Source of the DNA: a virus
Taxonomy: Duplodnaviria > Heunggongvirae > Uroviricota > Caudoviricetes
Strand: one strand, 5' to 3'
DNA length: 47,598 bases
IMG/VR virus record: IMGVR_UViG_651053021_000003
Shown here: positions 1-47,598 of the stretch, piece after piece
Numbering within the stretch: position 1 is the first letter of the stretch
How the letters are laid out: each line of letters begins with the position of its first letter
Made by a program: the position numbers and the translations under genes
The notes under the pieces: model-generated
Told to the model about the DNA's origin: nothing
Databases searched by the model: none
Seen by the model: the letters and a program-made list of their open reading frames with translations, nothing else

Positions 1-1284
1 TTACAGACTTCTGGACGGTTGCGCAGCTCTTACAACATGTGGTTGATCTTCTGCGGCGTCTTCCAGCGCACTTAAATCACGGTCTTTCACTTCTGGCATT
101 TTCAGCGCAGAGATTAAACCAATCACAGAATATGCCATGATCATAATGGCGATCGGATACCAGGATTCCGTCATGGTGCAGAAAATCCCCGCCAGGATAG
201 GACCAAAACCGGAAGCGATAAGACCACCAATTTCTTTAGAAATAGCCATTCGGGTAAAGCGGTTTTTACAGCCGAACATTTCTGCCATGGTAATGTTTTC
301 CAGAGCAAATAATCCCAGCACCGCACAGTTATGAATCACAATCAGTGCAACCATAATGGTGCTCGGGGCATAGCTTTTATCTACGATGATAGAAAGCATT
401 GGCCATGCCAGCACAATCGCAGAGGTATTCATAATAATATACGGGATCCGGCGACCAATTTTATCGGATAACCAACCAAGGAACGGAATGGTCATAAAGC
501 CGAGAATCGAACTGATCATCAATGCATCTGTTGGAATTGCTTTGTTAAACAATAACGTCTGCACTAAATAGCCTGCAAGGAAAGTCTGAATTAAACCGGA
601 GTTACCAGCCTGACCAAAACGCAGCCCTGTTGCCAGCCAGAAGGATTTGCTCTGGAACATGCTACCAGCAGGTGCAGGTTTTGCTGTCGGTTGGTTGCTG
701 TCGTTAACCTTCTCAAAGACCGGGCTTTCTTTCAGATTCATACGCAACCAGATAGCAAAGACCATCACGACAACGCTCGCCAGGAACGGTATACGCCATC
801 CCCACGCCAGCAGTTCCTCTTTACTGAGAATGAAGAACATAAAGGCCCAGATTGCCGTTGCGCTCAAGGTTCCGCAGTTAGTTCCCATAGCCACAAATGA
901 GGAGATAATTCCGCGCTTACCTTTTGGCGCATATTCCGCCAGCATCGTACCGGCACCGGAAATTTCCGCACCTGCACCCAACCCCTGAATAATACGCAGC
1001 GTCACCAGCAAGATGGGGGCAAAAACACCAATTTGTGCATAAGTCGGTAACACACCAATTAAGGTGGTACAGATCCCCATCATGGTGATGGTAATAAAGA
1101 GCACTTTTTTACGCCCTATTCTGTCGCCCATTTTGCCGAAAATAAATGCTCCGACAATACGTGCCACATAACCTGCACCATAGGTTCCCATTGCCAGAAT
1201 TAACGCCATTGCCGTTGATGATTCAGGAAAAAATATTTCATGAAACACTAACGCTGCGCCGAGCGAATATAACTGGAAGTCCAT
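1..1284 (-). CDS. ydfJ: MFS-family inner membrane transporter (YdfJ-like), 427 aa
   Basis: Full-length ORF with many hydrophobic segments and an MFS-like motif (GKMGDRIGRKK); stop codon at window bases 1-3; sits at left edge of prophage. Confidence 0.8.
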   Translation of the reverse strand: MDFQLYSLGAALVFHEIFFPESSTAMALILAMGTYGAGYVARIVGAFIFGKMGDRIGRKKVLFITITMMGICTTLIGVLPTYAQIGVFAPILLVTLRIIQGLGAGAEISGAGTMLAEYAPKGKRGIISSFVAMGTNCGTLSATAIWAFMFFILSKEELLAWGWRIPFLASVVVMVFAIWLRMNLKESPVFEKVNDSNQPTAKPAPAGSMFQSKSFWLATGLRFGQAGNSGLIQTFLAGYLVQTLLFNKAIPTDALMISSILGFMTIPFLGWLSDKIGRRIPYIIMNTSAIVLAWPMLSIIVDKSYAPSTIMVALIVIHNCAVLGLFALENITMAEMFGCKNRFTRMAISKEIGGLIASGFGPILAGIFCTMTESWYPIAIMIMAYSVIGLISALKMPEVKDRDLSALEDAAEDQPHVVRAAQPSRSL

Positions 1285-2069
1285 AATTCACAGGTGTTTT
1301 TTCCCATCCTGTGGTTTCCTTGGCGTTTTCTAGGTTTTTTCAGATAGTTGCATTTTTTAAAAAGCATCCTAAGTTCGATCTCAGTGTCTATCTGGGGCCT
1401 ATTTCTGTCCCATATATGCCCCAAAAAAACTCCTCAACAGATAAGTAGTTTTTTCATGGAGTTACGCGTAAAATCAATAACGGCTGGAAATCATTCAATA
1501 CTCGCACTATCGAAAAATTTACCAGCCAACCGCAGCACGTTCTTGCATAAGGCGTGTCTGCGGTTTTTCAACTATTCAGATACATCACTCCCATCACATT
1601 CATTCCTCCGCATCAAAGGCATATAGGCTATATCACCTTGATATTTTTCTTCTTCAGATAAAAACTGTTATCTATGTATACTTTTAAACCCAATCCGTGT
1701 AGAGTCTCTGCATAAGATAGTTTGCAGTTGCCACTTCAGCTTGCGCCATAAACCGCCTGATTTTTGCCGCCATCTGTTAGCATTCCTGTATACCTGAAAC
1801 GACAATGTTTATCTACGAACTTTAAGAACACCCAGGATAAAAATTGTCAACTATATCACATATAACACATTACTAATTCGAGGCTATATGAACAGCATAC
1901 TGATAATCACTTCGCTCCTTATCATATTCAGCATTTTTAGTCATGCTCTAATAAAATTAGGGATTGGCATATCCAATAACCCAGACAAAACCGATGTATA
2001 AGTCAACATATCCTGAATCAGACATACAATATCGCAATGAAAATCAATAATATTTTAAGGAATATATTC

Positions 2070-2303
2070 ATGAAATCAAAAGACACCCTAAAGTGGTTCC
2101 CTGCGCAGCTTCCTGAAGTCAGAATTATCCTAGGGGATGCTGTAGTGGAAGTAGCAAAACAGGGAAGACCTATCAATACCAGAACATTGCTTGATTACAT
2201 TGAAGGAAACATAAAGAAAAAATCATGGCTGGATAACAAAGAATTATTACAAACAGCGATATCAGTTCTTAAAGACAACCAAAATTTAAATGGTAAAATG
2301 TAA
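2070..2303 (+). CDS. ydfK: Cold-shock-induced small protein YdfK/YnaE family
   Basis: Translation MKSKDTLKWFPAQLPEV... matches recalled YdfK/YnaE; start moved to internal ATG at 2070 with AAGGAA upstream. Confidence 0.75.
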   Translation: MKSKDTLKWFPAQLPEVRIILGDAVVEVAKQGRPINTRTLLDYIEGNIKKKSWLDNKELLQTAISVLKDNQNLNGKM

Positions 2304-2619
2304 TATAATAAACTTACTTTTTTATCATTTTTCCACTTTAACAACATTTTGCTCCACTTTTCCACGACCAAACAACTTGAAATCTGGTTAAAATAACACG
2401 CAACACTATTCTTCTTCCTTGAGTCCGCCCGGAACTCGAAAAACAAACCGAGTTAAAGCTATTTTTCACAAAATCGATTTTGGGTCTCACCAAAATTACG
2501 GGGTTGCATACGCATTCGTTTATTTTCGAACGTGTACATACAAACATGCACAAAAATAATCAAAATTATTTTCTGAGATGCATTATGATATGAACACCAA
2601 TTTCGTATAGAGTCTCACT

Positions 2620-3210
2620 ATGTCTCGAATTTTTGCTTACTGTCGGATATCAACGCTGGATCAGACCACCGAAAATCAACGCCGGGAAATCGAAAGTGCA
2701 GGTTTTAAAATCAAACCTCAGCAAATAATCGAAGAACACATTAGCGGCTCAGCAGCAACCAGTGAGCGTCCTGGTTTTAACCGGTTGCTTGCTCGCCTGA
2801 AATGTGGTGATCAATTGATTGTGACAAAACTGGATCGCCTTGGTTGTAATGCAATGGATATCAGGAAAACAGTGGAACAACTGACCGAAACAGGTATCAG
2901 AGTGCATTGCTTAGCATTGGGGGGCATTGACCTGACCAGTCCAACAGGAAAAATGATGATGCAAGTAATTTCAGCAGTCGCTGAATTTGAACGAGACCTT
3001 TTACTTGAACGCACTCATTCCGGGATAGTAAGAGCCCGGGGCGCAGGGAAACGTTTTGGTCGACCACCTGTGTTAAATGAAGAACAGAAACAGGTGGTAT
3101 TCGAACGGATTAAGTCAGGTGTAAGTATAAGTGCCATTGCCCGGGAATTCAAAACCTCGCGGCAAACCATTTTAAGAGCCAAAGCAAAACTTCAGACACC
3201 TGACATATAA
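2620..3210 (+). CDS. pin: Serine recombinase / DNA invertase Pin (Gin/Hin/Cin family), 196 aa
   Basis: N-terminal resolvase catalytic domain (YCRISTLDQ) and C-terminal HTH; size typical of Pin/Gin. Confidence 0.9.
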
Positions 3211-3437
3211 AAAATAATCTCGGTGTGAGATGCCTTACGTCTTCCAAGCCCCCTTCCTTGCCGTAAATGGAAAGATACATCTAATTATAGAATTTATATG
3301 TTTTACCCTACGGCAGTGCTGGCCATTCAATATCCTGTGCAGTTGACGTATCAACACGGTTCAGCAACACCCGATACTTCTTCCAGGCTTCCCGCAACGA
3401 GGTTTCTTCCTCCGTTGCATATACAGCTCACCTTTTT

Positions 3438-3746
3438 TCACCCACGATTAACCAACAGCCAGACCAGCAGACACGCCACCACCGGCACAGCAAAATCCAT
3501 CAGGCTTGCCACATCCCACGCGCGCGGATCAAAACCGCCCCACCACGGCATATTCATTCGCTTGCCATGCCCGAACATTTCAATCCAGCGATATTCTGCC
3601 TGGGTGTGTTCACGCGCAATGAAGAACGTACAACCGGCTATCGCCCCGTAAGCCCAGTTCCCGGTAAAAAGACCAATCAGTAGCTGCGCAGCCACAGCAC
3701 AAAGCGCATGAAGGAAAGGTGTTATATCCATTTTCATCCTACCCAA
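3438..3746 (-). CDS. Hypothetical small membrane protein (102 aa)
   Basis: ORF with 2-3 hydrophobic helices located between pin and the tail-fibre genes; no recognised family. Confidence 0.4.
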   Translation of the reverse strand: MGRMKMDITPFLHALCAVAAQLLIGLFTGNWAYGAIAGCTFFIAREHTQAEYRWIEMFGHGKRMNMPWWGGFDPRAWDVASLMDFAVPVVACLLVWLLVNRG

Positions 3747-3773
3747 TAAAACGGGGCGCTCGGCCCCTTAATA

Positions 3774-4814
3774 TTATTTAGACGCAAGCGCCGCCTCAAT
3801 TGCAGATAATCTTTGTCTTAATTCTGCGTTTTCTTCTTCCAGTGCTGTTATTCTGTCGTCTGACTCTCTGGCTACCTGAACAAGCAAGCCAGTAACACCA
3901 GAATAATCTACTGTGTAATAACGTTCACCTTCTTCACCTTCCGATCCGCTTGCACCGTCCTGATATTTCATTGCGGAACCTACAACTTCTGGGATTGCTT
4001 CCAGAGCTTCCTGTGCAATGACACCAGCATAGGGCATACCGTTTTCTTTAAGCGTGTATGTATAGCCGTTCATTTTACGGATGCGGTCGGTTGCATTATC
4101 GATCACCTGAATGTTGTCTTTCAGATCCCGGTCGGAATGCTGGTTAAATGCGGTGGCATGACATGCACCATTAACGCTTAACATATAGGTGTTATCGGTA
4201 TTTTTCTGCGCATAGAACATATAAGCGCCACCATCAACACCGACTTCATAAACAACAGGACGGCTGGTGTTGCCCCACAATTGAGCAGTAACACCAGCAT
4301 AAGCGGTTCCCTGTGTGTTTAATGTCATGGTTGACCCATGATTGGCATATTTGATCTGTAATGTGTCGGTGTAATCAAATTTAATAAGCGCGTTACTTCC
4401 ACGCTTGCTGTATGACATAAGGCAGTTACCCATTTTGAGGTATCCGCTGTCACCGGGAAAAATCATCGTACCGCCATAAAGGTTGGTAAAGTCCCAGCAA
4501 ATGTTTGTCCCGTTATCGTTCAGGTTAAGGCGCGCCATTGCGTTACCTGGACTGTCTATCCATTTTTTGAGGTATAGTTCGCAATACGCATCCTCAACAC
4601 CTGCCGTCCTGTGAGTTGAGCGGAGTTTTCTCCCAAATATAGCTCCGCTAGTTGGCAATACCTGCTGATACCATGAAGCAGACCAGTCACCAACGATTTC
4701 ATCTTTGCTGTCTACATATAATTTTGTTGCGTAGCTTCCTTGATCGTTTTTTAATTTGCTAACGTCGGATTTTAGCGTTTTGATGTCATCAGGAATTACT
4801 GTCGATGTAGCCAT
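3774..4814 (-). CDS. Tail fibre / receptor-binding protein with C-terminal intramolecular-chaperone (peptidase S74-like) domain
   Basis: C-terminal ~110 aa (SDRDLKDNI...GVIAQE...VDYSGVTGLLVQ...coiled coil...ALASK) resembles self-cleaving chaperone domains of phage fibres. Confidence 0.55.
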   Translation of the reverse strand: MATSTVIPDDIKTLKSDVSKLKNDQGSYATKLYVDSKDEIVGDWSASWYQQVLPTSGAIFGRKLRSTHRTAGVEDAYCELYLKKWIDSPGNAMARLNLNDNGTNICWDFTNLYGGTMIFPGDSGYLKMGNCLMSYSKRGSNALIKFDYTDTLQIKYANHGSTMTLNTQGTAYAGVTAQLWGNTSRPVVYEVGVDGGAYMFYAQKNTDNTYMLSVNGACHATAFNQHSDRDLKDNIQVIDNATDRIRKMNGYTYTLKENGMPYAGVIAQEALEAIPEVVGSAMKYQDGASGSEGEEGERYYTVDYSGVTGLLVQVARESDDRITALEEENAELRQRLSAIEAALASK

Positions 4815-4823
4815 TTTTCTTCC

Positions 4824-5105
4824 TCACATCCAGCCACGAAGTTGATGCTCAACAGCAACCACGTATTCATCGAATAATGACGATATTTGCGAATCATTAA
4901 TGATGCGCACGTTTACAAAATATCCGTCTTCCTTAACACATACCGGTTCGCCATCTTCAGTCAGTTCTCCGGTTTCTTTGTACACGTTACCTATCACGTC
5001 AATAAGAATATCATCCTGCATCGACTCGTCATCATAATAGCCAGTGCTATCCATAAAGGCCGAAAAGTCGGCCCTGTCGGCAAATTTGAGTGTTAAATCT
5101 TTCAT
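4824..5105 (-). CDS. Putative tail-fibre assembly chaperone / accessory protein (93 aa)
   Basis: Acidic small ORF whose start overlaps the stf stop codon (translational coupling); position analogous to tfa. Confidence 0.4.
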   Translation of the reverse strand: MKDLTLKFADRADFSAFMDSTGYYDDESMQDDILIDVIGNVYKETGELTEDGEPVCVKEDGYFVNVRIINDSQISSLFDEYVVAVEHQLRGWM

Positions 5106-7477
5106 TAGATTGACTCCCCCACCTGAGCATCAGTCAATGCCTTGTGCCATATTCTGAAATTCCTGACATGACCAAATAAATGACGTAACCCGGCTGTAGT
5201 CTGGCCTCCAATACGGATAATTGCGGTGTTCTGAATACAGGACCATGTGGTTTTTGTTTCGCTGGATATATGCCCGTTACTTACTGAGCACGTAGACTGC
5301 TCTGACTTTACACGCATCCCCATAACCATTTTTTCAAGCGATGCGTTTTCGTTTACCCGTCTGTTAGCTCCTCCAATATCGCAATAAGGAAATCCGTCGT
5401 AATCTGTTGAACGACCGAAGCCAAGAATAATAGCCGCTCCGGTTTGATGACCGCCGGTATCAAAAACACGTGGCGCTGCATTTGGCGTTTTATACCAGTT
5501 CTTATGTACCTCACAAAGAACCGTAAAAGGAAGATTATAAAGATTATTCTTAATTGGAACTGTAACTATATCGCTTGCGCGGGTCGCCGCCGTCGCTCCT
5601 GATATAATAAAAGATGATACACAAGGCCCATCTTCTACTTGTGGGGTGGCCAGATAAATATAGTCACCAGATACGGTTGCCCCGCTCTGCTTAGGAGAAT
5701 ACTGTATCTGAGAGCCTATTTTTAACTCCCCATCAATTGCCTGAATTGTTGCCTCTGCAAAAATCCATCCGGTAGCTTCGTCCTTTCTGACTCTCGCTGT
5801 AATCCTTGAGGCAGCACCGCCTGTCATATTAATTTCAAGCGTTTGTGTATCAATATACGCATCACCAAGAAAAGTTGTTGCGCTACCGTCATATTTATCA
5901 AACCGGATACGCAACCTTACCTGCAGTTCTGTTTTAAAACGACATGAGGTTGTCACGTGTTTATTATCGCCTGAGACATCAACTGACTTTGTTGCAGCAA
6001 TTGATGCCATATTAATGGCTGAGGTTTGCCCAATCAGAGAATCGTTGCAGACAAACTTTCCATAGGTAAAACCAAAATTATCCGTCCCTGTTTCGGGCAC
6101 ATCCATATTTGACGATCGCCCCCAACTGGCAGGGCTTTCCGAATTGAGCATGTAGTTTGTTCTTTGCCCCTCAATAAGCAGGCCATCACGTTCAAATCGT
6201 GGCTCGTCAATGGCAGCCTCTGTCAGCACACCAGATTTGTTAATATAGGTTGCTTTCGATGCACGTTTAAACTTAACAATCTTGTCGCCAGGCATCGTTA
6301 TTTCATCGTCACCAATAACAATTTTTTTATATGACGGCGAAAAGCCCGTAATCATATCCAGCGAATCGTTAAATGGTATCCACACATCAGGCAGCGGCTG
6401 TAAGACATATTTATACGGCTCCGCAGCCTGGCTTGCGTACTCTCTGGCTGCATCTTCGCTTGCTTTAGCTGCCGTCTGGCTTGCTGCCGATGCTTTCGCT
6501 GAGTTCGCAGCCGCTGTTTCGCTCACCTTTGCGTTGGTTTCACTGGTTTTTGCTGCTTTTTGACTGTTAGCTGATGCAGTGGCAGAAGCAGCCGCCGCGC
6601 TTGCAGAACTGGCTGCGGCACTCTCGCTTTGAGCCGCTGCATCCTGACTGCTTTTCGCCGCAGTTTCACTGGCTTTGGCATTCGTTTCGCTGGTCTTCGC
6701 TGCCGTCTGGCTGGACTTTGCGTTAGTTTCACTCGTCTTCGCAGCTTTCTGGCTGTTAGCCGTAGCAGTTGCTGATCCAGCTGCTGAAGTCGCAGAACCG
6801 GCTGCCGCGCTCTCGCTTTGGGCTGCTGCAACCTGGCTGTTTTTTGCCGCAGTTTCACTGGCTTTAGCATTCGTTTCGCTGGTCTTCGCTGCCGTCTGGC
6901 TGGACTTTGCGTTGGTTTCGCTCGTCTTTGCGGCTGTCTCGCTATTTTTCGCGTTGGTTTCTGATTTTTTAGCTGCTGTTGCGGAGTTTGCCGATGCAGT
7001 CTGCGAGGCCGCTGCCGCCTGTGCGCTGTTAGCTGCATTCGTTTCTGAGGTTTTCGCCGCGTTCTTCGATGATGCCGCTGCAGTTTCGGATTTCTTTGCC
7101 GCCGCTGCGCTCTGAGAGGCGGCTTCAGCGTTGCGTGCCGCTTCTTCCACCATTTCCTCAAAACGACGCAATGCCTCCGGCATGACATCATCTTCCGTCA
7201 TGGCACCGAGAAAATCATTCAGCGTACCTGGTCTGGAACCTTCATAGACGGTAATGGTTCCGGCATGTGAAGGCGGAAAACCTTCAACAAGCAGGATAAC
7301 GCTGTACTGGCCATACTCAACATCCATGCTGTAACGCCCGGCTTCATCCGGATTTTCAGAGGCCACCGTGTTCACCAGTACCGTGGTGCTGTTACGCTTT
7401 GCCTTCAGTTGAATAGTGCAGTTCTGTATTGGTTTTCCCGCACCATCTTTCAGCACACCTGAAATCTGTACTGCCAT
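5105..7477 (-). CDS. stf: Side tail fibre protein Stf (lambda Stf-like N-terminus, collagen-like repeat shaft, LamG-like C-terminal domain)
   Basis: N-terminus MAVQISGVLKDGAGKPIQNCTIQLKAKRN matches lambda Stf; ATG at 7477 with GGAG upstream; Ala/Ser/Thr-rich repeats; C-terminal lectin-like segment. Confidence 0.85.
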   Translation of the reverse strand: MAVQISGVLKDGAGKPIQNCTIQLKAKRNSTTVLVNTVASENPDEAGRYSMDVEYGQYSVILLVEGFPPSHAGTITVYEGSRPGTLNDFLGAMTEDDVMPEALRRFEEMVEEAARNAEAASQSAAAAKKSETAAASSKNAAKTSETNAANSAQAAAASQTASANSATAAKKSETNAKNSETAAKTSETNAKSSQTAAKTSETNAKASETAAKNSQVAAAQSESAAAGSATSAAGSATATANSQKAAKTSETNAKSSQTAAKTSETNAKASETAAKSSQDAAAQSESAAASSASAAAASATASANSQKAAKTSETNAKVSETAAANSAKASAASQTAAKASEDAAREYASQAAEPYKYVLQPLPDVWIPFNDSLDMITGFSPSYKKIVIGDDEITMPGDKIVKFKRASKATYINKSGVLTEAAIDEPRFERDGLLIEGQRTNYMLNSESPASWGRSSNMDVPETGTDNFGFTYGKFVCNDSLIGQTSAINMASIAATKSVDVSGDNKHVTTSCRFKTELQVRLRIRFDKYDGSATTFLGDAYIDTQTLEINMTGGAASRITARVRKDEATGWIFAEATIQAIDGELKIGSQIQYSPKQSGATVSGDYIYLATPQVEDGPCVSSFIISGATAATRASDIVTVPIKNNLYNLPFTVLCEVHKNWYKTPNAAPRVFDTGGHQTGAAIILGFGRSTDYDGFPYCDIGGANRRVNENASLEKMVMGMRVKSEQSTCSVSNGHISSETKTTWSCIQNTAIIRIGGQTTAGLRHLFGHVRNFRIWHKALTDAQVGESI
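6480..6960 (-). repeat. In-frame tandem repeats (~170-230 nt units) encoding AAKTSETNAKSSQT-type shaft repeats of Stf
   Basis: Near-identical DNA blocks (e.g. gcagtttcactggctttggcattcgtttcgctggtcttcgctgccgtctggctggactttgcg) occur twice; protein shows duplicated ~57-aa units. Confidence 0.7.
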
Positions 7478-7491
7478 ACTCACTCCACAAA

Positions 7492-7516
7492 TAAAAAAGG
7501 CGCCATTTCTGGCGCC
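7492..7516 (-). terminator. Rho-independent terminator-like hairpin between J and stf
   Basis: GGCGCC-atttct-GGCGCC stem-loop followed on the minus strand by a T-run. Confidence 0.55.
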
Positions 7517-7537
7517 CGTATTGGGGTTATAAATATT

Positions 7538-10500
7538 TCAACGGATACTGATACCGGAAGCAGCTTTTTTGGTCACAATCACCGTACAGTCTGTGATGTT
7601 ACCTGCGCCCTGATTGCCTTTCTGGAAAATCTTAAACTCCAGAGTGACGTTACCACCACCACTCGGCATATCAATAACCGCACTGTAACTACCGGGAATG
7701 GCTCCTTTAGTTTCTCTGGATGCGATTAATACGCCATTTTTGCGAACTTCAAAACCATAACCCGTGTATCGCGTACCTCCCGGGTTATTACCGCTCCCCG
7801 GATCGTCATACGCCACACCGTTAAAAATAATGGGCGGAATAATGATTTGGCGGTCAAAGTTATGATCATCGTAAATGGTGACTGTAACCGTCCCGTTTGG
7901 TGTTTCCGTGTTACCCCACGTACCAGCCTTTTTCGGGAATGATTTGGATACAGTTTTAACGAAGTCACCTCTGACCTGGTTCGCCTCCAGCATGCCCTTA
8001 ATCGTACAGTTTTCATTTACCGTGACATTATTGAGCGTCCCGGAGTTCGCATTCACGTTACCGCTGATATCAGCATTTCTCGCCGTCAGCCGCCCGTCCG
8101 GTGTCAGGGAAAATGCCGGAGGATTACCGCCGCTGGTAATGGTGGGAGCCGTCAGATACTTCAGGAACACTTCGTTCATGAATATCTGGTTGCCCTGCGC
8201 CACAAACATCGGCGTTTCATTCCCGTTTGCCGGGTCAATAAACGCGATACGGTTAGCGGCAACCAGGAACTGGCTCAGTTTGCCTTCCTCCGTATCCTCC
8301 ATGCTGAGGCCAAGCCCCGCGACATAATGTTTGCCGTCTTTGGTCTGCTCAATTTTGACGCCCCACATGGCATTCCATTTATCGTTGGCGTCCTTCCACT
8401 CTTTCGAAAACTCCTCCAGTCTGCTGGCGTTATCCTCCGTCAGCTCGACTTTTTCCAGCAGCTCCTTGCCGAGATGGGATTCGGTTATCTTGCCTTTGAA
8501 AAAATCCAGGTAACCTTCCGCATCATCGCTCGCCCGACCGACGGCCTCCACGAATGCCGATTTGCCAACGGTGTTCACACTGCGGATATAAAAGTAATAA
8601 TCATGGCCCGGTTTGATATTGATACTGGCGGCTATCCAGTACAGCGCCGTACCAAGATAGCGGGCTGTGGTTTCAACCTGCCTGATATCGGTAATCCGCT
8701 TTTCCGAGAACCAGAACTCAAACTGTACCGTCGGATCATAAATCGCAAGATGCGGCGTGGCGGTTATCTGAAAATAGCCCGGCGTCAGCTCAATCCTCGA
8801 CGGTGCTGCCGGTGCGGCAATCCGGAACGATACCGACGCCGGATCGCCCTGCTGTCCCCACGCATTTACCGCCCGGACTGTCAGCGTGTACCGCCCCAGC
8901 GCCAGTTGCATGAAGCGGTATGTGGTTTCCGTCGTCCGGGCCGTGCTGACCAGCCGCTCACTGCCGTCATCCGCTGCCACGGTCAGGCGAAGCATAAAGC
9001 TCACCCCCTTCACCACCTTCGGCGTGTCCCAGCGCGCCAGCACCTGATATTCCCCGCTGTCTGCGGTGACTTCTGCGGTCAGGTGTTGCACTGCTGGCGG
9101 CGTGACACCATTCACCGTGCCGCTCTGGTCGCCGTCAAAGTACGCCCCGTTATCCACGATGGCCTCTTTTTCCGGTACATGCTGCACGGCGGTGATGGCA
9201 TACGTGCCGTCGTCGTTCTCACGGATACTCACGCAGCGGAACAGGCGCTGGCGCAGCGTCGGCAGCTTCAGCCCCCACACGCTGTATTCAGCAACACCGT
9301 CAGGAACACGGCTCACTTTCACCTTCACGCCGTCGGTGACGGACTGAACCTCCACGCTGACCGGATTGCCACTTCCGTCAACCAGGCTTATCAGCGTGGT
9401 ACCGGAGGATGGCAGCGTGATTTCACGGTCGAGCGTCAGCGTCCGGGTCTGGCTGTTCACCGCCAGCACACGACCACCGGTGCTGATACCGGCATAGTCA
9501 TCATCGCAGATTTCAATAACATCGCCCGGTACATGGCGAAGCCCTTCTGCGCCGACGCTGAAATCCACGGTCTGCGTTTCCAGCAGTTCTGTTTTAATCA
9601 GCCACAGCCCGGCGCGGTGTGCCTGCCCCCGGCTGGTACAGCCAAAAGCATCCATCTTCGTGACGTTACGACCGTAACGGGCAATGGCCTGCGTATCCTC
9701 CACAAGCTCTGTCGCCGTCTCCCAGCCGTTGTTCGGGTCAATCCAGTTCACCTCAACGGCATTATGGCGGTCCTTGAGGGCGCTGAAGCTGTAGCGGAAC
9801 GGCGCGCCATCATCCGGCATCACCACATTACTGCGGTTATAGGTCCACACCTTATCCGACGGTCGGTCCTGCACGAACGTCAGCGTCTGCCCGTTCCATA
9901 CCGGCATACAGCGCATCGCCGAGCAGAAATCACTGAGAACATCCCACGCCTTACGCTGTGTGGTCAGGTAAGCGTTACAGGTGATGCGCGGCTCCGTGCC
10001 GCCAGAGCCGTCCGGCACCGACTGGTCGCAATTCTGGCCGATGACATACAGCGCCCATTTGTCCACATCCGCCGCACCAAGACGTTTACCCATGCCGTAG
10101 CGCGGGTGGGTCAGCATATCCCACAGACACCAGGCCATGTTGTTGCTGTATGCTGGCTTAAACGTTCCGTCCCAGATACCGCTGTATTGCCGCGTCTGCG
10201 GGTTATAGTTCGACGGCACCTGCAGAATGCGCCCGCGAAGATGATAATTACGGCTCACCTGCTGGCTGCCGAACTGTTCCGAGTCCACCTGCACGCCGAC
10301 CAGTGCCGTGTTCGGGTAGCACTGTTTCACATCGATGATTTCGGTGTATGACGACCAGAGCGTTTTGTTCTGCAGCTGGTCTGTGGTGCTGTCCGGTGTC
10401 ATCCTGCGCATCCGGATATTAAACGGGCGCGGCGGCAGGTTACCCACCACCACCGATGCCAGATACTGTGAGGTGGTTTTGCCTTTAATGGTGATGTCTT

Positions 10501-10951
10501 TTTCCGTCACCCAGCCACCGTTACGCTGTATCTGAACCAGCAGGCGGACTTCCGACGGATTCCGGTCCCCCTTTGAGGTGGTTTCCACCAGTGCCTGCAC
10601 ACCGAAGGTCAGGCGCAGACGGTCGATGTTTGCAGACGTGATGGTCCGGGTAATCGGCGTGTCGTACTTCACTTCCGTACCCAGCACCGTCTCGGAGCCG
10701 GAGGATTCAAATCCCTCCGGCGGTGTCTGCTCCTGCTCACCTGCCCGGAAAACCACCGTGACACCGGAGATATTGGTATTCCCCTCACTGTCCAGCACTG
10801 GCGTACTGTTCAGCAGCACGCTTTTTAATCCGTCCACCGGACCTTCAACCGGCCCTTCACTGATGGCATCGATCACACTCAGCAACTGCGTGGATTTCAG
10901 GTTGTCCTTCGCTTCGCGCGGGGTATGCCCCTTACTGCTGCCTTTACCCAT
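7538..10951 (-). CDS. J: Host specificity / central tail fibre protein J (1137 aa)
   Basis: Length and sequence architecture match lambda gpJ (fibronectin-like repeats, C-terminal receptor-binding region). Confidence 0.95.
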
Positions 10952-11011
10952 TCGTCATGCTCCATAAACGACAAAACCGCCCGGAGGCGGTCTCACATAA
11001 AACATTCTGCA

Positions 11012-11659
11012 TCAGCGACCAATCACCACGATTTCACCACCATCCCCTTCGTCTGCCGTGCTGATTTCCTGCGAAATTACCCGTGACCCCACACGCATTT
11101 CACCGTACAGAACAGGCAGAACATTGCCCTGGGCAACCATGTTATCCAGTGATGAGAAATACGTGTTCTGCTTACCGTTATCCGTGCTTGTCGTTGTTGC
11201 GGTACTGGCTTTCGGTGCCAGCATCTGTGCCACACCGCCCAGGATCATACTGGCCCCTGCCGCATACATGCCCGATACAGCCGCGGCACCCAGCCAGCCC
11301 ACAGGGTTCCACCATGCCACCGCAATCAGCGCCGCCCCCAGCACCACCTGAAACACACCGCCACTTTTAGCTCCCGCCAGACGCGGCACGATGTGGATCA
11401 CGGCACCATTTGCCAGCGGCTCATTAAGACGGGCAGATAATTCGGTTTCACCTGCATCACGCCCGGCAATGCGCACCTGATACCAGCCGTCATTCAGTTT
11501 CTGACGAAACGCCGGGAGCTGTGTGGACAACGCCCGGATGGCTTCAGCCCCCGTTTTTACACGAAGGTCGATGCGGCGGCCAAATCGTTGTAAATCCCCG
11601 TAAAGGCAGATGCGTGCCATGCCCGGTGACGCCAGAGGGAGTGTGTGCGTCGCTGCCAT
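11012..11659 (-). CDS. I: Tail assembly protein I
   Basis: Near-identical to recalled lambda gpI (MAATHTLPLASPGMARICLYGDLQRFGRRIDLRV...). Confidence 0.9.
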   Translation of the reverse strand: MAATHTLPLASPGMARICLYGDLQRFGRRIDLRVKTGAEAIRALSTQLPAFRQKLNDGWYQVRIAGRDAGETELSARLNEPLANGAVIHIVPRLAGAKSGGVFQVVLGAALIAVAWWNPVGWLGAAAVSGMYAAGASMILGGVAQMLAPKASTATTTSTDNGKQNTYFSSLDNMVAQGNVLPVLYGEMRVGSRVISQEISTADEGDGGEIVVIGR

Positions 11660-12300
11660 TTGTCGGTATACCTCTCTCGTTTGCTCAGTTGTTCAGGAAT
11701 ATGGTGCAACAGCTCACCGTCGCCGCAGTAAATGGTGGCATGATTCGGCACCGATGAACCAAAACAGCACAGCAGCACATCGCCCGGCTGCGCCGCTGAC
11801 AACGGCACCTGATACAGCCCTGTGGCCTCCAGATTATCCAGATAGAGATTCTGGCCGTTACGCCACCAGTCATCCTCACGATGAAAGTCCGGCATCTCAA
11901 TCCCCGCCAGATGATAAGCATCCCGGAACAGCGTGTAACAGTCCGTCACCCCGTGCTCAAAGCGCCGCCCGGTAAGATGCGGCACACAGCGGAATTTATG
12001 AATCTCACCCCGGCAGACCAGCCACCAAGGCAAATCGCTATGCACCTGCAGCCGCCTGTCAGCCTCACTCAGCCAGGGCAGACCACCGGGGTGGCTGTGG
12101 ACCAGCGCCACAATCTCACCCTGCATCTCTGCCCGCAGCCAGTCCTCCGGCGACATCCGGAAATACGCCTCCGGCTCACCGGAGATATTCACGCAGGGAA
12201 AATATCTTTCCCCTTCCGGCGTTCTCACCACGAAGCCGCACGACTCCGCTGGCGCACATCGCCGGGCGTGCGCCAGAATCGCTGATTCTGTCTGTGTCAT
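11557..12300 (-). CDS. K: Tail assembly protein K (MPN/JAB plus NlpC/P60 domains)
   Basis: MTQTESAILAHARRCAPAESCGFV... and HSHP motif; start set at internal ATG matching lambda K; 3' end overlaps I as in lambda. Confidence 0.9.
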   Translation of the reverse strand: MTQTESAILAHARRCAPAESCGFVVRTPEGERYFPCVNISGEPEAYFRMSPEDWLRAEMQGEIVALVHSHPGGLPWLSEADRRLQVHSDLPWWLVCRGEIHKFRCVPHLTGRRFEHGVTDCYTLFRDAYHLAGIEMPDFHREDDWWRNGQNLYLDNLEATGLYQVPLSAAQPGDVLLCCFGSSVPNHATIYCGDGELLHHIPEQLSKRERYTDKWQRRTHSLWRHRAWHASAFTGIYNDLAAASTFV

Positions 12301-12304
12301 GGGA

Positions 12305-13003
12305 TTACTGCGAAAGTTTGTTAATGGAAAGGAAGCCGCCAAAGTTGCCGACGTTATTGCGAAACTTACAGCCGCTCAGGCATTTGCTGCATTTATCCTT
12401 CGTGATATCGGACGTCGGCTGGTCATATTCATCCGCGACAGCCGGACCATGATAACCGCACTCATCACCGCGATAGGTCCAGGTGCAGGTGTTGGCCAGC
12501 ATGATGCGCCCCGGAAAAACAGCACCATCCGTTTCCGTCGGTGTGGAGAGCACAAAGGAGGCACTGACCGCACTCAGTTCGCTGCACTGCTCGATGCGCC
12601 AGCGGCTGATCACCTCCTGCTCCGGATCGGCGTCGCTGTTTCCGTTGACGAAGTTCACCGCATCCAGAAAACGGGCGTAAACCTTACGCCTGACCACCGT
12701 TCCGCCGACCAGACTCTGCAGGTCTTCCGCCATCCCGGTGACCATGCCGTGCAGGTTAGAGACCGTCAGTGTCGGACGGGCAGCACTGCCCTTACCGTTC
12801 AGTTCAAATCCCGTCCCCTGAATGGGGTATGCCTGATACTGCCGCCCCTGCCAGGTGACCGACTCACCTTTTTCGTTCTGCTCATTACAGAAAAAATAAC
12901 GTTCACCACCGACCTCTGTCAGATCGATTTCCCAGAGCACCACCTGGGCTGACTGAGTAAGGCGTGTCGTCTCATGATGTGTTTCCTGTGGAATATCCTG
13001 CAT
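12305..13003 (-). CDS. L: Minor tail protein L
   Basis: 232 aa, matches lambda gpL (C-terminal Cys cluster). Confidence 0.9.
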   Translation of the reverse strand: MQDIPQETHHETTRLTQSAQVVLWEIDLTEVGGERYFFCNEQNEKGESVTWQGRQYQAYPIQGTGFELNGKGSAARPTLTVSNLHGMVTGMAEDLQSLVGGTVVRRKVYARFLDAVNFVNGNSDADPEQEVISRWRIEQCSELSAVSASFVLSTPTETDGAVFPGRIMLANTCTWTYRGDECGYHGPAVADEYDQPTSDITKDKCSKCLSGCKFRNNVGNFGGFLSINKLSQ

Positions 13004-13012
13004 CAGGGCCTC

Positions 13013-13342
13013 CTATGCCACGACCTGTTCAAAATCTGCCGTTATGGTTACCCACAACGCCCCCACGCTTGCCGACCATTTACGACAAACCACCCTGATC
13101 GGCTTCCAGTCATAAGGTGGCGTCCACTGAAATGCGCGGACGCCACCGTGCCGTTCCAGAAAGGCTTTTAAAGATGGGTGTTCACATTTACGAACACGTA
13201 TCGTCACGCTGTAAGTCGACAGCTGGTTATTCAGTCCCGCCGCACGACGCTGTTCATAACCATCGCCCAGCTTCACTGTCACCACTTTCGGCTCTGATAC
13301 CACATTCATATCCGGGCGCACTTTCCAGTGAAACGTCTCCAT
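13013..13342 (-). CDS. M: Minor tail protein M
   Basis: 109 aa, matches lambda gpM. Confidence 0.9.
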   Translation of the reverse strand: METFHWKVRPDMNVVSEPKVVTVKLGDGYEQRRAAGLNNQLSTYSVTIRVRKCEHPSLKAFLERHGGVRAFQWTPPYDWKPIRVVCRKWSASVGALWVTITADFEQVVA

Positions 13343-16300
13343 TACCGATATGCTCCACTTAACCGACCACCATCACGGGCCTGCTGTTGCATAAAGTCCG
13401 CTGCCGCTTTTTTCCCAAGGTCATAAACCACCTTCAGGGCAGCCGGACCTATCTGCCCGTTCGTGCCATCGTTATTGATCTCGATGTTGTACTGCGGGGC
13501 AAACATCGCCATACCTGAACCACCAATATCCGCCACAACCCCCAGCTTACCGTCAGCACCACGACGCAGTGGCAGAATGGCTTCAGGTCCAGCTTCCCCC
13601 ATCACACCCGCGCCTTTTGCAAAAGCAAAAAACGTCGGACGGTTAACCACCGTGCCACTGTAACAACTCAAATCAGCAGACTGATAAATCCCCCCATTGG
13701 CATTCAGGGAAAGGCTGCTGAGATCAAATCCCAGTACACTGCCAATCCCTTTTATCGATTTCATCATGGTTGCCTGCGCCAGGATTTTCGCCATATCTGA
13801 CAGCACAGAAGAGGTGAAGGATTTGAAATTGAGTTTGCCGGTAGTGACAAAAGTTGCCAGGCCATTTCCCATGTTGCTGAAGGCTGACGAGAACACCTGT
13901 TCTGCTGTTCCTGCCGTATTATCTGCATCCACGGTAAAATCCTGAAATGCACGCAGGACTCCGTTTTTCCAGTTACCCTGCACAACTTCAAGCTGTTGCC
14001 AGTAACGGCGATTCTCATTCAGTTGTCGGTTCAGGCTCTCCGTCAGCGCCTGCTCGGCCTTTCTGTAGTCATCCGTGTTATATGTCCCTTTCTGCTCACT
14101 ATCCCGCCTCAACTGCTCCAGCTGTTGCTGGTATTTCTGACGAAGACTCAGTTGTACCTGATATCGCTGCCGCTGCTGATCACCCATACCCACCGTGGCG
14201 ATATCCAGATTATGTTGTTGACGCTGAGCACGCTCTTCTTCAGCCAGTTGACTGGTCAGATGAATTGTTTTTTTCTTCAGCTCGTTGAGTGCCGTCTGTT
14301 TCTGAAGCTCCTGCTGTTTTACATCCAGCAGCGTCAGTGCCTGAATCAGTTCATCTTTACGGGCCAGCACACTCTTTTCATCTTCCGTCAGTTTTTTCCC
14401 GTCCAGGTCGCTGATGCGCTGCTGCAGAGCCAGAAGCTGTTTATGCGCTTCTGTCATCCTTTCCGTGGCAATGCCTGCTGACTGTCTGGCAGCAGCAATC
14501 TGTCCTTCCACCTGTGCCTGTTGCTGACTGTACTGCAGCAATAACCGGGTGGCCTCATCATTACGGGTTTCGCGTGTTTTTTTCTTACCGGATGCCAGGG
14601 CTTTCTCGTAACGTTCATTTTCACGTTGTATCGCCGCATCCCTGACAGTCTGATCGGCGTACTGCATGGCATTAATACGCGCAATTTCACGCTGATGTCG
14701 TGCTGCTTCCATTTCATTCATCCGGTTCAGTGCAGCATTTTCAGCATTACGGCGTTTCTGTTGCTCCTGATAATTCCGCTCTGCCTGCTCTTTTGCATCC
14801 TGCAAATCCTTCTGGCGTTTTTTTTCCTGAAGCTCGTTAAGACGCTGCTGATCGTACTCAACCTGAGAAGATGATGCCGTCCAGGGGAGTCTTTTCGCCC
14901 GCGACACTTTCTCCTGTAAAGCGGAAATCTGTTCATCCAGCGAGTCTTCACGACCAATATTCATGGCCGCATCCCAGAAACGACTCCATAAATCAGACAG
15001 ATACTTCAGCGTACTGCCCAGCGCATTGAGGTTATTATCAATATCCGCAGTACGCCGACCGGTTTCCTCTGCCAGTGCAGACATGGCTATCCGTGCCGCA
15101 TCACTGGACCGCCCCTGTTCCCCAAGGACGCGTATCTGCTCAAGCTGAGTGGCAGTAAGAAAATGCAGCTCATTGTCCAGAGCCTTCGCGGCATTTACAG
15201 GATCATCCTTCAGCCGCTTAAACTGACTTATGGTATCGCTGACCGACTGGCCAACCGATCGCTCCATCTGTGCGGCAGCTCTCGCCACCATACCGATATC
15301 GTTTCCACGAAATGCACCACTCCCCACCACCTGAGCCAGCGCACCGGCTGCAGCATGTTGCGTGATACCATTCCCGGAAATAGCACGACTGAGCGTCCAC
15401 AGCTGCCCGGCAGTGACTCCGGCATAATGCCCCGTCAGCGACAGCTGGCGGTTAAATTCTTCCCCCTCCTTCTGACCGTCATACCAGGCTTTACCCAGAC
15501 CATAGACAGCTGCGGCAATACCGCCAATAACCCCGCCCAGCATCATGCCTTTCGGTGACATCAGTGTGTCTATCCATCCGGCACGGTTAGCCAGCGTTAT
15601 CCCGGATCCCCTCAGCGCCCCTAAATTGCCGCGGGCCAGTTCACCTATCAGAACGCCTATCTCCTGGCGGGCCGCTGCACTTTTCAGACCCAGCGAATGC
15701 GTGGCTTTTCCTGCCCGCTCCATTTTGCGGATATACACTTCTGCAGCACTGCTTACCCCCAGCTGGGCAGCCCTGGCACGAAGCAACTCAGAAGAAGAAA
15801 GATTCTGGCGGGTTGCCTGCTCTTTAAGCTGACGGATAAACGCCACTTTCTGTCGGGTAGCCTCTTCCTCAGCCTGTGTAAGAACACGGGTTTTCGCCGT
15901 AACCTCAGAAATCAGCGCCAGATAATCCTGCTGACCAATCCCGCCACTGTTTCTGGCCTGTCGGATCTGCTGCTGAATACGCTGTAATTCCTGCAGCCCC
16001 GCACTGGCCTGTTTCACACTGTCAATCTGACGATAAAACGCAGCAGCCGCTTTATCCTGAGCCTCCGCCAGAGCCATGGCCTGCGCCTGTTCCTCGCGCA
16101 TTTTCTGGCTCAGTGCCTCCATGCGCTGGCGGGTTTTCTCCACCTCGCGGGCCATGCGTTCATGAGCCTGTGCGTTCTTCTCCACCGTCTGCGCATGGAC
16201 GGATGCGGCTGTTGCAGCCGAAGAAGCCGCCTGCGTTGTCTGCCGGGCGGCCTGAGTCTGACGCTCCATAAAACGCTGCATACGGGCAGAAGACCGTTCT

Positions 16301-16407
16301 GCATCGCTGGCTGCACCATTCAGAAGGTTTTTGATACGGGGAATTTCATTTTTAAACTCTGCCGCATCAATCCCCAAATCAATGACCAGGTTGGCTATCT
16401 GGTCCAT
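13342..16407 (-). CDS. H: Tail tape measure protein H
   Basis: Long coiled-coil-rich ORF; C-terminus INNDGTNGQIGPAALKVVYD...DGG matches lambda gpH; start set at ATG 16407 (MDQIANLVIDL) with GGAGG upstream. Confidence 0.9.
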   Translation of the reverse strand: MDQIANLVIDLGIDAAEFKNEIPRIKNLLNGAASDAERSSARMQRFMERQTQAARQTTQAASSAATAASVHAQTVEKNAQAHERMAREVEKTRQRMEALSQKMREEQAQAMALAEAQDKAAAAFYRQIDSVKQASAGLQELQRIQQQIRQARNSGGIGQQDYLALISEVTAKTRVLTQAEEEATRQKVAFIRQLKEQATRQNLSSSELLRARAAQLGVSSAAEVYIRKMERAGKATHSLGLKSAAARQEIGVLIGELARGNLGALRGSGITLANRAGWIDTLMSPKGMMLGGVIGGIAAAVYGLGKAWYDGQKEGEEFNRQLSLTGHYAGVTAGQLWTLSRAISGNGITQHAAAGALAQVVGSGAFRGNDIGMVARAAAQMERSVGQSVSDTISQFKRLKDDPVNAAKALDNELHFLTATQLEQIRVLGEQGRSSDAARIAMSALAEETGRRTADIDNNLNALGSTLKYLSDLWSRFWDAAMNIGREDSLDEQISALQEKVSRAKRLPWTASSSQVEYDQQRLNELQEKKRQKDLQDAKEQAERNYQEQQKRRNAENAALNRMNEMEAARHQREIARINAMQYADQTVRDAAIQRENERYEKALASGKKKTRETRNDEATRLLLQYSQQQAQVEGQIAAARQSAGIATERMTEAHKQLLALQQRISDLDGKKLTEDEKSVLARKDELIQALTLLDVKQQELQKQTALNELKKKTIHLTSQLAEEERAQRQQHNLDIATVGMGDQQRQRYQVQLSLRQKYQQQLEQLRRDSEQKGTYNTDDYRKAEQALTESLNRQLNENRRYWQQLEVVQGNWKNGVLRAFQDFTVDADNTAGTAEQVFSSAFSNMGNGLATFVTTGKLNFKSFTSSVLSDMAKILAQATMMKSIKGIGSVLGFDLSSLSLNANGGIYQSADLSCYSGTVVNRPTFFAFAKGAGVMGEAGPEAILPLRRGADGKLGVVADIGGSGMAMFAPQYNIEINNDGTNGQIGPAALKVVYDLGKKAAADFMQQQARDGGRLSGAYR

Positions 16408-17106
16408 AACGCACACCTCCGGAAATACCTTCCCCAAGATGCATCAGTTCTTCGTCCGTTCGCTCCGGTATCCCGTTCTCTTCCGGTAAAAGGCTGAAAT
16501 CAGCCACCGCAGCATCACTGCTGCCGGACACCATTCTCACGATCAATGCCTTCAGCGAGGCAAACTGCGCATCCATCCACACATCACTGAAGCTCTGCAT
16601 CCGGAAATAATCGCCCCACTCACCAAGCTCAGTGGCCGACATTTCCGACAGCATCCGCCGCCAGTCTGCCCGCCGGAACTCCCGGGCAAGCCGCATGACA
16701 AACTGCATTTCCCGCGTCAGGACTTTTCCGGCGTCAGCGCCTCATGCTCATCATCCCCGGCATTATCAATGGCCCCCATACCGCTCAGCGACAGAACCAT
16801 CTCCGCCCCCGCACCCAGGGCATCATACGACCATGTTGTAATAACGGATGCGCAAAGCGTCTCTACATCCTTAGACTGATCCGCATTCCACAGTGAGCGG
16901 GAAACCAGCCAGGCATTGATATCCATCCCCATCCGCAGAAAAGCAATCTGTCGTTCAGCCTCCGGCAGTTCTCCCTCACCGGCATCAAACTTTGCCGTTC
17001 GCTGCTGAACAAACGCCAGATATTCAATTCTCTGCAGCCCGGACAGCTCACTGAGCACCACGGACTGTTTTTCATAATTAAACGTGCCCTGTTTCAGAAA
17101 CATCAT
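16379..17106 (-). CDS. Tail assembly chaperone G-T fusion produced by programmed -1 frameshift (T segment 16379..16708)
   Basis: T-like ORF is in the -1 frame and opens within the last ~8 codons of G, the classic G/GT arrangement. Confidence 0.7.
16717..17106 (-). CDS. G: Tail assembly chaperone G
   Basis: MMFLKQGTFNYEK... resembles lambda gpG; sits between V and T. Confidence 0.8.
   Translation of the reverse strand: MMFLKQGTFNYEKQSVVLSELSGLQRIEYLAFVQQRTAKFDAGEGELPEAERQIAFLRMGMDINAWLVSRSLWNADQSKDVETLCASVITTWSYDALGAGAEMVLSLSGMGAIDNAGDDEHEALTPEKS
16723..16729 (-). promoter_or_regulatory. Candidate -1 ribosomal slippery site (G GAA AAG) for G-T fusion
   Basis: Only heptamer with a lysine AAG codon inside the short G/T overlap; non-canonical versus lambda G GGA AAG. 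Confidence 0.45.
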
Positions 17107-17118
17107 GTTCTCCACCTG

Positions 17119-17143
17119 CAAAAAAGCCCCGGATAACCGGGGC
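17119..17143 (-). terminator. Rho-independent terminator-like hairpin downstream of major tail gene V
   Basis: GCCCCGG-ataa-CCGGGGC stem followed on the minus strand by a T-run, just before the G start. Confidence 0.55.
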
Positions 17144-17163
17144 AAATGATGAGTATCGTCCTG

Positions 17164-17907
17164 TTAACCTGCGGCGCTGACAGTCACCGCAGCCACAGCC
17201 ACAAAATTCCCGTCAGCGGTCATGCCCACAATGCTGACACTGCCCTGCTTCACGCCTTTCACCGTGGCTACAAGCCCGTTCAGGGTCACCGTGGCAGTCT
17301 GTGGATCTGACGAATGCACACTGATCGCTTTGTCACTGGCTCCGTCAGGTTTTACTGTAAAGGTCAGCGTGGTGGTTGCTCCCACTTTTACACTGGCAGA
17401 TGCCGGTGCCACCGTCAGCCCGGTAACGCTCACTGTTTCAGTGCCTTCCTCTGCCAGATACGGACGCCCCACACCGCTGATTTTCACAGTGCGGGTCATC
17501 ACGTCTTTTGAGGCAATGGTTTTACCCAGTGAACTCAGCCAGCCACGGAAAACATCAACAGTACCGTTGGGATATTTGATACGAAACGCGCAGACTTCAC
17601 CGGAGTCGAACAACTGAACCAGTTTTTTCTGCCCGCTGTCACCCGGACGCCAGGCCAGCGTCGCCGAAGTATCACCGACTGATTTCTGCCCCTGGGTTGT
17701 CGTTTTCCAGTCTGCATCTTCATCATCGAGATAAGTGTCATCTTCTGCATCAGCGGTCATTTCGCCAGGTTGCAGATCCTTCACCATCGCAAGACGCAGC
17801 CAGTCAGTGTCCGACAAAGGATTCGCAAACGCATCGCCGTTGCCGGTATACATCCAGAACGTCGTCCCCGCACCTTTCGTCTTTGCCAGTGGATTTGGTG
17901 TGGTCAT
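17164..17907 (-). CDS. V: Major tail tube protein V with C-terminal Ig-like domain
   Basis: Matches lambda gpV (KGAGTT, LDDEDADW, FRGW motifs); ATG 17907 preceded by AAGGAGGT. Confidence 0.9.
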   Translation of the reverse strand: MTTPNPLAKTKGAGTTFWMYTGNGDAFANPLSDTDWLRLAMVKDLQPGEMTADAEDDTYLDDEDADWKTTTQGQKSVGDTSATLAWRPGDSGQKKLVQLFDSGEVCAFRIKYPNGTVDVFRGWLSSLGKTIASKDVMTRTVKISGVGRPYLAEEGTETVSVTGLTVAPASASVKVGATTTLTFTVKPDGASDKAISVHSSDPQTATVTLNGLVATVKGVKQGSVSIVGMTADGNFVAVAAVTVSAAG

Positions 17908-17917
17908 TACCACCTCC

Positions 17918-18319
17918 TTAATTCGTGTACGTGATCTGGTACGTGATTTCCGCCATCGCCCAGGTGGCCATCTCATTATCACGTTGATAGTTAAAACCGA
18001 GTGGGATCAGGGTGTCGATGAGTCCGGAAAGTGCCGGTATATCATTCAGGGCAGGAAAAATGGTGCTCTCCATCCACATATCCAGCTCTGAATCCGGTGC
18101 CTGTGCCCGGATGAAGACGGCAATATGCAGAACAGCCTGCCAGTCATCTTCATCCGTCATTTTTCCGGTGTACTGAGCATCACTCAGCCACACCGCCACG
18201 GCAGGCAGTTCCTGCGCATCAATAAATGCCGGAAGCCCGTCAAAAAACGTGGCGCTGTCTCCACACTGTTCCCGAAGGCGTGCCAGTACGACCTGGCGGA
18301 TTTGTGTATGTCGGTTCAT
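17918..18319 (-). CDS. U: Tail tube terminator protein U
   Basis: ATFFDG, PAVAVWL and ELDMWMES motifs as in lambda gpU. Confidence 0.85.
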   Translation of the reverse strand: MNRHTQIRQVVLARLREQCGDSATFFDGLPAFIDAQELPAVAVWLSDAQYTGKMTDEDDWQAVLHIAVFIRAQAPDSELDMWMESTIFPALNDIPALSGLIDTLIPLGFNYQRDNEMATWAMAEITYQITYTN

Positions 18320-18906
18320 CGGGTCAGCCATAATCTCAGTTGTTGTTTCAGTGCATACCCCAGCTGTTTCGGCATTTCCGCAGCAATGATGCGGTCGCGG
18401 GCATCTTCAAATGCCTGTGTCAGCGGTCCGGACAGCGGGATTTTCACTACCTCCACAGGAAGACGATTTTTTCTTGGCCTGCCCTGATGGTCATGCCCTG
18501 TTGCAAAACGCGCTTCAGGAAGACGCCTCAGAACATGCCAGCGGCCATTCGCCAGTTGCTGAACAAATGCCCCCCGGAAAAAGTATTTTCCCACTCTCAG
18601 TCCTTCACCAGCACGCCGCCGTGTTGTGTTCAGTTTGATGGCGGGCAGATTGCCCCGGTTAACGCGGATCCTGGCCGTCATTTTTCCTGACGGACTGGCT
18701 TTAAACACCCGGACACGCTGACGTACCAGTTTCAGGGGGATCCCTTTCACCTGGTTATCTCCCGCAACGGTATTCCCGGCAACCTGCCGGGTGGCAACCG
18801 AGACCGCTTTCTGTGCCACACGGTTTATCGCCCATGCGCTGGCCTGTGGCACCATACGGGTATCAAGGCTGTTCAGATTGCGGATGGCATTCTCAAGCCC
18901 CTTCAT
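18316..18906 (-). CDS. Z: Tail completion protein Z
   Basis: Similar in size, position and N-terminus (MKGLENA...) to lambda gpZ. Confidence 0.8.
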   Translation of the reverse strand: MKGLENAIRNLNSLDTRMVPQASAWAINRVAQKAVSVATRQVAGNTVAGDNQVKGIPLKLVRQRVRVFKASPSGKMTARIRVNRGNLPAIKLNTTRRRAGEGLRVGKYFFRGAFVQQLANGRWHVLRRLPEARFATGHDHQGRPRKNRLPVEVVKIPLSGPLTQAFEDARDRIIAAEMPKQLGYALKQQLRLWLTR

Positions 18907-18917
18907 CCCACACCTCT

Positions 18918-19193
18918 TTACTCAATAAAGATCATTGGCTTACCGTTAAAGCGTTCATGCCGTGTGACCGTCCATTGTTGTCCGTCATAAACAACGCGAT
19001 CCCCGCGCCGTGGGCGGTATCCCGAAGAAAACACCACCAGAGAGACCGCAGGTCCGGACAGAGCATTCAGCTCTGCCAGTGTTTCTCCCGGGATCACGGT
19101 CATATCGACATCATTAATCGAGGCTGTCTTTCCCATCTTTCTGACCGTGATAGCATCCATACGCGCTGCCAGCCGGGAAAAGGGATCAGACAT
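18918..19193 (-). CDS. Head-tail joining protein (FII-like)
   Basis: Small ORF in the FII position upstream of Z; weak similarity only. Confidence 0.5.
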   Translation of the reverse strand: MSDPFSRLAARMDAITVRKMGKTASINDVDMTVIPGETLAELNALSGPAVSLVVFSSGYRPRRGDRVVYDGQQWTVTRHERFNGKPMIFIE

Positions 19194-19509
19194 TGAGTTT
19201 TACCGGCACCTCTTCTGCACTGGTTCCGGCATCTGCCCAGACAACCCCGACCAGCGGATCAGAGCCGCTGTTAGTCAGCTGAACTTTTCCGGACTTCAGA
19301 TAAACCTTCTTACCCGTTTTCATGTCATCCGTTTTCAGCTTAGGCAGCATAAACACACCTTCGGTCAGGCCGTCGCCTGTTTCACCCTGTGGAATATCGG
19401 TCAGCGCCACCGCAAAAACATCACCCACCTGCACCAGATCTCCGCTGCTGATGGCTGCACTGGCAACAATCGCCACCGTTTTTCCTTCTTCTACAAAATT
19501 CTTTGCCAT
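19186..19509 (-). CDS. Putative head completion / capsid accessory protein (107 aa)
   Basis: ORF between capsid and FII-like gene; ATG 19509 preceded by GGAGA. Confidence 0.4.
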   Translation of the reverse strand: MAKNFVEEGKTVAIVASAAISSGDLVQVGDVFAVALTDIPQGETGDGLTEGVFMLPKLKTDDMKTGKKVYLKSGKVQLTNSGSDPLVGVVWADAGTSAEEVPVKLNV

Positions 19510-19552
19510 AACTGTCTCCGCACAGCCCCGTTCAGGGGCTGATTTCAGGTAC

Positions 19553-19571
19553 AAAAAAAGCCCTTACGGGC
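19553..19571 (-). terminator. Terminator-like hairpin immediately after major capsid gene
   Basis: GCCCGTAAGGGC stem followed by a T7 run on the minus strand. Confidence 0.5.
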
Positions 19572-19595
19572 CATCAGAGTTGTTGTCTGCGACGT

Positions 19596-21554
19596 TTACG
19601 CCGTACATTTCACCAGACCACGGTGATCAACTGGCGCGACACCGGCGTCAATACGCACTTTCGTTGTCACGCCATCCACACTGAAGCCCTCCATCTGATC
19701 AATATATGGCGTATCCACACCGTTGAGATAAGCCACTTCAATCGTATCGGAGCCTTTTGACGCAGCCAGGTAGAAGGTGGTCTGGCTGTTATCATCAAGA
19801 CGAGGCTCTGCAATAACGGTCGCAAAATCTTTCACCGGGTTAATAATACCGGCGTTAATGTCAGCCCCCTTGACACTTGAGGAGCGAATGACCTGGTTAG
19901 CAACAGACTCCATCGCCGTCGGTACCAGTACGAACGCAGGACGAATATTCAGATGACGCTCCCCCTCTTTCTGAACGCGCATCAACTGACGGGCTTTATC
20001 CAGCGATGCCACGTCCATTGCAGCGCTCTCCAGTACGTTTGCATGTTTCGCTTTATCGAACAGACTTACATTATCTGTGGAGATTTTCGGGTTAGACGTC
20101 AGAATGGCATAAACCAGATCGGCAATAGTGGATTTCGCCGCACGGCCCAGTTTCATCGGGACATCGGTCAGCATATTCAGATCATCATTGATAATGGCCT
20201 GACGGGTGATACTGAACAGCTCGCCATAGGTCGCCAGTGCAATAGTGGCCTGTTTATCTCCGGTGGTGACGTATTTATATTCCGCCCCTTCACGCACCTG
20301 ACGCAGAGCACTGAAGCCCCCCATACCCACACGATGGGCAATTTTAAAATCAGACAACTGACCTTTCCGCGTCCACTGTTCATAGGTTTCAGGGGCATCT
20401 TCCCAGCCCTGCAGAATGGCTTTGTTTGCAACATCCAGCAGAATATTACCGAAGTCAGACGTACTGTGTGTGAACGCCGCACCGACCATCTGCATCGGGT
20501 TATAACTGGAAACCCCAATACCCCGTTCAGTCAGTGACATACGGGCATATTCACGCAGGGTCATCCCGTTGTAGACATTATCACGTTCGGTTTTTTCAAA
20601 TCCGGCACGCGCCATCAGCGCCTGGCGGATCCCGTCCCCCACAAAATTACCGTTACCGGCATAAATATGAGCCGGGGTATTTTTATTGGATGGCGTGGAC
20701 TCGCGCCCCATCTCGTTCAACAGCTTTTCGCGGGCCTGCTCCAGCGAACATTCAGGATCGGCAAGACACTGAGCCTGCAGCGTCTGATAACGCCCGCCAA
20801 ACATGGCAAACAGATCATTAATACCGTTTACACGCGCTTTTTGCTCTGCCAGTACCTGCGCACGGATACTGTTTTCATCCACCACGGGTGCTGCTGCCTG
20901 CACTGGCGTCCGGGAGGCTGCAGGTTCATCATCCTGTACGCGTGGAGCACTGTTGCGTGGCGGAGTAATCATGTTTCGAATGGATTCCGGCATCTTTTTA
21001 AATTCCTCTGTACGTTTTGACTGAATACATGCCATTGCCTTAACGGCTGGCGTCACCTGATCAGCAAATCCATGTGCCAGACATTCGGCACCGGACATCC
21101 AGGTCTCATCCGCCAGCATGGCAGCAATTTCATCGGTGGTTTTCCCGGTTTTCTGTGCATAAGCGGGTAACAGAACCGCCTCAACCTTATCGAGCAGGTC
21201 GGCATAGGTGCGCATGTCCTCCGCATCACCGCCCGTAAAGCCAAATGGTTTATGAATCATCATGAAGGTGTTTTCCGGCATAATGACCGGGTTTCCCACC
21301 ATCGCAATGACCGACGCCATTGACGCCGCCACACCGTCGACATAAACGGTAATGGATGCACCATGTGTTTTCAGCGCATTAAAAATGGCGATGCCTTCAA
21401 AGACATCGCCACCCGGTGAATTGATATGGAGATTAATGTGGGTGATATCGCCCAGTGCATTCAGATCACTGATAAACTGCTTCGCTGTAACACCCCAGAA
21501 ACCAATCTCGTCATAAATATAAATATCCGCGTCACTCTGGTGACCAGCCTGCAT
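19596..21554 (-). CDS. Prohead protease (ClpP/S49-like) fused to scaffold and HK97-fold major capsid protein
   Basis: N-terminal ClpP-like segment (YIYDEIGFWG...HINSPGGDV...), C-terminal capsid-like segment; start set at ATG 21554 just after portal stop. Confidence 0.8.
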   Translation of the reverse strand: MQAGHQSDADIYIYDEIGFWGVTAKQFISDLNALGDITHINLHINSPGGDVFEGIAIFNALKTHGASITVYVDGVAASMASVIAMVGNPVIMPENTFMMIHKPFGFTGGDAEDMRTYADLLDKVEAVLLPAYAQKTGKTTDEIAAMLADETWMSGAECLAHGFADQVTPAVKAMACIQSKRTEEFKKMPESIRNMITPPRNSAPRVQDDEPAASRTPVQAAAPVVDENSIRAQVLAEQKARVNGINDLFAMFGGRYQTLQAQCLADPECSLEQAREKLLNEMGRESTPSNKNTPAHIYAGNGNFVGDGIRQALMARAGFEKTERDNVYNGMTLREYARMSLTERGIGVSSYNPMQMVGAAFTHSTSDFGNILLDVANKAILQGWEDAPETYEQWTRKGQLSDFKIAHRVGMGGFSALRQVREGAEYKYVTTGDKQATIALATYGELFSITRQAIINDDLNMLTDVPMKLGRAAKSTIADLVYAILTSNPKISTDNVSLFDKAKHANVLESAAMDVASLDKARQLMRVQKEGERHLNIRPAFVLVPTAMESVANQVIRSSSVKGADINAGIINPVKDFATVIAEPRLDDNSQTTFYLAASKGSDTIEVAYLNGVDTPYIDQMEGFSVDGVTTKVRIDAGVAPVDHRGLVKCTA

Positions 21555-21567
21555 CCTGAACCAGGAA

Positions 21568-23076
21568 TTATTCTTCGGACTGGTCGTCGGTGTGCTGCGG
21601 CTCCTGTCGTTTCGTTGCGGCACTGCTGCCTCCTTTATCACTGGCCGGATCGGTATCAAATACCAGATCCAGCTTGCGGTTTTCATCAATTTCGGCCTTG
21701 CGCCGACGTTTGACATCATCCGGATTACGACCACCAGCACGTACCCAGTCTGATTCTGTCGCCGCTCCACCACGAATCTGGATTTTCCAGGCCTCAGCCT
21801 CCTTAACAGGGTCAATCCACGGCATCACTGGTCCGGAATACACCGCGGTATACAGTGAAGAACGGTCAAGATCACGGGGTAGCCTGATAACACCGGATGC
21901 CACAGCCTGTTTCAGCCAGGCACGATACATCGGGCGGGTGACGGCACCAATAAACCAGTCCTGCAGGATCAGGTAGCCATCAGTAGACTCAACCAGTTCC
22001 TGACGCTGGGCGCTGTAAGTGCCGTTATAGTTGCGTGCCGTACTGGAAAAACTCAGACGACTGCCCGCCGCCACGGCACGCAACTGACCATTACGAAAAG
22101 TTTCAAGGTTAGGATTGGGACGATCCGACTTCACCATTCCGATTTCTTCGCCGGGTTTCAGATCGTCGTAAATAATGCCTGGCTGAATGGTAAGCTCGCG
22201 TTCCTTATCCTTGCTGCCATTACCATCCGGTTCATAGCTCTGCCCGTCGCCTTTCCGGATGTACATCCCCAGAGCAGCGGCGATCCTTGCTGCAGTCAGC
22301 TCAGAATCTTCATACTCTTTCAGGGCACTGAGGCGGATCAGCACACCGGACAACAAAGACGTCCCGCGCATCTGGTGCAGACGGCGAACAAATTTAAGAT
22401 GCAGCATTCGCTCTGCATCCACTTCTTTGGTTTCCATCTGCCGTCCGGATACAGGACGACTTTTATACACCAGATATTTTTCGGGACGCCCCCAGTCATC
22501 AACAAACACGCCCTGATTCAGCCTGTTGCTCTCATCACTGGTCATGGGAATAAAGTCTGGCTCGAGCGCCTCCAGCCAGAAATGAACACCGGCAGAAGGC
22601 GTCAGGCTGTTTATGCGCCCGGAAACCATCTGGGCAAACACCTCACCATCGCGCAGCCAGGTACGCAGCATCAGACGTTCCAGCATCGGACGGGTAAACT
22701 GCCCGGTGACTTCCGGGCTGACAGACCATTCACTCCATCGGGTGCGTATCTCCGCTGCCAGATCACGGGCAATGGCCCCATTGCGTAATACCGGATGTGG
22801 CTCGACAATAATCCCGTTTTTCCCCACCACCCGTTCTTCCAGCTTGTCAAATACACCAATAACCAGATCGTGGTTGTTATCAAGGTAACGGGCCTGCTCA
22901 CGTAACGACACGGCCCCGTACTGGCTTAACTGGTCGGCAGTTCGGTTTTCCCGCCGGGCTTTGTGTGTCCGCGTCGTTTTTACGGCCTCATAAGCCTGGA
23001 TCACCGCACGGGAACGCAGCCTTGCCGCTTTCCATCCTGGTGAAAAAACGCCAATCACATCATCAAGAATTGCCAT
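21568..23076 (-). CDS. Portal protein (lambda B family)
   Basis: ~500 aa ORF between W-like and protease genes with lambda-B-like C-terminal region; ATG overlaps the W stop. Confidence 0.85.
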   Translation of the reverse strand: MAILDDVIGVFSPGWKAARLRSRAVIQAYEAVKTTRTHKARRENRTADQLSQYGAVSLREQARYLDNNHDLVIGVFDKLEERVVGKNGIIVEPHPVLRNGAIARDLAAEIRTRWSEWSVSPEVTGQFTRPMLERLMLRTWLRDGEVFAQMVSGRINSLTPSAGVHFWLEALEPDFIPMTSDESNRLNQGVFVDDWGRPEKYLVYKSRPVSGRQMETKEVDAERMLHLKFVRRLHQMRGTSLLSGVLIRLSALKEYEDSELTAARIAAALGMYIRKGDGQSYEPDGNGSKDKERELTIQPGIIYDDLKPGEEIGMVKSDRPNPNLETFRNGQLRAVAAGSRLSFSSTARNYNGTYSAQRQELVESTDGYLILQDWFIGAVTRPMYRAWLKQAVASGVIRLPRDLDRSSLYTAVYSGPVMPWIDPVKEAEAWKIQIRGGAATESDWVRAGGRNPDDVKRRRKAEIDENRKLDLVFDTDPASDKGGSSAATKRQEPQHTDDQSEE

Positions 23077-23288
23077 CAGAACCTCGCCAGCCGGTACCCG
23101 GGATGCCCCCGTCGTCGTGTAATCAGAGCCGCAAGGCGGCGCTCCCACTCCTGCCGTCCCTGCCGGATCTCAGATAAGTTTTCCATGGTCATCTGCTGAC
23201 CATTAAAGGTGACGGATTTTCCGTCCAGCACCGCCATTTCAGCTTCCGTATAACGCTGAATCATGGCTTCGATATCATTCTGGTTCAT
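23076..23288 (-). CDS. Head-tail connector protein (gpW-like)
   Basis: ~70 aa with RRRG motif near C-terminus as in lambda gpW; ATGA overlap with terminase stop, GGAGG upstream. Confidence 0.7.
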   Translation of the reverse strand: MNQNDIEAMIQRYTEAEMAVLDGKSVTFNGQQMTMENLSEIRQGRQEWERRLAALITRRRGHPGYRLARF

Positions 23289-25384
23289 AACCATCCTCCG
23301 GAAGTCAGCCAGGGGTTAACATCGTCAGTTACTGTTTTCTTCCGTTTTTGTTTTTTAACAGGCGTGGATACCGGTTCCGGTGAGGGTGACGGTTCGGTAC
23401 TGTCCGGGACACACTCCAGCCAGGTTTCCCGGCTCGCCCATTCCGGTGCATCCGGCCAGCGGATCTTTTCGTATCCATGCAGAATGACCAGAGCCTCGGC
23501 ATACACCATCAGGTCAAAGGCTTCGTTGGCACCGCGACCCGGCTTACTCCATTTCCCGTCACTGCTCCGCTCTTCATACGTCAGTTCGTCGTAAAACCAG
23601 CTCCCCAGCCAGTCAGGGAAATGCACATAGCCGGGACCTGGCGAGTCACGCCATAACGCGTTATTCACCCGGTCTTTCAGTGCATCCGTCTGAAGAAGCC
23701 AGAGCGGCACATCACCTGCGGCCTGCGCCCGTCGGCCCGTTCGTCCGGTGTTATCAGGGAATGTACGGGTGATCAGTTTTGCGCGCCGGATGCTGTCGCC
23801 CTTAAACAGGTAAATACGTTTACCAAGGCCATCACGACGGCAACGACGCCAGAATTTATAGGCATTATCAGTGACCCCGTCTTCACCGCCGGAGTCCACC
23901 GCCATTGCCATCAGTCGCATTTGTTGAGAAGGATCGGAGGCCAGCGGCCAGCTTTTATGAAAAACATCCGTCAGCAGGACATCCCAGTCTTCCGGATAGC
24001 TGGCCGGATCAATTCGCTGGCTCTCCCCGTCGCAGTCACTGCGCAATGACTGCGTGATATTGTAACGATCAATAATCCAGCGTTCGCCACGACTGCCATA
24101 GCCCGTTACCTGAACCACAAAACGGCGATGACGTCCCGCCTGCACATCCACTGTCGCCACAAGGAAATTAACGCCATCCGGCACACTGCGGGAAGGAACT
24201 GGCTCTGCCCGCTGCTCAAGCAGTTCACTTTTTCGTTGCTCCATGCTGGCACGAGGAAGATAAGGCAATCCCCAGTCGGTGTTGATAACCGCCCTGAGTG
24301 TTTCTTCGCTTCCTGTCGCTTCATACTCCTGTTCTGCAGTCAGTAATTTGTAAACCAGTTGCGCCCAGGTCTGATACGCAGCAGCTGGCCCTTCCATCCA
24401 GAAACTGGCGATACGGGAGCGGCGCGGTTCACCGGAAACGTTGCCGTTACGATCAATGACCTGACCTTCACGCAACCAGACTCCTGCACTATTGAGCTCA
24501 CGCTTTTTCTCCGCAGTGATAATGCCGCTGCAGTGCGGGCAAAGTAGATACGCCGCCTCACTGGCTTTAAAGGGATCCGGTTCATTACGGTAGCCGGTCA
24601 TGGCATCCATAGCTGGCTGAAAATATTCACCGCAGTGCGGACATGGCCAGTACCAGCGGCGGCGGTCACCACGATTGTAAAGGGAAAGAATACCAGTCGT
24701 CGGTGGCGCTTCATGAGGCGACTTACGTCGCCATTTGCTGTCGCAGATGTCACGTCCCGGCGAGCTCTCCACCAGAGTCATCCCGGCGGACATAAATGTG
24801 GTGGTACGTTTTGAGGCCAAGGAGAAACCATCACCCTCGCTGTCGATATTCTCCGGAAAACGGTCGTAATCGGTTAAGGCGACAAACCGGTAATCCGACG
24901 ACGACATAATGTTGACCGAGGGCCAACCAATTTTAAGGAACGAGCCATCCCTGAACGTCTTATCATGGACATTATTGTCGTTACGACGTGGACTCATTCT
25001 TTTCTTTACCGCCGCACTGCTTCTGAACGTTCTGTCGAGGCGCTTTTTAGAATGCTCGCGGGCCTTATCTTCGGTCATCTGCACAACGAGCATGTCCGAA
25101 GGATCGCAAACGATGGTATAGACAATCCATCCATCGATCAGACCAATGGTCTTCCCTGTTCGCGCAGGACCAACAAAAATCACCGCATCGTATTCACGCG
25201 ATGCCAGGCAGTTCATGGGCTCAATGATGTAGGGTGTCAGTTCAGGATCCCATGGCACCGAGTTACCAGCCCCCTTGGGAACACGCATGAATTTTTTAAC
25301 AGCCTCCGAAATCGGCATGCGACGTGGTGGGGAAAATCCTGCCGATATGTCCCTTCCCAAATTTCGGGCTGATGAAAAACCCAT
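23285..25384 (-). CDS. Terminase large subunit (lambda gpA family)
   Basis: 699 aa with Walker A-like GPARTGKT and CPHCG zinc motif; AGGAGG-aata-ATG start. Confidence 0.9.
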   Translation of the reverse strand: MGFSSARNLGRDISAGFSPPRRMPISEAVKKFMRVPKGAGNSVPWDPELTPYIIEPMNCLASREYDAVIFVGPARTGKTIGLIDGWIVYTIVCDPSDMLVVQMTEDKAREHSKKRLDRTFRSSAAVKKRMSPRRNDNNVHDKTFRDGSFLKIGWPSVNIMSSSDYRFVALTDYDRFPENIDSEGDGFSLASKRTTTFMSAGMTLVESSPGRDICDSKWRRKSPHEAPPTTGILSLYNRGDRRRWYWPCPHCGEYFQPAMDAMTGYRNEPDPFKASEAAYLLCPHCSGIITAEKKRELNSAGVWLREGQVIDRNGNVSGEPRRSRIASFWMEGPAAAYQTWAQLVYKLLTAEQEYEATGSEETLRAVINTDWGLPYLPRASMEQRKSELLEQRAEPVPSRSVPDGVNFLVATVDVQAGRHRRFVVQVTGYGSRGERWIIDRYNITQSLRSDCDGESQRIDPASYPEDWDVLLTDVFHKSWPLASDPSQQMRLMAMAVDSGGEDGVTDNAYKFWRRCRRDGLGKRIYLFKGDSIRRAKLITRTFPDNTGRTGRRAQAAGDVPLWLLQTDALKDRVNNALWRDSPGPGYVHFPDWLGSWFYDELTYEERSSDGKWSKPGRGANEAFDLMVYAEALVILHGYEKIRWPDAPEWASRETWLECVPDSTEPSPSPEPVSTPVKKQKRKKTVTDDVNPWLTSGGWL

Positions 25385-25392
25385 TATTCCTC

Positions 25393-25932
25393 CTAGAGAC
25401 TCTCTCCTTCCTCATCAGGAATTAATTCAGCAGCACAAGCCTCGTAGGATTTTTCCTGAAGAGTGTATCGCAGGTCATCAATGGCCTGCTGTACAACGCC
25501 GACGGCCTGAGGAGTCAGGGCGCAATCGCGTTCAAGAACATCCGGAATTGTCTCCAGAACCTGGACGACAGCCTTTCTCATGGACGAATAGACGATGACT
25601 ACTTCATCAACTGGGATGAGTTTTCGCTGCTCCTTTTCCAGCTTGATCCTTTCATTTTCAGACTGGTACCAGTCCTTTCTCTCTTTCGGCTCCATACGGG
25701 ATGGATCATGAACAGAGTCTGCTGCCTCATGCTTCACACTAAACAGGGCGGGCCCGACATGCTGCAGGGCGTAAACGGGGTTCCCCCTGACAGTCGCAGC
25801 CACAGGAGTGTTGGCCGCGAGGAGCCGTTTTTTTACTGTGTCCCGGTGAAGCCCAAAGGCCTCGGCGATTTTAAAAACACTCCAGTAATAAGCATCACCG
25901 ATCCCGCTCACATTTGACATAAGCAACTCCAT
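25393..25932 (-). CDS. Terminase small subunit (Nu1/NohA family)
   Basis: N-terminal winged-HTH-like sequence, located directly upstream of the large terminase. Confidence 0.85.
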   Translation of the reverse strand: MELLMSNVSGIGDAYYWSVFKIAEAFGLHRDTVKKRLLAANTPVAATVRGNPVYALQHVGPALFSVKHEAADSVHDPSRMEPKERKDWYQSENERIKLEKEQRKLIPVDEVVIVYSSMRKAVVQVLETIPDVLERDCALTPQAVGVVQQAIDDLRYTLQEKSYEACAAELIPDEEGESL

Positions 25933-26094
25933 CTGGCAGGTGAAAATCAGGTTTATTTATATATTTCAATTAATTGCAAACTGGTCTAATGACAGGAAGA
26001 AAAAAATATTGTACAGGTGAAAAGAGAAATAACTTTTAATTATCAATAAATTACCAAACATGCTGCCGCCGCCATGGAAATGCAAAAACTAGCC

Positions 26095-26125
26095 TTTTTC
26101 CGCGACGCTCCCGCCCCGTGGCAGG
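26095..26125. other. Candidate cos site (cosN-like GC-rich element)
   Basis: Minus-strand CACGGGGCGGGAGCGTCGCGG resembles lambda cosN GGGCGGCGACCTCGCGG and lies ~175 nt upstream of the small terminase start, as in lambda. Confidence 0.35.
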
Positions 26126-26304
26126 GGCCCCCACCGGGAGGACCCGACAGCCTGACAGCCTGACAGCCGTGACGAGCATCTGATACAGCGCTTTACATAA
26201 TGGCATAGGAATAATTCAGAAGGACATCACAGCATGCCCACACAAATTAGTGTGAGTGTCCTGTTTCTTCCTACGCACAGGACTGACGAGCATGAGGGGA
26301 AAAT

Positions 26305-26472
26305 ATGCGAACCATAAATGCCTCATTTTCAGCAATGCAGCCGGCATCCGAACAGGACGATATTGTAAATTCACCTAATTACGAGGACATTGCAGTAGTT
26401 GAATTGCAGCTCTGTATTAGCCTGACAGTGACAGAATGCGATATTGACTCTGTCACAGGTGAAATAGTTTGA
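26305..26472 (+). CDS. Hypothetical small protein (55 aa)
   Basis: ATG preceded by GAGGGG at good spacing; below the 60-aa ORF track cutoff. Confidence 0.3.
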   Translation: MRTINASFSAMQPASEQDDIVNSPNYEDIAVVELQLCISLTVTECDIDSVTGEIV

Positions 26473-26492
26473 ATGATTAGCAGTTATGGTGC

Positions 26493-26699
26493 TCAGTCAA
26501 CCACCAGGGAATAATCCTTCGAATTCTTATCGTGCTTCACCAACGCTGCCTCAATTGCCCTGAATGCTTCCAGAGACACCTGATGTTCTATACATGCAAT
26601 TACAACATCCGGGTAACTCATAGAAATGGTGCTATTAAGCATATTTTTTACACGAATCAGATCCAACGAGAGTTCATCAGCAGATTGTTCTTTATTCAT
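26493..26699 (-). CDS. Hypothetical small protein (68 aa)
   Basis: ORF with GGAG at 6-nt spacing; no recognised family. Confidence 0.45.
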
Positions 26700-26999
26700 T
26701 TTGTCGCTCCATGCGTTTGCTCGTCATCTAGCGGTTAAAATATTACTTCAAATCTTACTGCATAAAAGAGGAAAAGTATGAAAGTTTGAGTACATCGACC
26801 TTACATACATCTGTCGGTTGCATATCCCTCCTGGATGCCAGCAAGGCTCAATTTTGTTACGCAATCAACACTATTCATTAAAAACAGGCTTAATATTTGA
26901 CATAAATCATCAACAAAACACAAAGAGGTCAGACCAGATCGAAACAATAAACACGATAATGCAAACTACGCGCCATCGTATCACATGGAAGGTTTACCA

Positions 27000-27410
27000 A
27001 TGGCTCAGGCTGCCATTTTTAAAGAAATATTCGATCAAGTGCGTAAAGATTTAAACTGTGAATTATTTTATTCTGAGCTAAAACGTCACAATGTCTCACT
27101 TTATATTTACTATTTAGCCACAGATAATATTCACATTGTGTTAGAAAACGACAACATAGTGTTAGTAAAAGGACTCAAAAAGGTTGTAAATGTTAAATTC
27201 TCCAGAAACAAACATCTTATAGAGACCTCCTATAATAAGTTGAAATCAAAAGAAATCACATTTCAACAATACAGGGAAAATCTTGCTAAAGCAGGAGTTT
27301 TCCGATGGGTTACAAATATCCAGGAACACCAAAGATATTACTATGCCTTTGATAACTCATTACTATTTACTGAAAGCATCCAGAAAACTACACAGATCTT
27401 ACCACGCTAA
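27000..27410 (+). CDS. ydfO: DUF1398-family prophage protein YdfO-like
   Basis: [18 protein letters not shown]... matches recalled Qin YdfO; synteny with gnsB and cspI. Confidence 0.7.
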
Positions 27411-27561
27411 ACCATAACGTCCGGCTTCTCTCACTCCTGAGCCGGACTGCATTGGTTTAATAAAAACCATCAACAATTGTGATTTAGATATTCGGAACCA
27501 TTCAAATATAACAAAACCCCGTAAAAACGAGGTTTATGGATAAATTTTATTATTGAATACA

Positions 27562-27735
27562 TCAGATTAAATTAATCTTGACATCATAGCTTTCAAGACC
27601 CGTCATTTTTTCCCGTGCGGTAAACTGAATACTGGTAACTTCTTTCCCGGTCTTTTTCTTAAGTTCAATAATTTTTTTTGTTATATATTCAGAAATATCT
27701 GCTTCTGCTTTTGTTTTTAAGTTTTCAATATTCAT
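27562..27735 (-). CDS. gnsB: GnsA/GnsB family small protein (57 aa)
   Basis: Hand translation MNIENLKTKAEADISEYITKKIIELKKKTGKEVTSIQFTAREKMTGLESYDVKINLI with AGAGG upstream; missing from ORF track (below 60 aa). Confidence 0.75.
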   Translation of the reverse strand: MNIENLKTKAEADISEYITKKIIELKKKTGKEVTSIQFTAREKMTGLESYDVKINLI

Positions 27736-27906
27736 CATTTCCTCTTTTAGTCTGTTATGACTTTCCAGTTACACAGTAAGTCGATTATATGGTGCAAACG
27801 TGTAAAAGATAAGATGAAACATCGCAATAATCAACATACGATAGTCTAAATTTTACACAAACAGACAAAGAGAATTTTCCTGAATTATCAATACAATAGC
27901 ATCAAA

Positions 27907-28137
27907 TCAACTCAAGAGCCTTATTGCTGCTTCCAGAATTTCTTCTGAAGTAACATGTCGATCCGCGGCTACATAAATGACTTTATGATCTCCGGTCAGA
28001 GATGGAAACCCTGCGGCCATTACAGTAAGGTGTGTTTTTTCGCCATTTGGATATTCACGCATGATGGTGTTAACTCCAGTCATCGCTGGCACTACCACTG
28101 CTGGTTCAGAGTTAAAAAAAACTATGATTTTTTTCAT
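27907..28137 (-). CDS. Hypothetical protein (YnfN-like by synteny)
   Basis: ORF between gnsB and cspI; start set at internal ATG (MKKIIVFF). Confidence 0.45.
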   Translation of the reverse strand: MKKIIVFFNSEPAVVVPAMTGVNTIMREYPNGEKTHLTVMAAGFPSLTGDHKVIYVAADRHVTSEEILEAAIRLLS

Positions 28138-28408
28138 GATGTTACCGTAGTATGTGAGTATCCATCGAATAGATACCAAGCAAAAAAGCTCCCGAAGGAG
28201 CCTTCATTTTCACTTTTTTAAATCCAACGACAGACGGCTGGCATTTAAGTATTGTGAAATATTATCAAATGTAATCATCATTGATTTACAAAAGATACAT
28301 TTTGCCCCGAAAGGATTCATGTCAGAAACATCAAAAGATGATGTTCTATACTGGGAACCATGACAACACGGGCATCTAAAGTGAATATGGTTTGTAATAT
28401 TGTCTACC

Positions 28409-28621
28409 TCAAAGCGCCACTACATGAACAGCGGCAGGACCTTTAGGTCCGTTCTCAATACCAAATTCAACTTCCTGATTCTCAGTTAATGTTTTGAAAT
28501 CGTTGCTCTGAATTGCTGAGAAATGGACAAACACATCTTTGCTGCCATCTTTCGGCGTGATGAAACCAAAACCTTTTTCAGGGTTAAACCATTTCACTAA
28601 ACCAGTCATTTTGTTAGACAT
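28409..28621 (-). CDS. cspI: Cold shock protein CspI (CspA family)
   Basis: 70 aa with KWFNxEKGFGFI and VHFSAI RNP motifs. Confidence 0.9.
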
Positions 28622-28984
28622 AATTATTACCTTTTGAAGAAATTAGCCCTTGGGCAGAATGGTCCGAAAAAAAATATCAGAGAGAAAAACCAACAAGGAA
28701 ATCTCAAGAGGTACAAATAATAAAATTATAACAATGACTGCTTCAGATAAATTTGTAACAAACCAGAACACCATTAACGCATGATTAACCACCCATAGCA
28801 AGGATTACTTTTGTAAAGAAAAACACAGCAATGAAAGAATAGCTTTATTTATTAATAATAACGTGTCATTCTGATTAAGACCTTTTATCTTACCCTTAAG
28901 ATTTCAGGAATTTTGGCTCATGGAAGAGTCCTTTTTATTTAAATTTTACATTCCGCGATGTAAATGTTCCGATTTAATATTACC

Positions 28985-30008
<1,024 letters not shown>

Positions 30009-30012
<4 letters not shown>

Positions 30013-30320
30013 ATATATTTATGATGAGGACGCTCGTGCTTATTGGCAGGATTTTCAATCTTAAAGGAGTACTGATGCTGCAGATAAGACTCAACTTTTT
30101 CTGACAATTTTTCTGCTACTTCCAGGAAGACTTGCCGGACGCTCCTTCTGGCTGCTGCCTCATAAAACTCCAGCGCAGCTCCTTCAACACGGTCCATGGC
30201 GACATCCAGGTCAAAAATTTCACCGTCAAAGCGTTCCTTGTCCTGTAAGGCTACAGTTACCGTAACTTTATTCTCAAAATTACGGACTCCTTTCACAACC
30301 AGTTCATAGTCTTGAGTCAT
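30009..30320 (-). CDS. ydfR: DUF1327 protein YdfR-like
   Basis: 103-aa ORF between holin and lysozyme as in Qin. Confidence 0.65.
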
Positions 30321-30324
30321 TGGA

Positions 30325-30540
30325 TTACTCTCCTCTCGCAGCCTTACGCCTGTCTTCTTTAATCTTGAAATAAAGATTTGTCAGATATGTCAGCAGGCCA
30401 AAAACCAGGCTACCCAGCACACCGATTGCAGCCCACTGTGACGGAGTTACTTTATCGAGTAACTGCAATGCCCAGAAACCAGCATTACCCGCCGATGTGC
30501 CATAGGCAACACCTGTTGTTAACTTATCCATTGATTTCAT
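30325..30540 (-). CDS. Class II holin / pinholin (phage 21 S family) with dual-start motif
   Basis: [26 protein letters not shown]...[20 protein letters not shown] matches S21 pinholin; MKSM dual start. Confidence 0.85.
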
Positions 30541-30759
30541 ATCCTCACCCCGATGTACACGGATGGTGCAATATGTTTGAAAAGATCGGAGTCTACGGGG
30601 TAGTTTTGACAGCACACGCTGTTCTCAACGGCGCTAAAGAAACATACACATTAAAAATGTGAGTAATTATTTTGAAAGAAAGTCATATATAAAATAATAA
30701 TACGAGAAATGTTTTCATATTTAGTGTACTGTATACGGCCATTTATACAGGAAAAGCCT

Positions 30760-30930
30760 ATGTCAGAACGTAAAGACTCAAAATCACGCCGTAATTATCT
30801 CGTTAAATGTTCCTGCCCAAACTGCACCCAAGAGTCAGAACACAGCTTTTCAAGAGTACAAAAAGGTGCCCTTTTGATCTGCCCTCATTGCAACAAAGTA
30901 TTCCAGACAAATCTTAAAGCTGTAGCCTGA
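30760..30930 (+). CDS. Small zinc-ribbon protein (hypothetical)
   Basis: CxxC...CxxC pattern (CPNC, CPHC); ATG preceded by AGGAAAAG. Confidence 0.4.
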   Translation: MSERKDSKSRRNYLVKCSCPNCTQESEHSFSRVQKGALLICPHCNKVFQTNLKAVA

Positions 30931-30990
30931 TTGATTTTATTAGTAACAAGTATTTTTTATATTTTAATAATATATTTAAAGCAGATAATA

Positions 30991-31011
30991 AAAAACCCGC
31001 CTGAGCGGGTT
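30991..31011. terminator. Terminator-like hairpin
   Basis: AACCCGC-ctga-GCGGGTT stem flanked by A-run and T-rich sequence. Confidence 0.5.
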
Positions 31012-31293
31012 TGAGATTGTGGTGCTTTTTGTGGGAGTCATCCACTTACGCACTTTGTTTTGCCATGCCAGCAGTTAGCTTCTGCTGTAAAACTATTCAT
31101 GCAGCAAACCTGCACTTCACCACAATGGTTAGCATACTTTTCCTGATTAAGATTTTGCCAAATATGCTGGCCATTGTTTCATGTATTGGACCTCCTTACT
31201 TTTTATTAAAGAGATCCAATATTCACTACTCTGTCCGTATCTCTACTCAGGCATCAGCCTTCTTCGTTATCGTATACAGACGAGCGATGAATT

Positions 31294-31509
31294 TTAATCA
31301 GTAATGATGACATTTACTGCTGCAGGACCTTTAGCACCACTCTCTATAGAGAAGGTAACCTTTTGACCTTCAAATAAGGTTCGATAATTATCATTCTGAA
31401 TCGCAGAAAAATGCACAAACACATCTTTACTACCATCAACAGGAGAAATAAAGCCGAAACCTTTATCAGCGTTAAACCATTTTACTAAACCAGTCATTTT
31501 ATTTGACAT
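31294..31509 (-). CDS. cspB: Cold shock protein CspB
   Basis: 71 aa, CspA-family RNP motifs. Confidence 0.9.
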
Positions 31510-31819
31510 TCTACATTCCTTAACTTGAGCCTTTCGGCATAAATGGTTTGCATAACAGAAACGACTTCGTACTTAATTGGAGAGACTCAAAGAAGGAATA
31601 AGTGAATAACACCTGAAATGAGAACTGCTTTAGTAAACTACTTCGTATATCGTCTGTTCTTCAAACCGACGCAGTCATTAACTCATAGTTGAACATATGA
31701 AGCAATGTTTATTTTAGACATCCAGCCACCTTCAACCCTATCAACAAAGTAGTTTTCTCCAGGAACGTGTGTATGGTGCACCAGGTTATCAGTATTAAGG
31801 AGTTTTTCTGTCCCCTAAA

Positions 31820-32019
31820 ATGACAGGAATTGTCAAAAACTTTGACTACAAAAGCAGCAAAGGTCTTATATTCCCATCCGATGGCGTATCGATGCCCAGC
31901 TTCACGTTTCAGCTCTCAATCTTCGAGATGCAGAAGAAATTACCACAGGATTACGCGTGGAATTTTGCCGGATAAATGGTTCGCGTGGACCTTCAACTCC
32001 CAATGTTTATCCCGGGATG
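31820..32019 (+). pseudogene. cspF: cspF-like cold-shock gene disrupted by a 1-nt frameshift
   Basis: Frame a gives [22 protein letters not shown], then the CspF-like continuation [42 protein letters not shown] is in another frame; shift near 31884; no good RBS. Confidence 0.55.
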
Positions 32020-32052
32020 AGATTCAATATCTCTATTGCCCCATTTAAAGCA

Positions 32053-32090
32053 CAAAAACCCGCTTATCAGCGGGTTTTCTACTTTTTTCT
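32053..32090. terminator. Bidirectional rho-independent terminator (tR'-like) downstream of Q
   Basis: AAACCCGC-ttatca-GCGGGTTT hairpin with T-runs on both strands. Confidence 0.55.
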
Positions 32091-32184
32091 AAACGTCGGA
32101 TACACAAAGCCCATCGTTGAGAAAATCTTATCCATGTTTTTTGAAAAATGCAAACATCATGTCGCCATCTTCAGCAAAAATCAT

Positions 32185-32937
32185 TTATCTCGTCACCTTC
32201 CTCAATTGCGCTTCCGCGTATGCTTCTTCCTGCCAGCACTTTGTTACCAGTTTATCAATGACGTCCACATACCCCTTATACCACTGATAATCGGTCAGGT
32301 CTGGTACCAGCTTCTGGACATAACGTCGTGCCAGCGTGGTCGGTAAACGACTAAACCGGTTTCCATTACAACGCCCACAAATCTTATATACCGGTACGCC
32401 ATGAAACCGGGTTCTTTTTTCATCCAGAACAATCCCTTTACCCTTACACCCTCTGCACGCTGTGCTGACTTCGCCCTTACCATGGCAATGCTGACATAGT
32501 TCCTTCACCCATTCTTCCTTGATTACAGATTCCCCGCGTCTGTAGTGTTTCACCACTTCGCGCAATACATTATAAAATCCCGTACCTGAACAATGCTCAC
32601 AGCGAGCCTTACTTGCCGCAGACCTGGAGTAATCAGCAAAGGCAAAACTCACGAGGTAAGGAATAATCTGTAACCGGATTTCTTCACTCAATTTGTTCAA
32701 TGTCGGGTTATCCAGTGCCATCGCGTAATTTAGCAGGCCTTCAATCGCAAACTGAGGGTCCTGAACACCAACTTTTGCCAGAAATAAGGCCAACCCAAGT
32801 GGTGCTTTCGACTGCACCATCCCCTGCGCTGCCATTACATCCGTAATTGTTAAACCACCAGAGCCTGTCGCCGGTGCGTCATCGCTCAGTTTTGGAGATT
32901 TCGGGGAGTAATATTTCGGTAAGGCTTCAAGGTTCAT
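32185..32937 (-). CDS. quuQ: Late-gene antiterminator Q (zinc-finger Q family)
   Basis: 250 aa from ATG 32937; CxxC...CxxC clusters ([24 protein letters not shown]); upstream of lysis genes. Confidence 0.8.
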
Positions 32938-32950
32938 GCTCGTTATCCAC

Positions 32951-34039
32951 TTACGCCAGTACGCCAATTGCCAGCGCGCGATCGATAAAACGAAATATCA
33001 GCTCCAGTTGGGAGCCATACTTCTCTTCAAATGCCACTGTATCCGTATGCAGCTCGTTGTGATGCTTTCTGCACAAAGGCAACACAAAGAGATCATGTGC
33101 TTTTGTTCCCATTCCGCCCTGCCCGTGACCAATCAGATGATGCGGATCGTCGGCTGGCATACCGCAGCAAGCACACGGCTGTGTCTTAACCCAACGTGTG
33201 TATTTCTCCTTAACCCAGCGGCGACGTTTAGGCAGCTTCATGAAAGATTCCGGAGACTCTGGATCAACGGTGATGCTTACCACCGTCTTTTCCTGTGGTG
33301 GTTTTTGTTGCTGGTGGGCGTAAGGCAACGGTGCAAGATTTTTTGTGCGTTGTTTCAATATGCTGGTGGCGGTCTGCTCTCCCGGTACGATGTCGCTCTC
33401 GCGGTACACCGAGCAGATTTTTTCCGCTGGTAATCCCAGCGAACGACGTAATACCGCTTCCGGTAGCGCGTCCGCCACCTGATTGCGGAGCGCCCACCAG
33501 GATAATTCAGCCAGAGATAATTCACGCTCCTGCGTACCGCTTATTGCGTGACCGATGACGTCAATCATCCATGCTGACAGGTTTTGATGAGCAAGTTGCT
33601 CGAGTGATTCGGATGTCTGGTCACGCAGTTGGTTGTCGCAGTGCCAGCACAACACCATTGCGCCGGTACCATAACGGTGAATGACGGTTTCGCTGTGATG
33701 ATAATCGCCGTGCGGCCACTGGCAGGATTTAATATGGCGCAACAGCCAGTCAGACAATGCACCAGCACCACCAGCAGCACGAATCACCCGTGCGTTACTG
33801 AAAAACGGCAGCAATGTTTTGTCTTCCACCAGCGGCTGGCGAACGGCAGGAACGACCCCGGACGGCAGATTACGCATGCTTTTCGGTTCCGGCTCCACCA
33901 GTACCCGGGTATTGTGGAATACCGGCATGGATTCACGGCCTAGTTTAAGGACCACCAGCCCAAGCTCTGGCACCAGAACAGGTCTAAGTAATACCCGCAC
34001 GTTACCTCCAGATCCGTTGCTGGAAAGTGCGGGACGCAC
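32951..34039 (-). CDS. ydfU: DUF968-family prophage protein YdfU-like
   Basis: Cys/His-rich C-terminal region; synteny with Q and rem in Qin; true start may be internal ATG at 33928. Confidence 0.7.
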   Translation of the reverse strand: MRPALSSNGSGGNVRVLLRPVLVPELGLVVLKLGRESMPVFHNTRVLVEPEPKSMRNLPSGVVPAVRQPLVEDKTLLPFFSNARVIRAAGGAGALSDWLLRHIKSCQWPHGDYHHSETVIHRYGTGAMVLCWHCDNQLRDQTSESLEQLAHQNLSAWMIDVIGHAISGTQERELSLAELSWWALRNQVADALPEAVLRRSLGLPAEKICSVYRESDIVPGEQTATSILKQRTKNLAPLPYAHQQQKPPQEKTVVSITVDPESPESFMKLPKRRRWVKEKYTRWVKTQPCACCGMPADDPHHLIGHGQGGMGTKAHDLFVLPLCRKHHNELHTDTVAFEEKYGSQLELIFRFIDRALAIGVLA

Positions 34040-34280
34040 GTGGTGGGCGTTCGGAATAAGGCAGCCTGACAGAGATTATCCAGTGCCGATAGTCGAGACT
34101 GAGAGCTTTCTTAACCTCGAACCCGCGCCTGCGGTAAGAATGAATCAGCCATTCGGCCTGTTCTTCAGTGCATGGGGGATGCTGGTACCAATCAGATTTA
34201 AATGCGTGAGAGCGCCGCCCGTGCCTGCTGGCAAAGACGGCAGAATCATCAGAATTGTGTAATTTGGTATCGTGCGCCAT
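34002..34280 (-). CDS. Hypothetical protein in the rem position
   Basis: 92-aa ORF upstream of ydfU; assignment by synteny only. Confidence 0.4.
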   Translation of the reverse strand: MAHDTKLHNSDDSAVFASRHGRRSHAFKSDWYQHPPCTEEQAEWLIHSYRRRGFEVKKALSLDYRHWIISVRLPYSERPPRASRTFQQRIWR

Positions 34281-34350
34281 CGGTTGTCTCTGCTGGCGCA
34301 GCAGGTGCCAGTTGTTCAGGCTGGCCTGTGGATTGTAAACCAGAATACGT

Positions 34351-34375
34351 AAAACAAAAACCCGCCGAGGCGGGT
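34351..34375 (-). terminator. Rho-independent terminator after the HTH-ImmA operon
   Basis: CCCGCC...GGCGGG hairpin followed by T-run on minus strand, ~12 nt after the operon stop. Confidence 0.5.
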
Positions 34376-34386
34376 ATGAATGAGAA

Positions 34387-35532
34387 TTATTTTTGTTTTA
34401 TGGTAAATGAAATAACATTGTCAGAATGAATCATATCTGATTCTTTAAATCGTGTAATTGCAGATAACTCATTTAAGGGAAGAGCAAAGATATCAGTTAA
34501 CTCAGTTACCTTTATGATTGAATGCTTATCAAGAAGTAAAAGTAACTTATTAAGTAACTCAGGCTCTTCTTTTGGGATTGCATCATCTAACGGCTCCCTA
34601 CGATGGAATGGCGCTAATTGCTTAAATATATAGCTTTTCTGATTATCGCTGATTAACTTAAGGCTATGACTCCTCATGGCAATACTACCGATAGATGTAA
34701 TCCAACGTAGTTTTAATCGTTCTAACGCTGATAAATTTGGACTATAAAATTCACGCCCGAAAGTGGTGGCTGGCATTAAAAAGCTGGAGGCAAAATAATC
34801 GGCCTGCAACTCCACCAGGTCGAATAATTCTTTATCATTCAGGTAGTCATCCTCCACTGCCCTATGCATAATTAAATGGCCAAGTTCATGAGCAAGACTA
34901 AATCGCATGCGAACAGCTGTCTTCGAGCTATCTAACATAATTAAAGGCCGCCCATTATGCCAGAACGAAAAGGCATCAACTTTCTCACCAGAAGGTAAAT
35001 GAGAAACCACGATTCCTTTATTTTCAACAAGTCTAGTTAAATTGAGTATTGGACCATCACCTAACCCCCAAAAACGCCTTAATTGGGTGGACATATCCTC
35101 AATATCAGATAGAGACAGAACCTCAAAATCAATAATATCGAATTCAGGCAGAACCACATCTGGTAATTGAGCATATTTTAGACATTCATCCAATATTAAT
35201 GCCGCCCAACGCCCACGTGTTTTCCCTGTAACTCGAGCCTTTTTGGTCGCAGTTGAACGACTTCTAAAATGAATCGCCCCCTCCAGAGATGGAGAAGCAC
35301 TGGAGGCTAAGAAAAATCGTTCTGGAAATCCTAACACCTTGGCTATTGCAGAAAGTGTATCAGCAGAGGGAGACTTCAACCCCTTCTCAAATGACGAAAT
35401 AGCTTGTCTTGAAATATTGAGCACTCTGGCAAGTTCAGCCATCGTCAACCCTTTTGCCTCTCTTGCCTCCTCAAGGCGACGAGGATTAAACGATTTATCA
35501 GTAAATGGTGTTTGTGCGATATTCATGCTCAT
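34387..35532 (-). CDS. Fused XRE-type HTH / ImmA-IrrE family zinc metallopeptidase (COG2856-like) protein, 381 aa
   Basis: N-terminal HTH (LTMAELARVLNISRQAISSFEKG); HEXXH motif HELGH in central domain; ~42% GC. Confidence 0.85.
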   Translation of the reverse strand: MSMNIAQTPFTDKSFNPRRLEEAREAKGLTMAELARVLNISRQAISSFEKGLKSPSADTLSAIAKVLGFPERFFLASSASPSLEGAIHFRSRSTATKKARVTGKTRGRWAALILDECLKYAQLPDVVLPEFDIIDFEVLSLSDIEDMSTQLRRFWGLGDGPILNLTRLVENKGIVVSHLPSGEKVDAFSFWHNGRPLIMLDSSKTAVRMRFSLAHELGHLIMHRAVEDDYLNDKELFDLVELQADYFASSFLMPATTFGREFYSPNLSALERLKLRWITSIGSIAMRSHSLKLISDNQKSYIFKQLAPFHRREPLDDAIPKEEPELLNKLLLLLDKHSIIKVTELTDIFALPLNELSAITRFKESDMIHSDNVISFTIKQK

Positions 35533-36143
35533 GATTGCTGTGATTTAATTATTTGTTCGGTAAGAATCTTGATTTTATCTTCAATCTCAGAATCCACATT
35601 TTCTGCTTCAACTTCTACCATCGTCATAATTGGTAAAGACTCAGTATAAAGAATCCCGTAATTATCCGAAGAAGGAACAGTTAAATTCAGTTTGGACAAG
35701 TGCTGATTACTGCCATCATGTAACATATAAACATGTCCACCAGACGCTCTCCCATCCAGGGAGTCGGCATTTTCATCCCCAAAATTCAATTCATAATTTT
35801 GATTAGCGTAAACAGCTCTATACAATGCCTGCTTAGGAAGTGGCGCATTACCCGATAAATGATGTGCCGTCATTTTCCAGTTGTTCGAGTGAATCGCAAT
35901 GTGTTTACAATTTTTAGCAGCATTGCTACCGACTTCAAAATCCAGCCCCACACGCTTAGCCGCATTCTCAAGCAATGCATCGGCATAAAACCAGCGCAAA
36001 TATGACTGTGCTTGAGCCCAAAAAGAACCAAACTCTTTTGCCTTCATATGCGAATGAAGATAAGCCTGTGCTAACGCGATCGAAAGCTCTTTGCGGCACT
36101 CCTTGTCATATGCTTCTAACAACTGTTGAGATAAATTCTGCAT
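35529..36143 (-). CDS. Hypothetical 204-aa protein co-operonic with the HTH-ImmA gene
   Basis: ATGA stop-start overlap with downstream gene; no recognised motifs. Confidence 0.65.
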   Translation of the reverse strand: MQNLSQQLLEAYDKECRKELSIALAQAYLHSHMKAKEFGSFWAQAQSYLRWFYADALLENAAKRVGLDFEVGSNAAKNCKHIAIHSNNWKMTAHHLSGNAPLPKQALYRAVYANQNYELNFGDENADSLDGRASGGHVYMLHDGSNQHLSKLNLTVPSSDNYGILYTESLPIMTMVEVEAENVDSEIEDKIKILTEQIIKSQQS

Positions 36144-36169
36144 GACCGTAATATCCTTGTTGTTTTGGT

Positions 36170-36206
36170 GTCAACCATATTTCCATTTAACATCGACTTT
36201 GTCAAC
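36170..36206 (-). promoter_or_regulatory. Candidate sigma70 promoter for the 204-aa/HTH-ImmA operon
   Basis: Perfect -35 TTGACA on the minus strand with an AT-rich -10-like element ~17 nt downstream. Confidence 0.3.
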
Positions 36207-36218
36207 CAGATAGATGCT

Positions 36219-36241
36219 AGAAAAACCCGCCGAAGCGGGTT
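36219..36241 (-). terminator. Rho-independent terminator downstream of hok
   Basis: AACCCGC-cgaa-GCGGGTT hairpin followed by T-run on minus strand. Confidence 0.5.
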
Positions 36242-36309
36242 AAGCGCGGGTGCATTGAGGATGCCTGACTCATCAGAGGTGGCGAGGGATTTCTCCCCCG
36301 CCTAGTCTC

Positions 36310-36465
36310 TTACTCCTCAGGTTCGTAAGCTGTGAAGACAGCGACCTCCGTCTGGCCGGTTCGGATTCGTACCTCGCAGAGGTCTTTCCTCGTTACCAGT
36401 GCCGTCACAATGACGGTTAAACAGATGACGATCAGGGCGATTAACATCGCCTTTTGCTGCTTCAT
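36310..36465 (-). CDS. hok: Hok/Gef family type I toxin (51 aa)
   Basis: MKQQKAMLIALIVICLTVIVTALVTRKDLCEVRIRTGQTEVAVFTAYEPEE matches recalled Hok; an in-frame upstream extension to 36522 (70 aa) may be a mok-like leader. Confidence 0.9.
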   Translation of the reverse strand: MKQQKAMLIALIVICLTVIVTALVTRKDLCEVRIRTGQTEVAVFTAYEPEE

Positions 36466-36504
36466 AGCCTGCTTCTCCTTGCCTTTCGGCACGTAAGAGG
36501 CTAA

Positions 36505-36590
36505 CCTAGATTTGCCGTTCATAGATTGAGCCTCAGATTAATGTTAAGCGTCTTGCAGGACGCGTAATGTTAACTGGGGCTTTTCTCTAT
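36505..36590 (+). ncRNA. Putative Sok-like antisense RNA (approximate)
   Basis: Inferred from hok architecture; candidate TTGCCT-N17-TAACCT promoter and hairpin GCGTC-ttgcag-GACGC on the plus strand opposite the hok leader. Confidence 0.3.
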
Positions 36591-36676
36591 CTGCCTTTGG
36601 TGTTCATGCCTGAGGCAGATAGCCTCAAGCACCCGCAGCAATTCTACTTAACTCACGTCACCTCGCCAATATAAAA

Positions 36677-36766
36677 TCAATCAGAAAGGCGATCCATAAG
36701 AACAACAGCAAGGCAATAAATTGCCATTACAGCAGCAATAGCCAGCGCACATTTGAGAACCAGCAC
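36677..36766 (-). CDS. Candidate 29-aa hydrophobic peptide (possible type I toxin-like small membrane protein)
   Basis: AGGAGG then 5 nt then GTG; translation (M)LVLKCALAIAAVMAIYCLAVVLMDRLSD has one TM helix and a charged tail. Confidence 0.3.
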   Translation of the reverse strand: MLVLKCALAIAAVMAIYCLAVVLMDRLSD

Positions 36767-37266
36767 CACAACCTCCTGTATTGGACGTACACCAGTCCTG
36801 ATAAATATGAGGCTGTCTCGTCAGTGATTCAATACAACTATTGGGTATAGTTTCTGTGATTTTGTTCTGTAGAAATGGAACACAACAACCAGTCACCACC
36901 AGCACTTCTTTAAATACGCCAAGTCCGACGCAAGCTAACTTTCTAGTCCGCTTTGAGCGAGAAGCAGACATTTACTTAACTGGATAGCAAGAGACTTCAT
37001 ACTACAGCTCATACATCATGGTTGATCCCGGAGTTTTCAGTAATGGAAATTGCCCACATGATCGTACCGTAACCACATTAGAAGCAGGTTCACTTTGTGA
37101 ATTTTGATTGTGTCAACCTATCAGTTTTGAATTTTTATAAAAAATATTCGCAAATTTGTGAATTATGAGAGACATACGAGCATGGACAACCAATGTTACT
37201 TTCATACACAATTAAGCAACATGATAAAAATACACTGACTTTAGTAAGTAAATTTAGGAGATTGCG

Positions 37267-38601
37267 ATGTTTAGCTTAATCATGGCCGGAGAACCGGACG
37301 TTTTTGACCGCTGGCCGTGTATGGACCCTGAGCTTAAAGAAGGCAAGGAAAGCTTCTCGATGTCCCGCATGCTGGAAGGCACCCCAAGCGATATTTACAG
37401 TAAATTAACACCAATAAGACCCGATACCTTAAGAGAACTCGCCAAGTTACCGGTGTTGTTCATGACCGAAATTTATACAAAAGATGATGAATATGATACA
37501 AACAAGTACATCAGGATCAGGCTTGGGGAAATAAGAAATTTACGTAAAGATGGTGGCGATATTTTATTTTCTTTCAAGATTAATCATGATTTTGGAGAAA
37601 TAACAAATCCCCAAACGACATTATATAAAGAAACCCTAGGACTAGGATCTTTCGGGTTAAGTCGTACACATTGGGCAGTAAAAAATAAGGATTTGAATAT
37701 TGTTCTGGAATTACTTGGTTTAAACCAAAAAAATAGCCATCTGAAAGGTACAATCAAATTAAAAAAACAAACATACCCAGTAGTCGAGAATATTATAGAT
37801 TATCTTGATTTCATTAGGAAAAACTTTCGTGATGGTCTCATTACCTTTTATCGTGGACACTCTAAAAGCTCATATGAGCTTGTCCCCTCTCTTTACAGAA
37901 AAAATCAAAACGGGACGTACAGGCATCTTGCTTCAGAATCTGATTTAGTACGTGAAATACTCAGCGCAAGACCAAATGAATTTAAGGGGGATAAATTTAC
38001 GATTGATAAACTTGTCCGCATGCAGCATTATGGCTTGCCTACAAGACTCTTAGACATTACATCTAACCCACTGATAGCATTATATTTTGCTTGCTGTTCG
38101 AACCCCGATGAAAACGGACAGGTGATTTCGTTTTCAACAAACAGAAAGAAAATTAAATATTTCGACTCAGATACAGTGAGCTGTATAGCAAACTTATCAC
38201 TTTTATCTTACGAAGAGTTGGAAAAATTGTCTTCCATTGATGCCAGAAAAGGTAATATGGAGTTATTAGAACTCACTGATAAACTTGCAGACCTTATACA
38301 GAATGAAAAATCATATTTCAGAAACAGAATAAGCCCTGATGACTTAAAGAAAGTTGTTTTCCTTAAGGCTAAAATAAATAATGAACGCATACAATCTCAG
38401 GCAGGAGCTTTTCTTCTGTTCGGACTTGATCCCATTTTACCGGAAACAGATGCTGAGTTTCCTCTTAACAGAGTGGAGATAGCGAACAAAAATAAAATTC
38501 TGGAAGAGCTGGCACAGCTTAATATATCCGAAAGCACTGTATATCCCAGCATGGAGAAAACGGCAGCAGAAATTACAAAAAAGTTTTTATCGGTATCATA
38601 A
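37267..38601 (+). CDS. FRG-domain protein (444 aa), function unknown
   Basis: Motifs FYRGHSKSSYELVPSLYR, RMQHYGLPTRLLDITSNPLIALYFAC, QAGAFLLFG; AGGAG RBS; body ~33% GC, first ~45 codons ~50% GC. Confidence 0.8.
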   Translation: MFSLIMAGEPDVFDRWPCMDPELKEGKESFSMSRMLEGTPSDIYSKLTPIRPDTLRELAKLPVLFMTEIYTKDDEYDTNKYIRIRLGEIRNLRKDGGDILFSFKINHDFGEITNPQTTLYKETLGLGSFGLSRTHWAVKNKDLNIVLELLGLNQKNSHLKGTIKLKKQTYPVVENIIDYLDFIRKNFRDGLITFYRGHSKSSYELVPSLYRKNQNGTYRHLASESDLVREILSARPNEFKGDKFTIDKLVRMQHYGLPTRLLDITSNPLIALYFACCSNPDENGQVISFSTNRKKIKYFDSDTVSCIANLSLLSYEELEKLSSIDARKGNMELLELTDKLADLIQNEKSYFRNRISPDDLKKVVFLKAKINNERIQSQAGAFLLFGLDPILPETDAEFPLNRVEIANKNKILEELAQLNISESTVYPSMEKTAAEITKKFLSVS

Positions 38602-38838
38602 AGGGATAAACTAAAGGCAACGAAAACTAAGACTGCGCAGTCTTCAGGTGAAAGTACTCATCGGGAACGGTTTCAGGGTCAAAAACTGGAAGCTCCAGTG
38701 GCCTTGAGCTGCTCCCTATAAATTAACATATCTCAATGTTATCAATGTCTGCTTTTGGCACAAAGCGGACAACCACGCTAGCTCTACCCTGTGCCACAAA
38801 ATGTCAATTTGCATCTGAACTAATGCACTTTAATCTCG

Positions 38839-39261
38839 TCACTTCAATAAATACCGAACATCCCCCTGATAAAACGACAATATGCGCTGCATAACTTCAC
38901 TCTTCCGGCACTCGCGACAGATTATGTTCTGACGCCTGTCGTAGCGACGTATTTCTCCGTCAGGTAATGACCAGATAAGGTCCGGATCAACCGCAGATGG
39001 TTTCTTCAGCTTTGCCCTTGAGAGCTTTTTACGGGCATTTTGCCAGTCCTTACGCGCCTGTTCAGACGGGAATAACCCGTAACCAGAGTTGTATACATCG
39101 CCGCTGGCAACCAGCTCTCTTGCGAGAACGCTCATCAGAAATCTTGTCGCACCTGTTTTGACTTCCAGTTGCCGTAACGTCTCACGCCCACTCTGGCGTA
39201 CGAGTTCAACAACCTGCCCTTTAATTTTTTCTCGCTCTTCTTGTGTAAAAACTTTTGCCAC
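38839..39261 (-). CDS. Hypothetical early-region protein (140 aa)
   Basis: Basic protein with CxxC pair near C-terminus; downstream of putative initiator gene. Confidence 0.45.
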   Translation of the reverse strand: MAKVFTQEEREKIKGQVVELVRQSGRETLRQLEVKTGATRFLMSVLARELVASGDVYNSGYGLFPSEQARKDWQNARKKLSRAKLKKPSAVDPDLIWSLPDGEIRRYDRRQNIICRECRKSEVMQRILSFYQGDVRYLLK

Positions 39262-39301
39262 AAGTCCTCCTGAAAATTACCTCATGACCAGAAATCAACA
39301 C

Positions 39302-40378
39302 TTACCCCCTGAAGCCCGGTGGAATTTCGGTATCCGGTTCAGAAATATGATTCACACAACGCTGGTTGTTCGTGCCGCTTACCGGGAGCAGCCAGGGGTT
39401 TTCAAAATTCCGGTCCGGTCCAAAAAACGTCGTCGCTCGCTGAACAAATTCCGTTCCCGTTTTCCCGGTAGCCGCAAGGTATCTTGCGTAACGCCTCACG
39501 CCATCCAGCATGGCCTCTGGTGACACCCCCTCGCGTAATCTGGCCTTCCAAGCACTGAAAGCGGATTTCTTCGGGTTTGCCCCAGCACGCAACGGGTATT
39601 CCCGCCAGACCTGTTCGAACACATCCGGATAATCCACTCGTCCCACAGGCTGCCCGGTGTTTTCCGGGACTACCCGATCGGCTTCCCGCTGAATGGCGGA
39701 ATCGGCTTCAGGCTGCTGCAGTTGGTGTGATTGCTCCGGCCTTGCGGTCATCACCTGCTGCACAGCGCCCGAATCGGCTTTCAGCGCATACGCTGAATCG
39801 GCTTCCGGTGTCGTGCCTGCTGGCTGACCAAGATTGACGGTCTGAACATCCCCTGCCTGGTTCGTGGCGTTTTTTACGCCATGGACCATAGTGTTTTGAT
39901 CTTCTTGATCTGTATCTTTATCTGTATCTTTATCTGTCGTGACTCGTCGTGACATGTGCGTGACATTTCGTGACGCGCCGTGACAATCGCCATTTTGTTC
40001 CCGCTTTCTTTCCCTCTCTCGCTGCGCCCTCTTGCGCTCTGCAGGAGATTTTGCGGTTTGCGAAATATTGCCGTTGTCCTCTTTAAGCACCTGGCGTTTT
40101 TCCCATCCAGTGATTAAATCACCATCAAGTACCCGCCCCTGCATCGTCTGCAAAATTGAATCAATTACCTCTTCTGTCACGTCGAGCGCACTTGCCAAAT
40201 CTTCTGTCGTGACATCAATGTGACCTCGCGTGACATTTCGTGACGCGCTCACCAGGAGGTGGATATACACTGCCATCACTGTTGCAATTGGCTGCCCTGA
40301 CACCCTGGCAATTGTTCGCCACTTAGGGTCATTTGGCATGTCATGCCATAATCTGAGCCAGGCGTTAGCCATACTCAC
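39302..40378 (-). CDS. Putative replication initiation protein (O-like) containing internal iteron arrays
   Basis: Position equivalent to lambda O; two arrays of CGTGAC repeats at ~10-bp spacing inside the coding sequence. Confidence 0.45.
   Translation of the reverse strand: MSMANAWLRLWHDMPNDPKWRTIARVSGQPIATVMAVYIHLLVSASRNVTRGHIDVTTEDLASALDVTEEVIDSILQTMQGRVLDGDLITGWEKRQVLKEDNGNISQTAKSPAERKRAQRERERKREQNGDCHGASRNVTHMSRRVTTDKDTDKDTDQEDQNTMVHGVKNATNQAGDVQTVNLGQPAGTTPEADSAYALKADSGAVQQVMTARPEQSHQLQQPEADSAIQREADRVVPENTGQPVGRVDYPDVFEQVWREYPLRAGANPKKSAFSAWKARLREGVSPEAMLDGVRRYARYLAATGKTGTEFVQRATTFFGPDRNFENPWLLPVSGTNNQRCVNHISEPDTEIPPGFRG
39909..39984. repeat. Iteron-like array A: tandem 12-bp TCTGTATCTTTA x2 followed by five CGTGAC repeats at 10-11 bp spacing
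   Basis: Direct reading of 39901-39990. Confidence 0.6.
40208..40244. repeat. Iteron-like array B: four (C/T)GTGAC repeats at 10-11 bp spacing; shares 19-mer CGTGACATTTCGTGACGCG with array A
   Basis: Direct reading of 40201-40250. Confidence 0.55.
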
Positions 40379-40443
40379 CTCTTTTGATACCGAATCTTTT
40401 TACTCACAAATTGCCGGAAGCGATTCGATATGGCTATTGTCAG

Positions 40444-40869
40444 TCAATGTACTGCCACAGCATTTCCTGCCGGGCCACCACGGTTCATCTGATTGAAACC
40501 GGCGATTGCCACTGCGACAAAATCATCAGCGTCTCTCACCAATCGCTCCCGCGTCTCCACCAGCTCCCGAAAATAAGCTGAACTGTGGCTGCGCATTCTG
40601 GCCACCAGCAAAGGTGGCATTGCCTTTTCGATCGCTGGTAACAACGCCTGAATTTTTTCAACTGCATCAGGGGTGTCTTTCTCTACCCAGCGGAAAATTT
40701 TCTGAGTATTGCGAGCCAGGGCTTCCGGATGGCTGTCGTCATACAGTTCCGGGAACGTCATTCCCAGCTCGAAATACGCTTTGGTAATTTTCGCAGCCGG
40801 TACTTTTTCGCCGTCCGGATGCGCCCAGGCATTCATCGCCATGCGGATGTGTTCATGCTTGATTTTCAT
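40444..40869 (-). CDS. YdaT-like protein (CII-position regulator/toxin-like)
   Basis: Begins MKIKHEHI and ends VH, ~140 aa, like Rac YdaT; follows the Cro-like gene. Confidence 0.65.
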   Translation of the reverse strand: MKIKHEHIRMAMNAWAHPDGEKVPAAKITKAYFELGMTFPELYDDSHPEALARNTQKIFRWVEKDTPDAVEKIQALLPAIEKAMPPLLVARMRSHSSAYFRELVETRERLVRDADDFVAVAIAGFNQMNRGGPAGNAVAVH

Positions 40870-41120
40870 GAATCAACTCCCATCAGCTTTTTCGTAGTAG
40901 TTTTATTCCTGCCAATAGTTAAAATTGCATCGGCAGAAAATAATCCGTTTGATGCAAGAGCGATTTTTTCAGCGTAATTTGTTTCGCCGGTATATTCTGT
41001 GCGAGGCAATTTTCCGTTATCCATCCATTTATAGATTGCTCTTTGGCTGACACCACAAACGTCGGCCACAACAGCAACGCGAACAGTTTTGATTACATCT
41101 TCAAGTGTTTTCTGGTTCAT
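40866..41120 (-). CDS. Cro/YdaS-like HTH transcriptional regulator
   Basis: Start set at ATG 41120 (GAGGG RBS); HTH-like VADVCGVSQRAIYKWM; divergent from repressor gene. Confidence 0.7.
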   Translation of the reverse strand: MNQKTLEDVIKTVRVAVVADVCGVSQRAIYKWMDNGKLPRTEYTGETNYAEKIALASNGLFSADAILTIGRNKTTTKKLMGVDS

Positions 41121-41199
41121 ATCACCCTCACAATGTGAACTTTTAGTACATGCTATAACAGAACTGACAGTACATTCAAGAGCGAATATCATTGAACTT
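41121..41199. promoter_or_regulatory. Divergent promoter/operator region of the immunity switch
   Basis: 79-bp intergenic region between divergent regulators; AGTACAT(G/T) occurs twice ~24 bp apart (~41145 and ~41169). Confidence 0.4.
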
Positions 41200-41619
41200 A
41201 TGGTTCATGAAGATAAAGCGCGTAAAGAGTTCGCCAGTAGGCTTGCGCTAGCCTGTGAAAACGCTGGTTATGAACAACATGGAAGGCAGGCAGAAATTGC
41301 CCGTCGAATGAAATTAACACCAAAAGCGGTTAGCAAATGGTTTAATGGCGAAACAATTCCTCGCCGGGAGAAATTAAGGGAATTAGCAACACTAATAGGA
41401 ACAACACCAACCTATCTTTTGGGAGAGGATACAGAAGAAAGTGGACAGGTACGTTTCTATCAGGAGTTAAATCCAAGACAAAAAATCATCATTGACCTTC
41501 TGGACGAGCTCCCTGACAGTGAGACAGATGAACTTTTAAAAACTCTTGAAGAGAAAAAACAGAAGTACAATGCAATTTACGAAGAGTTAGCACGAAAGAA
41601 AAAACAAAAAGCCTCTTAA
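41200..41619 (+). CDS. DicA-like XRE-family repressor
   Basis: HTH QAEIARRMKLTPKAVSKWFNGE and C-terminal region resembling DicA; start set at internal ATG 41200. Confidence 0.75.
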   Translation: MVHEDKARKEFASRLALACENAGYEQHGRQAEIARRMKLTPKAVSKWFNGETIPRREKLRELATLIGTTPTYLLGEDTEESGQVRFYQELNPRQKIIIDLLDELPDSETDELLKTLEEKKQKYNAIYEELARKKKQKAS

Positions 41620-41916
41620 ACCAGCATAAATCCGGTAGCGCCTTCCTCCGGGTTTGTGCTTCACTTTATCCCATCTCATTTTTTTACACACAAAATGTAC
41701 TAAAAGTACTTTACAACAATGAACGCAAAGTACATTATATGCCTGCCACCCACCCCGCCCCACAGAATGCAGGGCAATACTTCGAGTTACCAGGCAGTGG
41801 TCATGGGTTAAGTAGCCAGCCCGAGGCGTAAGAACATGACGGCAGGGTTCAACTTTAATAACTATGCAGCAGGTTTTTGTTCCGCTACCCCGGCGTTAAG
41901 GGGAAATGAGGTCAAC

Positions 41917-42072
41917 ATGGATACTATCGGTCTTGGCAACAACGAATCTCTGGTGTGCGGCGTGTTCCCAAACCAGGACGGCACGTTCACCGCAATGACG
42001 TATACCAAAAGCAAAACGTTTAAAACCGAAAATGGTGCCCGTCGCTGGCTGGAAAGAAACTCAGGTGAGTGA
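41917..42072 (+). CDS. ydfA: DUF1391 small protein YdfA-like
   Basis: MDTIGLGNNESLVCGVFPNQDGTFTAMTYTKSKTFKTENGARRWLERNSGE; GAGG RBS. Confidence 0.7.
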   Translation: MDTIGLGNNESLVCGVFPNQDGTFTAMTYTKSKTFKTENGARRWLERNSGE

Positions 42073-42073
42073 T

Positions 42074-42202
42074 ATGGATTTCGACACAATCATGGAAAAG
42101 GCTTACGAAGAATACTTCGAAGGCCTTGCCGAAGGCGAAGAAGCTCTCAGCTTCAGTGAGTTTAAACAGGCGCTTTCCAGCTCGGCAAAATCTAACGGCT
42201 GA
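42074..42202 (+). CDS. ydfB: Small acidic protein YdfB-like (42 aa)
   Basis: Hand translation MDFDTIMEKAYEEYFEGLAEGEEALSFSEFKQALSSSAKSNG; below ORF track cutoff. Confidence 0.6.
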   Translation: MDFDTIMEKAYEEYFEGLAEGEEALSFSEFKQALSSSAKSNG

Positions 42203-42231
42203 TAAGCGAAGCAGCACCGCGAGGAATCAGT

Positions 42232-42450
42232 ATGCAGAAACGAGAACCCGTCATCATCGCGCCAGACTATACCGATGATGAACTTTATGAGTGGATGCGC
42301 CAGAAAATTAATGCAGCGCAGGATTTGAAATGGGCCAATGAAGCCAGGGCTAAGCAGGCTGAAAATCTGTCCGCTCTGGAGCAGGATATCACCAATCTGG
42401 AAAAAGCAGCGGCATTAAGCATTGCCAGAATGATTACATACCCGCGTTAA
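42232..42450 (+). CDS. ydfC: YdfC-like protein (72 aa)
   Basis: ORF with GAGGAA RBS; position in dicB operon upstream of dicF. Confidence 0.7.
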   Translation: MQKREPVIIAPDYTDDELYEWMRQKINAAQDLKWANEARAKQAENLSALEQDITNLEKAAALSIARMITYPR

Positions 42451-42790
42451 TAGCTAACCAACGAAGCTAAGGTTGGTAATTAAGGAGTTCTCCACGGGTA
42501 AGGTGGAGTACGTGCGCCGGACACGGGTGAGCATCCGGCACTGACAGTTTACTGAAAGGATATTTCCCTGAAAAGTCAGACCATAACGCGAAAGCGCACG
42601 GCGAGGTAGCTGGTTCATAGATAGCCTGTCGTTAAATTTTCGTCGACCGTGCGCTTCCGGTTGTGGCACTCCGCGAAATGGCGCGGCGGTAAGTATGGCG
42701 GGGTTATTCCTTCCCCGTTGAGGACACCGGGTTGTCAGGTTGACCATACGCTTAAGTGACAACCCCGCTGCAACGCCCTCTGTTATCAAT

Positions 42791-42848
42791 TTTCTGGTGA
42801 CGTTTGGCGGTATCAGTTTTACTCCGTGACTGCTCTGCCGCCGTTTTT
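42791..42848 (+). ncRNA. dicF: DicF small RNA (ftsZ-targeting, Hfq-dependent) with intrinsic terminator
   Basis: TTTCTGGTGACGTTTGGCGGTATCAGTTTTACTCCGTGACTGCTCTGCCGCC followed by TTTTT matches recalled DicF. Confidence 0.85.
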
Positions 42849-43017
42849 AAAGTGAATTTTGTGATGCGGTGAATGCGGCTAAGCGCACGCGGAACAGTTA
42901 AAACCAAAAACAGTGTTATGGGTGGATTCTCTGTATCCGACGTTAATTGTTAACTGGTTAACGTCACCTGGAGGCACCAGGCACTGCATCACAAAATTCA
43001 TTGTTGAGGGCGCGATA

Positions 43018-43206
43018 ATGAAAACGTTATTACCAAACGTTAATACGTCTGAAGGTTGTTTTGAAATTGGTGTCACTATCAGTAACCCTGTATTTACTGA
43101 AGATGCCATTAACAAGAGAAAACAAGAACGGGAGCTATTAAATAAAATATGCATTGTTTCAATGCTGGCTCGTTTACGTCTGATGCCAAAAGGATGTGCA
43201 CAATGA
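43018..43206 (+). CDS. dicB: Cell division inhibitor DicB (62 aa)
   Basis: MKTLLPNVNTSEGCFEIGVTISNPVFTEDAINKRKQERELLNKICIVSMLARLRLMPKGCAQ matches recalled DicB. Confidence 0.85.
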   Translation: MKTLLPNVNTSEGCFEIGVTISNPVFTEDAINKRKQERELLNKICIVSMLARLRLMPKGCAQ

Positions 43207-43394
43207 ATTCAGCATTTGCGCTTGTTCTGACAGTTTTTCTTGTTTCCGGAGAGCCAGTTGATATTGCAGTCAGTGTTCACAGGACAATGCAGGAGTGTAT
43301 GACTGCAGCAACCGAACAGAAAATTCCCGGTAACTGTTACCCGGTCGATAAAGTTATTCACCAGGATAATATCGAAATCCCGGCAGGTCTTTAA
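43203..43394 (+). CDS. ydfD: YdfD-like small membrane (lysis) protein
   Basis: MNSAFALVLTVFLVSGEPVDIAVSVHRTMQECMTAATEQKIPGNCYPVDKVIHQDNIEIPAGL; ATGA overlap with dicB. Confidence 0.8.
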   Translation: MNSAFALVLTVFLVSGEPVDIAVSVHRTMQECMTAATEQKIPGNCYPVDKVIHQDNIEIPAGL

Positions 43395-43487
43395 AACAGT
43401 TCCGTAATAAATATCCGGTTTCATTCTTATATGCCAGCAATGGCAGGGATTTGTTCATCCTTAAATCTGTCATGAGGTTAAAACAAA

Positions 43488-45959
43488 ATGAGTAAAGTTT
43501 TTATTTGCGCCGCTATTCCTGACGAACTGGCAACAAGGGAAGAAGGCGCTGTGGCTGTAGCCACAGCCATTGAAGCTGGCGACGAACGCCGTGCTCGAGC
43601 AAAATTTCACTGGCAATTCCTGGAACATTATCCGGCTGCTCAGGACTGCGCTTATAAATTTATTGTCTGCGAGGATAAACCTGGCATACCCCGCCCTGCC
43701 CTCGATTCATGGGATGCTGAATATATGCAGGAAAACCGCTGGGATGAGGAGTCTGCTTCTTTTGTCCCGGTTGAGACTGAATCCGATCCGATGAACGTCA
43801 CTTTTGACAAGCTGGCCCCTGAAGTACAGAACGCTGTCATGGTTAAGTTCGACACATGTGAAAACATCACCGTTGATATGGTGATTAGCGCGCAGGAATT
43901 GTTGCAGGAAGACATGGCAACATTCGACGGACATATCGTTGAAGCGTTGATGAAAATGCCAGAAGTTAACGCCATGTATCCGGAGCTTAAGCTGCATGCC
44001 ATCGGGTGGGTTAAGCATAAATGTAAGCCTGGTGCCAAATGGCCCGAAATTCAGGCAGAGATGCGCATCTGGAAAAAACGTCGCGAAGGTGAACGCAAGG
44101 AAACCGGAAAATACACGTCTGTTGTTGATCTCGCCCGCGCCAGAGCCAATCAACAGAACACTGAAAATTCAACAGGAAAAATCAGCCCGGTCATTGCTGC
44201 CATTCATCGCGAATACAAGCAGACATGGAAAACACTGGATGACGAACTGGCCTACGCTCTCTGGCCTGGTGATGTGGATGCCGGAAACATTGACGGCAGC
44301 ATCCATCGCTGGGCAAAAAAAGAAGTTATCGACAACGACCGCGAAGACTGGAAGCGTATCTCGGCATCAATGCGCAAACAGCCTGATGCCCTTCGCTACG
44401 ACCGCCAAACTATTTTTGGCCTTGTCCGTGAGCGTCCGATCGACATTCACAAAGATCCCGTAGCACTGAACAAATATATCTGCGAATACCTGACGACAAA
44501 GGGCGTGTTTGAGAATGAAGAAACAGACCCGGGCACTGTTGATGTTCTCCAGTCATCAGAAACACAAACTGATGCAGTGGAAACCGAGGTATCTGATATC
44601 CCAAAAAATGAAACCGCGCCGGAAGCTGAACCATCTGTAGAGCGTGAGGGGCCGTTCTATTTCCTCTTCGCAGATAAGGACGGAGAAAAATACGGTCGCG
44701 CAAACAAACTTTCTGGTCTGGATAAGGCACTGGCTGCTGGCGCCACTGAAATCACAAAAGAAGAATATTTTGCCCGAAAAAATGGCACATACACGGGCTT
44801 ACCGCAAAATGTAGATACCGCTGAAGATTCAGAACAACCAGAGCCGATAAAAGTTACCGCTGACGAAGTAAACAAAATTATGCAGGCAGCCAATATCAGC
44901 CAGCCTGACGCCGATAAGTTGCTTGCTGCATCACGTGGTGAATTTGTTGAAGGGATTAGTGACCCGAATGATCCGAAATGGGTTAAGGGGATCCAGACCC
45001 GCGATTCTGTGAACCAGAACCAGCATGAATCGGAACGGAACTACCAAAAAGCGGAACAAAACAGCCCAAATGCGTTACAAAACGAGCCAGAAACGAAACA
45101 GCCTGAACCAGTGGCGCAACAGGAAGTGGAAAAAGTCTGCACCGCCTGCGGTCAGACCGGCGGCGGCAACTGCCCTGATTGTGGCGCGGTGATGGGCGAC
45201 GCAACATACCAGGAAACATTCGATGAAGAGTATCAGGTTGAAGTTCAGGAAGATGATCCGGAGGAAATGGAAGGCGCTGAACATCCACACAAGGAGAACA
45301 CTGGCGGCAATCAGCATCACGATAGCGATAATGAAACTGGCGAGACGGCAGATCGCTCAATTAAGGTGAACGGTCATCACGAAATCACATCCACCAGCAG
45401 GACGTGTGACCATCTAATGATCGACCTTGAAACTATGGGAAAAAATCCTGATGCCCCGATCATCTCAATAGGTGCAATATTTTTCGATCCGCAAACCGGA
45501 GATATGGGACCGGAATTTAGTAAGACTATCGATCTGGAAACTGCTGGCGGAGTCATTGATCGGGACACCATTAAATGGTGGCTTAAGCAATCACGCGAAG
45601 CGCAATCTGCCATTATGACCGATGAAATCCCGTTAGATGATGCACTGTTACAATTGCGGGAATTTATCGACGAAAACTCCGGTGAATTTTTTGTTCAGGT
45701 CTGGGGAAATGGAGCCAACTTCGACAACACGATTTTGCGCCGTTCATACGAGCGGCAGGGGATCCCCTGCCCGTGGCGTTACTACAACGATCGCGATGTA
45801 CGCACAATCGTTGAGCTGGGGAAAGCCATAGACTTCGATGCCAGAACGGCTATTCCATTCGAAGGTGAGCGCCATAATGCACTTGATGACGCCCGTTACC
45901 AGGCAAAATACGTTTCAGTTATCTGGCAAAAACTGATCCCGAGTCAGGCTGATTCTTAA
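43488..45959 (+). CDS. Large early-operon protein (823 aa) with C-terminal DEDD-type 3'-5' exonuclease domain (YdfE-like)
   Basis: C-terminal ~190 aa has DnaQ-like motifs (HLMIDLETMG, GNGANFDNTIL, HNALDDARYQA); central acidic region with CxxC...CxxC; position of Qin ydfE. Confidence 0.7.
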   Translation: MSKVFICAAIPDELATREEGAVAVATAIEAGDERRARAKFHWQFLEHYPAAQDCAYKFIVCEDKPGIPRPALDSWDAEYMQENRWDEESASFVPVETESDPMNVTFDKLAPEVQNAVMVKFDTCENITVDMVISAQELLQEDMATFDGHIVEALMKMPEVNAMYPELKLHAIGWVKHKCKPGAKWPEIQAEMRIWKKRREGERKETGKYTSVVDLARARANQQNTENSTGKISPVIAAIHREYKQTWKTLDDELAYALWPGDVDAGNIDGSIHRWAKKEVIDNDREDWKRISASMRKQPDALRYDRQTIFGLVRERPIDIHKDPVALNKYICEYLTTKGVFENEETDPGTVDVLQSSETQTDAVETEVSDIPKNETAPEAEPSVEREGPFYFLFADKDGEKYGRANKLSGLDKALAAGATEITKEEYFARKNGTYTGLPQNVDTAEDSEQPEPIKVTADEVNKIMQAANISQPDADKLLAASRGEFVEGISDPNDPKWVKGIQTRDSVNQNQHESERNYQKAEQNSPNALQNEPETKQPEPVAQQEVEKVCTACGQTGGGNCPDCGAVMGDATYQETFDEEYQVEVQEDDPEEMEGAEHPHKENTGGNQHHDSDNETGETADRSIKVNGHHEITSTSRTCDHLMIDLETMGKNPDAPIISIGAIFFDPQTGDMGPEFSKTIDLETAGGVIDRDTIKWWLKQSREAQSAIMTDEIPLDDALLQLREFIDENSGEFFVQVWGNGANFDNTILRRSYERQGIPCPWRYYNDRDVRTIVELGKAIDFDARTAIPFEGERHNALDDARYQAKYVSVIWQKLIPSQADS

Positions 45960-46031
45960 TGTTCAACTGTCGCCGGTTGTGACTGGTATTCTGCAACCGG
46001 CGCTCGTCTGATGTAAGAGATAAAGAAATCG

Positions 46032-46283
46032 ATGAGCGAAGTAATCATGATTGTCTCTCCCGGCAAATGGGTATCCGAAGAGCAGTTAATTGCGCTGAAA
46101 GGAATAAAAAAAGGTACGTTAAAAAAGGCCCGGGAAAAATCGTTTATGGAAGGAAGGGAATATAAGCATGTCGCTCATGACGGTATGCCATGGGATAACA
46201 GTCCATGCTTTTACAACCTGGAAGAAATTGATCGCTGGATTGAGCGCCAGGCATCAGCGAGACCAAGACGTCATCTTACTTGA
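46032..46283 (+). CDS. Putative excisionase / small DNA-binding protein
   Basis: Small basic ORF immediately upstream of the integrase. Confidence 0.5.
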   Translation: MSEVIMIVSPGKWVSEEQLIALKGIKKGTLKKAREKSFMEGREYKHVAHDGMPWDNSPCFYNLEEIDRWIERQASARPRRHLT

Positions 46284-46317
46284 CTAAAAGCCACACTAAC
46301 TAATGAGAGAGGTTGAA

Positions 46318-47598
46318 ATGAAATATCCGACAGGCGTGGAAAACCATGGAGGGAAATTACGTATCTGGTTTGTTTATAAAGGCGTAAGAGTCAGGGAAAA
46401 TCTGGGGGTTCCTGACACAGCAAAAAACAGGCGCGTTGCAGGTGAACTACGCGCCTCTGTTTGTTACGCAATAAAAACTGGTGTTTTCGACTATGCAAAA
46501 CAGTTTCCCTCCTCACGCAATCTGGAAAAATTTGGTGAGGCCCGACAAGATTTAACCATAAAAGAACTGGCTGAAAAATTTCTGGCACTGAAAGAAACTG
46601 AAGTCGCCAAAACATCACTCAACACATACCGTGCCGTCATCAAAAATATCCTGAGCATAATCGGTGAAAAAAATCTTGCCTCATCGATTAATAAAGAAAA
46701 ATTACTGGAGGTTCGTAAAGAGCTACTGACTGGATACCAGATCCCCAAAAGTAACTATATTGTTACACAACCAGGGAGATCGGCTGTAACTGTAAATAAT
46801 TACATGACAAATCTTAACGCCGTGTTCCAGTTTGGTGTTGATAACGGTTACCTGCCAGATAATCCGTTTAAGGGGATCTCGCCATTAAAGGAATCAAGAA
46901 CCATTCCGGATCCTCTTTCGCGGGAGGAATTTATCCGTCTTATCGATGCGTGCAGAAATCAGCAAGCAAAAAATTTATGGTGTGTTTCTGTTTATACTGG
47001 CGTTCGCCCTGGTGAGCTGTGTGCACTTGGATGGGAGGACATAGATCTGAAAAATGGAACAATGATGATCAGGAGAAATTTAGCAAAAGACCGTTTCACG
47101 GTACCAAAAACACAGGCGGGAACCAATCGGGTCATTCATCTTATTAAGCCAGCAATCGACGCTCTCCGGAGTCAGATGACATTAACGAGACTGAGCAAAG
47201 AGCATATCATTGATGTTCACCTCAGAGAGTATGGCAGAACAGAAAAACAAAAATGCACCTTTGTTTTTCAACCTGAAGTGTCAGCGAGAGTAAAAAATTA
47301 TGGTGACCATTTTACCGTTGACTCAATAAGGCACATGTGGGACGCAGCGATAAAACGTGCCGGACTCCGCCATCGAAAATCATATCAGTCGAGACATACT
47401 TATGCCTGCTGGTCGCTGACAGCTGGTGCTAACCCGGCATTTATAGCAAACCAGATGGGCCATGCAGATGCGCAAATGGTATTTCAGGTATACGGAAAAT
47501 GGATGTCTGAAAACAATAATGCACAGGTAGCTTTGTTAAATACACAGTTAAGCGAGTTTGCCCCAACCATGCCCCATAACGAAGCAATGAAAAATTAA
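46318..47598 (+). CDS. int: Tyrosine integrase (Rac IntR-like phage integrase)
   Basis: N-terminus MKYPTGVENHGGKLRIWF, catalytic region with WCVSVYTGVRPGEL and HxxR...Y motifs; GAGAGAGG RBS; stop is last codon of window. Confidence 0.9.
   Translation: MKYPTGVENHGGKLRIWFVYKGVRVRENLGVPDTAKNRRVAGELRASVCYAIKTGVFDYAKQFPSSRNLEKFGEARQDLTIKELAEKFLALKETEVAKTSLNTYRAVIKNILSIIGEKNLASSINKEKLLEVRKELLTGYQIPKSNYIVTQPGRSAVTVNNYMTNLNAVFQFGVDNGYLPDNPFKGISPLKESRTIPDPLSREEFIRLIDACRNQQAKNLWCVSVYTGVRPGELCALGWEDIDLKNGTMMIRRNLAKDRFTVPKTQAGTNRVIHLIKPAIDALRSQMTLTRLSKEHIIDVHLREYGRTEKQKCTFVFQPEVSARVKNYGDHFTVDSIRHMWDAAIKRAGLRHRKSYQSRHTYACWSLTAGANPAFIANQMGHADAQMVFQVYGKWMSENNNAQVALLNTQLSEFAPTMPHNEAMKN

Follow-up and report, generated by a model that had tools for sequence, protein, structure and literature searches.

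Small serine recombinases encoded beside tail-fibre genes are characteristic of Din inversion systems such as Gin/G of Mu, Cin/C of P1, Pin/P of e14 and that of the prophage Cartapus of E. coli LF82. The recombinases PinR (Rac) and PinQ (Qin) of E. coli K-12 carry a name that was given on weak similarity (38% to Din invertases), and the lack of a local invertible segment next to them has already been published (PMC12529663). In the Tn3 family, including gamma-delta and non-autonomous Tn3 derivatives, the gene of a small serine recombinase is located downstream of a three-subsite res, in elements that are bounded by 38-bp GGGG...TAAG repeats and a 5-bp target duplication. The key catalytic set of the Tn3 resolvase comprises Y6, R8, S10, D36, R68 and R71, and its recombination is abolished in the mutants R71A or R71K (PMC2794168). 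With respect to tail fibres, phage 21 encodes an Stf that is followed by a protein of ~92 aa, together with a small membrane protein and a 3' scar of tfa. The fibres K1F endosialidase, T5 pb1 and S16 gp37 end in a Peptidase_S74 domain in which Ser and Lys are conserved, and in branched T5-like fibres, as in LtfA/LtfB of DT57C, a short separate fibre protein is encoded beside a longer one.

The window investigated in this study, a stretch of 47,598 nucleotides (47.6 kb), constitutes the prophage Tritos of E. coli LF82, which is inserted in ydfJ. This gene is the Qin-type integration site. The product of its pin gene, referred to here as PinQ, shares the accession WP_000086527.1 with K-12 PinR and is the identical protein. 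As in K-12, where the ynfT and ydfK pair also adjoins pinR in Rac, ynfT/ynaM and ydfK are followed by pin, which is convergent with tfa and stf. In contrast to K-12, where pin of Rac is accompanied by an ordinary stf-tfa pair, Tritos contains a phage-21-type cassette in place of the canonical Stf C-terminus and tfa, of which a 3' scar is left, and it is an active phage rather than a cryptic remnant. The original prediction regarded pin as a tail-fibre invertase that is either orphaned or locked, or that acts on non-canonical sites. Instead, we consider it likely that pin encodes a homologue of TnpR-type resolvases within a decayed Tn3-type mini-transposon, next to which a fibre cassette has been swapped in, and that the locus holds no inversion switch; pin was probably never a switch of tail fibres. 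The features of the region are:

1-1284, minus strand: ydfJ', host MFS transporter gene cut short by the prophage (PGAP annotation of LF82, ORF list)
1888-2001, plus strand: ynfT, cargo gene at the prophage end (PGAP)
2070-2303, plus strand: ydfK, cold-shock gene, cargo gene at the prophage end (PGAP)
2415-2419: TTCCT, left copy of a putative 5-bp target-site duplication
2420-2457, plus strand: left 38-bp Tn3-family terminal inverted repeat (IR), degenerate (26/38 identical to the IncF IR)
2507-2609, plus strand: putative res site, decayed (alignments A1 and A2 with relatives)
2507-2532: remnant of res subsite I
2547-2578: res subsite II
2584-2589: -10-like TATGAT
2590-2609: res subsite III
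2620-3210, plus strand: pin (PinQ/PinR, 196 aa; Resolvase and HTH_7 domains)
3219-3253, minus strand: right terminal IR, degenerate with a 3-nt deletion (aligns to the intact right IncF IR)
3254-3258: TTCCT, right copy of the putative 5-bp target-site duplication
3308-3418, minus strand: tfa 3' remnant, 111 bp (PGAP pseudogene; absent from the original prediction)
3438-3746, minus strand: membrane protein, 102 aa (97 aa in PGAP; phrog_1443)
3774-4814, minus strand: short fibre protein, 346 aa (phrog_4563 and other tail-fibre PHROGs)
4824-5105, minus strand: 93-aa protein, candidate chaperone or adaptor of Stf (phrog_1361)
5105-7483, minus strand: side tail fibre Stf, 792 aa (phage_tail_N)
7538-10951, minus strand: tail tip protein J, as context (ORF list, PGAP)

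The absence of an invertible segment, which had been noted by eye, is confirmed by our searches. No crossover site of the type AAACC-NN-GGTTT was detected between 2000 and 9500 (0 matches at <=2 mismatches), and the 19 matches found at the same threshold in the whole window compare to 25 expected by chance. Similarly, the repeat of the e14 P segment has no match at <=3 mismatches anywhere in the 47.6 kb, and the best inverted-repeat pairs in 1800-8000 (17-31 nt, 70-94% match) show no positional logic. Between 3300 and 7483 all credible ORFs are on the minus strand, as originally proposed, without opposite-strand copies of fibre genes or tfa, whose remnant is co-linear with the fibre operon; the sole plus-strand ORF between pin and stf (3298-3651, 117 aa) has no family match. 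As a positive control, the same searches were run on Cartapus, where they revealed a 75-nt inverted-repeat pair with AAACC..GGTTT-like cores that flanks tfa/tfa' beside a Gin homologue. Tritos thus differs from Din systems in its lack of crossover sites, inverted repeats and opposite-strand copies, and also in its gene orientation, as pin and the fibre operon converge, in contrast to the Din invertase gene of Cartapus, which has the same direction as the fibre operon there.

The premise that pin belongs to the Din family of tail-fibre invertases is not borne out by its relatives. PinQ shares 38% identity with the Gin/Pin homologue of Cartapus, a Din-type invertase, and 60-85% with recombinases at the tnpR position of Tn3-family elements and plasmids. 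A relative from Shewanella (77%) belongs to a transposon of 9.4 kb, which features perfect 38-bp IRs, the target-site duplication TAGAT and a divergent DDE_Tnp_Tn3 transposase gene (E 1.4e-148), one from Budvicia (77%) is located between 38-bp IRs with the duplication AACAA, one from Parasedimentitalea (62%) is divergent from the N-terminus of a DUF4158 transposase, and one from IncF plasmids (84%) is contained in an 852-bp IR-res-tnpR-IR element. The nearest relatives are found in transposons and plasmids and not beside fibre genes. By raw similarity PinQ is closer to Gin (E 2.7e-29) than to the classical resolvases of gamma-delta/Tn3, to which its identity is low (E about 1e-22), so that its assignment as resolvase is founded on the genomic context and the architecture of the sites and not on its distance to these proteins.

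This context is reflected in the flanks of the gene. Positions 2420-3253 of the window (834 bp) align end to end, with both IRs included, with the 852-bp IncF element. The left IR obtains the highest PWM score on both strands of the 47.6 kb (18.8, while 20 shuffles reached at most 12.3), and it is independently aligned to the plasmid IR by MAFFT, whereas the right IR is the fourth best ungapped match in the window, with a score of 9.3 that is alone not significant. The poor likeness of both IR remnants to each other and the absence of the target duplication at the IncF copies count against a transposon. A survey of 5,426 E. coli genomes revealed no empty insertion site, and the 834-bp element, with pin as its only gene, contains no Tn3-type DDE transposase. 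Compared to Tn3-family transposons, the element of Tritos thus lacks a transposase, its IRs and res are decayed, and the equivalent of Arg 71 is a Cys. That pin is located in such a decayed IR-res-tnpR-IR element, with its 5-bp duplication of the target, speaks against an orphaned or locked invertase, and in a mini-transposon that bears a resolvase the absence of an invertible segment is to be expected.

The relatives of pin share a three-subsite res with the half-site TGTCCGAAA and the Tn3-like order I-II-III, containing at matching positions TGTCCGAAA-N8-TTTCGGACA and an N14 dyad, and the dyads are intact in 6 relatives. The corresponding region of the window is homologous and alignable, with half-sites that are mismatched at 7/18 and 5/18 positions (our count, alignment A2) and that lack key positions, particularly so in subsite I, where the crossover takes place. 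Across the 47.6 kb of the window, no dyad TGTCCGAAA-N8/N14-TTTCGGACA was detected at <=3 mismatches. The recognition helix of PinQ is essentially the same as in relatives that have TGTCCGAAA and not TTCTCCCAAACC as half-site, and its predicted half-site differs from that of Din systems. The non-canonical sites suggested for the enzyme would in this family be dyads of the res type, which are decayed upstream of pin and intact nowhere in the window.

Changes have also affected the protein itself. PinQ retains Y7, R9, S11 and R73, and a Glu at the position of D36 is shared with the plasmid and Shewanella relatives inspected. Its Cys 76 aligns with the catalytic Arg 71 of the Tn3/gamma-delta resolvase, a position that, in PinQ and its 120 nearest 90%-identity clusters, is occupied by Arg in 115 and by Cys in 6 cases, with all carriers of Cys belonging to the prophage lineage. 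Extrapolating from R71A and R71K of the Tn3 resolvase, we infer that this exchange would leave PinQ at best a weak recombinase, and that it is probably retained as a DNA-binding or autoregulatory protein. The dN/dS ratio of pin amounts to 0.15 in comparison to the plasmid copy and to 0.37 in comparison to a divergent prophage allele within the Cys lineage. Thousands of genomes carry an intact pin ORF, and frameshifted copies also exist (L022, L023). Between two prophage alleles, the region upstream of pin is 94% conserved compared to 84% identity at third codon positions, which, together with a dN/dS below 1, indicates that pin is more than a dead gene.

Among the alternative explanations, PinQ might act in trans as invertase on the segment of another element, which would be P of e14 in K-12 and the tail-fibre segment of Cartapus in LF82, and, if true, would imply a control of fibre or defence proteins elsewhere in the cell. 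When K-12 PinQ was over-produced, inversion of the P segment of e14 reportedly rose from ~30% to 88%, which led to the description of PinQ as an active invertase, and a PinQ-dependent enrichment of the inverted segment was observed together with resistance to T2 (Kirigo et al. 2025, PMC12529663). This points to a certain activity on Din-type sites in trans. In accordance, Cartapus carries e14-type sites GCTTCTCCCAAACCAA that are 15/16 identical to the quoted e14 repeat and inverted with respect to each other (L032 13353-13368 and 14870-14885), and the pin ORF is held under purifying selection. However, Cartapus and e14 each encode a Din invertase of their own, the published support derives from over-expression with subsequent phage selection, and deletion of pinE in K-12 locks the P segment despite the presence of pinQ and pinR (PMC12529663), arguing against PinQ being sufficient at native levels. 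In light of these findings, and of a recognition helix of the TGTCCGAAA type in a protein that has replaced its catalytic Arg, we regard inversion in trans by PinQ as unlikely.

A role as functional phage resolvase, where PinQ would resolve multimers of the Tritos genome or a plasmid-like intermediate at the res-like site that precedes its gene, with site and protein having co-evolved towards a new specificity, would be in line with the conservation of this region and with the intact ORF in thousands of genomes. We consider it very improbable, in view of a recognition helix that is essentially unchanged from users of TGTCCGAAA while the half-sites, chiefly those of subsite I, have decayed, and of the lost catalytic Arg. 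Lambdoid phages are not known to require a resolvase. Finally, the degenerate Din system of the original prediction, where an ancestral stf-tfa/tfa'-stf' segment would have lost one half and its crossover sites to leave a true Pin behind, can draw on the proximity of pin to tail-fibre genes with a tfa fragment in between and on its weak overall similarity to Gin/Pin, but it is contradicted by the convergent orientation of pin and the absence of crossover-site remnants, and, being largely refuted by a tfa fragment that is co-linear with K-12 tfaR on the strand of stf and has no inverted second copy, by the homology of the flanks to Tn3-type IRs and res, and by closest relatives in transposons and plasmids, it can practically be dismissed.

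Next to the mini-transposon, which we favour as the origin of pin, the fibre cassette is separable from pin, as illustrated by phage 2G7b, which carries the cassette without pin, and by Rac of K-12, where pin occurs without this cassette. Stf consists of an N-terminal domain of the lambda type, an Ala/Ser-rich repeat shaft and a distal domain of the phage-21 type. Its proposed lambda-like N-terminus, the part nearest the tail, is well supported by matches to phage_tail_N (Pfam E 1.8e-67) and to the tail-fibre N-terminus of PDB 9e7m (E 1.7e-49), whereas for the proposed lectin-like C-terminus there is a weak match to Laminin_G_3 (E 0.005) under the Pfam cut-off. A GTA_spike_fiber domain covers aa 436-636. 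Homology to K-12 StfR is confined to the first 123 aa, and the overall identity to Stf of phage 21 is 54%, with a nearly identical distal domain (roughly aa 360-660) and a difference in the last ~130 aa.

The 93-aa protein is coupled to stf, as had been suggested, with its start codon overlapping the stf stop by 1 nt. It shares 54% identity with the ~92-aa homologue of phage 21, its family appears confined to Escherichia, and an AF2 model combined with a fold search was uninformative. The 102-aa ORF, without a match in Pfam, NCBIfam or PADLOC, is a constant companion of the phage-21-type Stf, and its prediction as membrane protein agrees with the annotation of the homologue in phage 21. Downstream of stf there is no intact gene of the Tfa assembly chaperone but only the 111-bp remnant, which is contiguous with full-length tfaR of K-12 (98.7% identity) and found as the same scar in phages 2G7b and 21.

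Phage 21 contains neither pin nor the gene of the 346-aa protein, and the latter is thus an optional insertion in the module. The assumption that this protein is related to fibres and ends in an intramolecular chaperone has proven correct, based on a Peptidase_S74 domain at aa 227-278 (Pfam E 4.8e-14), assignment to tail-fibre PHROGs and similarity to S16 gp37 (PDB 6f45, E 1.4e-3). Its residues S226 and K231, which we take to be the cleavage dyad described for endosialidases, are nearly invariant in 32 homologues. In contrast to S74 and branched fibres, there is no recognisable N-terminal anchor domain, and an attachment to Stf or the virion is putative. Both AF2 models were of low confidence and fold searches returned no useful match for the fibre apparatus. 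A branched or dual receptor-binding apparatus, as originally put forward, fits the data and is plausible.

The late-operon end of the lambdoid prophage Tritos would consequently combine three independent modules side by side, none of which is expected to be a DNA-inversion switch. An ancestral phage of the Rac/Qin type would have received, in the intergenic DNA that separated its tfa from ydfK, a non-autonomous IR-res-tnpR-IR element, whose insertion created the 5-bp duplication. The TnpR-type enzyme of this element is predicted to act at the res just upstream of its own gene and not at crossover sites around fibre genes. Decay has reached both terminal repeats and each of the three res subsites in the prophage lineage, and one of six key catalytic residues (Tn3 R71) has become a Cys, while the ORF stays intact under relaxed purifying selection. 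The phage-21-type module, with the Stf distal domain, the 93-aa companion and the membrane protein, would have been exchanged in, leaving the tfa scar, presumably with the conserved 5' end of stf and the 3' end of tfa serving as sites of homologous recombination, and the gene of the 346-aa S74 fibre would have been added inside this module. Such exchange in a locus without inversion system suggests that variation in host range originates here from the replacement of cassettes and not from site-specific inversion. As a tentative extension, for which we see a modest chance, PinQ/PinR may be a catalytically disabled Tn3-type resolvase that is kept by lambdoid prophages as a DNA-binding factor, which does not cut and instead modulates recombination or expression elsewhere. 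If true, the published phenotype of PinQ would become compatible with the presence of Cys 76 and with the locked P segment in pinE mutants, and the disabled protein could bias Din-type inversion catalysed by PinE or the Cartapus invertase.

The window is identical (100%) to the chromosome of E. coli LF82 over positions 1300-7600 and to phage Tritos (OV696610) over positions 2300-7600. Tritos is a lambda-like prophage of the Crohn's-disease isolate LF82 that is spontaneously induced (PMC9928086), and it occupies the Qin position at ydfJ. The following features define the locus:

2620-3210, + strand: pin, with Resolvase and HTH_7 domains
3308-3418, - strand: 111 bp left of the 3′ end of a tail-fibre assembly gene (tfa)
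3438-3746, - strand: 102-aa membrane protein
3774-4814, - strand: 346-aa protein with a Peptidase_S74 domain
4824-5105, - strand: 93-aa ORF whose start overlaps the stop codon of stf
5105-7483, - strand: Stf, with a lambda-type N-terminal domain

The arrangement of the reading frames between pin and stf agrees with the original prediction, except for the tfa remnant, which had been overlooked. PADLOC returned no matches for the pin, 102-aa, 346-aa and 93-aa proteins and YdfK, and scans of 1900-3800 for sigma-70 promoters and terminators yielded weak consensus matches only. The Ala/Ser-rich repeat region of Stf (6280-7200) displays an extreme AT skew (about -0.56) and produces spurious long ORFs on the opposite strand as well as in the other frames (e.g. 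6523-7191 and 6675-7115).

The absence of crossover sites, previously judged by eye, is borne out by systematic searches, in which AAACC-NN-GGTTT at up to two mismatches was found nowhere between 2000 and 9500 and, across the whole window, less often than expected by chance. The e14 P-segment repeat was not detected in the window with up to three mismatches allowed, and an inverted-repeat check of 1800-8000 revealed only short, weak repeats. Applied to the P2-like LF82 prophage Cartapus, identical tools identified two 75-nt repeats in inverted orientation, whose cores resemble AAACC..GGTTT, along with e14-type sites; these bracket tfa and tfa′ and are adjoined by a Gin homologue, thus illustrating that the negative result in the window is not a problem of sensitivity. 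Most likely, no invertible segment was ever present at the pin-stf locus of Tritos. LF82 itself holds a canonical Din-type invertible tail-fibre segment in Cartapus (L032, 13341-14897, with the invertase at 14953-15519), whose e14-like sites (GCTTCTCCCAAACCAA) would be the sole plausible target in trans of Tritos PinQ in this strain. An 18-nt inverted repeat within the 346-aa gene (4255-4272 / 4595-4612, 17/18 or 94% complementary), which is also found in E. ruysiae at 16/18, was rejected as an intragenic inverton and is regarded as a coincidence, since flipping would create stop codons and the inverted form was present in 0 of 709 genomes carrying the gene.

The origin of pin is reflected in its nearest relatives outside of Escherichia prophages, none of which reside beside fibre genes in the fetched loci. 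A relative from Shewanella (77% identity) is contained within a 9.4-kb element with perfect 38-bp end repeats (GGGGTCCGCTTGGAAAACGGAAAATATCCTACGCTAAG), a 5-bp duplication (TAGAT) and a Tn3-type transposase gene in divergent orientation (DDE_Tnp_Tn3, E 1.4e-148). Its counterpart in Budvicia (77%) is located between repeats of the same kind with the duplication AACAA, that of Parasedimentitalea (62%) is divergent from the N-terminus of a DUF4158 transposase, and on IncF plasmids a relative of 84% protein identity makes up the whole gene content of an 852-bp element, whose 38-bp ends are intact. Upstream of the gene, the relatives share a res-like region consisting of a TGTCCGAAA-N8-TTTCGGACA dyad, another dyad of the N14 type and a third site, which is shorter and overlaps a TATAAT box. 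The three follow the I-II-III order of the subsites in Tn3 res.

Two other loci display rearrangements of such genes. In Erwinia oleae (L016, 1268-2652), two head-to-head PinQ-like genes of about 80% DNA identity, separated by a 200-bp spacer that contains res-type dyads, constitute an inverted duplication of the tnpR-res module. In Photorhabdus cinerea (L014, 4770-5379), a 38-bp Tn3-type repeat cuts a PinQ homologue at about codon 161, on a 5.4-kb contig with perfect 127-nt inverted repeats at its ends. The pinQ genes of metagenome bins assigned to Alistipes, Draconibacterium and Caldithrix (L004, L007 and L008) match that of E. coli at 99-100% identity and most likely reflect contamination of these bins with E. 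coli.

The plasmid element aligns end to end with window positions 2405-3270. The left end in the window (2420-2457) is identical to the plasmid repeat at 26 of 38 positions and is the top match to the repeat profile on both strands of the whole window (18.8 bits, with a maximum of 12.3 in 20 shuffles), the right end (3219-3253) corresponds to the right plasmid repeat with a 3-nt deletion, and TTCCT directly follows beyond each end. The res region is homologous to that of the relatives but decayed, with 7/18 and 5/18 half-site mismatches in subsites I and II as counted on alignment A2, and a res-type dyad with up to three mismatches is found nowhere in the entire 47.6 kb. An empty site, with ydfK joined to tfa without pin, was encountered in none of 5,426 genomes; the insertion is thus not confirmable by this route and, judged from the same absence, would be old and fixed. 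The non-coding DNA upstream of pin (2456-2619) is 94% identical to that of a divergent prophage allele (L031, 1-164), compared to only 84% at the third codon positions of the same two alleles, which hints at either constraint on the decayed res/promoter or recent recombination.

Among six residues that are crucial in Tn3 resolvase (Olorunniji and Stark, PMC2794168), five are conserved or conservatively replaced in the pin product, the exception being R71, which aligns with Cys76. Within the query and its 120 nearest 90%-identity clusters, 115 contain Arg at this position; the remaining six have Cys and comprise the query itself along with PinQ/PinR prophage-lineage clusters, among them a divergent allele that also adjoins tfa. 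The Arg-bearing proteins P0004-P0007 (91-93% identical to PinQ), which look like chimeras of plasmid-type and PinQ sequences on short contigs, were excluded as evidence. The recognition helix (S/T-R-Q-T-I-L-R) is the same as in relatives using TGTCCGAAA. A dN/dS of 0.15 between pin and the plasmid copy and of 0.37 between two Cys-bearing prophage alleles, where third codon positions are conserved least, together with the existence of frameshifted copies, indicate that pin is still under selection, though relaxed. Instead of the orphaned or locked tail-fibre invertase initially proposed, the Tn3-type relatives, the decayed end repeats and res, and Cys76 suggest that pin is probably the remnant of a resolvase. 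PinQ/PinR would have poor or no catalytic activity and would probably be retained for DNA binding, which is the weakest step of our argument.

The orphan status of pin is known already. Its product and K-12 PinR share the same accession, and Rac and Qin have the same gene order, with ynfT-ydfK-pin facing tfa-stf in convergent orientation. Kirigo et al. 2025 (PMC12529663) reported only 38% identity between PinQ and PinE, found no inversions in Qin or Rac across E. coli genomes, and named Tritos among the carriers. Their proposal of e14 P-segment inversion in trans by over-produced PinQ partly conflicts with a catalytically impaired resolvase, which in turn fits their observation that deletion of pinE locks this segment although pinQ and pinR are intact. 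The literature searched contained no mention of an origin of PinQ/PinR from a Tn3 mini-element, of a decayed res or of the Arg-to-Cys change. Two papers on antimicrobial-resistance genomics reportedly name 'pinR' together with Tn3. In JGI and NCBI sources, PinQ homologues of other genera go by names like 'putative DNA-invertase from lambdoid prophage Rac', which suggests that the label spreads through annotation transfer.

The fibre genes have a separate history. Homology of Tritos Stf to K-12 StfR is confined to its first 123 residues, and the distal domain is of the phage-21 type, with near identity over roughly residues 360-660. Beyond this domain, phage 21 encodes a 92-aa homologue of the 93-aa protein (54% identity) and the same membrane protein but lacks the 346-aa gene, whereas phage 2G7b contains all four genes of the cassette and lacks pin. 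The downstream boundary is in all three cases the same short tfa 3′ fragment (window 3308-3420, aligned with phage loci L033 and L034 in A5), beyond which the neighbours differ (pin in Tritos, a methyltransferase in 2G7b and sitD in phage 21), thus illustrating that cassette and pin are independent. This fragment looks like a reusable recombination joint, and the cassette probably arrived through recombination at the conserved 5′ end of stf and the 3′ end of tfa. The description of the Stf terminus as lectin-like finds some correspondence in a sub-threshold match to Laminin_G_3, which is surpassed by that of residues 436-636 (window 5576-6178) to the NCBIfam domain 'GTA head spike fiber' (E 3.3e-13). 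The latter unexpectedly ties a lambdoid side fibre to the head spikes of gene-transfer agents.

The predicted relationship of the 346-aa protein to fibres is confirmed by matches to Peptidase_S74 (E 4.8e-14) and S16 gp37 (E 1.4e-3), by PHROGs matches of its C-terminal half to the ends of long side tail fibres and by a nearly invariant Ser226...Lys231. No informative homologues were retrieved for the N-terminal half of this protein or for the 93-aa and membrane proteins, those of the 93-aa protein being near-identical Escherichia proteins only. AF2 models of the 346-aa and 93-aa proteins are of low confidence (pLDDT 60.6 and 62.3), and their comparison to PDB and BFVD by Foldseek gave no match with E <1e-3, the best being T4 gp34 and uncharacterised phage proteins. 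A branched fibre or a dual receptor-binding apparatus, as initially suggested, would be a reasonable hypothesis.

Collectively, the initial observation is real, the puzzle of pin dissolves once it is viewed as a resolvase relic, and the locus is an ordinary mosaic. It exemplifies how the host-range modules of lambdoid phages vary through the exchange of cassettes at the conserved ends of stf and tfa, and it points to an uncharacterised type of Stf that is accompanied by the 93-aa protein, a membrane protein and, optionally, an S74 fibre. About 95% of the complete E. coli genomes searched match a pinQ/pinR-like sequence, which is usually annotated as 'DNA invertase from lambdoid prophage Rac', and an anti-phage mechanism has been built on this invertase reading (Kirigo et al. 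2025, PMC12529663). If pin is a decayed Tn3-type resolvase module without the key catalytic Arg, the missing invertible segment would require no explanation of its own, one could understand why transposon resolvases are automatically labelled 'pinR' and vice versa, and the proposed inversion in trans would call for a direct biochemical test. The Tn3 origin, the decayed res and the Arg-to-Cys change are of interest chiefly for the challenge they pose to the current invertase reading of a gene that is nearly universal in E. coli.

Follow-up and report, generated by a model that had tools for sequence, protein, structure and literature searches.

A probable RosmerTA-type toxin–antitoxin cassette carried as a moron by prophage Tritos of Escherichia coli LF82

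Introduction

What does a compact pair of genes beside hokD contribute to the lambdoid prophage that carries it? The window analyzed here (47,598 nt; IMGVR_UViG_651053021_000003) is Tritos, a Qin-like prophage of E. coli LF82. A first-pass annotation, made from the letters alone, had singled out within it a two-gene unit in which a gene of no recognizable motif is followed by one encoding a helix-turn-helix (HTH) domain fused to an ImmA/IrrE-like peptidase, and had proposed it as a candidate new defense or toxin–antitoxin (TA)-like module. We conclude with good confidence that the pair, called rmrT and rmrA below, is a RosmerTA-type TA and abortive-infection cassette and a moron of Tritos.

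RosmerTA was named in a study that demonstrated its anti-phage defense and found that a construct lacking rmrA (ΔrmrA) was not transformable (Millman 2022, bioRxiv 10.1101/2022.05.11.491447). The partners of RmrA are diverse RmrT toxins, and the system of phage Kita also defends (Ernits et al. 2023, PMC10440598). A defense phenotype is on record for the OLC-716 and Kita systems only, both of them narrow-spectrum (10.1101/2022.05.11.491447; PMC10440598). Rosmer systems depend on ClpX/ClpP (PMC12795458; 10.1101/2020.05.25.114553; 10.64898/2025.12.09.693261), and in three Pectobacteriaceae rmrA has proved essential (10.64898/2025.12.09.693261).

Results

A cassette in place of the rem segment

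In a blastn comparison, homology to K-12 Qin stops at window position 34297 and restarts at 36221. The K-12 counterpart of the intervening DNA is a rem-containing segment of 428 bp near hokD, and on this alignment the rmrTA cassette is a replacement for that segment. A simple insertion between rem and hokD was ruled out, since the rem segment has been swapped for the cassette and the neighboring ORF is not Rem. That ORF (92 aa, 34002..34280) had been taken for rem in the first-pass annotation, but on comparison it showed zero similarity to K-12 Rem. The GC content of 34298-36220 is 0.404, as against 0.522 in the left flank and 0.508 in the right, which agrees with the lower GC noted earlier.

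In LF82 the cassette adjoins hok/sok and the FRG candidate defense gene PDC-S15, and relBE is the occupant of the adjacent slot in K-12. An Rfam scan for RNA genes in the cassette returned nothing but sok, beside hokD. The regulators CI, Cro and Q are encoded by Tritos itself, and the 26-kb annotated neighborhood contains no CBASS genes.

Table 1. Features of the rmrTA segment, in window coordinates.
Feature	Position	Strand	Description
Variable segment including rmrTA	34298..36220	-	1,923 bp; blastn against K-12 Qin
Intrinsic terminator	34350..34375	-	Stem-loop 34375..34360, then T-tract; terminator scan
rmrA, predicted antitoxin and regulator	34387..35532	-	381 aa, ATG; XRE HTH, M78 Zn-peptidase, C-terminal region
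Peptidase_M78 (ImmA/IrrE) of RmrA	34672..35025	-	aa 170-287; Pfam PF06114, 9.7e-19
HELGH of RmrA	34890..34876	-	aa 215-219
HTH_3 (XRE-type) of RmrA	35314..35475	-	aa 20-73; Pfam PF01381, 2.4e-16
rmrT, predicted toxin	35529..36143	-	204 aa, ATG start, pI 5.7; PADLOC RmrT
Shine-Dalgarno AAGGA of rmrT	36154..36158	-	Read from sequence
Repeat 2, TGGTTGACA	36169..36177	-	Covers predicted transcription start; candidate RmrA operator
Extended -10	36177..36185	-	TG (36185-36184), one base, AAATAT (36182-36177)
Repeat 1, TGGTTGACA	36200..36208	-	Includes -35 TTGACA (36205-36200); candidate RmrA operator

Operon structure and a conserved promoter

The rmrT stop and the rmrA start overlap by 4 nt on the minus strand (ATGA, 35532-35529). 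Translation of the pair is coupled, and the operon has a promoter and a terminator of its own. Both ORFs and the ATGA junction described in the first-pass annotation were recovered, and its view of a compact unit bounded by a TTGACA promoter and a terminator is upheld by the conservation of the promoter and by a terminator scan. The scan placed the letters ACCCGCCTCGGCGGGT plus TTTTGTTTTA at 34375..34360 on this strand.

The -35 and -10 elements are separated by a 17-nt spacer, with TG at the extended -10 position. A consensus promoter scan did not call the rmrT promoter, because its -10 is weak. TTGACA, the TG-containing spacer and AAATAT are conserved in at least six operons with unrelated flanks, and in an alignment of homologous operons the TG and the hexamer positions A2 and T6 of the extended -10 are invariant.

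Superimposed on this promoter are two direct repeats of TGGTTGACA, 31 nt apart, with repeat 2 downstream of repeat 1. The whole window holds only these two copies (0.43 expected by chance), both at the rmrT promoter, and both are invariant in all homologous operons compared, again with unrelated flanks. By analogy, the repeats are probably RmrA operators. The TTGACA of repeat 2 was considered as a second promoter and rejected, since no conserved -10 follows it.

Gene 2 is predicted to encode a full-length RmrA

The earlier description of gene 2 as an HTH fused to a HELGH peptidase is confirmed by its HTH_3 and Peptidase_M78 matches. Downstream, the protein also has the Glu of the VExQADYFA motif, and HELGH together with this Glu is intact in 10 of 10 homologous operons. 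Around HEXXH the protein can be aligned to CapP. Against the PADLOC RmrA model PDLC03947 it scores 5.5e-102 over aa 11-380 of 381, and 13 more RmrA models match; the PADLOC capP and capH models also hit, at 1.5e-21 and 1.7e-10, both far weaker than the RmrA match. With the verified RmrA of E. coli OLC-716 it shares 31% identity across 354 aa (E = 4e-41). On these matches gene 2 is assigned as a full-length RmrA. The NCBIfam spr1629-family model NF052239 aligns over the full length at 187.2 bits, short of the equivalog cut-off of 335, so that gene 2 would be a related antitoxin and not an spr1629 ortholog.

In some annotations gene 2 is given as 379 aa, starting at the second ATG. This start was ruled out, as the first ATG, which lies within the overlap, is the only one of the two that homologs conserve.

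Gene 1 is predicted to be a divergent RmrT

Gene 1 had been described as motif-free, and for general databases this stands: there was no match in Pfam, NCBIfam or PDB sequences, whether gene 1 was searched singly or as a profile of 9 or 57 sequences. It does not hold for the PADLOC RmrT models, which do match. The hit to PDLC03933 is partial and modest (7.5e-10, 36.8 bits, aa 47-161), and PDLC03934 matches at 6e-8. In an exhaustive HMM search, all 57 full-length relatives matched PDLC03933, the best at 1.8e-53. Gene 1 is therefore classed, from its profile matches, as a divergent member of the RmrT family, with the qualification that the PADLOC RmrT models were built on adjacency to RmrA, so that "RmrT" is as much a positional as a homology class.

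Similarity to the verified OLC-716 RmrT (239 aa) is absent both by BLASTP (E = 2.3) and by hhalign with the 57-sequence profile (probability 0.1%), and by these comparisons the two toxin clades are unrelated. Such a mismatch does not bar the pair from Rosmer, since diversity of the toxins is part of how the group is defined (PMC10440598).

Alignment of the 57 relatives identified Y28, N74, N78, H81, T92, R104, R109, N116, H142, P157 and E181 as conserved. The maximum Kyte-Doolittle value in a 19-residue window is 0.70 and the GRAVY is -0.47; a membrane toxin like the RmrT of Kita was ruled out, as a hydrophobic segment is absent. A structure model built on the 57-sequence alignment reached a pLDDT of 88, whereas one from the alignment of 9 close homologs reached 38 and was discarded. 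The retained model weakly suggests a restriction-endonuclease-like fold, of which the core would be αβββαβ. Neither an acidic residue nor a Lys is conserved in the β-core among the 57 relatives, and a canonical PD-(D/E)xK nuclease was ruled out, the D…(D/E)xK catalytic residues not being conserved.

The pair travels as a unit

The cassette is present in 41 of 5,426 complete E. coli genomes, and plasmid-borne copies were not found. Exact-protein look-ups and IMG/VR loci form the evidence base for co-occurrence. In every retrieved locus with downstream DNA (~30 loci, 10 distinct operons), the gene immediately after RmrT encodes an RmrA; toxin identity across these loci falls from 100 to 30%. Profile scans of genome contigs with two alignments (A1, A4) returned zero relatives. 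RmrT and RmrA co-diverge. Against a homolog of 93% identity, dN/dS is ~0.10 for both genes, synonymous sites being saturated in remoter pairs; by this estimate both are under purifying selection.

These loci show the pair moving as a unit among unrelated prophage and defense-island slots. It lies downstream of cI in a Yersinia prophage (L002), in the position equivalent to that of λ rexAB; between Ea22 and nin-region genes (L004); after a primase gene (L005); in an island that also carries Shedu SduA_C, Lit Peptidase_U49 and ABC-3C domains (L007); and in a Q-downstream moron slot (L034). Slots of this defense type are a contextual pointer to a defense role in LF82.

Both genes are transcribed in the lysogen according to published measurements, which place LF82_281 30-fold and LF82_280 14-fold above the prophage background, and hokD, upstream of the cassette, at 3,792-fold (PMC9928086). 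The rmrTA signal could be due in part to read-through from hokD. No mention of WP_001180546 or WP_000062344 was found in the papers searched.

Discussion

Assignment to RosmerTA and comparison with known systems

Because gene 2 is predicted to be RmrA and gene 1 a divergent RmrT, the pair is assigned to RosmerTA: RmrA is matched at full length, and its co-oriented, adjacent partner falls within the RmrT profile family. The toxin/effector with an HTH-peptidase that was first proposed fits this homology, but the suggestion of a new module does not survive, as RosmerTA is a common module, already annotated and with a known function, even if its mechanism is still poorly understood. The pair represents a known type of system, with a toxin from a divergent subfamily.

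The closest comparison is with OLC-716 RosmerTA, likewise a two-gene operon among E. coli accessory genes with the toxin gene first, and with an RmrA of the same composition (XRE HTH, M78 Zn-peptidase with HELGH, C-terminal region). The OLC-716 toxin differs from that of LF82 in length (239 aa versus 204 aa) and is unrelated in sequence. The Rosmer pair of Gordonia phage Kita, RmrTA, is likewise carried on a phage and has a protease antitoxin of the RmrA type. It has been demonstrated to be a TA system that defends against a narrow set of coliphages (PMC10440598). The Kita toxin has transmembrane regions and depolarizes the membrane, whereas LF82 RmrT is predicted to be soluble. RipAB (Spr1630/Spr1629) of S. 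pneumoniae and E101_02645/02644, a prophage TA pair of E. coli E101, are Rosmer-family systems with HTH and ImmA-like antitoxins, and they are the source of the ClpX/ClpP-dependence model that we apply to LF82. RipA targets the DnaN clamp, but there is no evidence of DnaN targeting for the LF82 toxin, and the E101 protein accessions differ from those of the LF82 pair. λ RexAB and other prophage abortive-infection morons resemble rmrTA as accessory two-gene cassettes expressed in the lysogen; they lack any sequence or domain kinship to it and work by another mechanism.

Alternatives to an anti-phage role

From analogy with the Rosmer systems that have been studied, we infer that LF82 RmrT is toxic and that the pair defends against phage. 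It might instead be a plain addiction or stabilization TA with no anti-phage role, which penalizes loss of the prophage by post-segregational killing as hok/sok does. TA architecture and translational coupling are what such a module would have; hok/sok lies alongside, and the adjacent K-12 slot holds relBE. Within the Rosmer family itself, S. pneumoniae RipAB is tied to competence and not to phage defense (PMC12795458), and the defense phenotypes of the other members amount to two systems with narrow spectra. We nonetheless consider this explanation quite improbable. Those Rosmer members that were tested, with unrelated toxins, do defend; the cassette occupies classic prophage defense slots (rex-equivalent, in a Shedu/Lit island, beside PDC-S15); and post-segregational killing would be of little benefit to a prophage integrated in the chromosome.

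The domain content of gene 2 raises another alternative. ImmR/ImmA of ICEBs1, DdrO/IrrE of Deinococcus and CapH/CapP of CBASS also combine an XRE HTH with an M78 HEXXH peptidase, and in them the peptidase cuts the repressor, turning on the element, the regulon or the CBASS operon. Gene 2 might similarly be a stress switch of the ImmR/ImmA or IrrE/DdrO kind acting on prophage or host genes, with gene 1 as a non-toxic co-factor or sensor. The likeness of its domains to ImmA, IrrE and CapP on the one hand and to the XRE repressors (the ICEBs1 regulator, DdrO) on the other is consistent with this, and the conserved repeats at the promoter that drives it point to DNA binding with sequence specificity. 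At the domain level, then, the analogy drawn in the first-pass annotation is sound. It goes no further, for no CBASS lies nearby and Tritos has CI and Cro, as well as Q, of its own. In the three known switches the two domains are separate proteins, whereas LF82 RmrA is a fusion partnered by a toxin gene, and over its full length it matches RmrA rather than ImmA or IrrE. The confinement of TGGTTGACA to the rmrT promoter gives no sign of further targets in the element. The pair moves self-contained among unrelated elements, and in other Rosmer systems rmrA is essential or undeletable. A stress switch is thus highly improbable.

A further proposal concerns the toxin: RmrT could be an active PD-(D/E)xK-type DNA endonuclease, breaking down the DNA of host and phage alike when released. 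The lack of the conserved catalytic residues argues against it; we consider it unlikely.

A working model

As a RosmerTA-type cassette, rmrTA would act as follows. RmrT would be a soluble cytoplasmic toxin that RmrA keeps harmless in the uninfected cell. Control may be post-translational, through binding of RmrT by RmrA, M78-dependent proteolysis or both, probably with host ClpXP, and also transcriptional, in the manner of classical type II TA autoregulation, through occupation by the RmrA HTH of the two TGGTTGACA repeats that overlie the -35 and the start of transcription. A sensitive phage, on infecting the cell, would tip this balance, and the freed RmrT would arrest or kill the cell ahead of completion of the phage cycle, so that the lysogen population, and hence the prophage, would be protected. 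The best guess for its target is nucleic acid or the associated machinery, reached by means of a degenerate restriction-endonuclease-like scaffold.

A more specific version, which is speculative and rather unlikely, is that RmrT has kept an endonuclease fold minus its metal site and acquired a pocket of Asn, His, Thr and Arg residues (N74, N78, H81, T92, R104, R109, H142) with an undescribed activity, for instance metal-independent RNA cleavage or stoichiometric block of a nucleic-acid machine. The RmrA M78 domain and ClpXP would destroy RmrT continuously, and the system, acting as a guard, would be set off by a phage that disturbs host proteolysis or RmrA synthesis; the TGGTTGACA pair would then be a direct-repeat operator, unusual for an XRE HTH.

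Implications

The RefSeq and Tritos labels for these genes ("hypothetical protein", "helix-turn-helix domain-containing protein" or ImmA/IrrE) can be replaced by that of a RosmerTA defense/TA cassette. For the Rosmer field the locus offers a soluble, confidently modeled toxin clade with few conserved residues, a defined candidate operator and a tractable host, and the pair bears on how a peptidase-HTH antitoxin neutralizes unrelated toxins, on the need for ClpXP and on the triggers. LF82 is a Crohn's-associated strain and a target of phage therapy, and a putative abortive-infection module expressed in the lysogen, lying beside the candidate defense gene PDC-S15, may shape which therapeutic phages succeed against it.

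The cassette encodes a predicted toxin-antitoxin pair of the RosmerTA family

Gene 2 (rmrA) contains HTH_3 (aa 20-73) and Peptidase_M78 (aa 170-287) domains, in agreement with the fusion of an HTH to an ImmA-type peptidase described in the first-pass annotation. RmrA models match it end to end (PADLOC PDLC03947, 5.5e-102, aa 11-380, and 13 others), with far lower scores for the capP and capH models. It is 31% identical over 354 aa (E = 4e-41) to the verified RmrA of E. coli OLC-716, for which the protein sequences were taken from Millman's supplement. All ten RmrA proteins examined retain both HELGH and, downstream of it, the Glu in the VExQADYFA motif, an argument for the importance of peptidase catalysis.

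Gene 1 (rmrT) had been described as lacking any recognizable motif. This holds for Pfam and NCBIfam, which returned no match, but PADLOC RmrT models do match, modestly (PDLC03933, 7.5e-10; PDLC03934, 6e-8). To test the weak match, a profile built from close homologs was run in an exhaustive HMM search against 1.84 billion representative proteins; it recovered 78 relatives, nearly all of 200-220 aa. Because all 57 full-length relatives match PDLC03933 (best E-value 1.8e-53) and none has a Pfam domain, the profiles identify gene 1 as a divergent member of one of the RmrT families already modelled. The LF82 toxin is unrelated to the verified OLC-716 toxin (BLASTP E = 2.3; profile-sequence probability 0.1%). 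Diverse RmrT toxins pair with an HTH-ImmA antitoxin, and a phage-borne member has been validated (Ernits et al., PMC10440598). The RmrT of Gordonia phage Kita depolarizes membranes (PMC10440598), whereas LF82 RmrT is predicted from its sequence to be soluble, acidic and without a transmembrane segment.

An RmrA gene directly follows every gene 1 homolog with downstream DNA available, and in most cases the 4-nt overlap is kept. The loci number about 30, in 10 distinct operons, and toxin identity ranges from 100% to 30%. The locations vary: one pair is flanked by Ea22-like and nin-region genes, another follows a primase gene, a third comes after cI in a lambdoid prophage of Yersinia, and a fourth lies in a defence island (Logan SRR32618922 contig, 1-5705) together with ABC-3C-type domains (MC6, CTD10/DUF2326), Shedu (SduA_C), a Lit-like Peptidase_U49 and an HTH protein. 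The two genes are obligately paired and portable between elements. In the Yersinia contig (L002, 4689-7757) rmrTA lies downstream of, and co-oriented with, a cI-like repressor gene (HTH + Peptidase_S24) and before an N-like antiterminator, a location equivalent to that of λ rexAB, which also lies downstream of cI. A further divergent pair occupies the moron slot downstream of Q in another E. coli prophage (N51, NZ_CM165887.1, 3931-5687), where Stx phages carry stx. There, a 201-aa RmrT-like gene (WP_032298929.1; 72% DNA identity over 27% of rmrT) and a 353-aa HTH protein follow Q and a tRNA Ile-Arg-Arg cluster and adjoin a TerB-family gene.

The pair is a RosmerTA system. The earlier proposal of a new module was right in spirit and wrong on novelty: judged by its matches, the LF82 pair is a new member of a known family, and existing defence-system HMMs detect the cassette.

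Operon structure and a conserved promoter

The proposed two-gene operon with an ATGA junction, promoter and terminator is borne out by the coordinates, a terminator scan and the promoter footprint. The gene 2 ATG and the gene 1 stop codon share 4 nt. In some public annotations gene 2 begins two codons further downstream (379 aa), but only the first ATG is conserved in homologous operons, so that the overlap is the real junction. Both genes are under purifying selection: compared with a homolog of 93% identity, dN/dS is about 0.10; in more distant pairs synonymous sites are saturated and pN is 0.1-0.33. The GC content of the cassette, 0.404, is below that of its flanks (0.522 and 0.508), as had been noted.

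Features of the rmrTA cassette and its neighbors
Feature	Position	Strand	Remarks
gene 1 (rmrT)	36143..35529	minus	204 aa
gene 2 (rmrA)	35532..34387	minus	381 aa
terminator	34375..34360	minus	stem-loop + T-tract; scan; ~12 nt past stop codon
-35 TTGACA	36205-36200	minus (coding strand)	upstream sequence
spacer	between -35 and -10	minus	17 nt, ends TGg; upstream sequence
-10 AAATAT	36182-36177	minus	upstream sequence
AAGGA	36158-36154	minus	10 nt 5' of ATG
hokD	36465..36310	minus	directly upstream of rmrTA
hokD terminator	~36243-36223		AACCCGCTTCGGCGGGTTTTT
sok antisense RNA	36460-36634		in the hokD/sok region 36310-36634 (minus); Rfam RF01794, 111.7 bits
92-aa ORF	34002-34280	minus	
96-aa Cys-rich ORF	36681-36971	minus	between sok and FRG gene
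FRG-domain gene	37267-38601	plus	444 aa; GC 0.37

A generic promoter scan did not call the TTGACA promoter. In an alignment of the sequences upstream of six homologous operons, taken from unrelated genomic contexts, the flanks could not be aligned, yet TGGTTGACAAA…AAATG.AAA..TGGTTGACA was invariant, covering the -35, the TG of the extended -10 and A2/T6 of the -10. More distant operons keep this layout, and even next to a toxin of only 30% identity a degenerate version is seen, again with a 31-nt period. Such a phylogenetic footprint carries far more weight than a consensus match. One TGGTTGACA repeat lies over the -35 and the other over the predicted transcription start; the window contains these two copies and no more.

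A hotspot in the Tritos prophage

The window matches E. coli LF82 (NC_011993.1) at 100% identity and equals the prophage that was deposited under the name Escherichia phage Tritos, a lambdoid element of the Qin type whose integration site adjoins rspB. Its end coincides with that of the Tritos integrase gene (1630238 in NC_011993.1), and it thus approximates the LF82 prophage region beside rspB. Homology to K-12 Qin ends at 34297 and resumes at 36221, so that a 1,923-bp cassette replaces a 428-bp K-12 segment with rem. The supposed rem neighbor is a 92-aa ORF unrelated to K-12 Rem and without Pfam or PADLOC matches. Its DNA is 94% identical to K-12 sequence that carries no annotation and lies between ydfU and rem; LF82 lacks true rem and has rmrTA in its place.

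The hokD terminator abuts the rmrTA promoter. Just beyond hokD/sok, K-12 carries relBE, whereas LF82 has a low-GC FRG-domain gene in the place of relBE/ydfV, which matches the candidate defence family PDC-S15 (PDLC04936, 1.2e-98; Pfam FRG, 9.6e-22). With hok/sok and relBE in K-12 and PDC-S15 in LF82, this stretch of Qin-like prophages is a TA/defence hotspot. Other E. coli genomes with the same cassette have QueH or small ORFs where LF82 has the FRG gene. The 96-aa Cys-rich ORF, absent from the RefSeq LF82 annotation and without Pfam or PADLOC matches, is probably not a gene. The cassette, essentially one allele, occurs in 41 of 5,426 complete E. coli genomes, about 3,000 of which have the flanks, and is absent from plasmids.

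Published RNA-seq counts both genes with the morons that Tritos expresses in the lysogen (PMC9928086); their levels are 30-fold and 14-fold above the prophage background. Read-through into rmrTA is possible, since the upstream hokD is transcribed about 3,800-fold over that background in LF82 (PMC9928086).

Proposed mechanism and alternatives

By analogy with other Rosmer systems, RmrT would be toxic and RmrA would neutralize it; ΔrmrA is lethal in another such system and rmrA is essential elsewhere (10.1101/2022.05.11.491447; 10.64898/2025.12.09.693261). Both the M78 active site and host ClpXP probably take part in neutralization. In three Pectobacteriaceae, in S. pneumoniae and in E. coli E101, carrying a Rosmer system makes ClpX or ClpP essential, and the toxins of these systems are unrelated (PMC12795458; 10.1101/2020.05.25.114553; 10.64898/2025.12.09.693261). 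The RmrA HTH probably represses its own operon through both TGGTTGACA repeats, as candidate operators, and phage infection would release the toxin and abort the infection. That the pair is purely an addiction module seems to us quite unlikely. A regulatory switch of the ImmR/ImmA kind, with a partner that is not toxic, is very improbable, since Tritos has its own CI/Cro/Q, the prophage holds no further copy of TGGTTGACA and the pair moves between elements.

The suggested structure prediction for gene 1, made by AlphaFold with the 57-sequence alignment, gave a confident model (pLDDT 88.4, pTM 0.78): in order, a helix of 50 residues, two sets of three β-strands separated by a helix, and an amphipathic helix at the C-terminus. 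An active PD-(D/E)xK DNase is rather unlikely because catalytic residues are missing; across the family the β-core has no conserved acidic residue or (D/E)xK. The conserved residues are Y28, N74, N78, H81, T92, R104, R109, N116, H142, P157 and E181, and the model suggests that RmrT is probably a degenerate version of an endonuclease-like scaffold, whose conserved pocket is non-canonical.

For the RosmerTA family, the modest new points are the replacement of rem by rmrTA in a hokD-centred hotspot, the deeply conserved paired direct-repeat promoter and candidate operator, and the soluble, endonuclease-like, catalytically non-canonical fold predicted for this toxin clade.

Follow-up and report, generated by a model that had tools for sequence, protein, structure and literature searches.

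The window analysed here is a 47,598-nucleotide stretch of viral DNA (Caudoviricetes). It is identical to sequence of the E. coli LF82 chromosome and of phage Tritos (OV696610), a lambdoid prophage. According to the LF82 annotation, the minus strand carries replication and DUF977 genes, followed by an FRG-domain gene on the opposite strand, approximately 800 nt of unannotated DNA, hokD, two further genes, and then ydfU and a Q-like antiterminator gene. Within the unannotated stretch before hokD lies a small ORF, which has no annotation in either LF82 or Tritos. The features of the locus are as follows.

36832..36804, minus strand: candidate σ70 promoter of the small ORF, -35 TTGAAT (36832-36827), 17-nt spacer, -10 CATATT (36809-36804)
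36777-36772, minus strand: Shine-Dalgarno (SD) sequence AGGAGG, 5 nt (spacer TTGTG) before the start codon
36766..36677, minus strand: small ORF of 29 codons plus stop, GTG at 36766-36764 and TGA at 36679-36677, encoding MLVLKCALAIAAVMAIYCLAVVLMDRLSD
36648-36677, plus strand: promoter-like site TTAACT-18-TAAAAT on the opposite strand, which would drive an antisense RNA over the ORF
36669..36641, minus strand: hok promoter, -35 TTGGCG, 17-nt spacer, -10 TAGAAT, near-invariant in the alignment of BLAST relatives
36634..36460, minus strand: hok mRNA 5' leader and Sok target (Rfam RF01794, 111.7 bits, E = 9e-26)
36522..36310, minus strand: mok frame, containing the hokD coding sequence
36465..36310, minus strand: hokD coding sequence, 51 aa, named hokD in the RefSeq LF82 annotation (WP_000813254.1)

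The original prediction, made from the letters of the window, had placed a 29-aa GTG-initiated ORF five nucleotides behind an AGGAGG on the minus strand, and these coordinates proved exact. In the ORF listing the frame begins one codon earlier, at GTG 36769, but only 2 nt separate this codon from the SD, and it lacks conservation. The translation, (M)LVLKCALAIAAVMAIYCLAVVLMDRLSD, has one predicted transmembrane (TM) helix spanning approximately residues 2-24, followed by the tail MDRLSD. Its GRAVY value is 1.81, and the best 19-residue Kyte-Doolittle segment scores 2.70 at residues 6-24. The proposed architecture of one TM helix plus a short charged tail is thus borne out by both hydropathy and the tail. 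The net charge of the peptide is 0, the tail is acidic, and the C-terminus is located 5 residues past the helix. The minus strand of the window contains 14 AGGAGG motifs, eight of which have a start codon 4-9 nt downstream, and five of these eight combinations open genes of 140-699 aa. The window has 810 stop-to-stop segments with a length of 25-60 aa, of which just 5 attain such hydrophobicity. Taken together, these counts and the rarity of such hydrophobicity make the combination of SD, start codon, and hydrophobic ORF unlikely to have arisen by chance.

A 96-aa Cys-rich frame (36971-36681) overlaps the small ORF. That it lacks a ribosome-binding site, as had been noted, was confirmed by inspection, with no SD motif being apparent before its ATG. 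We rejected this frame as a gene. Just 3 of 69 distinct sequences retain the same ATG ORF, the stop-to-stop length of the frame ranges between 28 and 131 codons, and most of it is missing in three relatives. Database gene calls of 68 and 97 aa were also rejected. They result from mutation of the upstream in-frame TGA (36823-36821) or from a 1-nt indel that fuses frames, and are not conserved. When conservation of the two overlapping frames is compared, it is the 29-aa peptide that is kept in prophages, in Shigella plasmids, and in a divergent subtype.

We then inspected related loci. Eight relatives collected by BLAST, which were not selected for the start and share as little as 81% DNA identity, all keep AGGAG and GTG unchanged and the ORF intact. 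The length of the ORF is 29 codons, except in a lineage that lacks 11 nt at its very end and has 35, and the amino-acid changes are conservative. In two of the eight, homology begins only ca. 20 nt upstream of the SD; hence, the unit preserved by recombination consists of the SD, the ORF, and hok. A scan of viral contigs, whose pattern was anchored at the 5' end and demanded both SD and start, yielded 128 IMG/VR and reference copies, of which all complete ones are intact and two short ones run off contig ends. A second scan, anchored on the last seven codons and the hok promoter only, reveals losses. Forty-five loci share one QueH junction, exemplified by L135, in which a DNA methyltransferase gene truncates hok too, and a small number of further cargo junctions interrupt the ORF while leaving hok intact. 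In one allele (L205), the SD is ruined (AGAAAG) and a 2-nt deletion shifts the frame; with both lesions present together, this copy looks like a pseudogene. As cargo junctions cut the ORF in several lineages, the gene is dispensable. Copies that escape removal retain their translation signals.

The element is widespread in E. coli. With a 176-nt query that spans SD, ORF, and hok promoter, matches of at least 80% coverage and 81-100% identity were obtained from 1846 of the 5426 complete E. coli genomes, where the element is almost always unannotated. LF82, BL21(DE3)/REL606 (protein ACT39199.1), and UTI89 are among the strains with the 29-aa allele. The match in K-12 is limited to the hok coding sequence. 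In some genomes PGAP annotates the ORF as a 29-aa "hypothetical protein" (WP_000960667.1), to which the window peptide is 90% identical, and a look-up of the exact sequence returned sporadic "hypothetical" or "membrane protein" calls, one of them in E. coli B REL606. Homologous proteins were searched for with the stop-to-stop translation as query. Phmmer against 1.84 billion representatives and a search of 5.8 billion proteins returned close relatives only, and every match with a named source is from E. coli or E. albertii. A scan of species-representative genomes found the element in Escherichia and Shigella only, besides short contigs in Collinsella- and Haemophilus-labelled MAGs that look like contamination. 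Scans of the peptide against Pfam, NCBIfam, and PHROGs gave no meaningful match, with none from Pfam even at E = 10. The family is narrow, being confined to Escherichia and Shigella, and young. Literature searches that covered prophage loci with hok, the region upstream of icsP, small ORFs of Shigella, and ribosome profiling of LF82 yielded no account of the ORF other than an entry named XECs145. We found no earlier description of the family, its linkage to hok, or its copy on the Shigella virulence plasmid; previously it was a database hypothetical protein, with one homologue entered in a RIBOseq list.

Four forms of the family were seen, namely the 29-aa form, a 28-aa form, a 34-aa form, and the copy on the virulence plasmid (pINV) of Shigella and enteroinvasive E. 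coli (EIEC). They have a common core, ALA..V...YCL.V.LM(D/E)R. The window ORF shares with the family a strong SD with a start codon, a length of 28-35 codons, the core, one TM helix, and the slot upstream of hok. The pINV copy, MLVLKGTLAIAAVMTIYCLIVVLMERFSD, is 79% identical to the window copy and has an ATG start behind the same AGGAGG. In the pINV tblastn search there were 143 matches, 135 of which are at 60-80% identity. The copy is located ca. 290 nt upstream of icsP. Its ORF differs from that of the window by 18 substitutions over 90 positions, with no indel, whereas the decayed hok leader next to it has 22 substitutions over 97 positions, 7 gap columns, and a truncation, and the hok remnant has three indels.

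The 34-aa subtype, MSDD(I/L)SLAMEGALAVI(A/S)VVGVYCLVVFLMDR(L/M)GN, was found in 674 genomes in the same slot. It occurs in O157:H7 prophages, with several copies per genome, in other lambdoid prophages, and on an IncY plasmid. Its database entries, all "hypothetical protein" of 34 aa (XECs145; WP_001278450, WP_001278460, and WP_077779993), have the same slot, strand, and stop as the 29-aa peptide, together with a strong SD, one TM helix, and the core ALA..V...YCL.V.LMDR. The two types are homologous across 28 codons with 46% amino-acid identity. Homology runs from about codon 2-6 through the stop, the position of which is identical. The 34-aa type differs by an N-terminal extension of five residues (MSDDI/L), an unrelated 5' UTR, a net charge of -3, and a 34-nt insert with a 22-bp palindrome ahead of the hok promoter. 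Although its 5' UTR and first codons are unrelated to those of the 29-aa type, it has its own AAGGAGGG SD and an ATG in the same frame. The 28-aa subtype has GGGAGG, an ATG start, and an in-frame 3-nt deletion. Midway along its helix, at position 14, there is an Arg, which is a counter-example to the retention of hydrophobicity.

Judged from the alignments, the decisive coding signal for the ORF frame comes from these divergent members. The dN/dS ratio is 0.16 between the window and pINV (10 synonymous and 7 non-synonymous changes; P = 0.013), and 0.33-0.40 between the window and the 34-aa type. On a spanning tree of all haplotypes, changes at codon positions 1, 2, and 3 number 42, 23, and 55, respectively. 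The synonymous fraction is 0.45 versus 0.30 expected (P = 3e-4), an excess that neither of the other frames displays. Among the 32 non-synonymous events counted at codons 2-24 in the first 21 haplotypes, not one brings a charged residue, a polar residue, or Pro into the helix core (P ~3e-4 to 7e-3), and the sole charge change is K5T in the N-terminal flank. Stop-codon avoidance is not significant, only ca. 2% of single changes in the ORF being counted as creating a stop. Within E. coli, dN/dS on a minimum spanning tree was discarded as a measure. The values were 0.53 for the ORF frame, 0.44-0.92 for the remaining frames, and 0.78 for hok as the positive control; as the control itself reaches 0.78, the ratio is powerless at such divergence, and only the cross-subtype comparisons are informative.

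These data bear on whether the ORF has any function. It might be a young frame, born by chance or decaying, that hitch-hikes with hok, any ribosome footprints on it reflecting pervasive translation. Indeed, part of its conservation could be due to hitch-hiking with the strongly constrained hok leader. The narrow taxonomic range, the uninformative within-species dN/dS, the repeated truncation by cargo, the one frameshift, and the lack of known domain matches all fit such an origin. The cross-subtype dN/dS of 0.16-0.40 and the frame-specific signal do not. Independent 5' ends each supply a strong SD and a start, GTG-to-ATG changes keep the start, the deletion in the 28-aa form is in frame, and the pINV ORF is free of indels while its neighbouring hok remnant has three. 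We therefore regard a functionless ORF as unlikely.

Translation was reported for a homologue, whose ribosome protection was seen in a lysogen growing exponentially. Huecker et al. (2017) listed the 34-aa member of O157 Sakai as a novel translated gene, XECs145, which they predicted to be an inner-membrane protein with 1 TM (PMC5597208). In LB, XECs145 had an RNA RPKM of 79.1, a RIBOseq RPKM of 346.1, a ribosome coverage value (RCV) of 4.35, and a coverage of 0.99; in BHI, the corresponding values were 121.3, 150.1, 1.14, and 0.84 (PMC5597208). The mean RCV of short annotated genes in LB was 1.55 in the same study (PMC5597208). These values pertain to a homologue of 46% identity that is multi-copy in O157, and the footprints are not frame-resolved for XECs145, which was called from a far-upstream rare start codon according to the authors' method (PMC5597208).

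The candidate σ70 promoter would place the transcription start of the small ORF at about 36797. Both hexamers and the 17-nt spacing are retained in alignments of the window, pINV, strain 127, HannyBb, and N1420. The sequence of the spacer has diverged while the hexamers are kept, a pattern typical of a promoter. The candidate is weak, matching 8 of 12 consensus positions and falling under the scan threshold. It is missing from BL21-type and some other variants, where the ORF simply comes after the upstream gene. Our promoter and terminator scan found no terminator between the small ORF and hok, and terminator-like hairpins within the ORF are weak and no more frequent than in shuffled sequence. 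Because the ORF shares its strand with the early-right operon, its transcription is also expected on induction.

The small ORF and hok are closely linked. The stop codon of the ORF is 8 nt upstream of the hok -35 hexamer, and the hok start lies 206-218 nt past the ORF in 121 of 123 assessable loci. We found no co-variation of the ORF with Hok: the identical Hok protein WP_000813254.1 accompanies the 29-aa type, the 34-aa type, and truncated ORFs. On pINV, moreover, the ORF is kept without a functional hok. The link to hok is physical, and an obligate toxin-antitoxin partnership does not appear to exist. HokW helps phage release upon induction, and which induction event removes the sokW RNA was left open (Takada et al., 2021; PMC8621323). 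This point is relevant to a reading in which transcription or translation across the stretch matters instead of the peptide, either by protecting read-through transcripts or by transcriptional interference with the hok and sok promoters, which could help explain the loss of Sok RNA on prophage induction. The 8-nt distance with no terminator in between and the conserved linkage to hok agree with such a cis-acting role, as does the fact that sense read-through from pR would cross the ORF. Selection on the amino-acid sequence, seen in the synonymous excess and the retained hydrophobicity, argues against it. So do the retention of the ORF on pINV although hok is dead there, the same Hok protein at loci with a truncated ORF, and the 34-nt insert of the 34-aa type, which means that the spacing between ORF and hok promoter is not conserved. 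The best complementarity between the ORF and hok mRNA is 9 perfect nt, which is at chance level, ca. 0.8 such matches being expected as estimated from region length. Hence, a purely cis-acting role appears quite improbable.

The original prediction went on to suggest that the ORF is a second toxin-like gene beside hok. The part of this claim that concerns a real small gene holds, as the frame is conserved and has a frame-specific synonymous excess, but the assignment to type I toxins is unsupported. Such a toxin would be a Hok-like depolarising killer, silenced by an antisense RNA or an mRNA fold and released under stress or induction. The size, the single TM helix, and the short charged tail resemble those of TisB, ZorO, Ldr, and Fst-like toxins, and the ORF adjoins a bona fide type I system. 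A search of the opposite strand for an antisense promoter, which had been proposed as a check, gave the single candidate at 36648-36677, and a hairpin at about 36935-36960 could terminate an RNA started there. This candidate is not conserved. Its -10 hexamer is TAAAAT in only 17 of 58 distinct sequences and TGAAAT in most, one lineage has lost it through a deletion, and the 34-aa type lacks it. Rfam gave no match across the small ORF. The peptide is a small hydrophobic membrane peptide like type I toxins, but our computational searches detected no cognate antisense or cis-acting RNA antitoxin. The mRNA fold over the ORF region is unremarkable (z = -1.5), with no unusual structure sequestering the SD. 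The acidic tail and the net charge of 0 also speak against a toxin, since many known type I toxins carry a basic C-terminus. Neither Pfam, including Hok/Gef, nor the PADLOC defence and toxin models match the 29-aa peptide, and the latter do not match the 34-aa peptide either. Finally, the efficient translation of the 34-aa homologue in growing cells is unlike that of a tightly silenced toxin. The lack of a conserved antisense promoter, the lack of co-variation with Hok, and translation of the homologue during growth together argue against a classical type I toxin, which we consider doubtful. It is quite possible that over-expression is toxic, as for any hydrophobic peptide.

The Hok/Gef toxins (HokD/HokW, PF01848; regulated by Sok) share with the ORF peptide a small size, an N-terminal TM helix, a gene within the same prophage cassette, and the inner membrane as target. 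The ORF peptide has no detectable sequence relationship with them and gives no Pfam match to their family. It has 29 aa instead of 51 aa and is devoid of the periplasmic Cys-containing domain, and its gene lacks an overlapping frame of the mok kind, an fbi/tac leader, and a conserved antisense RNA. TisB (29 aa), ZorO (29 aa), DinQ, Ldr, ShoB, Ibs, and Salmonella TimP (paired with TimR) are similar in length and in having a single hydrophobic helix. What defines short type I toxins and TimP-like proteins is toxicity together with a cognate repressing RNA. We found no homology between the ORF peptide and these proteins and no antitoxin RNA for the ORF, the homologue of which is translated in healthy cells. 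AcrZ, MgtS, MgrB, KdpF, CydX, and HK97 gp15 are membrane proteins of ca. 30-50 aa, several of them single-helix, that are constitutively expressed. Such small regulators work by attaching to larger membrane proteins; the prophage-encoded ones are moron-like and expressed in the lysogen, and some, e.g. HK97 gp15, mediate superinfection exclusion. The likeness of the ORF peptide to this group lies in the working mode only, as no sequence similarity was found.

Taken together, the ORF is probably a real gene whose translation yields a 29-aa single-pass inner-membrane microprotein, which belongs to an Escherichia/Shigella family encoded upstream of hokD/hokW-sok in lambdoid prophages. It would be expressed in the lysogen from its own weak σ70 promoter in a moron-like manner, and may also be expressed in lytic growth through read-through of the early-right operon. 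The peptide would insert with its N-terminus inside and C-terminus outside, placing K5 inside and the acidic tail outside. It may then act in the membrane independently of Hok, by modulating a membrane protein or membrane properties, although this role is a guess; lysis timing or superinfection exclusion could be examples, and a Sok-type regulated killer would not. With regard to role, we rank an independent membrane modulator first, a second toxin next, then a purely cis-acting element, and a functionless ORF last. A more speculative thought, to which we assign a rather slim chance, is that the ORF and hok form a two-peptide membrane module that tunes Hok damage or lysis timing in the manner of an antiholin or co-holin, or that the ORF has its own host-directed function. 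If true, the latter would explain why pINV has retained the ORF, with an improved ATG start, after the decay of hok.

A small membrane protein at this position matters because the gene, while unnamed, is present in roughly one third of complete E. coli genomes, in Shigella and EIEC virulence plasmids, and in B strains (BL21 and REL606). The locus has been studied as hok/sok alone, and deletions or clones of the "hokW-sokW" type may unknowingly include or exclude the ORF. If the ORF modulates the membrane, lysis timing, or superinfection, the interpretation of prophage hok cassettes would change. The ORF is also a clean and testable example of a conserved bacterial microprotein missing from K-12, an absence that probably accounts for its omission from K-12 small-protein surveys.

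The surroundings of the small ORF vary across genomes. Its upstream neighbours include FRG/PDC-S15, SIR2, restriction endonuclease, DUF4145, SEC-C, and AAA+HNH genes. The small ORF and the hok/sok cassette constitute a conserved anchor beside a variable slot for cargo and defence genes. A Rosmer-like RmrT/RmrA pair is located downstream in the window.

In the window, the hok cassette is flanked on both sides by candidate anti-phage defence genes. The features of this neighbourhood are as follows.

37267-38601, plus strand: gene of an FRG-domain protein upstream of the hok cassette, matching PADLOC PDC-S15 (E = 1e-98)
About 36935-36960: imperfect inverted repeat, GTCCGCTTTGAGCGAGAAGCAGAC (plus-strand sequence)
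36780-36971, minus strand: upstream region of extended gene calls (proteins P0004, P0008, and P0010)
36220-36301, minus strand: weak isrK-like Rfam match
35529-36143 and 34387-35532, both minus strand: gene pair downstream of the hok cassette, matching RmrT and RmrA

The downstream pair matches RmrT with an E value of 7.5e-10 and RmrA, which combines an HTH with an ImmA/IrrE peptidase, with an E value of 5.5e-102; we take the two genes to be a Rosmer system. In other genomes, the slot upstream of the cassette is occupied by SIR2, restriction endonuclease, DUF4145, SEC-C, or AAA+HNH genes. Given the defence-type flanking genes and the varied occupants of the upstream slot, the stretch from the DUF977 gene to ydfU looks like a cargo and defence hotspot of lambdoid prophages. 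The inverted repeat lies at the left boundary of the block that is conserved with other prophages. The corresponding element of phage mEp460 has a terminator-like score on the strand antisense to hok, and the repeat could terminate antisense transcripts or those that read through from Sok.

Some gene calls that include the small ORF are longer. In relatives where the in-frame TGA at 36823-36821 has mutated, or where frames are connected through a 1-nt indel, gene callers report products of 68, 97, or 165 residues. These products end in the same peptide as the small ORF, and the 68-residue form occurs on 232 contigs. As the extended calls show, stop codons are unusually scarce in the 190 nt upstream of the small ORF. 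The extensions lack conservation and look like annotation artefacts.

At the other end of the cassette, the isrK-like match scores 26 bits versus a gathering score of 50, and a strong GC hairpin with a U-run (AACCCGCTTCGGCGGGTTTTT) lies at its end, just 3' of the hok stop codon. The match most likely represents just the hok mRNA 3' end with its terminator, and most likely not a separate sRNA.

Relatives of the small ORF have further elements beside them.

L141 (E. coli O157:H7 EDL933 locus) 2415-2498: unannotated hydrophobic ORF of 27 residues, MIWPEAFAITGVAIAIDFLVYVICRWG, whose ATG is preceded by GGAGG at a distance of 7 nt
L141 2641-2662, also in L139 and L140: perfect 22-bp palindrome, CGATATGGGAATTCCCATATCG, inserted between the small ORF stop and the hok promoter
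L138 (Shigella flexneri pWR501, NC_002698) 1601-1800, record 220153-220350: small ORF and hok remnant

In EDL933, the start codon of the 27-residue ORF and the stop codon of the DUF551 gene overlap as ATGA. The 3' end of this ORF is overlapped in a different frame by XECs145, the RIBOseq-supported call of the 34-residue homologue. As the 34-residue ORF follows immediately, O157 prophages may have a tandem pair of microprotein genes in front of hok. The palindrome of the 34-residue subtype has no U-tract and is absent from the 29-residue subtype of the window; it could form a hairpin in RNA or serve as a binding site for a protein. On pWR501, the region ca. 290 nt upstream of icsP, a virulence gene, has the intact small ORF and, after it, a hok promoter and leader that are decayed and truncated. 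This remnant is a fossil hok cassette within the upstream regulatory region of icsP, and is found on pINV virulence plasmids from four Shigella species and E. coli hosts.

Follow-up and report, generated by a model that had tools for sequence, protein, structure and literature searches.

What does a large AT-rich gene, read against the phage operons around it, do for the prophage that carries it, and how did it come to lie there? The question is raised by a window of DNA (the whole stretch analysed, 47,598 nucleotides) that is 100% identical to the prophage Tritos of E. coli LF82 (NC_011993.1 and OV696610.1). A preliminary description, made from the letters of the DNA, had proposed that the gene encodes an FRG-domain protein with a possible role in abortive infection or defence, and that its body is foreign DNA recombined into the start of a resident prophage gene. 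Here we examine the integrity of the gene, the edges of the DNA that travels with it, the two halves of its product and the company that its homologues keep.

Results

An intact FRG gene in an exchangeable slot

The gene and its accessory neighbours are:

37267..38601, plus strand: 444-aa ORF encoding a protein with a predicted PUA-like N-domain and an FRG domain (WP_000492056.1 / TRITO_38 / LF82_282)
36310..36634, minus strand: hokD toxin gene (36310..36465) and sok antisense RNA (36460-36634; Rfam E=6.5e-26)
34387..36143, minus strand: RosmerTA-type defence pair found by PADLOC, RmrA (34387-35532) and RmrT-like (35529-36143)

The ORF at 37267..38601 is a real, intact gene. Its homologues in Proteobacteria keep the 444-aa protein at full length, the AF2 model of the protein reaches a pLDDT of 84 and a pTM of 0.83, and the AGGAG start noted previously is found at 37256-37260, 6 nt 5′ of the ATG. 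RefSeq names the product ‘FRG domain-containing protein’, and the earlier recognition of the FRG domain from motifs is borne out by a Pfam match (FRG, PF08867, E=9.6e-22). An overlapping antisense ORF at 37254..37382 was dropped, as we found nothing supporting it. The FRG gene shares the plus strand with the cI gene of Tritos; hokD, the DUF977 gene, the replication genes, Q and the RosmerTA pair are all on the minus strand, so that the gene is indeed transcribed against the phage operons and lies beside hok, as had been described. Three accessory modules lie side by side in Tritos: RosmerTA, hok/sok and FRG. The RosmerTA pair is recognised by PADLOC with E=5.5e-102 for RmrA and E=8e-10 for RmrT, and both of its genes are listed as transcribed morons in LF82 (PMC9928086 Table 1).

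The DNA exchanged along with the gene is delimited as follows:

36933..36972, no strand: left arm of a 40-nt imperfect inverted repeat, left slot edge, 80% complementary to 38744-38783
36973..37266, plus strand: AT-rich (34% GC) upstream region of the cassette, co-inherited with the FRG gene
38744..38783, no strand: right arm of the 40-nt inverted repeat, right slot edge, placed by the edge of sister-prophage homology and by the repeat match

The exchangeable cassette spans 36973-38743 and includes its own 295-bp AT-rich upstream region. Comparison of related prophages, suggested earlier as a check, showed that the content of the slot, which lies between hokD and the DUF977 gene, differs across E. 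coli: in some it is empty, and in others its cargo is DUF4209 (PDC-S39), DUF5677, QueH, an alpha/beta hydrolase or a methyltransferase, among other genes. The two edges of the slot are formed by the 40-nt inverted repeat listed above, the left arm of which also flanks the DUF4209 cargo (L006) and the DUF5677 cargo (L007). The FRG gene is therefore swappable cargo of Tritos, and a slot bounded by inverted repeats provides a concrete handle on the exchange of cargo among lambdoid prophages.

The cassette holds no second ORF of at least 40 aa. Its upstream region contains three 14-nt direct repeats (37095-37169, spacing 30–31 nt), a small palindrome (37146-37163) and a promoter-like site at 37183-37212, the last from a scan that performed no better than chance (6 sites found vs 5.8 expected); this promoter and terminator scan did no better than on shuffled sequence, and it found no terminator.

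Origin of the GC step

The composition of the gene changes near its 5′ end:

37267..37401, plus strand: GC-richer 5′ coding segment, codons 1-45 (51% GC, GC3 0.62)

Overall the gene has a GC content of 37.0%, compared with a window mean of 48% and 52-58% for the structural module. Codons 1-45 stand at 51% and the remainder at 35%, which agrees with the AT-rich body described before, although the figure of ~33% given then was slightly low. The claim that the start region is GC-normal holds for codons 1-41/45 but not for the 295 bp upstream, the AGGAG included, where GC is 34%. That GC is not uniform along the gene is clear from third codon positions (28/45 vs 127/399, or 0.62 vs 0.32; Fisher p=1e-4), whereas the first two positions differ less (GC1+2 0.46 vs 0.37, p=0.14); the step is thus located at synonymous sites. 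The best change-point falls at window position 37391 (codon 41); one as strong arises in 0.3% of codon shuffles.

A GC3 step at codon 41-45 that is statistically real is what one would see if a low-GC foreign FRG body had recently been recombined into the GC-normal start and ribosome binding site of a resident prophage gene. The remaining evidence makes that history scarcely credible, and we regard the earlier claim as refuted. Homology to sister prophages with other cargo stops at ~36960-36971 and resumes at ~38735-38739, which places the cassette junction 295 bp upstream of the ATG rather than at codon 45. Among 5426 E. coli genomes, the 5′ segment was found attached only to FRG genes (blastn, 37230-37450). 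Orthologues in Klebsiella (88% identity) and Enterobacter (80%), which reside in unrelated contexts, have the same GC3 step together with 165-260 bp of upstream DNA, shared from 37009 in Klebsiella and from 37103 in Enterobacter. All family members, from Enterobacterales to Rhizobiales, have an N-terminus that aligns with residues 1-45, including the invariant R34, E37 and T39, and in the AF2 model the N-domain begins with strands formed by this segment.

Among the 36 homologues compared, only the clade of proteins at least 80% identical has the strong step; in more distant members of the family the step is weak or absent. Selection on the 5′ end would be expected to give a GC3 bias there throughout the family, a reading that we rejected because the mean GC3 difference over the 36 homologues is only +0.03. 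We also rejected a riboswitch or other structured RNA at the 5′ end (fold z=+0.43; Rfam finds nothing inside the cassette). No donor of the GC-rich segment was found among homologues from GC-richer hosts, nor any similar N-terminal sequence there. A possible source of the step is gene conversion long ago between members of the family, before the clade at least 80% identical diversified from its ancestor.

The FRG half

Two profile matches define the C-terminal part of the protein:

37762..38586, plus strand: PADLOC PDC-S15 match, residues 166-440 (FRG and C-terminal half), proposed ART-fold effector
37843..38112, plus strand: Pfam FRG match, residues 193-282, with the motifs FYRGH, PSLxR and QHYGLPTRLLDxTxNP

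The Pfam match scores 78.1 bits (cut-off 25) over profile positions 3-92 of 94. Fourteen PDC-S15 profiles match, the best being PDLC04936 (E=1.2e-98, profile positions 17-296 of 300). PDC-S15 is a PADLOC candidate defence family, and a search of the searchable literature found no phenotype or experiment for any FRG or PDC-S15 protein. The likeness is close: residues 166-440 match these profiles nearly end to end, and the Tritos protein is likewise the product of a single gene in a defence-rich neighbourhood. The best profiles, of ~300 positions, leave residues 1-165 uncovered, and the protein would therefore represent a subfamily with an extra N-terminal, PUA-like domain.

The preliminary description had called FRG a family of unknown function, which is now partly outdated: one survey places Frg, by sequence analysis, in the ADP-ribosyltransferase (ART) superfamily and regards it as a possible NADase effector in the immunity of prokaryotes (PMC9503650). 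Consistent with that assignment, the structural matches of the FRG half are to ART-fold proteins alone, including Tpt1, RES toxins and bacterial ADP-ribosylating toxins; such NAD+-using toxins (RES, Tpt1/KptA, ADP-ribosylating toxins) are the sole recurring structural matches to the C-terminal half. Foldseek against the PDB gave nothing significant (best E=0.07), and a PDB search gave no sequence match to a solved structure at E<=10. We therefore make only a weak assignment of the predicted fold of this half, as a divergent ART-fold enzyme.

The residues invariant in the FRG half are R196 and H198 (‘FYRGH’, strand 191-198), S208, and Q378 just before strand 381-385. At the position where [QE]xE is expected, the protein reads Q378-x-G380 and the family alignment has no conserved Glu; the protein may therefore be something other than a classical transferase. 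With H-Y-E, R-S-E, R-E-S and the Tpt1 R-H-R-R considered, a canonical ART catalytic triad was not identified.

The N-terminal domain and its partners

The part of the protein that the PDC-S15 profiles miss contains:

37267..37716, plus strand: N-terminal domain, residues 1-150, predicted PUA-like beta-barrel, proposed sensor

The predicted structure has the features of a PUA-like pseudo-barrel, an assignment that is weak. Apart from FRG, the protein has no Pfam match at E<=1, and the N-domain has no NCBIfam match; sequence profiles for EVE, YTH, ASCH or PUA gave no match to it in Pfam, NCBIfam or PDB sequences. Invariant residues R34-x-x-E37-x-T39, E68 and R133-T-H-W-A-V-K139 are candidates, from conservation, for a base pocket, and their spacing presumably resembles the ASCH GxKxxExR motif.

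A profile search with the N-domain recovered 825 cluster representatives. We tallied effector partners for the 52 hits that are of the wrong length for a fusion with FRG, and at least 35 of these 52 carry a recognised conflict domain alongside: CAP12/Pycsar-type TIR (15), other TIR/SEFIR (8), Abi_C (7) and protein kinase (4), with KAP NTPase, LmuA-N and AbiJ_NTD3+TIR as further partners. The N-domain has thus been shown to be swapped among different effectors. In two proteins a full CBASS-type cyclase precedes the N-domain, which is followed by FRG; the cyclase portion matches PADLOC oligonucleotide-cyclase at E=1e-112. The two are related to each other, come from a single metagenome and are the only known examples of this fusion, and no cyclase lies beside their nearest stand-alone relatives.

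Homologue loci and expression

Two E. coli homologues, of 59% and 45% identity, sit in the P2 gpQ-gpA hotspot, one of them adjoining a retron-like RT. Rousset et al. defined this hotspot as a defence reservoir and list FRG cargo in it, including WP_053263919 (PMC9122126, Table S5). Such hotspots hold non-defence cargo too, as the same authors note (PMC9122126), and residence there is an association, not proof of a defence role. Klebsiella homologues occupy a P2-like tail-region slot and, in another case, a prophage end; the Enterobacter homologue lies in an island that also carries AAA_13, PIN_8 and transposases. No family of neighbouring genes is shared by more than 7 of the 80 species loci compared, and no conserved partner gene or antitoxin was found in these loci or in the cassette: this is a single-gene system with no conserved partner.

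The FRG gene is transcribed in LF82 lysogens (PMC9928086 supplement), where LF82_282 reaches log2 4.7-9.3 across conditions, compared with 3-4.8 for the adjacent DUF977 gene. It is absent from the morons listed as at least 5-fold above background in LB (PMC9928086 Table 1).

Discussion

The gene is, on balance, probably a stand-alone anti-phage system made of one polypeptide, most likely acting by abortive infection, which is carried as exchangeable cargo of Tritos and expressed from its own promoter in the lysogen. The earlier suggestion of a defence candidate is credible given the PDC-S15 match (E=1e-98) and the homologues in the P2 hotspot and in islands; we infer the sensor function, the ligand, the NAD+ chemistry and the defence phenotype of the Tritos protein. 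In this scheme the N-terminal 150 residues would form a PUA-like barrel that senses infection by binding a nucleobase-containing ligand appearing at that time; the ligand may be phage DNA or RNA that bears modifications, or else a nucleotide, modified or cyclic, that is set free as infection proceeds. Binding would activate the C-terminal FRG module (residues ~166-440), a putative divergent ART-fold enzyme that uses NAD+, and the active module would either deplete NAD+ as an NADase or ADP-ribosylate nucleic acid or protein. With either outcome, replication of the incoming phage would stop.

Several known systems offer points of comparison. PUA-like domains have been described that activate effectors upon sensing m6-dAMP, and others occur fused to TIR/DrHyd (bioRxiv 10.64898/2026.01.15.699771). 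Those sensor-effector proteins (PUA-Cal-HAD, PUA-HNH/PUA-McrB, PUA-TIR/DrHyd) share with the modelled Tritos protein an N-terminal PUA-like barrel joined to a catalytic effector, and in both cases a sensor family is joined to many unrelated effectors, TIR included. The likeness of PUA-Cal-HAD and its kin to the Tritos N-domain is one of predicted fold and architecture. Of the partners of the Tritos N-domain (FRG, CAP12-type TIR, Abi_C, kinase, KAP NTPase, LmuA-N), TIR alone also appears in that report; the hits examined include none with calcineurin, HAD, HNH or McrB, and the report makes no mention of Frg or ART (bioRxiv 10.64898/2026.01.15.699771). The commonest fusion of the N-domain, to CAP12/Pycsar-class TIR (15/52), recalls CBASS/Pycsar-type effectors. 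CBASS places a cyclase gene beside its effector, whereas the neighbours of the Tritos gene are hokD/sok, RosmerTA, DUF977 and replication genes with no CD-NTase gene, and the 80 homologues lack any conserved neighbour; with no cyclase beside the LF82 gene, the locus is not a CBASS operon. PUA-nuclease type IV restriction enzymes need an HNH, PD-(D/E)xK or GIY-YIG domain, none of which was found in the Tritos protein by Pfam or PADLOC. A type II toxin-antitoxin system needs a small adjacent antitoxin, and the cassette has neither a further ORF of that kind (at least 40 aa) nor a conserved neighbour.

Two other functions deserve consideration. The protein could be a targeted modifier of nucleic acid rather than an abortive NADase, its PUA-like domain docking on modified phage DNA or RNA (as in PUA-HNH type IV enzymes) and its FRG half ADP-ribosylating nucleic acid or its phosphate ends (compare DarT and Tpt1/KptA), so that the cell survives; we think this unlikely. 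Still less probable, in our judgement, is a moron with a non-defence role, whether as a toxin that stabilises the prophage, an ART that modifies the host to the advantage of the lysogen or of the phage cycle itself, or an enzyme that counters defence by acting on NAD-derived signals. Phages do encode ARTs that modify host proteins, the FRG gene adjoins an addiction module in hok/sok, and its expression is not constitutive but goes up in a single growth condition (log2 9.3, ‘B6’); the mixed content of hotspots (PMC9122126) would also fit. Against such a role, close homologues occur outside prophages in transposon-rich islands, homologues are widespread in free-living Alpha-, Beta- and Gammaproteobacteria, the 80 loci and the ORFs of the cassette show no antitoxin-like partner, and the other partners of the N-domain are typical immune effectors. 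The survey, from the Aravind laboratory, likewise reports NADase-active ARTs to be under-represented among viruses and describes the Frg clade as one that prokaryotic immune systems use (PMC9503650).

FRG proteins are widespread, already flagged as PDC-S15 and already listed as P2-hotspot cargo, and if the one-polypeptide defence model is right they would be a new enzymatic effector class in bacterial immunity, with the N-domain as a new and abundant sensor module. The model would also help to explain the phage resistance that LF82, a strain associated with Crohn's disease, gains from Tritos. A bolder proposal, which we hold only tentatively and consider doubtful as a whole, is that residues 1-150 belong to an undescribed family of PUA-like immune sensors, responding to a modified or cyclic nucleotide made during infection and shuffled to at least 8 kinds of effector, with FRG as a new clade that consumes NAD+ or ADP-ribosylates nucleic acid. 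The N-domain family comprises at least 825 cluster representatives and has no Pfam or NCBIfam model. Were this proposal true, the Tritos gene would be a minimal immune pathway in one protein, and the cyclase-N-domain-FRG proteins would be self-contained, single-polypeptide CBASS. The ligand of such a sensor could be found directly, because some of the effectors joined to it, such as TIR, are well understood.

Domain architecture of the FRG protein

The window corresponds to Tritos, a lambdoid prophage of LF82, an adherent-invasive E. coli strain; over 36972-38840 it shows 100% identity both to NC_011993.1 (1619612-1621480) and to the phage record OV696610.1. It contains the gene studied here:

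37267..38601, plus strand: FRG ORF, 444 aa

This protein is named 'FRG domain-containing protein' in RefSeq (WP_000492056.1) and 'hypothetical protein' in the phage record (TRITO_38). Residues 193-282 match the Pfam FRG profile (PF08867) with E=9.6e-22, well over the curated cut-off, and the FRG motifs recognised by eye in the preliminary description are therefore genuine. PADLOC assigns residues 166-440 to the candidate defence system PDC-S15 (E=1.2e-98). That the gene is a defence candidate is thus no new finding, given its existing FRG annotation and its match to a PADLOC candidate family.

The N-terminal part was undetected by any sequence profile (Pfam, NCBIfam, PDB), and a Foldseek search against the PDB returned nothing significant. 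A model of residues 1-168 alone (pLDDT 86.7) gave 13 top structural matches that were all EVE, YTH, ASCH or VcaM4I domains, followed at lower rank by Lon-N and ATP-sulfurylase-N, which are also PUA-like. On these matches the first 150 residues (the N-domain) are predicted to form a PUA-like domain, with an ART-like FRG half. The ART assignment has independent support from the Aravind laboratory, where Frg was assigned to the ART superfamily and proposed as an NADase-type effector in prokaryotic immunity (PMC9503650). The canonical ART catalytic triad could not be placed in the protein; the invariant candidate residues are R196 and H198 in 'FYRGH', S208, and Q378 just before the strand at 381-385. 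A PUA-like N-terminal domain in this FRG subfamily appears to be undescribed in the searchable literature.

Origin of the GC step

The GC content of the gene is 37.0%, against a window mean of 48%. Codons 1-45 have 51% GC and a GC3 of 0.62, and the rest of the gene 35% and 0.32, a step that sits in synonymous positions (GC3 28/45 vs 127/399, Fisher p=1e-4); at codon positions 1 and 2 the contrast is not significant (p=0.14). The best change-point, at 37391, was reached by only 0.3% of codon shuffles. The preliminary description was thus right about a low-GC body behind GC-richer first codons. The AGGAG that it named lies 6 nt 5′ of the ATG. One point needs correcting: the 295 bp 5′ of the ATG are also AT-rich (34% GC).

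The step had been taken to mean that a foreign body was joined to a resident start, a model that is ruled out by the slot edges, the distribution in E. coli, the orthologues and the conservation of the protein, and to which we give almost no credence. In comparisons with sister Qin/Rac-like prophages, in which the site between hokD and the DUF977 gene is empty or holds other cargo, homology ends at 36960-36971 and restarts at 38735-38739, and the exchangeable unit is thus approximately 36973-38743, with the ATG 295 bp inside it; the cassette edge is not at the GC step. The segment 37230-37450 was found in 48 of 5426 E. coli genomes, each time within an FRG gene. Orthologues from Klebsiella (88% identity) and Enterobacter (80%) share both the step (GC3 0.60 vs 0.34 and 0.56 vs 0.34, respectively) and 165-260 bp of upstream DNA in quite different contexts, the former at a prophage end adjoining colicin and microcin-immunity genes, the latter among AAA_13 and PIN_8 genes on an island rich in transposons. 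Finally, residues 1-45, among them the invariant R34, E37 and T39, can be aligned to the N-termini of all family members, in a range that extends from Enterobacterales to Rhizobiales and Sphingomonas. The strong step is restricted to the clade of at least 80% identity (mean GC3 difference +0.03 over 36 homologues), and RNA structure does not account for it (fold z=+0.43). Old gene conversion among family members is a possible origin; no donor for the GC-richer 5′ segment was found.

Anatomy of the cargo slot

The preliminary description had placed the gene in an accessory hotspot, in agreement with the variable cargo of the sister prophages. The following features lie at or near the cassette:

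36933-36972 and 38744-38783: imperfect inverted-repeat arms of 40 nt, 80% complementary, bracketing the cassette exactly
37095-37169: three 14-nt direct repeats (TTGTGAATTTTGAT-like), spaced 30-31 nt, upstream of the FRG gene
37146-37163: palindrome ATTCGCAAATTTGTGAAT, just 5′ of the FRG gene's promoter-like site
36681-36971, minus strand: unannotated ORF, 96 aa, in the conserved left flank; its tail (...CGAGSQMCAGYCCCNGNLLPCCCSYGSPF) is Cys-rich, and its start coincides with the left repeat arm

In strain TC_EC10 the same arms enclose a DUF4209 gene, in APEC E19057 a DUF5677 gene, and they are absent at the empty slot of strain B95. Read outward, both arms spell M-S-A-x-x-x-K-R-T-x-x-L-A, with the ATG not kept in the APEC E19057 locus. 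They are candidates for a recombination target or an inversion site. The cargo may lie in either orientation. In the 41 E. coli genomes whose match covers at least 80% of 36972-38840, the alignment is always one colinear piece, so no inversion was seen among them. A slot bounded by conserved inverted repeats in Tritos appears not to have been described in the searchable literature. The TC_EC10 cargo is as follows:

TC_EC10 locus (L006), 2420-4207: DUF4209 protein, 595 aa, in the hokD-DUF977 slot, PADLOC candidate PDC-S39 (E=8e-103)

Different strains therefore carry different candidate defence genes in this slot. Within the Tritos cassette there is no ORF of at least 40 aa besides the FRG ORF, and the 96-aa ORF beside it is probably non-coding and part of the region upstream of hok. 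The direct repeats and the palindrome could be binding sites for a regulator, and this region is kept with the gene in Klebsiella and Enterobacter. In the statistics of the scan, the promoter-like site does not exceed what chance would give.

Distribution of the family and shuffling of the N-domain

The full-length architecture is widespread, with 4117 database clusters at E<=1e-5; among the 120 matches listed of these, many are full-length, at 42-100% identity. A motif scan of species-representative genomes yielded 441 confirmed stretches, from which 80 loci were kept, mostly from Alpha-, Beta- and Gammaproteobacteria with a few metagenome bins labelled otherwise. No neighbour family recurs in more than 7 of the 80 loci, which points to a protein that works alone.

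FRG homologues repeatedly occupy cargo sites of mobile elements. In P2-like prophages of E. coli, the portal gene gpQ and the replication gene gpA flank a 59% homologue (WP_053263919), and a 45% homologue (locus L097, 7001-9710) occupies the same hotspot, where its neighbours are a 106-aa gene and a retron-like reverse transcriptase of 316 aa; a 50% homologue from Klebsiella sits in a slot of the P2-like tail region. Rousset et al. demonstrated that gpQ-gpA serves as a reservoir for anti-phage systems; their supplementary table lists 'FRG' cargo including WP_053263919, of which they report no test (PMC9122126). Our searches of the literature found no paper with experiments on any FRG protein. 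At one locus (L003) the 59% homologue is three hypothetical genes away from a DUF3850/ASCH gene, which encodes another PUA-like protein. In the Klebsiella P2-like prophage (L101-L104, 5432-6829) a 439-465-aa protein without a Pfam match, which may be another cargo gene, is encoded directly 5′ of the FRG homologue, between tail and tail-fibre genes.

A profile search with the N-domain against 1.84 billion proteins retrieved 825 cluster representatives, 183 of them at E<=1e-10. We checked against Pfam 52 matches with lengths not fitting an FRG fusion. The commonest partner was a CAP12/Pycsar-type TIR domain (15/52), followed by Abi_C (7), TIR_2 (4), protein kinase (4), TIR (2) and SEFIR (2), with single cases of a KAP NTPase, AbiJ_NTD3 (with TIR) and EAD2 (with kinase and FGE-sulfatase); PADLOC also recognised a Lamassu LmuA-like N-terminal domain in one N-domain protein. 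In proteins examined individually the N-domain is usually directly N-terminal to the effector, as in P0162 (N-domain 1-143, TIR 162-280), and the motifs SR..E.T, LP.LF..E and RTHWAVK are retained in all these architectures. Two further fusions, 84% identical, come from different contigs of one metagenome (ERZ25070530), both flanked by transposase genes:

L105, 5001-7283, and L109, 5001-7292: cyclase-N-domain-FRG proteins, 760-763 aa

Each has a complete CBASS-type oligonucleotide cyclase (E=1e-112), then the N-domain, then FRG, and would thereby unite cyclase, sensor and effector in a single chain; no cyclase gene adjoins their nearest stand-alone relatives. The N-domain appears to be an undescribed family in the searchable literature, large and unmodelled, which by shuffling is combined with TIR, kinase, Abi_C, KAP NTPase or FRG, with rare cyclase fusions.

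A putative sensor-effector protein

As judged from sequence, this partner set is the combinatorial signature of a sensor domain with interchangeable effectors, in which FRG would take the same functional position beside the N-domain as the TIR NADases. A worked precedent, by analogy, is a PUA-like domain that senses m6-dAMP from phage-induced DNA degradation and turns on an effector, with relatives fused to TIR, DrHyd, HEPN, HNH and McrB (bioRxiv 10.64898/2026.01.15.699771); that study makes no mention of Frg or ART. We consider it somewhat probable that the FRG protein is a one-polypeptide immune system, in which the PUA-like domain would recognise a nucleobase-containing infection signal and switch on the FRG/ART-like module, which would act on NAD+, so that infection would abort or the invader be blocked directly. 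The analysis shows the architecture, the context, the resemblance of the folds, the shuffling of the domain and the expression of the gene, whereas the ligand, chemistry and phenotype in this scheme are inferred.

The main rival uses the same parts: the N-domain would dock on modified phage nucleic acid, which FRG would ADP-ribosylate in the manner of Tpt1 or DarT. We regard this scheme as unlikely. Functions other than defence, for example in addiction or in modifying the host, seem less likely still. As a putative single-gene sensor-effector defence, the gene could add both a new sensor and a new effector class.

Expression and neighbouring genes

In RNA-seq of LF82 the FRG gene (LF82_282) was under the study's 5-fold threshold in LB (PMC9928086). 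Its supplementary log2 values were 4.7-5.2 in LB overnight and 6.9-7.3, 9.2-9.3 and 6.7-6.9 in other conditions, compared with 3-4.8 for the adjacent DUF977 gene and 8-11 for cI (PMC9928086); lysogens therefore transcribe the gene, at a level that is moderate and varies with the condition. The left neighbours of the cassette are hokD and a complete sok RNA (Rfam E=6.5e-26), beyond which sit two overlapping genes:

34387-35532, minus strand: RmrA (HTH and ImmA/IrrE peptidase), PADLOC RosmerTA, E=5.5e-102
35529-36143, minus strand: RmrT-like, weak PADLOC match, E=8e-10

In sister prophages this position is either taken by rem or empty. Existing annotation of the RosmerTA pair goes no further than 'helix-turn-helix domain-containing protein' and 'hypothetical protein'; together with hokD the pair is among the strongly transcribed morons of LF82, its two genes reaching 14x and 30x background (PMC9928086).

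Follow-up and report, generated by a model that had tools for sequence, protein, structure and literature searches.

Origins of replication that consist of direct repeats and lie inside the initiator gene itself have been described in lambda (gene O) and the Stx phages (PMC7466680), in SPP1, where oriL lies in gene 38 (PMC6316719), and in TP901-1 and Tuc2009 (PMC8965321). In SPP1 (G38P at oriL), TP901-1 (ORF13) and Tuc2009 (Rep2009; PF09681), the initiator binds direct repeats in its own gene beside an AT-rich unwinding element (PMC6316719, PMC8965321). Six-iteron variants occur in the Stx phages 933W and P27, and there the protein gains residues from the additional iterons (PMC7466680).

The DNA analysed here, a stretch of 47,598 nucleotides (the window), comes from a prophage-type phage that carries repeat arrays within its replication-initiator gene. 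The segment from 39858 to 40245 is likely to be the phage's theta-replication origin, an intragenic iteron origin comparable in its working to lambda ori, SPP1 oriL and the origins of RepA_N plasmids. In the same reading, the initiator belongs to an uncharacterised family, unrelated to known ones, in which a twin-array layout is conserved. The element is of an ordinary kind, but its twin-array layout has not been described so far, and literature searches on phage Tritos, on iterons in 'replisome organizer' or DnaT-like prophage genes and on the Eru replication type returned no description of the repeats. The features of the locus, in window coordinates, are:

39302..40372, minus strand: replication initiator ('phage replisome organizer') gene, from the list of open reading frames, phrog_3729, identity to the Tritos protein and the names of homologues
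39989..40372, minus strand: region encoding the conserved N-terminal domain (aa 1-128), a putative origin-binding winged helix
40208..40245, minus strand: array 1 (gene-proximal), four GTCAC(G/A) cores at spacings of 10, 10 and 11 bp
40176..40181, plus strand: lone inverted copy of the core, some 30 bp downstream from array 1
39938..39985, minus strand: array 2 (distal, candidate origin core), five GTCACG cores at spacings of 10, 10, 11 and 10 bp
39890..39937, no strand: low-stability tract, A-rich on the coding strand, (GATAMA)n, candidate DNA-unwinding element
39858..39888, no strand: palindrome with 13-bp arms, TGGTTCGTGGCGT-5 nt-ACGCCATGGACCA, directly past the A-rich tract
39305..39370, minus strand: sequence encoding the 22 C-terminal residues (NNQRCVNHISEPDTEIPPGFRG), which closely copy the host DnaT C-terminus (phmmer against the PDB)

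The initiator gene and its repeats

The gene follows a cro-like and a cII/YdaT-like gene on the minus strand, and its earlier designation as a replication initiator is borne out by a match to phrog_3729, 'replication initiation protein' (PHROG HMM, E 1e-257). Its product is 100% identical to TRITO_36 of Escherichia phage Tritos, and homologues carry the name 'phage replisome organizer'. Relatives have a DnaC-like or lambda-P-like loader adjacent to the initiator; this phage has none there. The 358-aa open reading frame given in the preliminary description exists, running mechanically to GTG 40378, but the true start is almost certainly ATG 40372, which gives 356 aa, because homologues begin MANxW, the Tritos CDS is annotated as 1071 nt and a Shine-Dalgarno sequence, GAGGTG, precedes this ATG.

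The protein consists of an N-terminal domain, a disordered linker and a C-terminal tail; its full-length model is 45% disordered and found nothing in a Foldseek search of the PDB (best E 3). Either an O-like or a DnaD-like fold had been suggested, and the model of the N-domain leans towards the second kind: it resembles a winged helix, with DnaD-NTD and an iteron-binding plasmid initiator of the RepA_N type as its nearest counterparts. Homology to lambda O was not detected, with no match to Pfam Phage_rep_O and no similarity between the N-domain profile and lambda O in hhalign (probability 0.08, for a single-sequence template of low sensitivity). The Pfam family PF09681 (Phage_rep_org_N) aligns almost end to end with the N-domain (residues 5-123 against profile positions 1-119 of 121), at E 0.0081 and 16.6 bits, below the cut-off of 23.3, and PHROG 'replisome organizer' families match at E 4e-6 and 2e-4. 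The NCBIfam replisome organizer N-terminal domain (TIGR01714) does not match, and hhalign against SPP1 G38P and TP901-1 ORF13, likewise single-sequence templates of low sensitivity, gave no similarity. As DnaD-NTD itself does not bind DNA (PMC7145576), the similarity in fold alone is no proof that this N-domain does so.

At the other end of the protein, 14 of the last 22 residues are identical to DnaT 158-179 (phmmer, PDB), and both stretches are chain-terminal and end in ...SEPDxxIPPGFRG. The NCBIfam DnaT model matches residues 335-358 at E 0.0015, Pfam PF17948 (DnaT-like C-terminal domain) does not match this protein, and with a profile built from Tritos-type C-domains the match to DnaT has E 0.7 and spans the last 25 residues only. 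A seemingly strong match of the C-domain to DnaT (E 3e-7) proved to be an artefact of PF17948-bearing homologues mixed into the alignment and dropped to E 0.7 once these were left out. The DnaT-like tail is a candidate hook into the host primosome/helicase-loading pathway, and suggests how a phage without its own loader could reach that pathway.

On the plus strand, array 2 reads as CGTGAC at 39938, 39948, 39959, 39969 and 39979 (spacing 10, 11, 10, 10 bp), and array 1 as CGTGAC at 40208, 40229 and 40239 with TGTGAC at 40219 (spacing 11, 10, 10 bp). These are the five and four hexamers (39938-39984 and 40208-40244), 10-11 bp apart, that had been reported, and the 19-mer said to be shared by the arrays, CGTGACATTTCGTGACGCG, is indeed present in exactly two copies (39959-39977 and 40229-40247; 0 expected). 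Counted from ATG 40372, the cores occupy gene nt 129-160 in array 1 and 389-430 in array 2 (135-166 and 395-436 from GTG 40378). Each 10-11 bp unit has an asymmetric 6-bp core with no dyad. CGTGAC by itself is not enriched across the window (25 copies against 19 expected), but nine of the 25 fall within 310 bp. The phased pair GTCAC-N5/6-GTCAC has seven matches in the window, all in 39939-40244, where 0.17 are expected and none of 100 shuffles reaches seven; between 39900 and 40260 there are ten GTCAC/GTGAC pentamers, where 0.5 would be expected per 320 bp (Poisson P ~2e-10; ~3e-8 corrected for window number). The clustering and phasing of the repeats are non-random. There is no second cluster of the core motif elsewhere in the 47.6-kb window, and a scan for DnaA boxes with at most one mismatch found none in or near the initiator gene and no enrichment in the window.

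The inverted core at 40176-40181 is additional to the copies listed before. It falls in the codons for LDVTE, at the turn of the helix-turn-helix, and the inverted GTGAC is retained in about 21 of 25 GTCAC-class loci, with Val there always encoded by GTG; one locus retains the inverted word in a different reading frame.

Array 2 adjoins the least stable duplex of the gene. Within 39300-40400, the weakest 40-bp segment is 39894-39933 (dG -43.4; mean -57.2, sd 3.7), and the GC content of the A-rich tract, 0.25-0.35, is the minimum of the gene. The tract corresponds to TCTTTATCTGTA x3 on the plus strand and encodes TDKDTDKDTDQEDQ; the tandem 12-bp AT-rich repeat noted earlier is present, in about three copies (39903-39937, 95% matches) and not two. 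Most relatives have a (GATAAA/GATACA)n tract after array 2. The hairpin of the palindrome is retained in eight enterobacterial relatives, where the outer arms differ yet remain complementary, and is a possible accessory element of the origin.

Conserved layout and the origin model

The same plan of array 1, gap, array 2 and A-rich hexamer tract recurs in 43 loci of Gamma- and Betaproteobacteria and of their phages; among these, N-domain identity falls as low as 38%, in Ralstonia phage Firinga. In conserved loci array 1 lies at gene nt ~129-185, a position shared by 40+ relatives, and the gap between the arrays measures 189-319 bp. Array 2 was found directly before the A-rich tract in 44 of the 49 loci examined, and five of the 49 N-domain homologues have no clear arrays. 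The helical offsets between the arrays are non-uniform (R 0.52, n 43), but with phylogenetically related loci and such a range of gaps this value supports no phasing claim. Four core words occur (GTCAC in 31 loci, GTAAC in seven, CGAAC in four and GCAAC in one). The GTCAC and GTAAC classes are both found within one closely related protein subgroup, and a single locus, L029, mixes the two. No locus is discordant between its arrays, which matches the expectation if one protein reads both. The 'classes' may reflect tolerated degeneracy and concerted evolution, not distinct specificities.

Of the coding sequences at these loci, only that of the initiator N-domain always accompanies the arrays, while neighbouring genes and the C-terminal domain vary; this co-occurrence is partly forced by linkage, because the arrays physically lie in the coding sequence of the N-domain and linker. 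The 5' half of the module is present in 2077 of 5426 complete E. coli genomes, O157:H7 included, and the module also occurs in phages and prophages of Pseudomonas, Aeromonas, Bordetella, Ralstonia and others; as a replication module it is common and has gone unstudied. Stx phage 75/02 was discarded as an iteron comparison, as it has only the C-terminal half in common (64% aa) and no GTCAC arrays, merely a (TTCCTG)n tract at the domain junction.

From this layout we infer both that the segment acts as an origin and that the initiator binds the repeats. The putative winged-helix N-domain of the 356-aa protein would bind the GTCACG cores, which recur once per helical turn and so present every site on the same face of the DNA. 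Cooperative occupancy of the five sites of array 2 would distort the DNA, probably with the assistance of array 1, some 230 bp upstream, by looping or wrapping, and the adjacent (GATAMA)n tract (39890-39937) would melt. The C-terminal part of the initiator, including the tail that copies DnaT, would then link the open complex to the host helicase-loading machinery. Transcription of the rightward operon (minus strand here) would cross the origin, as in lambda. The position of melting, the route of helicase recruitment and the role of array 1 are predictions of this model.

One variant that is compatible with the model is a tentative possibility, namely that array 2 and the A-rich tract alone form the origin and array 1 exerts negative control, through titration of the initiator, handcuffing with array 2 or an autoregulatory roadblock. 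Array 1 is absent from three loci of N-domain homologues (L036, L038 and L043) that keep about two degenerate sites and the A-rich tract, a retention which suggests that the core consists of array 2 and the tract. Array 1 has also been lost from L049, which keeps array 2 and the tract. The arrays are also directly repeated at a loopable distance, an extra inverted site follows array 1, and a control role is established for the twin iteron sets of the P1 and F plasmids. However, lytic phage replication gains little from limits on copy number, and the extra promoter-distal iterons of Stx phages are needed for replication and are not inhibitory (PMC7466680).

It is rather unlikely that the arrays are operators for transcription control, with the origin elsewhere, whether by autorepression of the initiator or by another phage regulator, such as the CII/YdaT-like protein, driving an antisense promoter. 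The direct repeats read by lambda CII are separated by one helical turn. The cores resemble a -35 hexamer, array 2 contains a weak antisense promoter-like match (39960-39987), and a protein bound at array 1, near the start of the gene, could stand in the way of transcription. Against this, a promoter and terminator scan of 38700-41700 gave nothing above chance (two promoter-like matches against 3.1 expected), the arrays persist where there is no YdaT/CII-like gene (Ralstonia phage Firinga and Pseudomonas phage phi1) and the motif forms no second cluster in the window, while three to six phased sites beside a melt-prone tract make up a classic origin layout. If the segment is the origin, it would help to predict the replication competence of prophages (for example allele P0020, in which part of array 2 and the A-rich tract are missing), could underlie origin incompatibility, or exclusion, between prophages resident in one host, and would be a starting point for origin-based vectors or decoys.

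Constraint on the core repeats

The preliminary description held that the repeats force peptide motifs on the protein, and the coding context agrees. The hexamer cores are read in codon phases 0, 1 and 2, and therefore no single peptide motif can produce them. Codon use was compared, as raw counts, across 25 distinct loci of the GTCAC class, from Escherichia, Serratia, Pseudomonas, Bordetella, Acidovorax, Aquitalea, Chromobacterium, Gilvimarinus and other genera. Codons that overlap the cores are near-invariant, with 92-100% of relatives using one codon: Ser TCA (24/25), Val GTC (25/25 and 23/23), Gly GGT (23/23), His CAC (24/24) and Thr ACG (25/25 and 22/23). In contrast, equally conserved residues outside the cores mostly use two to six codons, with a top-codon fraction of 0.28-0.78, typically 28-70%, although two Asp codons are higher (0.83 and 0.96). 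Relatives thus keep the repeats as DNA, with synonymous sites frozen, and do not conserve the peptide by means of different codons, the outcome that the preliminary description had named as refuting its proposal.

Array 1 encodes the surface loop SASRNVTRGHIDVT, immediately before the helix-turn-helix, in a region that is both a dip in pLDDT and an indel hotspot, and array 2 sits in the codons of the linker, which is disordered in the model. A different core word always goes with different loop and linker peptides. For example, the array-1 loop is SRNVTRGHxDVT where the word is GTCACG, GNAGVTQSNA where it is GTAACG and NATERGRTQ where it is CGAACGC, and nowhere else in the N-domain is the sequence replaced entirely when the word differs. 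Judged from sequence, the repeats are DNA-level elements and not a by-product of peptide repeats.

There is a small chance that the array-1 loop itself contributes to iteron recognition, in which case site and reader would share the same nucleotides, or, more modestly, that array 1 is a handcuffing or autoregulatory locus. If the loop does read the iterons, a single concerted change in the DNA, passed from array to array by gene conversion, would alter both the site and the binding surface, so that new origin specificities and incompatibility groups could arise through a mechanism built into the gene. The family is also a clean natural example of dual coding, with up to ten putative protein-binding sites in all three frames over one open reading frame, and its four core variants permit the evolution of specificity to be studied.

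That the DNA repeats are a mere shadow of selected amino-acid repeats (SRNVT, DVT, TDKD) is highly improbable: ASRNVT and VTT(E/D) do recur at both sites, and the array-1 peptide SASxNVTRGHxDVT is well conserved in GTCAC-class homologues, but the three reading phases, the synonymous sites that are frozen in the cores and mostly free outside them, the location of both sites in a low-confidence loop or disordered linker prone to indels, and the complete change of peptide with the DNA word all argue against it. Equally improbable is the view that the repeats are non-functional, low-complexity DNA to which slippage during replication, together with gene conversion, gave rise where the gene tolerates it. 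Copy number does vary among alleles (arrays 1+2 hold 4+5 copies here, 6+6 in L006, 6+5 in L011 and 3+3 in others), and the (GATAMA)n tract next to array 2 is of a sort that slippage typically yields, but neutral repeats would decay or be lost, whereas so few loci are without arrays, and position, phasing and core are constant across genera of very different base composition in which the spacers vary.

Comparison with known systems

The parallel with lambda ori drawn in the preliminary description holds for the arrangement of iterons followed by an AT-rich tract in mid-gene. Lambda and the Stx phages 933W and P27, like this phage, carry the repeats midway along the initiator gene, where the linker that joins the N- and C-terminal domains is encoded (iterons at O-gene nt 349-433 in lambda, array 2 at nt 389-430). 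As here, the AT-rich tract of lambda is on the promoter-distal side, with a palindrome beyond it, and the initiator follows cro and cII analogues in the operon. The parallel does not extend to the units themselves, since lambda iterons are 18 bp long with an internal dyad and are spaced 20-24 bp apart, whereas here dyad-free 6-bp cores recur every 10-11 bp. Lambda has a single array, while here a second one lies inside the codons of the predicted DNA-binding domain, and lambda O has no detectable homology to this initiator.

NCBI and PHROG names for the initiator point to the replisome organizers of Gram-positive phages, and its match to PF09681 is end-to-end but weak. In those systems low-complexity peptide reflects the DNA repeats, and here a low-complexity linker encoded by repeats follows the N-domain. 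However, the hosts here are Proteobacteria, and profile comparison with G38P and ORF13 gave nothing; the second G38P site in SPP1 is a separate origin about 13 kb away, whereas the second array here is intragenic. With regard to the RepA_N plasmid initiators (pSK41, pTZ2162 and the PLE RepA of Vibrio cholerae), the sequence has no match to PF06970 (RepA_N) at E up to 10. The likeness to host DnaT is confined to the last 22 residues, and the remaining C-domain is not detectably DnaT-like.

The P1 (oriR/incA) and F (incB/incC) plasmids provide the counterpart for the paired arrays, as each has two separated, directly repeated arrays that serve one initiator. Their units are about 19 bp long, and negative regulation by the second set is proven. 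In both plasmids the arrays flank the rep gene, whereas both arrays described here lie inside the initiator gene.

Layout of the iteron arrays within the initiator gene

Two arrays of short direct repeats lie inside a minus-strand gene for a replication initiator and, together with the adjoining A-rich tract and palindrome, are best explained as a candidate theta origin (39858-40245) within its own initiator gene, a reading we consider probable. The surrounding gene context is that of a lambdoid early-right operon.

Features of the replication module (coordinates on the plus strand)
41089-41619, plus strand: CI-like repressor gene
40866-41192, minus strand: cro-like gene
40444-40869, minus strand: CII/YdaT-like gene
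39302-40372, minus strand: initiator gene
40208-40245, coding strand (minus): array 1, four GTCAC(G/A) cores spaced 10, 10 and 11 bp
40176-40181: single core in the opposite orientation
39938-39985, coding strand (minus): array 2, five GTCACG cores spaced 10, 10, 11 and 10 bp
39903-39937, plus strand: TCTTTATCTGTA in three copies, (GATAMA)n on the coding strand, directly past array 2 in the gene direction
39858-39888: palindrome with 13-bp arms, just beyond the A-rich tract and within the codons for MVHGVKNATNQ
38839-39261, minus strand: DUF977 gene

The bare hexamer showed no window-wide enrichment (25 copies versus 19 expected); nine of the 25 copies are packed into 310 bp, and all seven occurrences of GTCAC-N5/6-GTCAC in the window fall within these arrays (0.17 expected; all 100 shuffles stayed below seven). 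The Poisson probability of ten pentamers within 360 bp is estimated at about 2e-10, and no second cluster of the motif was found anywhere in the 47.6 kb window. The 19-mer described in preliminary work as common to both arrays is an exact match, while the 12-bp AT-rich tandem repeat, described as two copies, is present in about three.

The gene was previously described as a 358-aa ORF, corresponding to the mechanical start at GTG 40378, six bases ahead of an ATG at 40372. The gene itself stands, but its product is almost certainly 356 aa, as the ATG is taken as the start because homologues begin MANxW, a GAGGTG lies ahead of it and the CDS annotated in phage Tritos has 1071 nt. At the DNA level the gene matches TRITO_36 of Escherichia phage Tritos (annotated 'Replication protein, N-terminal phage replisome organiser') with 100% identity, and genes of several other E. 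coli phages with 98-99%. PHROGs assigns the protein to phrog_3729 ('replication initiation protein', E 1e-257) and homologues are named 'phage replisome organizer' at NCBI, while Pfam and NCBIfam searches of the initiator gave no match over threshold. In structure models, aa 1-~95 form a helical N-domain (pLDDT about 80-95) and aa ~128-243 a disordered linker, with a small helical C-domain as the third part.

Further genes were noted near the module. A 444-aa ORF (37267-38601, plus strand) lies on the opposite strand between the module and the downstream genes, and its sole match is phrog_4962 (unknown function), with none in Pfam or NCBIfam; it has the appearance of an inserted accessory gene of the moron type. 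In Tritos (locus L001), a HokD toxin, the DicF sRNA, dicB and ydfD (a Qin-like cell-division-inhibition cassette) and an ImmA/IrrE-XRE pair lie near the module (3009-3164 and 9490-10093), matching parts of the window on either side of the iteron gene.

Conservation of the repeats across relatives

The nine direct cores fall in all codon phases (2, 0, 1, 0 in array 1; 1, 2, 0, 2, 0 in array 2), and therefore no single peptide motif can yield them. This bears out the proposal that the DNA repeats force peptide motifs on the protein, with ASRNVT, VTT and TDKDTDKD following from the DNA. In the models, the codons of array 1 fall in the loop that separates helix 29-45 from the helix-turn-helix, and those of array 2 and the A-rich tract in the disordered linker; both regions are indel hotspots of the family alignment.

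Homologous loci were gathered by exact-protein lookup, a scan of 185,579 species genomes and from annotated phages, and codon usage was compared across 25 distinct GTCAC-class loci spread over many genera. Where a codon overlaps a core it was nearly fixed, as in Ser TCA (24/25), Val GTC (25/25 and 23/23), Gly GGT (23/23), His CAC (24/24) and Thr ACG (25/25 and 22/23). In the invariant peptide WLRLWHDMPNDPKWRT, just upstream, synonymous codons varied freely (top-codon fractions 0.28-0.68, except 0.96 for a single Asp codon). Conservation extends to the inverted single copy, with Val encoded by GTG wherever the peptide is DVT and one locus carrying GTGAC in another frame. The preliminary description had named a peptide kept by differing codons, without repeat conservation, as evidence against its reading; the core codons are frozen, favouring function at the DNA level. 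On this comparative evidence, the repeats are selected as DNA, and the module would be an unusually clear example in which a protein code and a DNA-binding code overlap.

A common plan was found in 43 loci, comprising array 1 with 2-6 copies (gene nt ~129-185), an interval of 189-319 bp (mode 227-231), array 2, likewise with 2-6 copies, and, in most, an A-rich hexamer tract immediately past array 2. These loci derive from Escherichia, Shigella, Salmonella, Yersinia, Serratia, Pantoea, Erwinia and Rahnella, as well as Pseudomonas, an Aeromonas phage, Marinobacter, Gilvimarinus, Bordetella, Acidovorax, Castellaniella, Aquitalea, Chromobacterium, Ralstonia phage Firinga and others. The core word was GTCACG in 31 loci, GTAACG in seven, CGAACGC in four and GCAACGC in one, and both arrays of a locus shared the same word in 43/43, with none discordant; the loop and linker peptides shift along with it. 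Both GTCAC and GTAAC are found in a single subgroup of closely related proteins, L029 has a mixture of the two, and core-word class may partly reflect tolerated degeneracy and concerted evolution.

Five N-domain homologues lacked clear arrays. L036, L038 and L043 carry approximately two degenerate CGAAC-like sites beside an A-rich tract, which suggests that array 2 and the tract may be the core and array 1 auxiliary. In L047 (Serratia MAG) and L051 (Pantoea), the same conserved N-domain is followed by another kind of C-terminal part (gene nt ~330-600) that bears a GIY-YIG-like motif (YVYYVA...GISRNPWAR), and both arrays and the tract are absent. Separately, the E. coli allele P0020 (302 aa; alignment A1) lacks the segment from mid-array 2 through the tract and palindrome; if the origin model is right, a prophage carrying it is origin-deleted. 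The module is very common, its 5' half occurring in 2077 of 5426 complete E. coli genomes, yet uncharacterised.

Proposed unwinding and helicase recruitment

We propose that the initiator binds the cores. This and all later steps are inferred from the layout, the fold, the constant N-domain (the only gene product always accompanying the arrays, while neighbours and C-domains vary) and experimentally established precedents, namely lambda O and Stx phages (PMC7466680), SPP1 G38P/oriL (PMC6316719), TP901-1 and Tuc2009 (PMC8965321) and RepA_N (PMC7145576). The A-rich tract is a candidate unwinding element; the least stable 40-bp duplex of 39300-40400 is 39894-39933 (nearest-neighbour dG -43.4 versus a mean of -57.2, sd 3.7; GC 0.25; 68% purine on the coding strand). 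The palindrome is kept in eight enterobacterial relatives, where the outer arms differ in sequence and are still complementary.

Several other features of this region were observed. The VHGEK peptide at the palindrome recurs in initiators with unrelated N-domains (P0033, P0047, P0106 and Stx phage 75/02), and it therefore marks the N-module/C-module junction. The palindrome scores terminator-like on the plus strand, and the cores make -35-like hexamers (GTGACA) on the antisense strand, with one weak promoter-like match inside array 2 (39960-39987, plus strand) that is not above chance. Three to four copies of GAAGCCGAT(TC) at 39677-39805 (minus strand; spacing 24/72/24 bp) share one reading frame (repeated peptide PEADSA), similar copies occur in Stx phage 75/02 (spacing 23/75), and in allele P0005 a deletion of 32 aa lies between two of them; they may be a repeat of the peptide or an additional group of sites.

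For helicase recruitment, an IstB/DnaC-like gene directly follows the initiator in L003, L004, L005 and L008, and a lambda-P-like gene does so in L009, the initiators of these relatives being 47-58% identical. Here DUF977 follows the initiator directly (region 38839-39302), and the annotation shows no helicase loader within 6 kb downstream of the initiator; L006 and L007 likewise have no loader gene after the initiator. The last 22 residues, NNQRCVNHISEPDTEIPPGFRG (39305-39370, minus strand), are identical at 14/22 positions to residues 158-179, the very C-terminal end of E. coli DnaT, and this tail resembles a short linear motif that was taken from the host primosome adaptor or is shared with it. 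DnaT links PriA/PriB to DnaB/DnaC in replication restart (PMC13377028, PMC4132743), and the tail copy might give the phage initiator access to that pathway; this recruitment step is the weakest of the model. An IPxGF(R/K)G ending also occurs on homologues with other C-domains (P0094, P0119). A DnaT-like identity for the whole C-domain was rejected, as the strong DnaT-CTD match came from a profile mixing two C-domain types and Tritos-type sequences alone matched over the tail only.

Comparison with known systems

No published description of these repeats was found in literature outside subscription, so an earlier one is possible. Membership of the lambda O family was rejected, with no supporting Pfam or profile match, and any kinship of the initiator with the Gram-positive replisome organizers is distant at best and below threshold. 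In function, the module resembles the familiar 'origin inside the initiator gene', and its mechanism is unsurprising. However, it differs from all described cases found in its very short cores, one per helical turn, in a second conserved array within the codons of the DNA-binding domain, accompanied by an inverted site, and in four core variants whose switches always involve both arrays at once.
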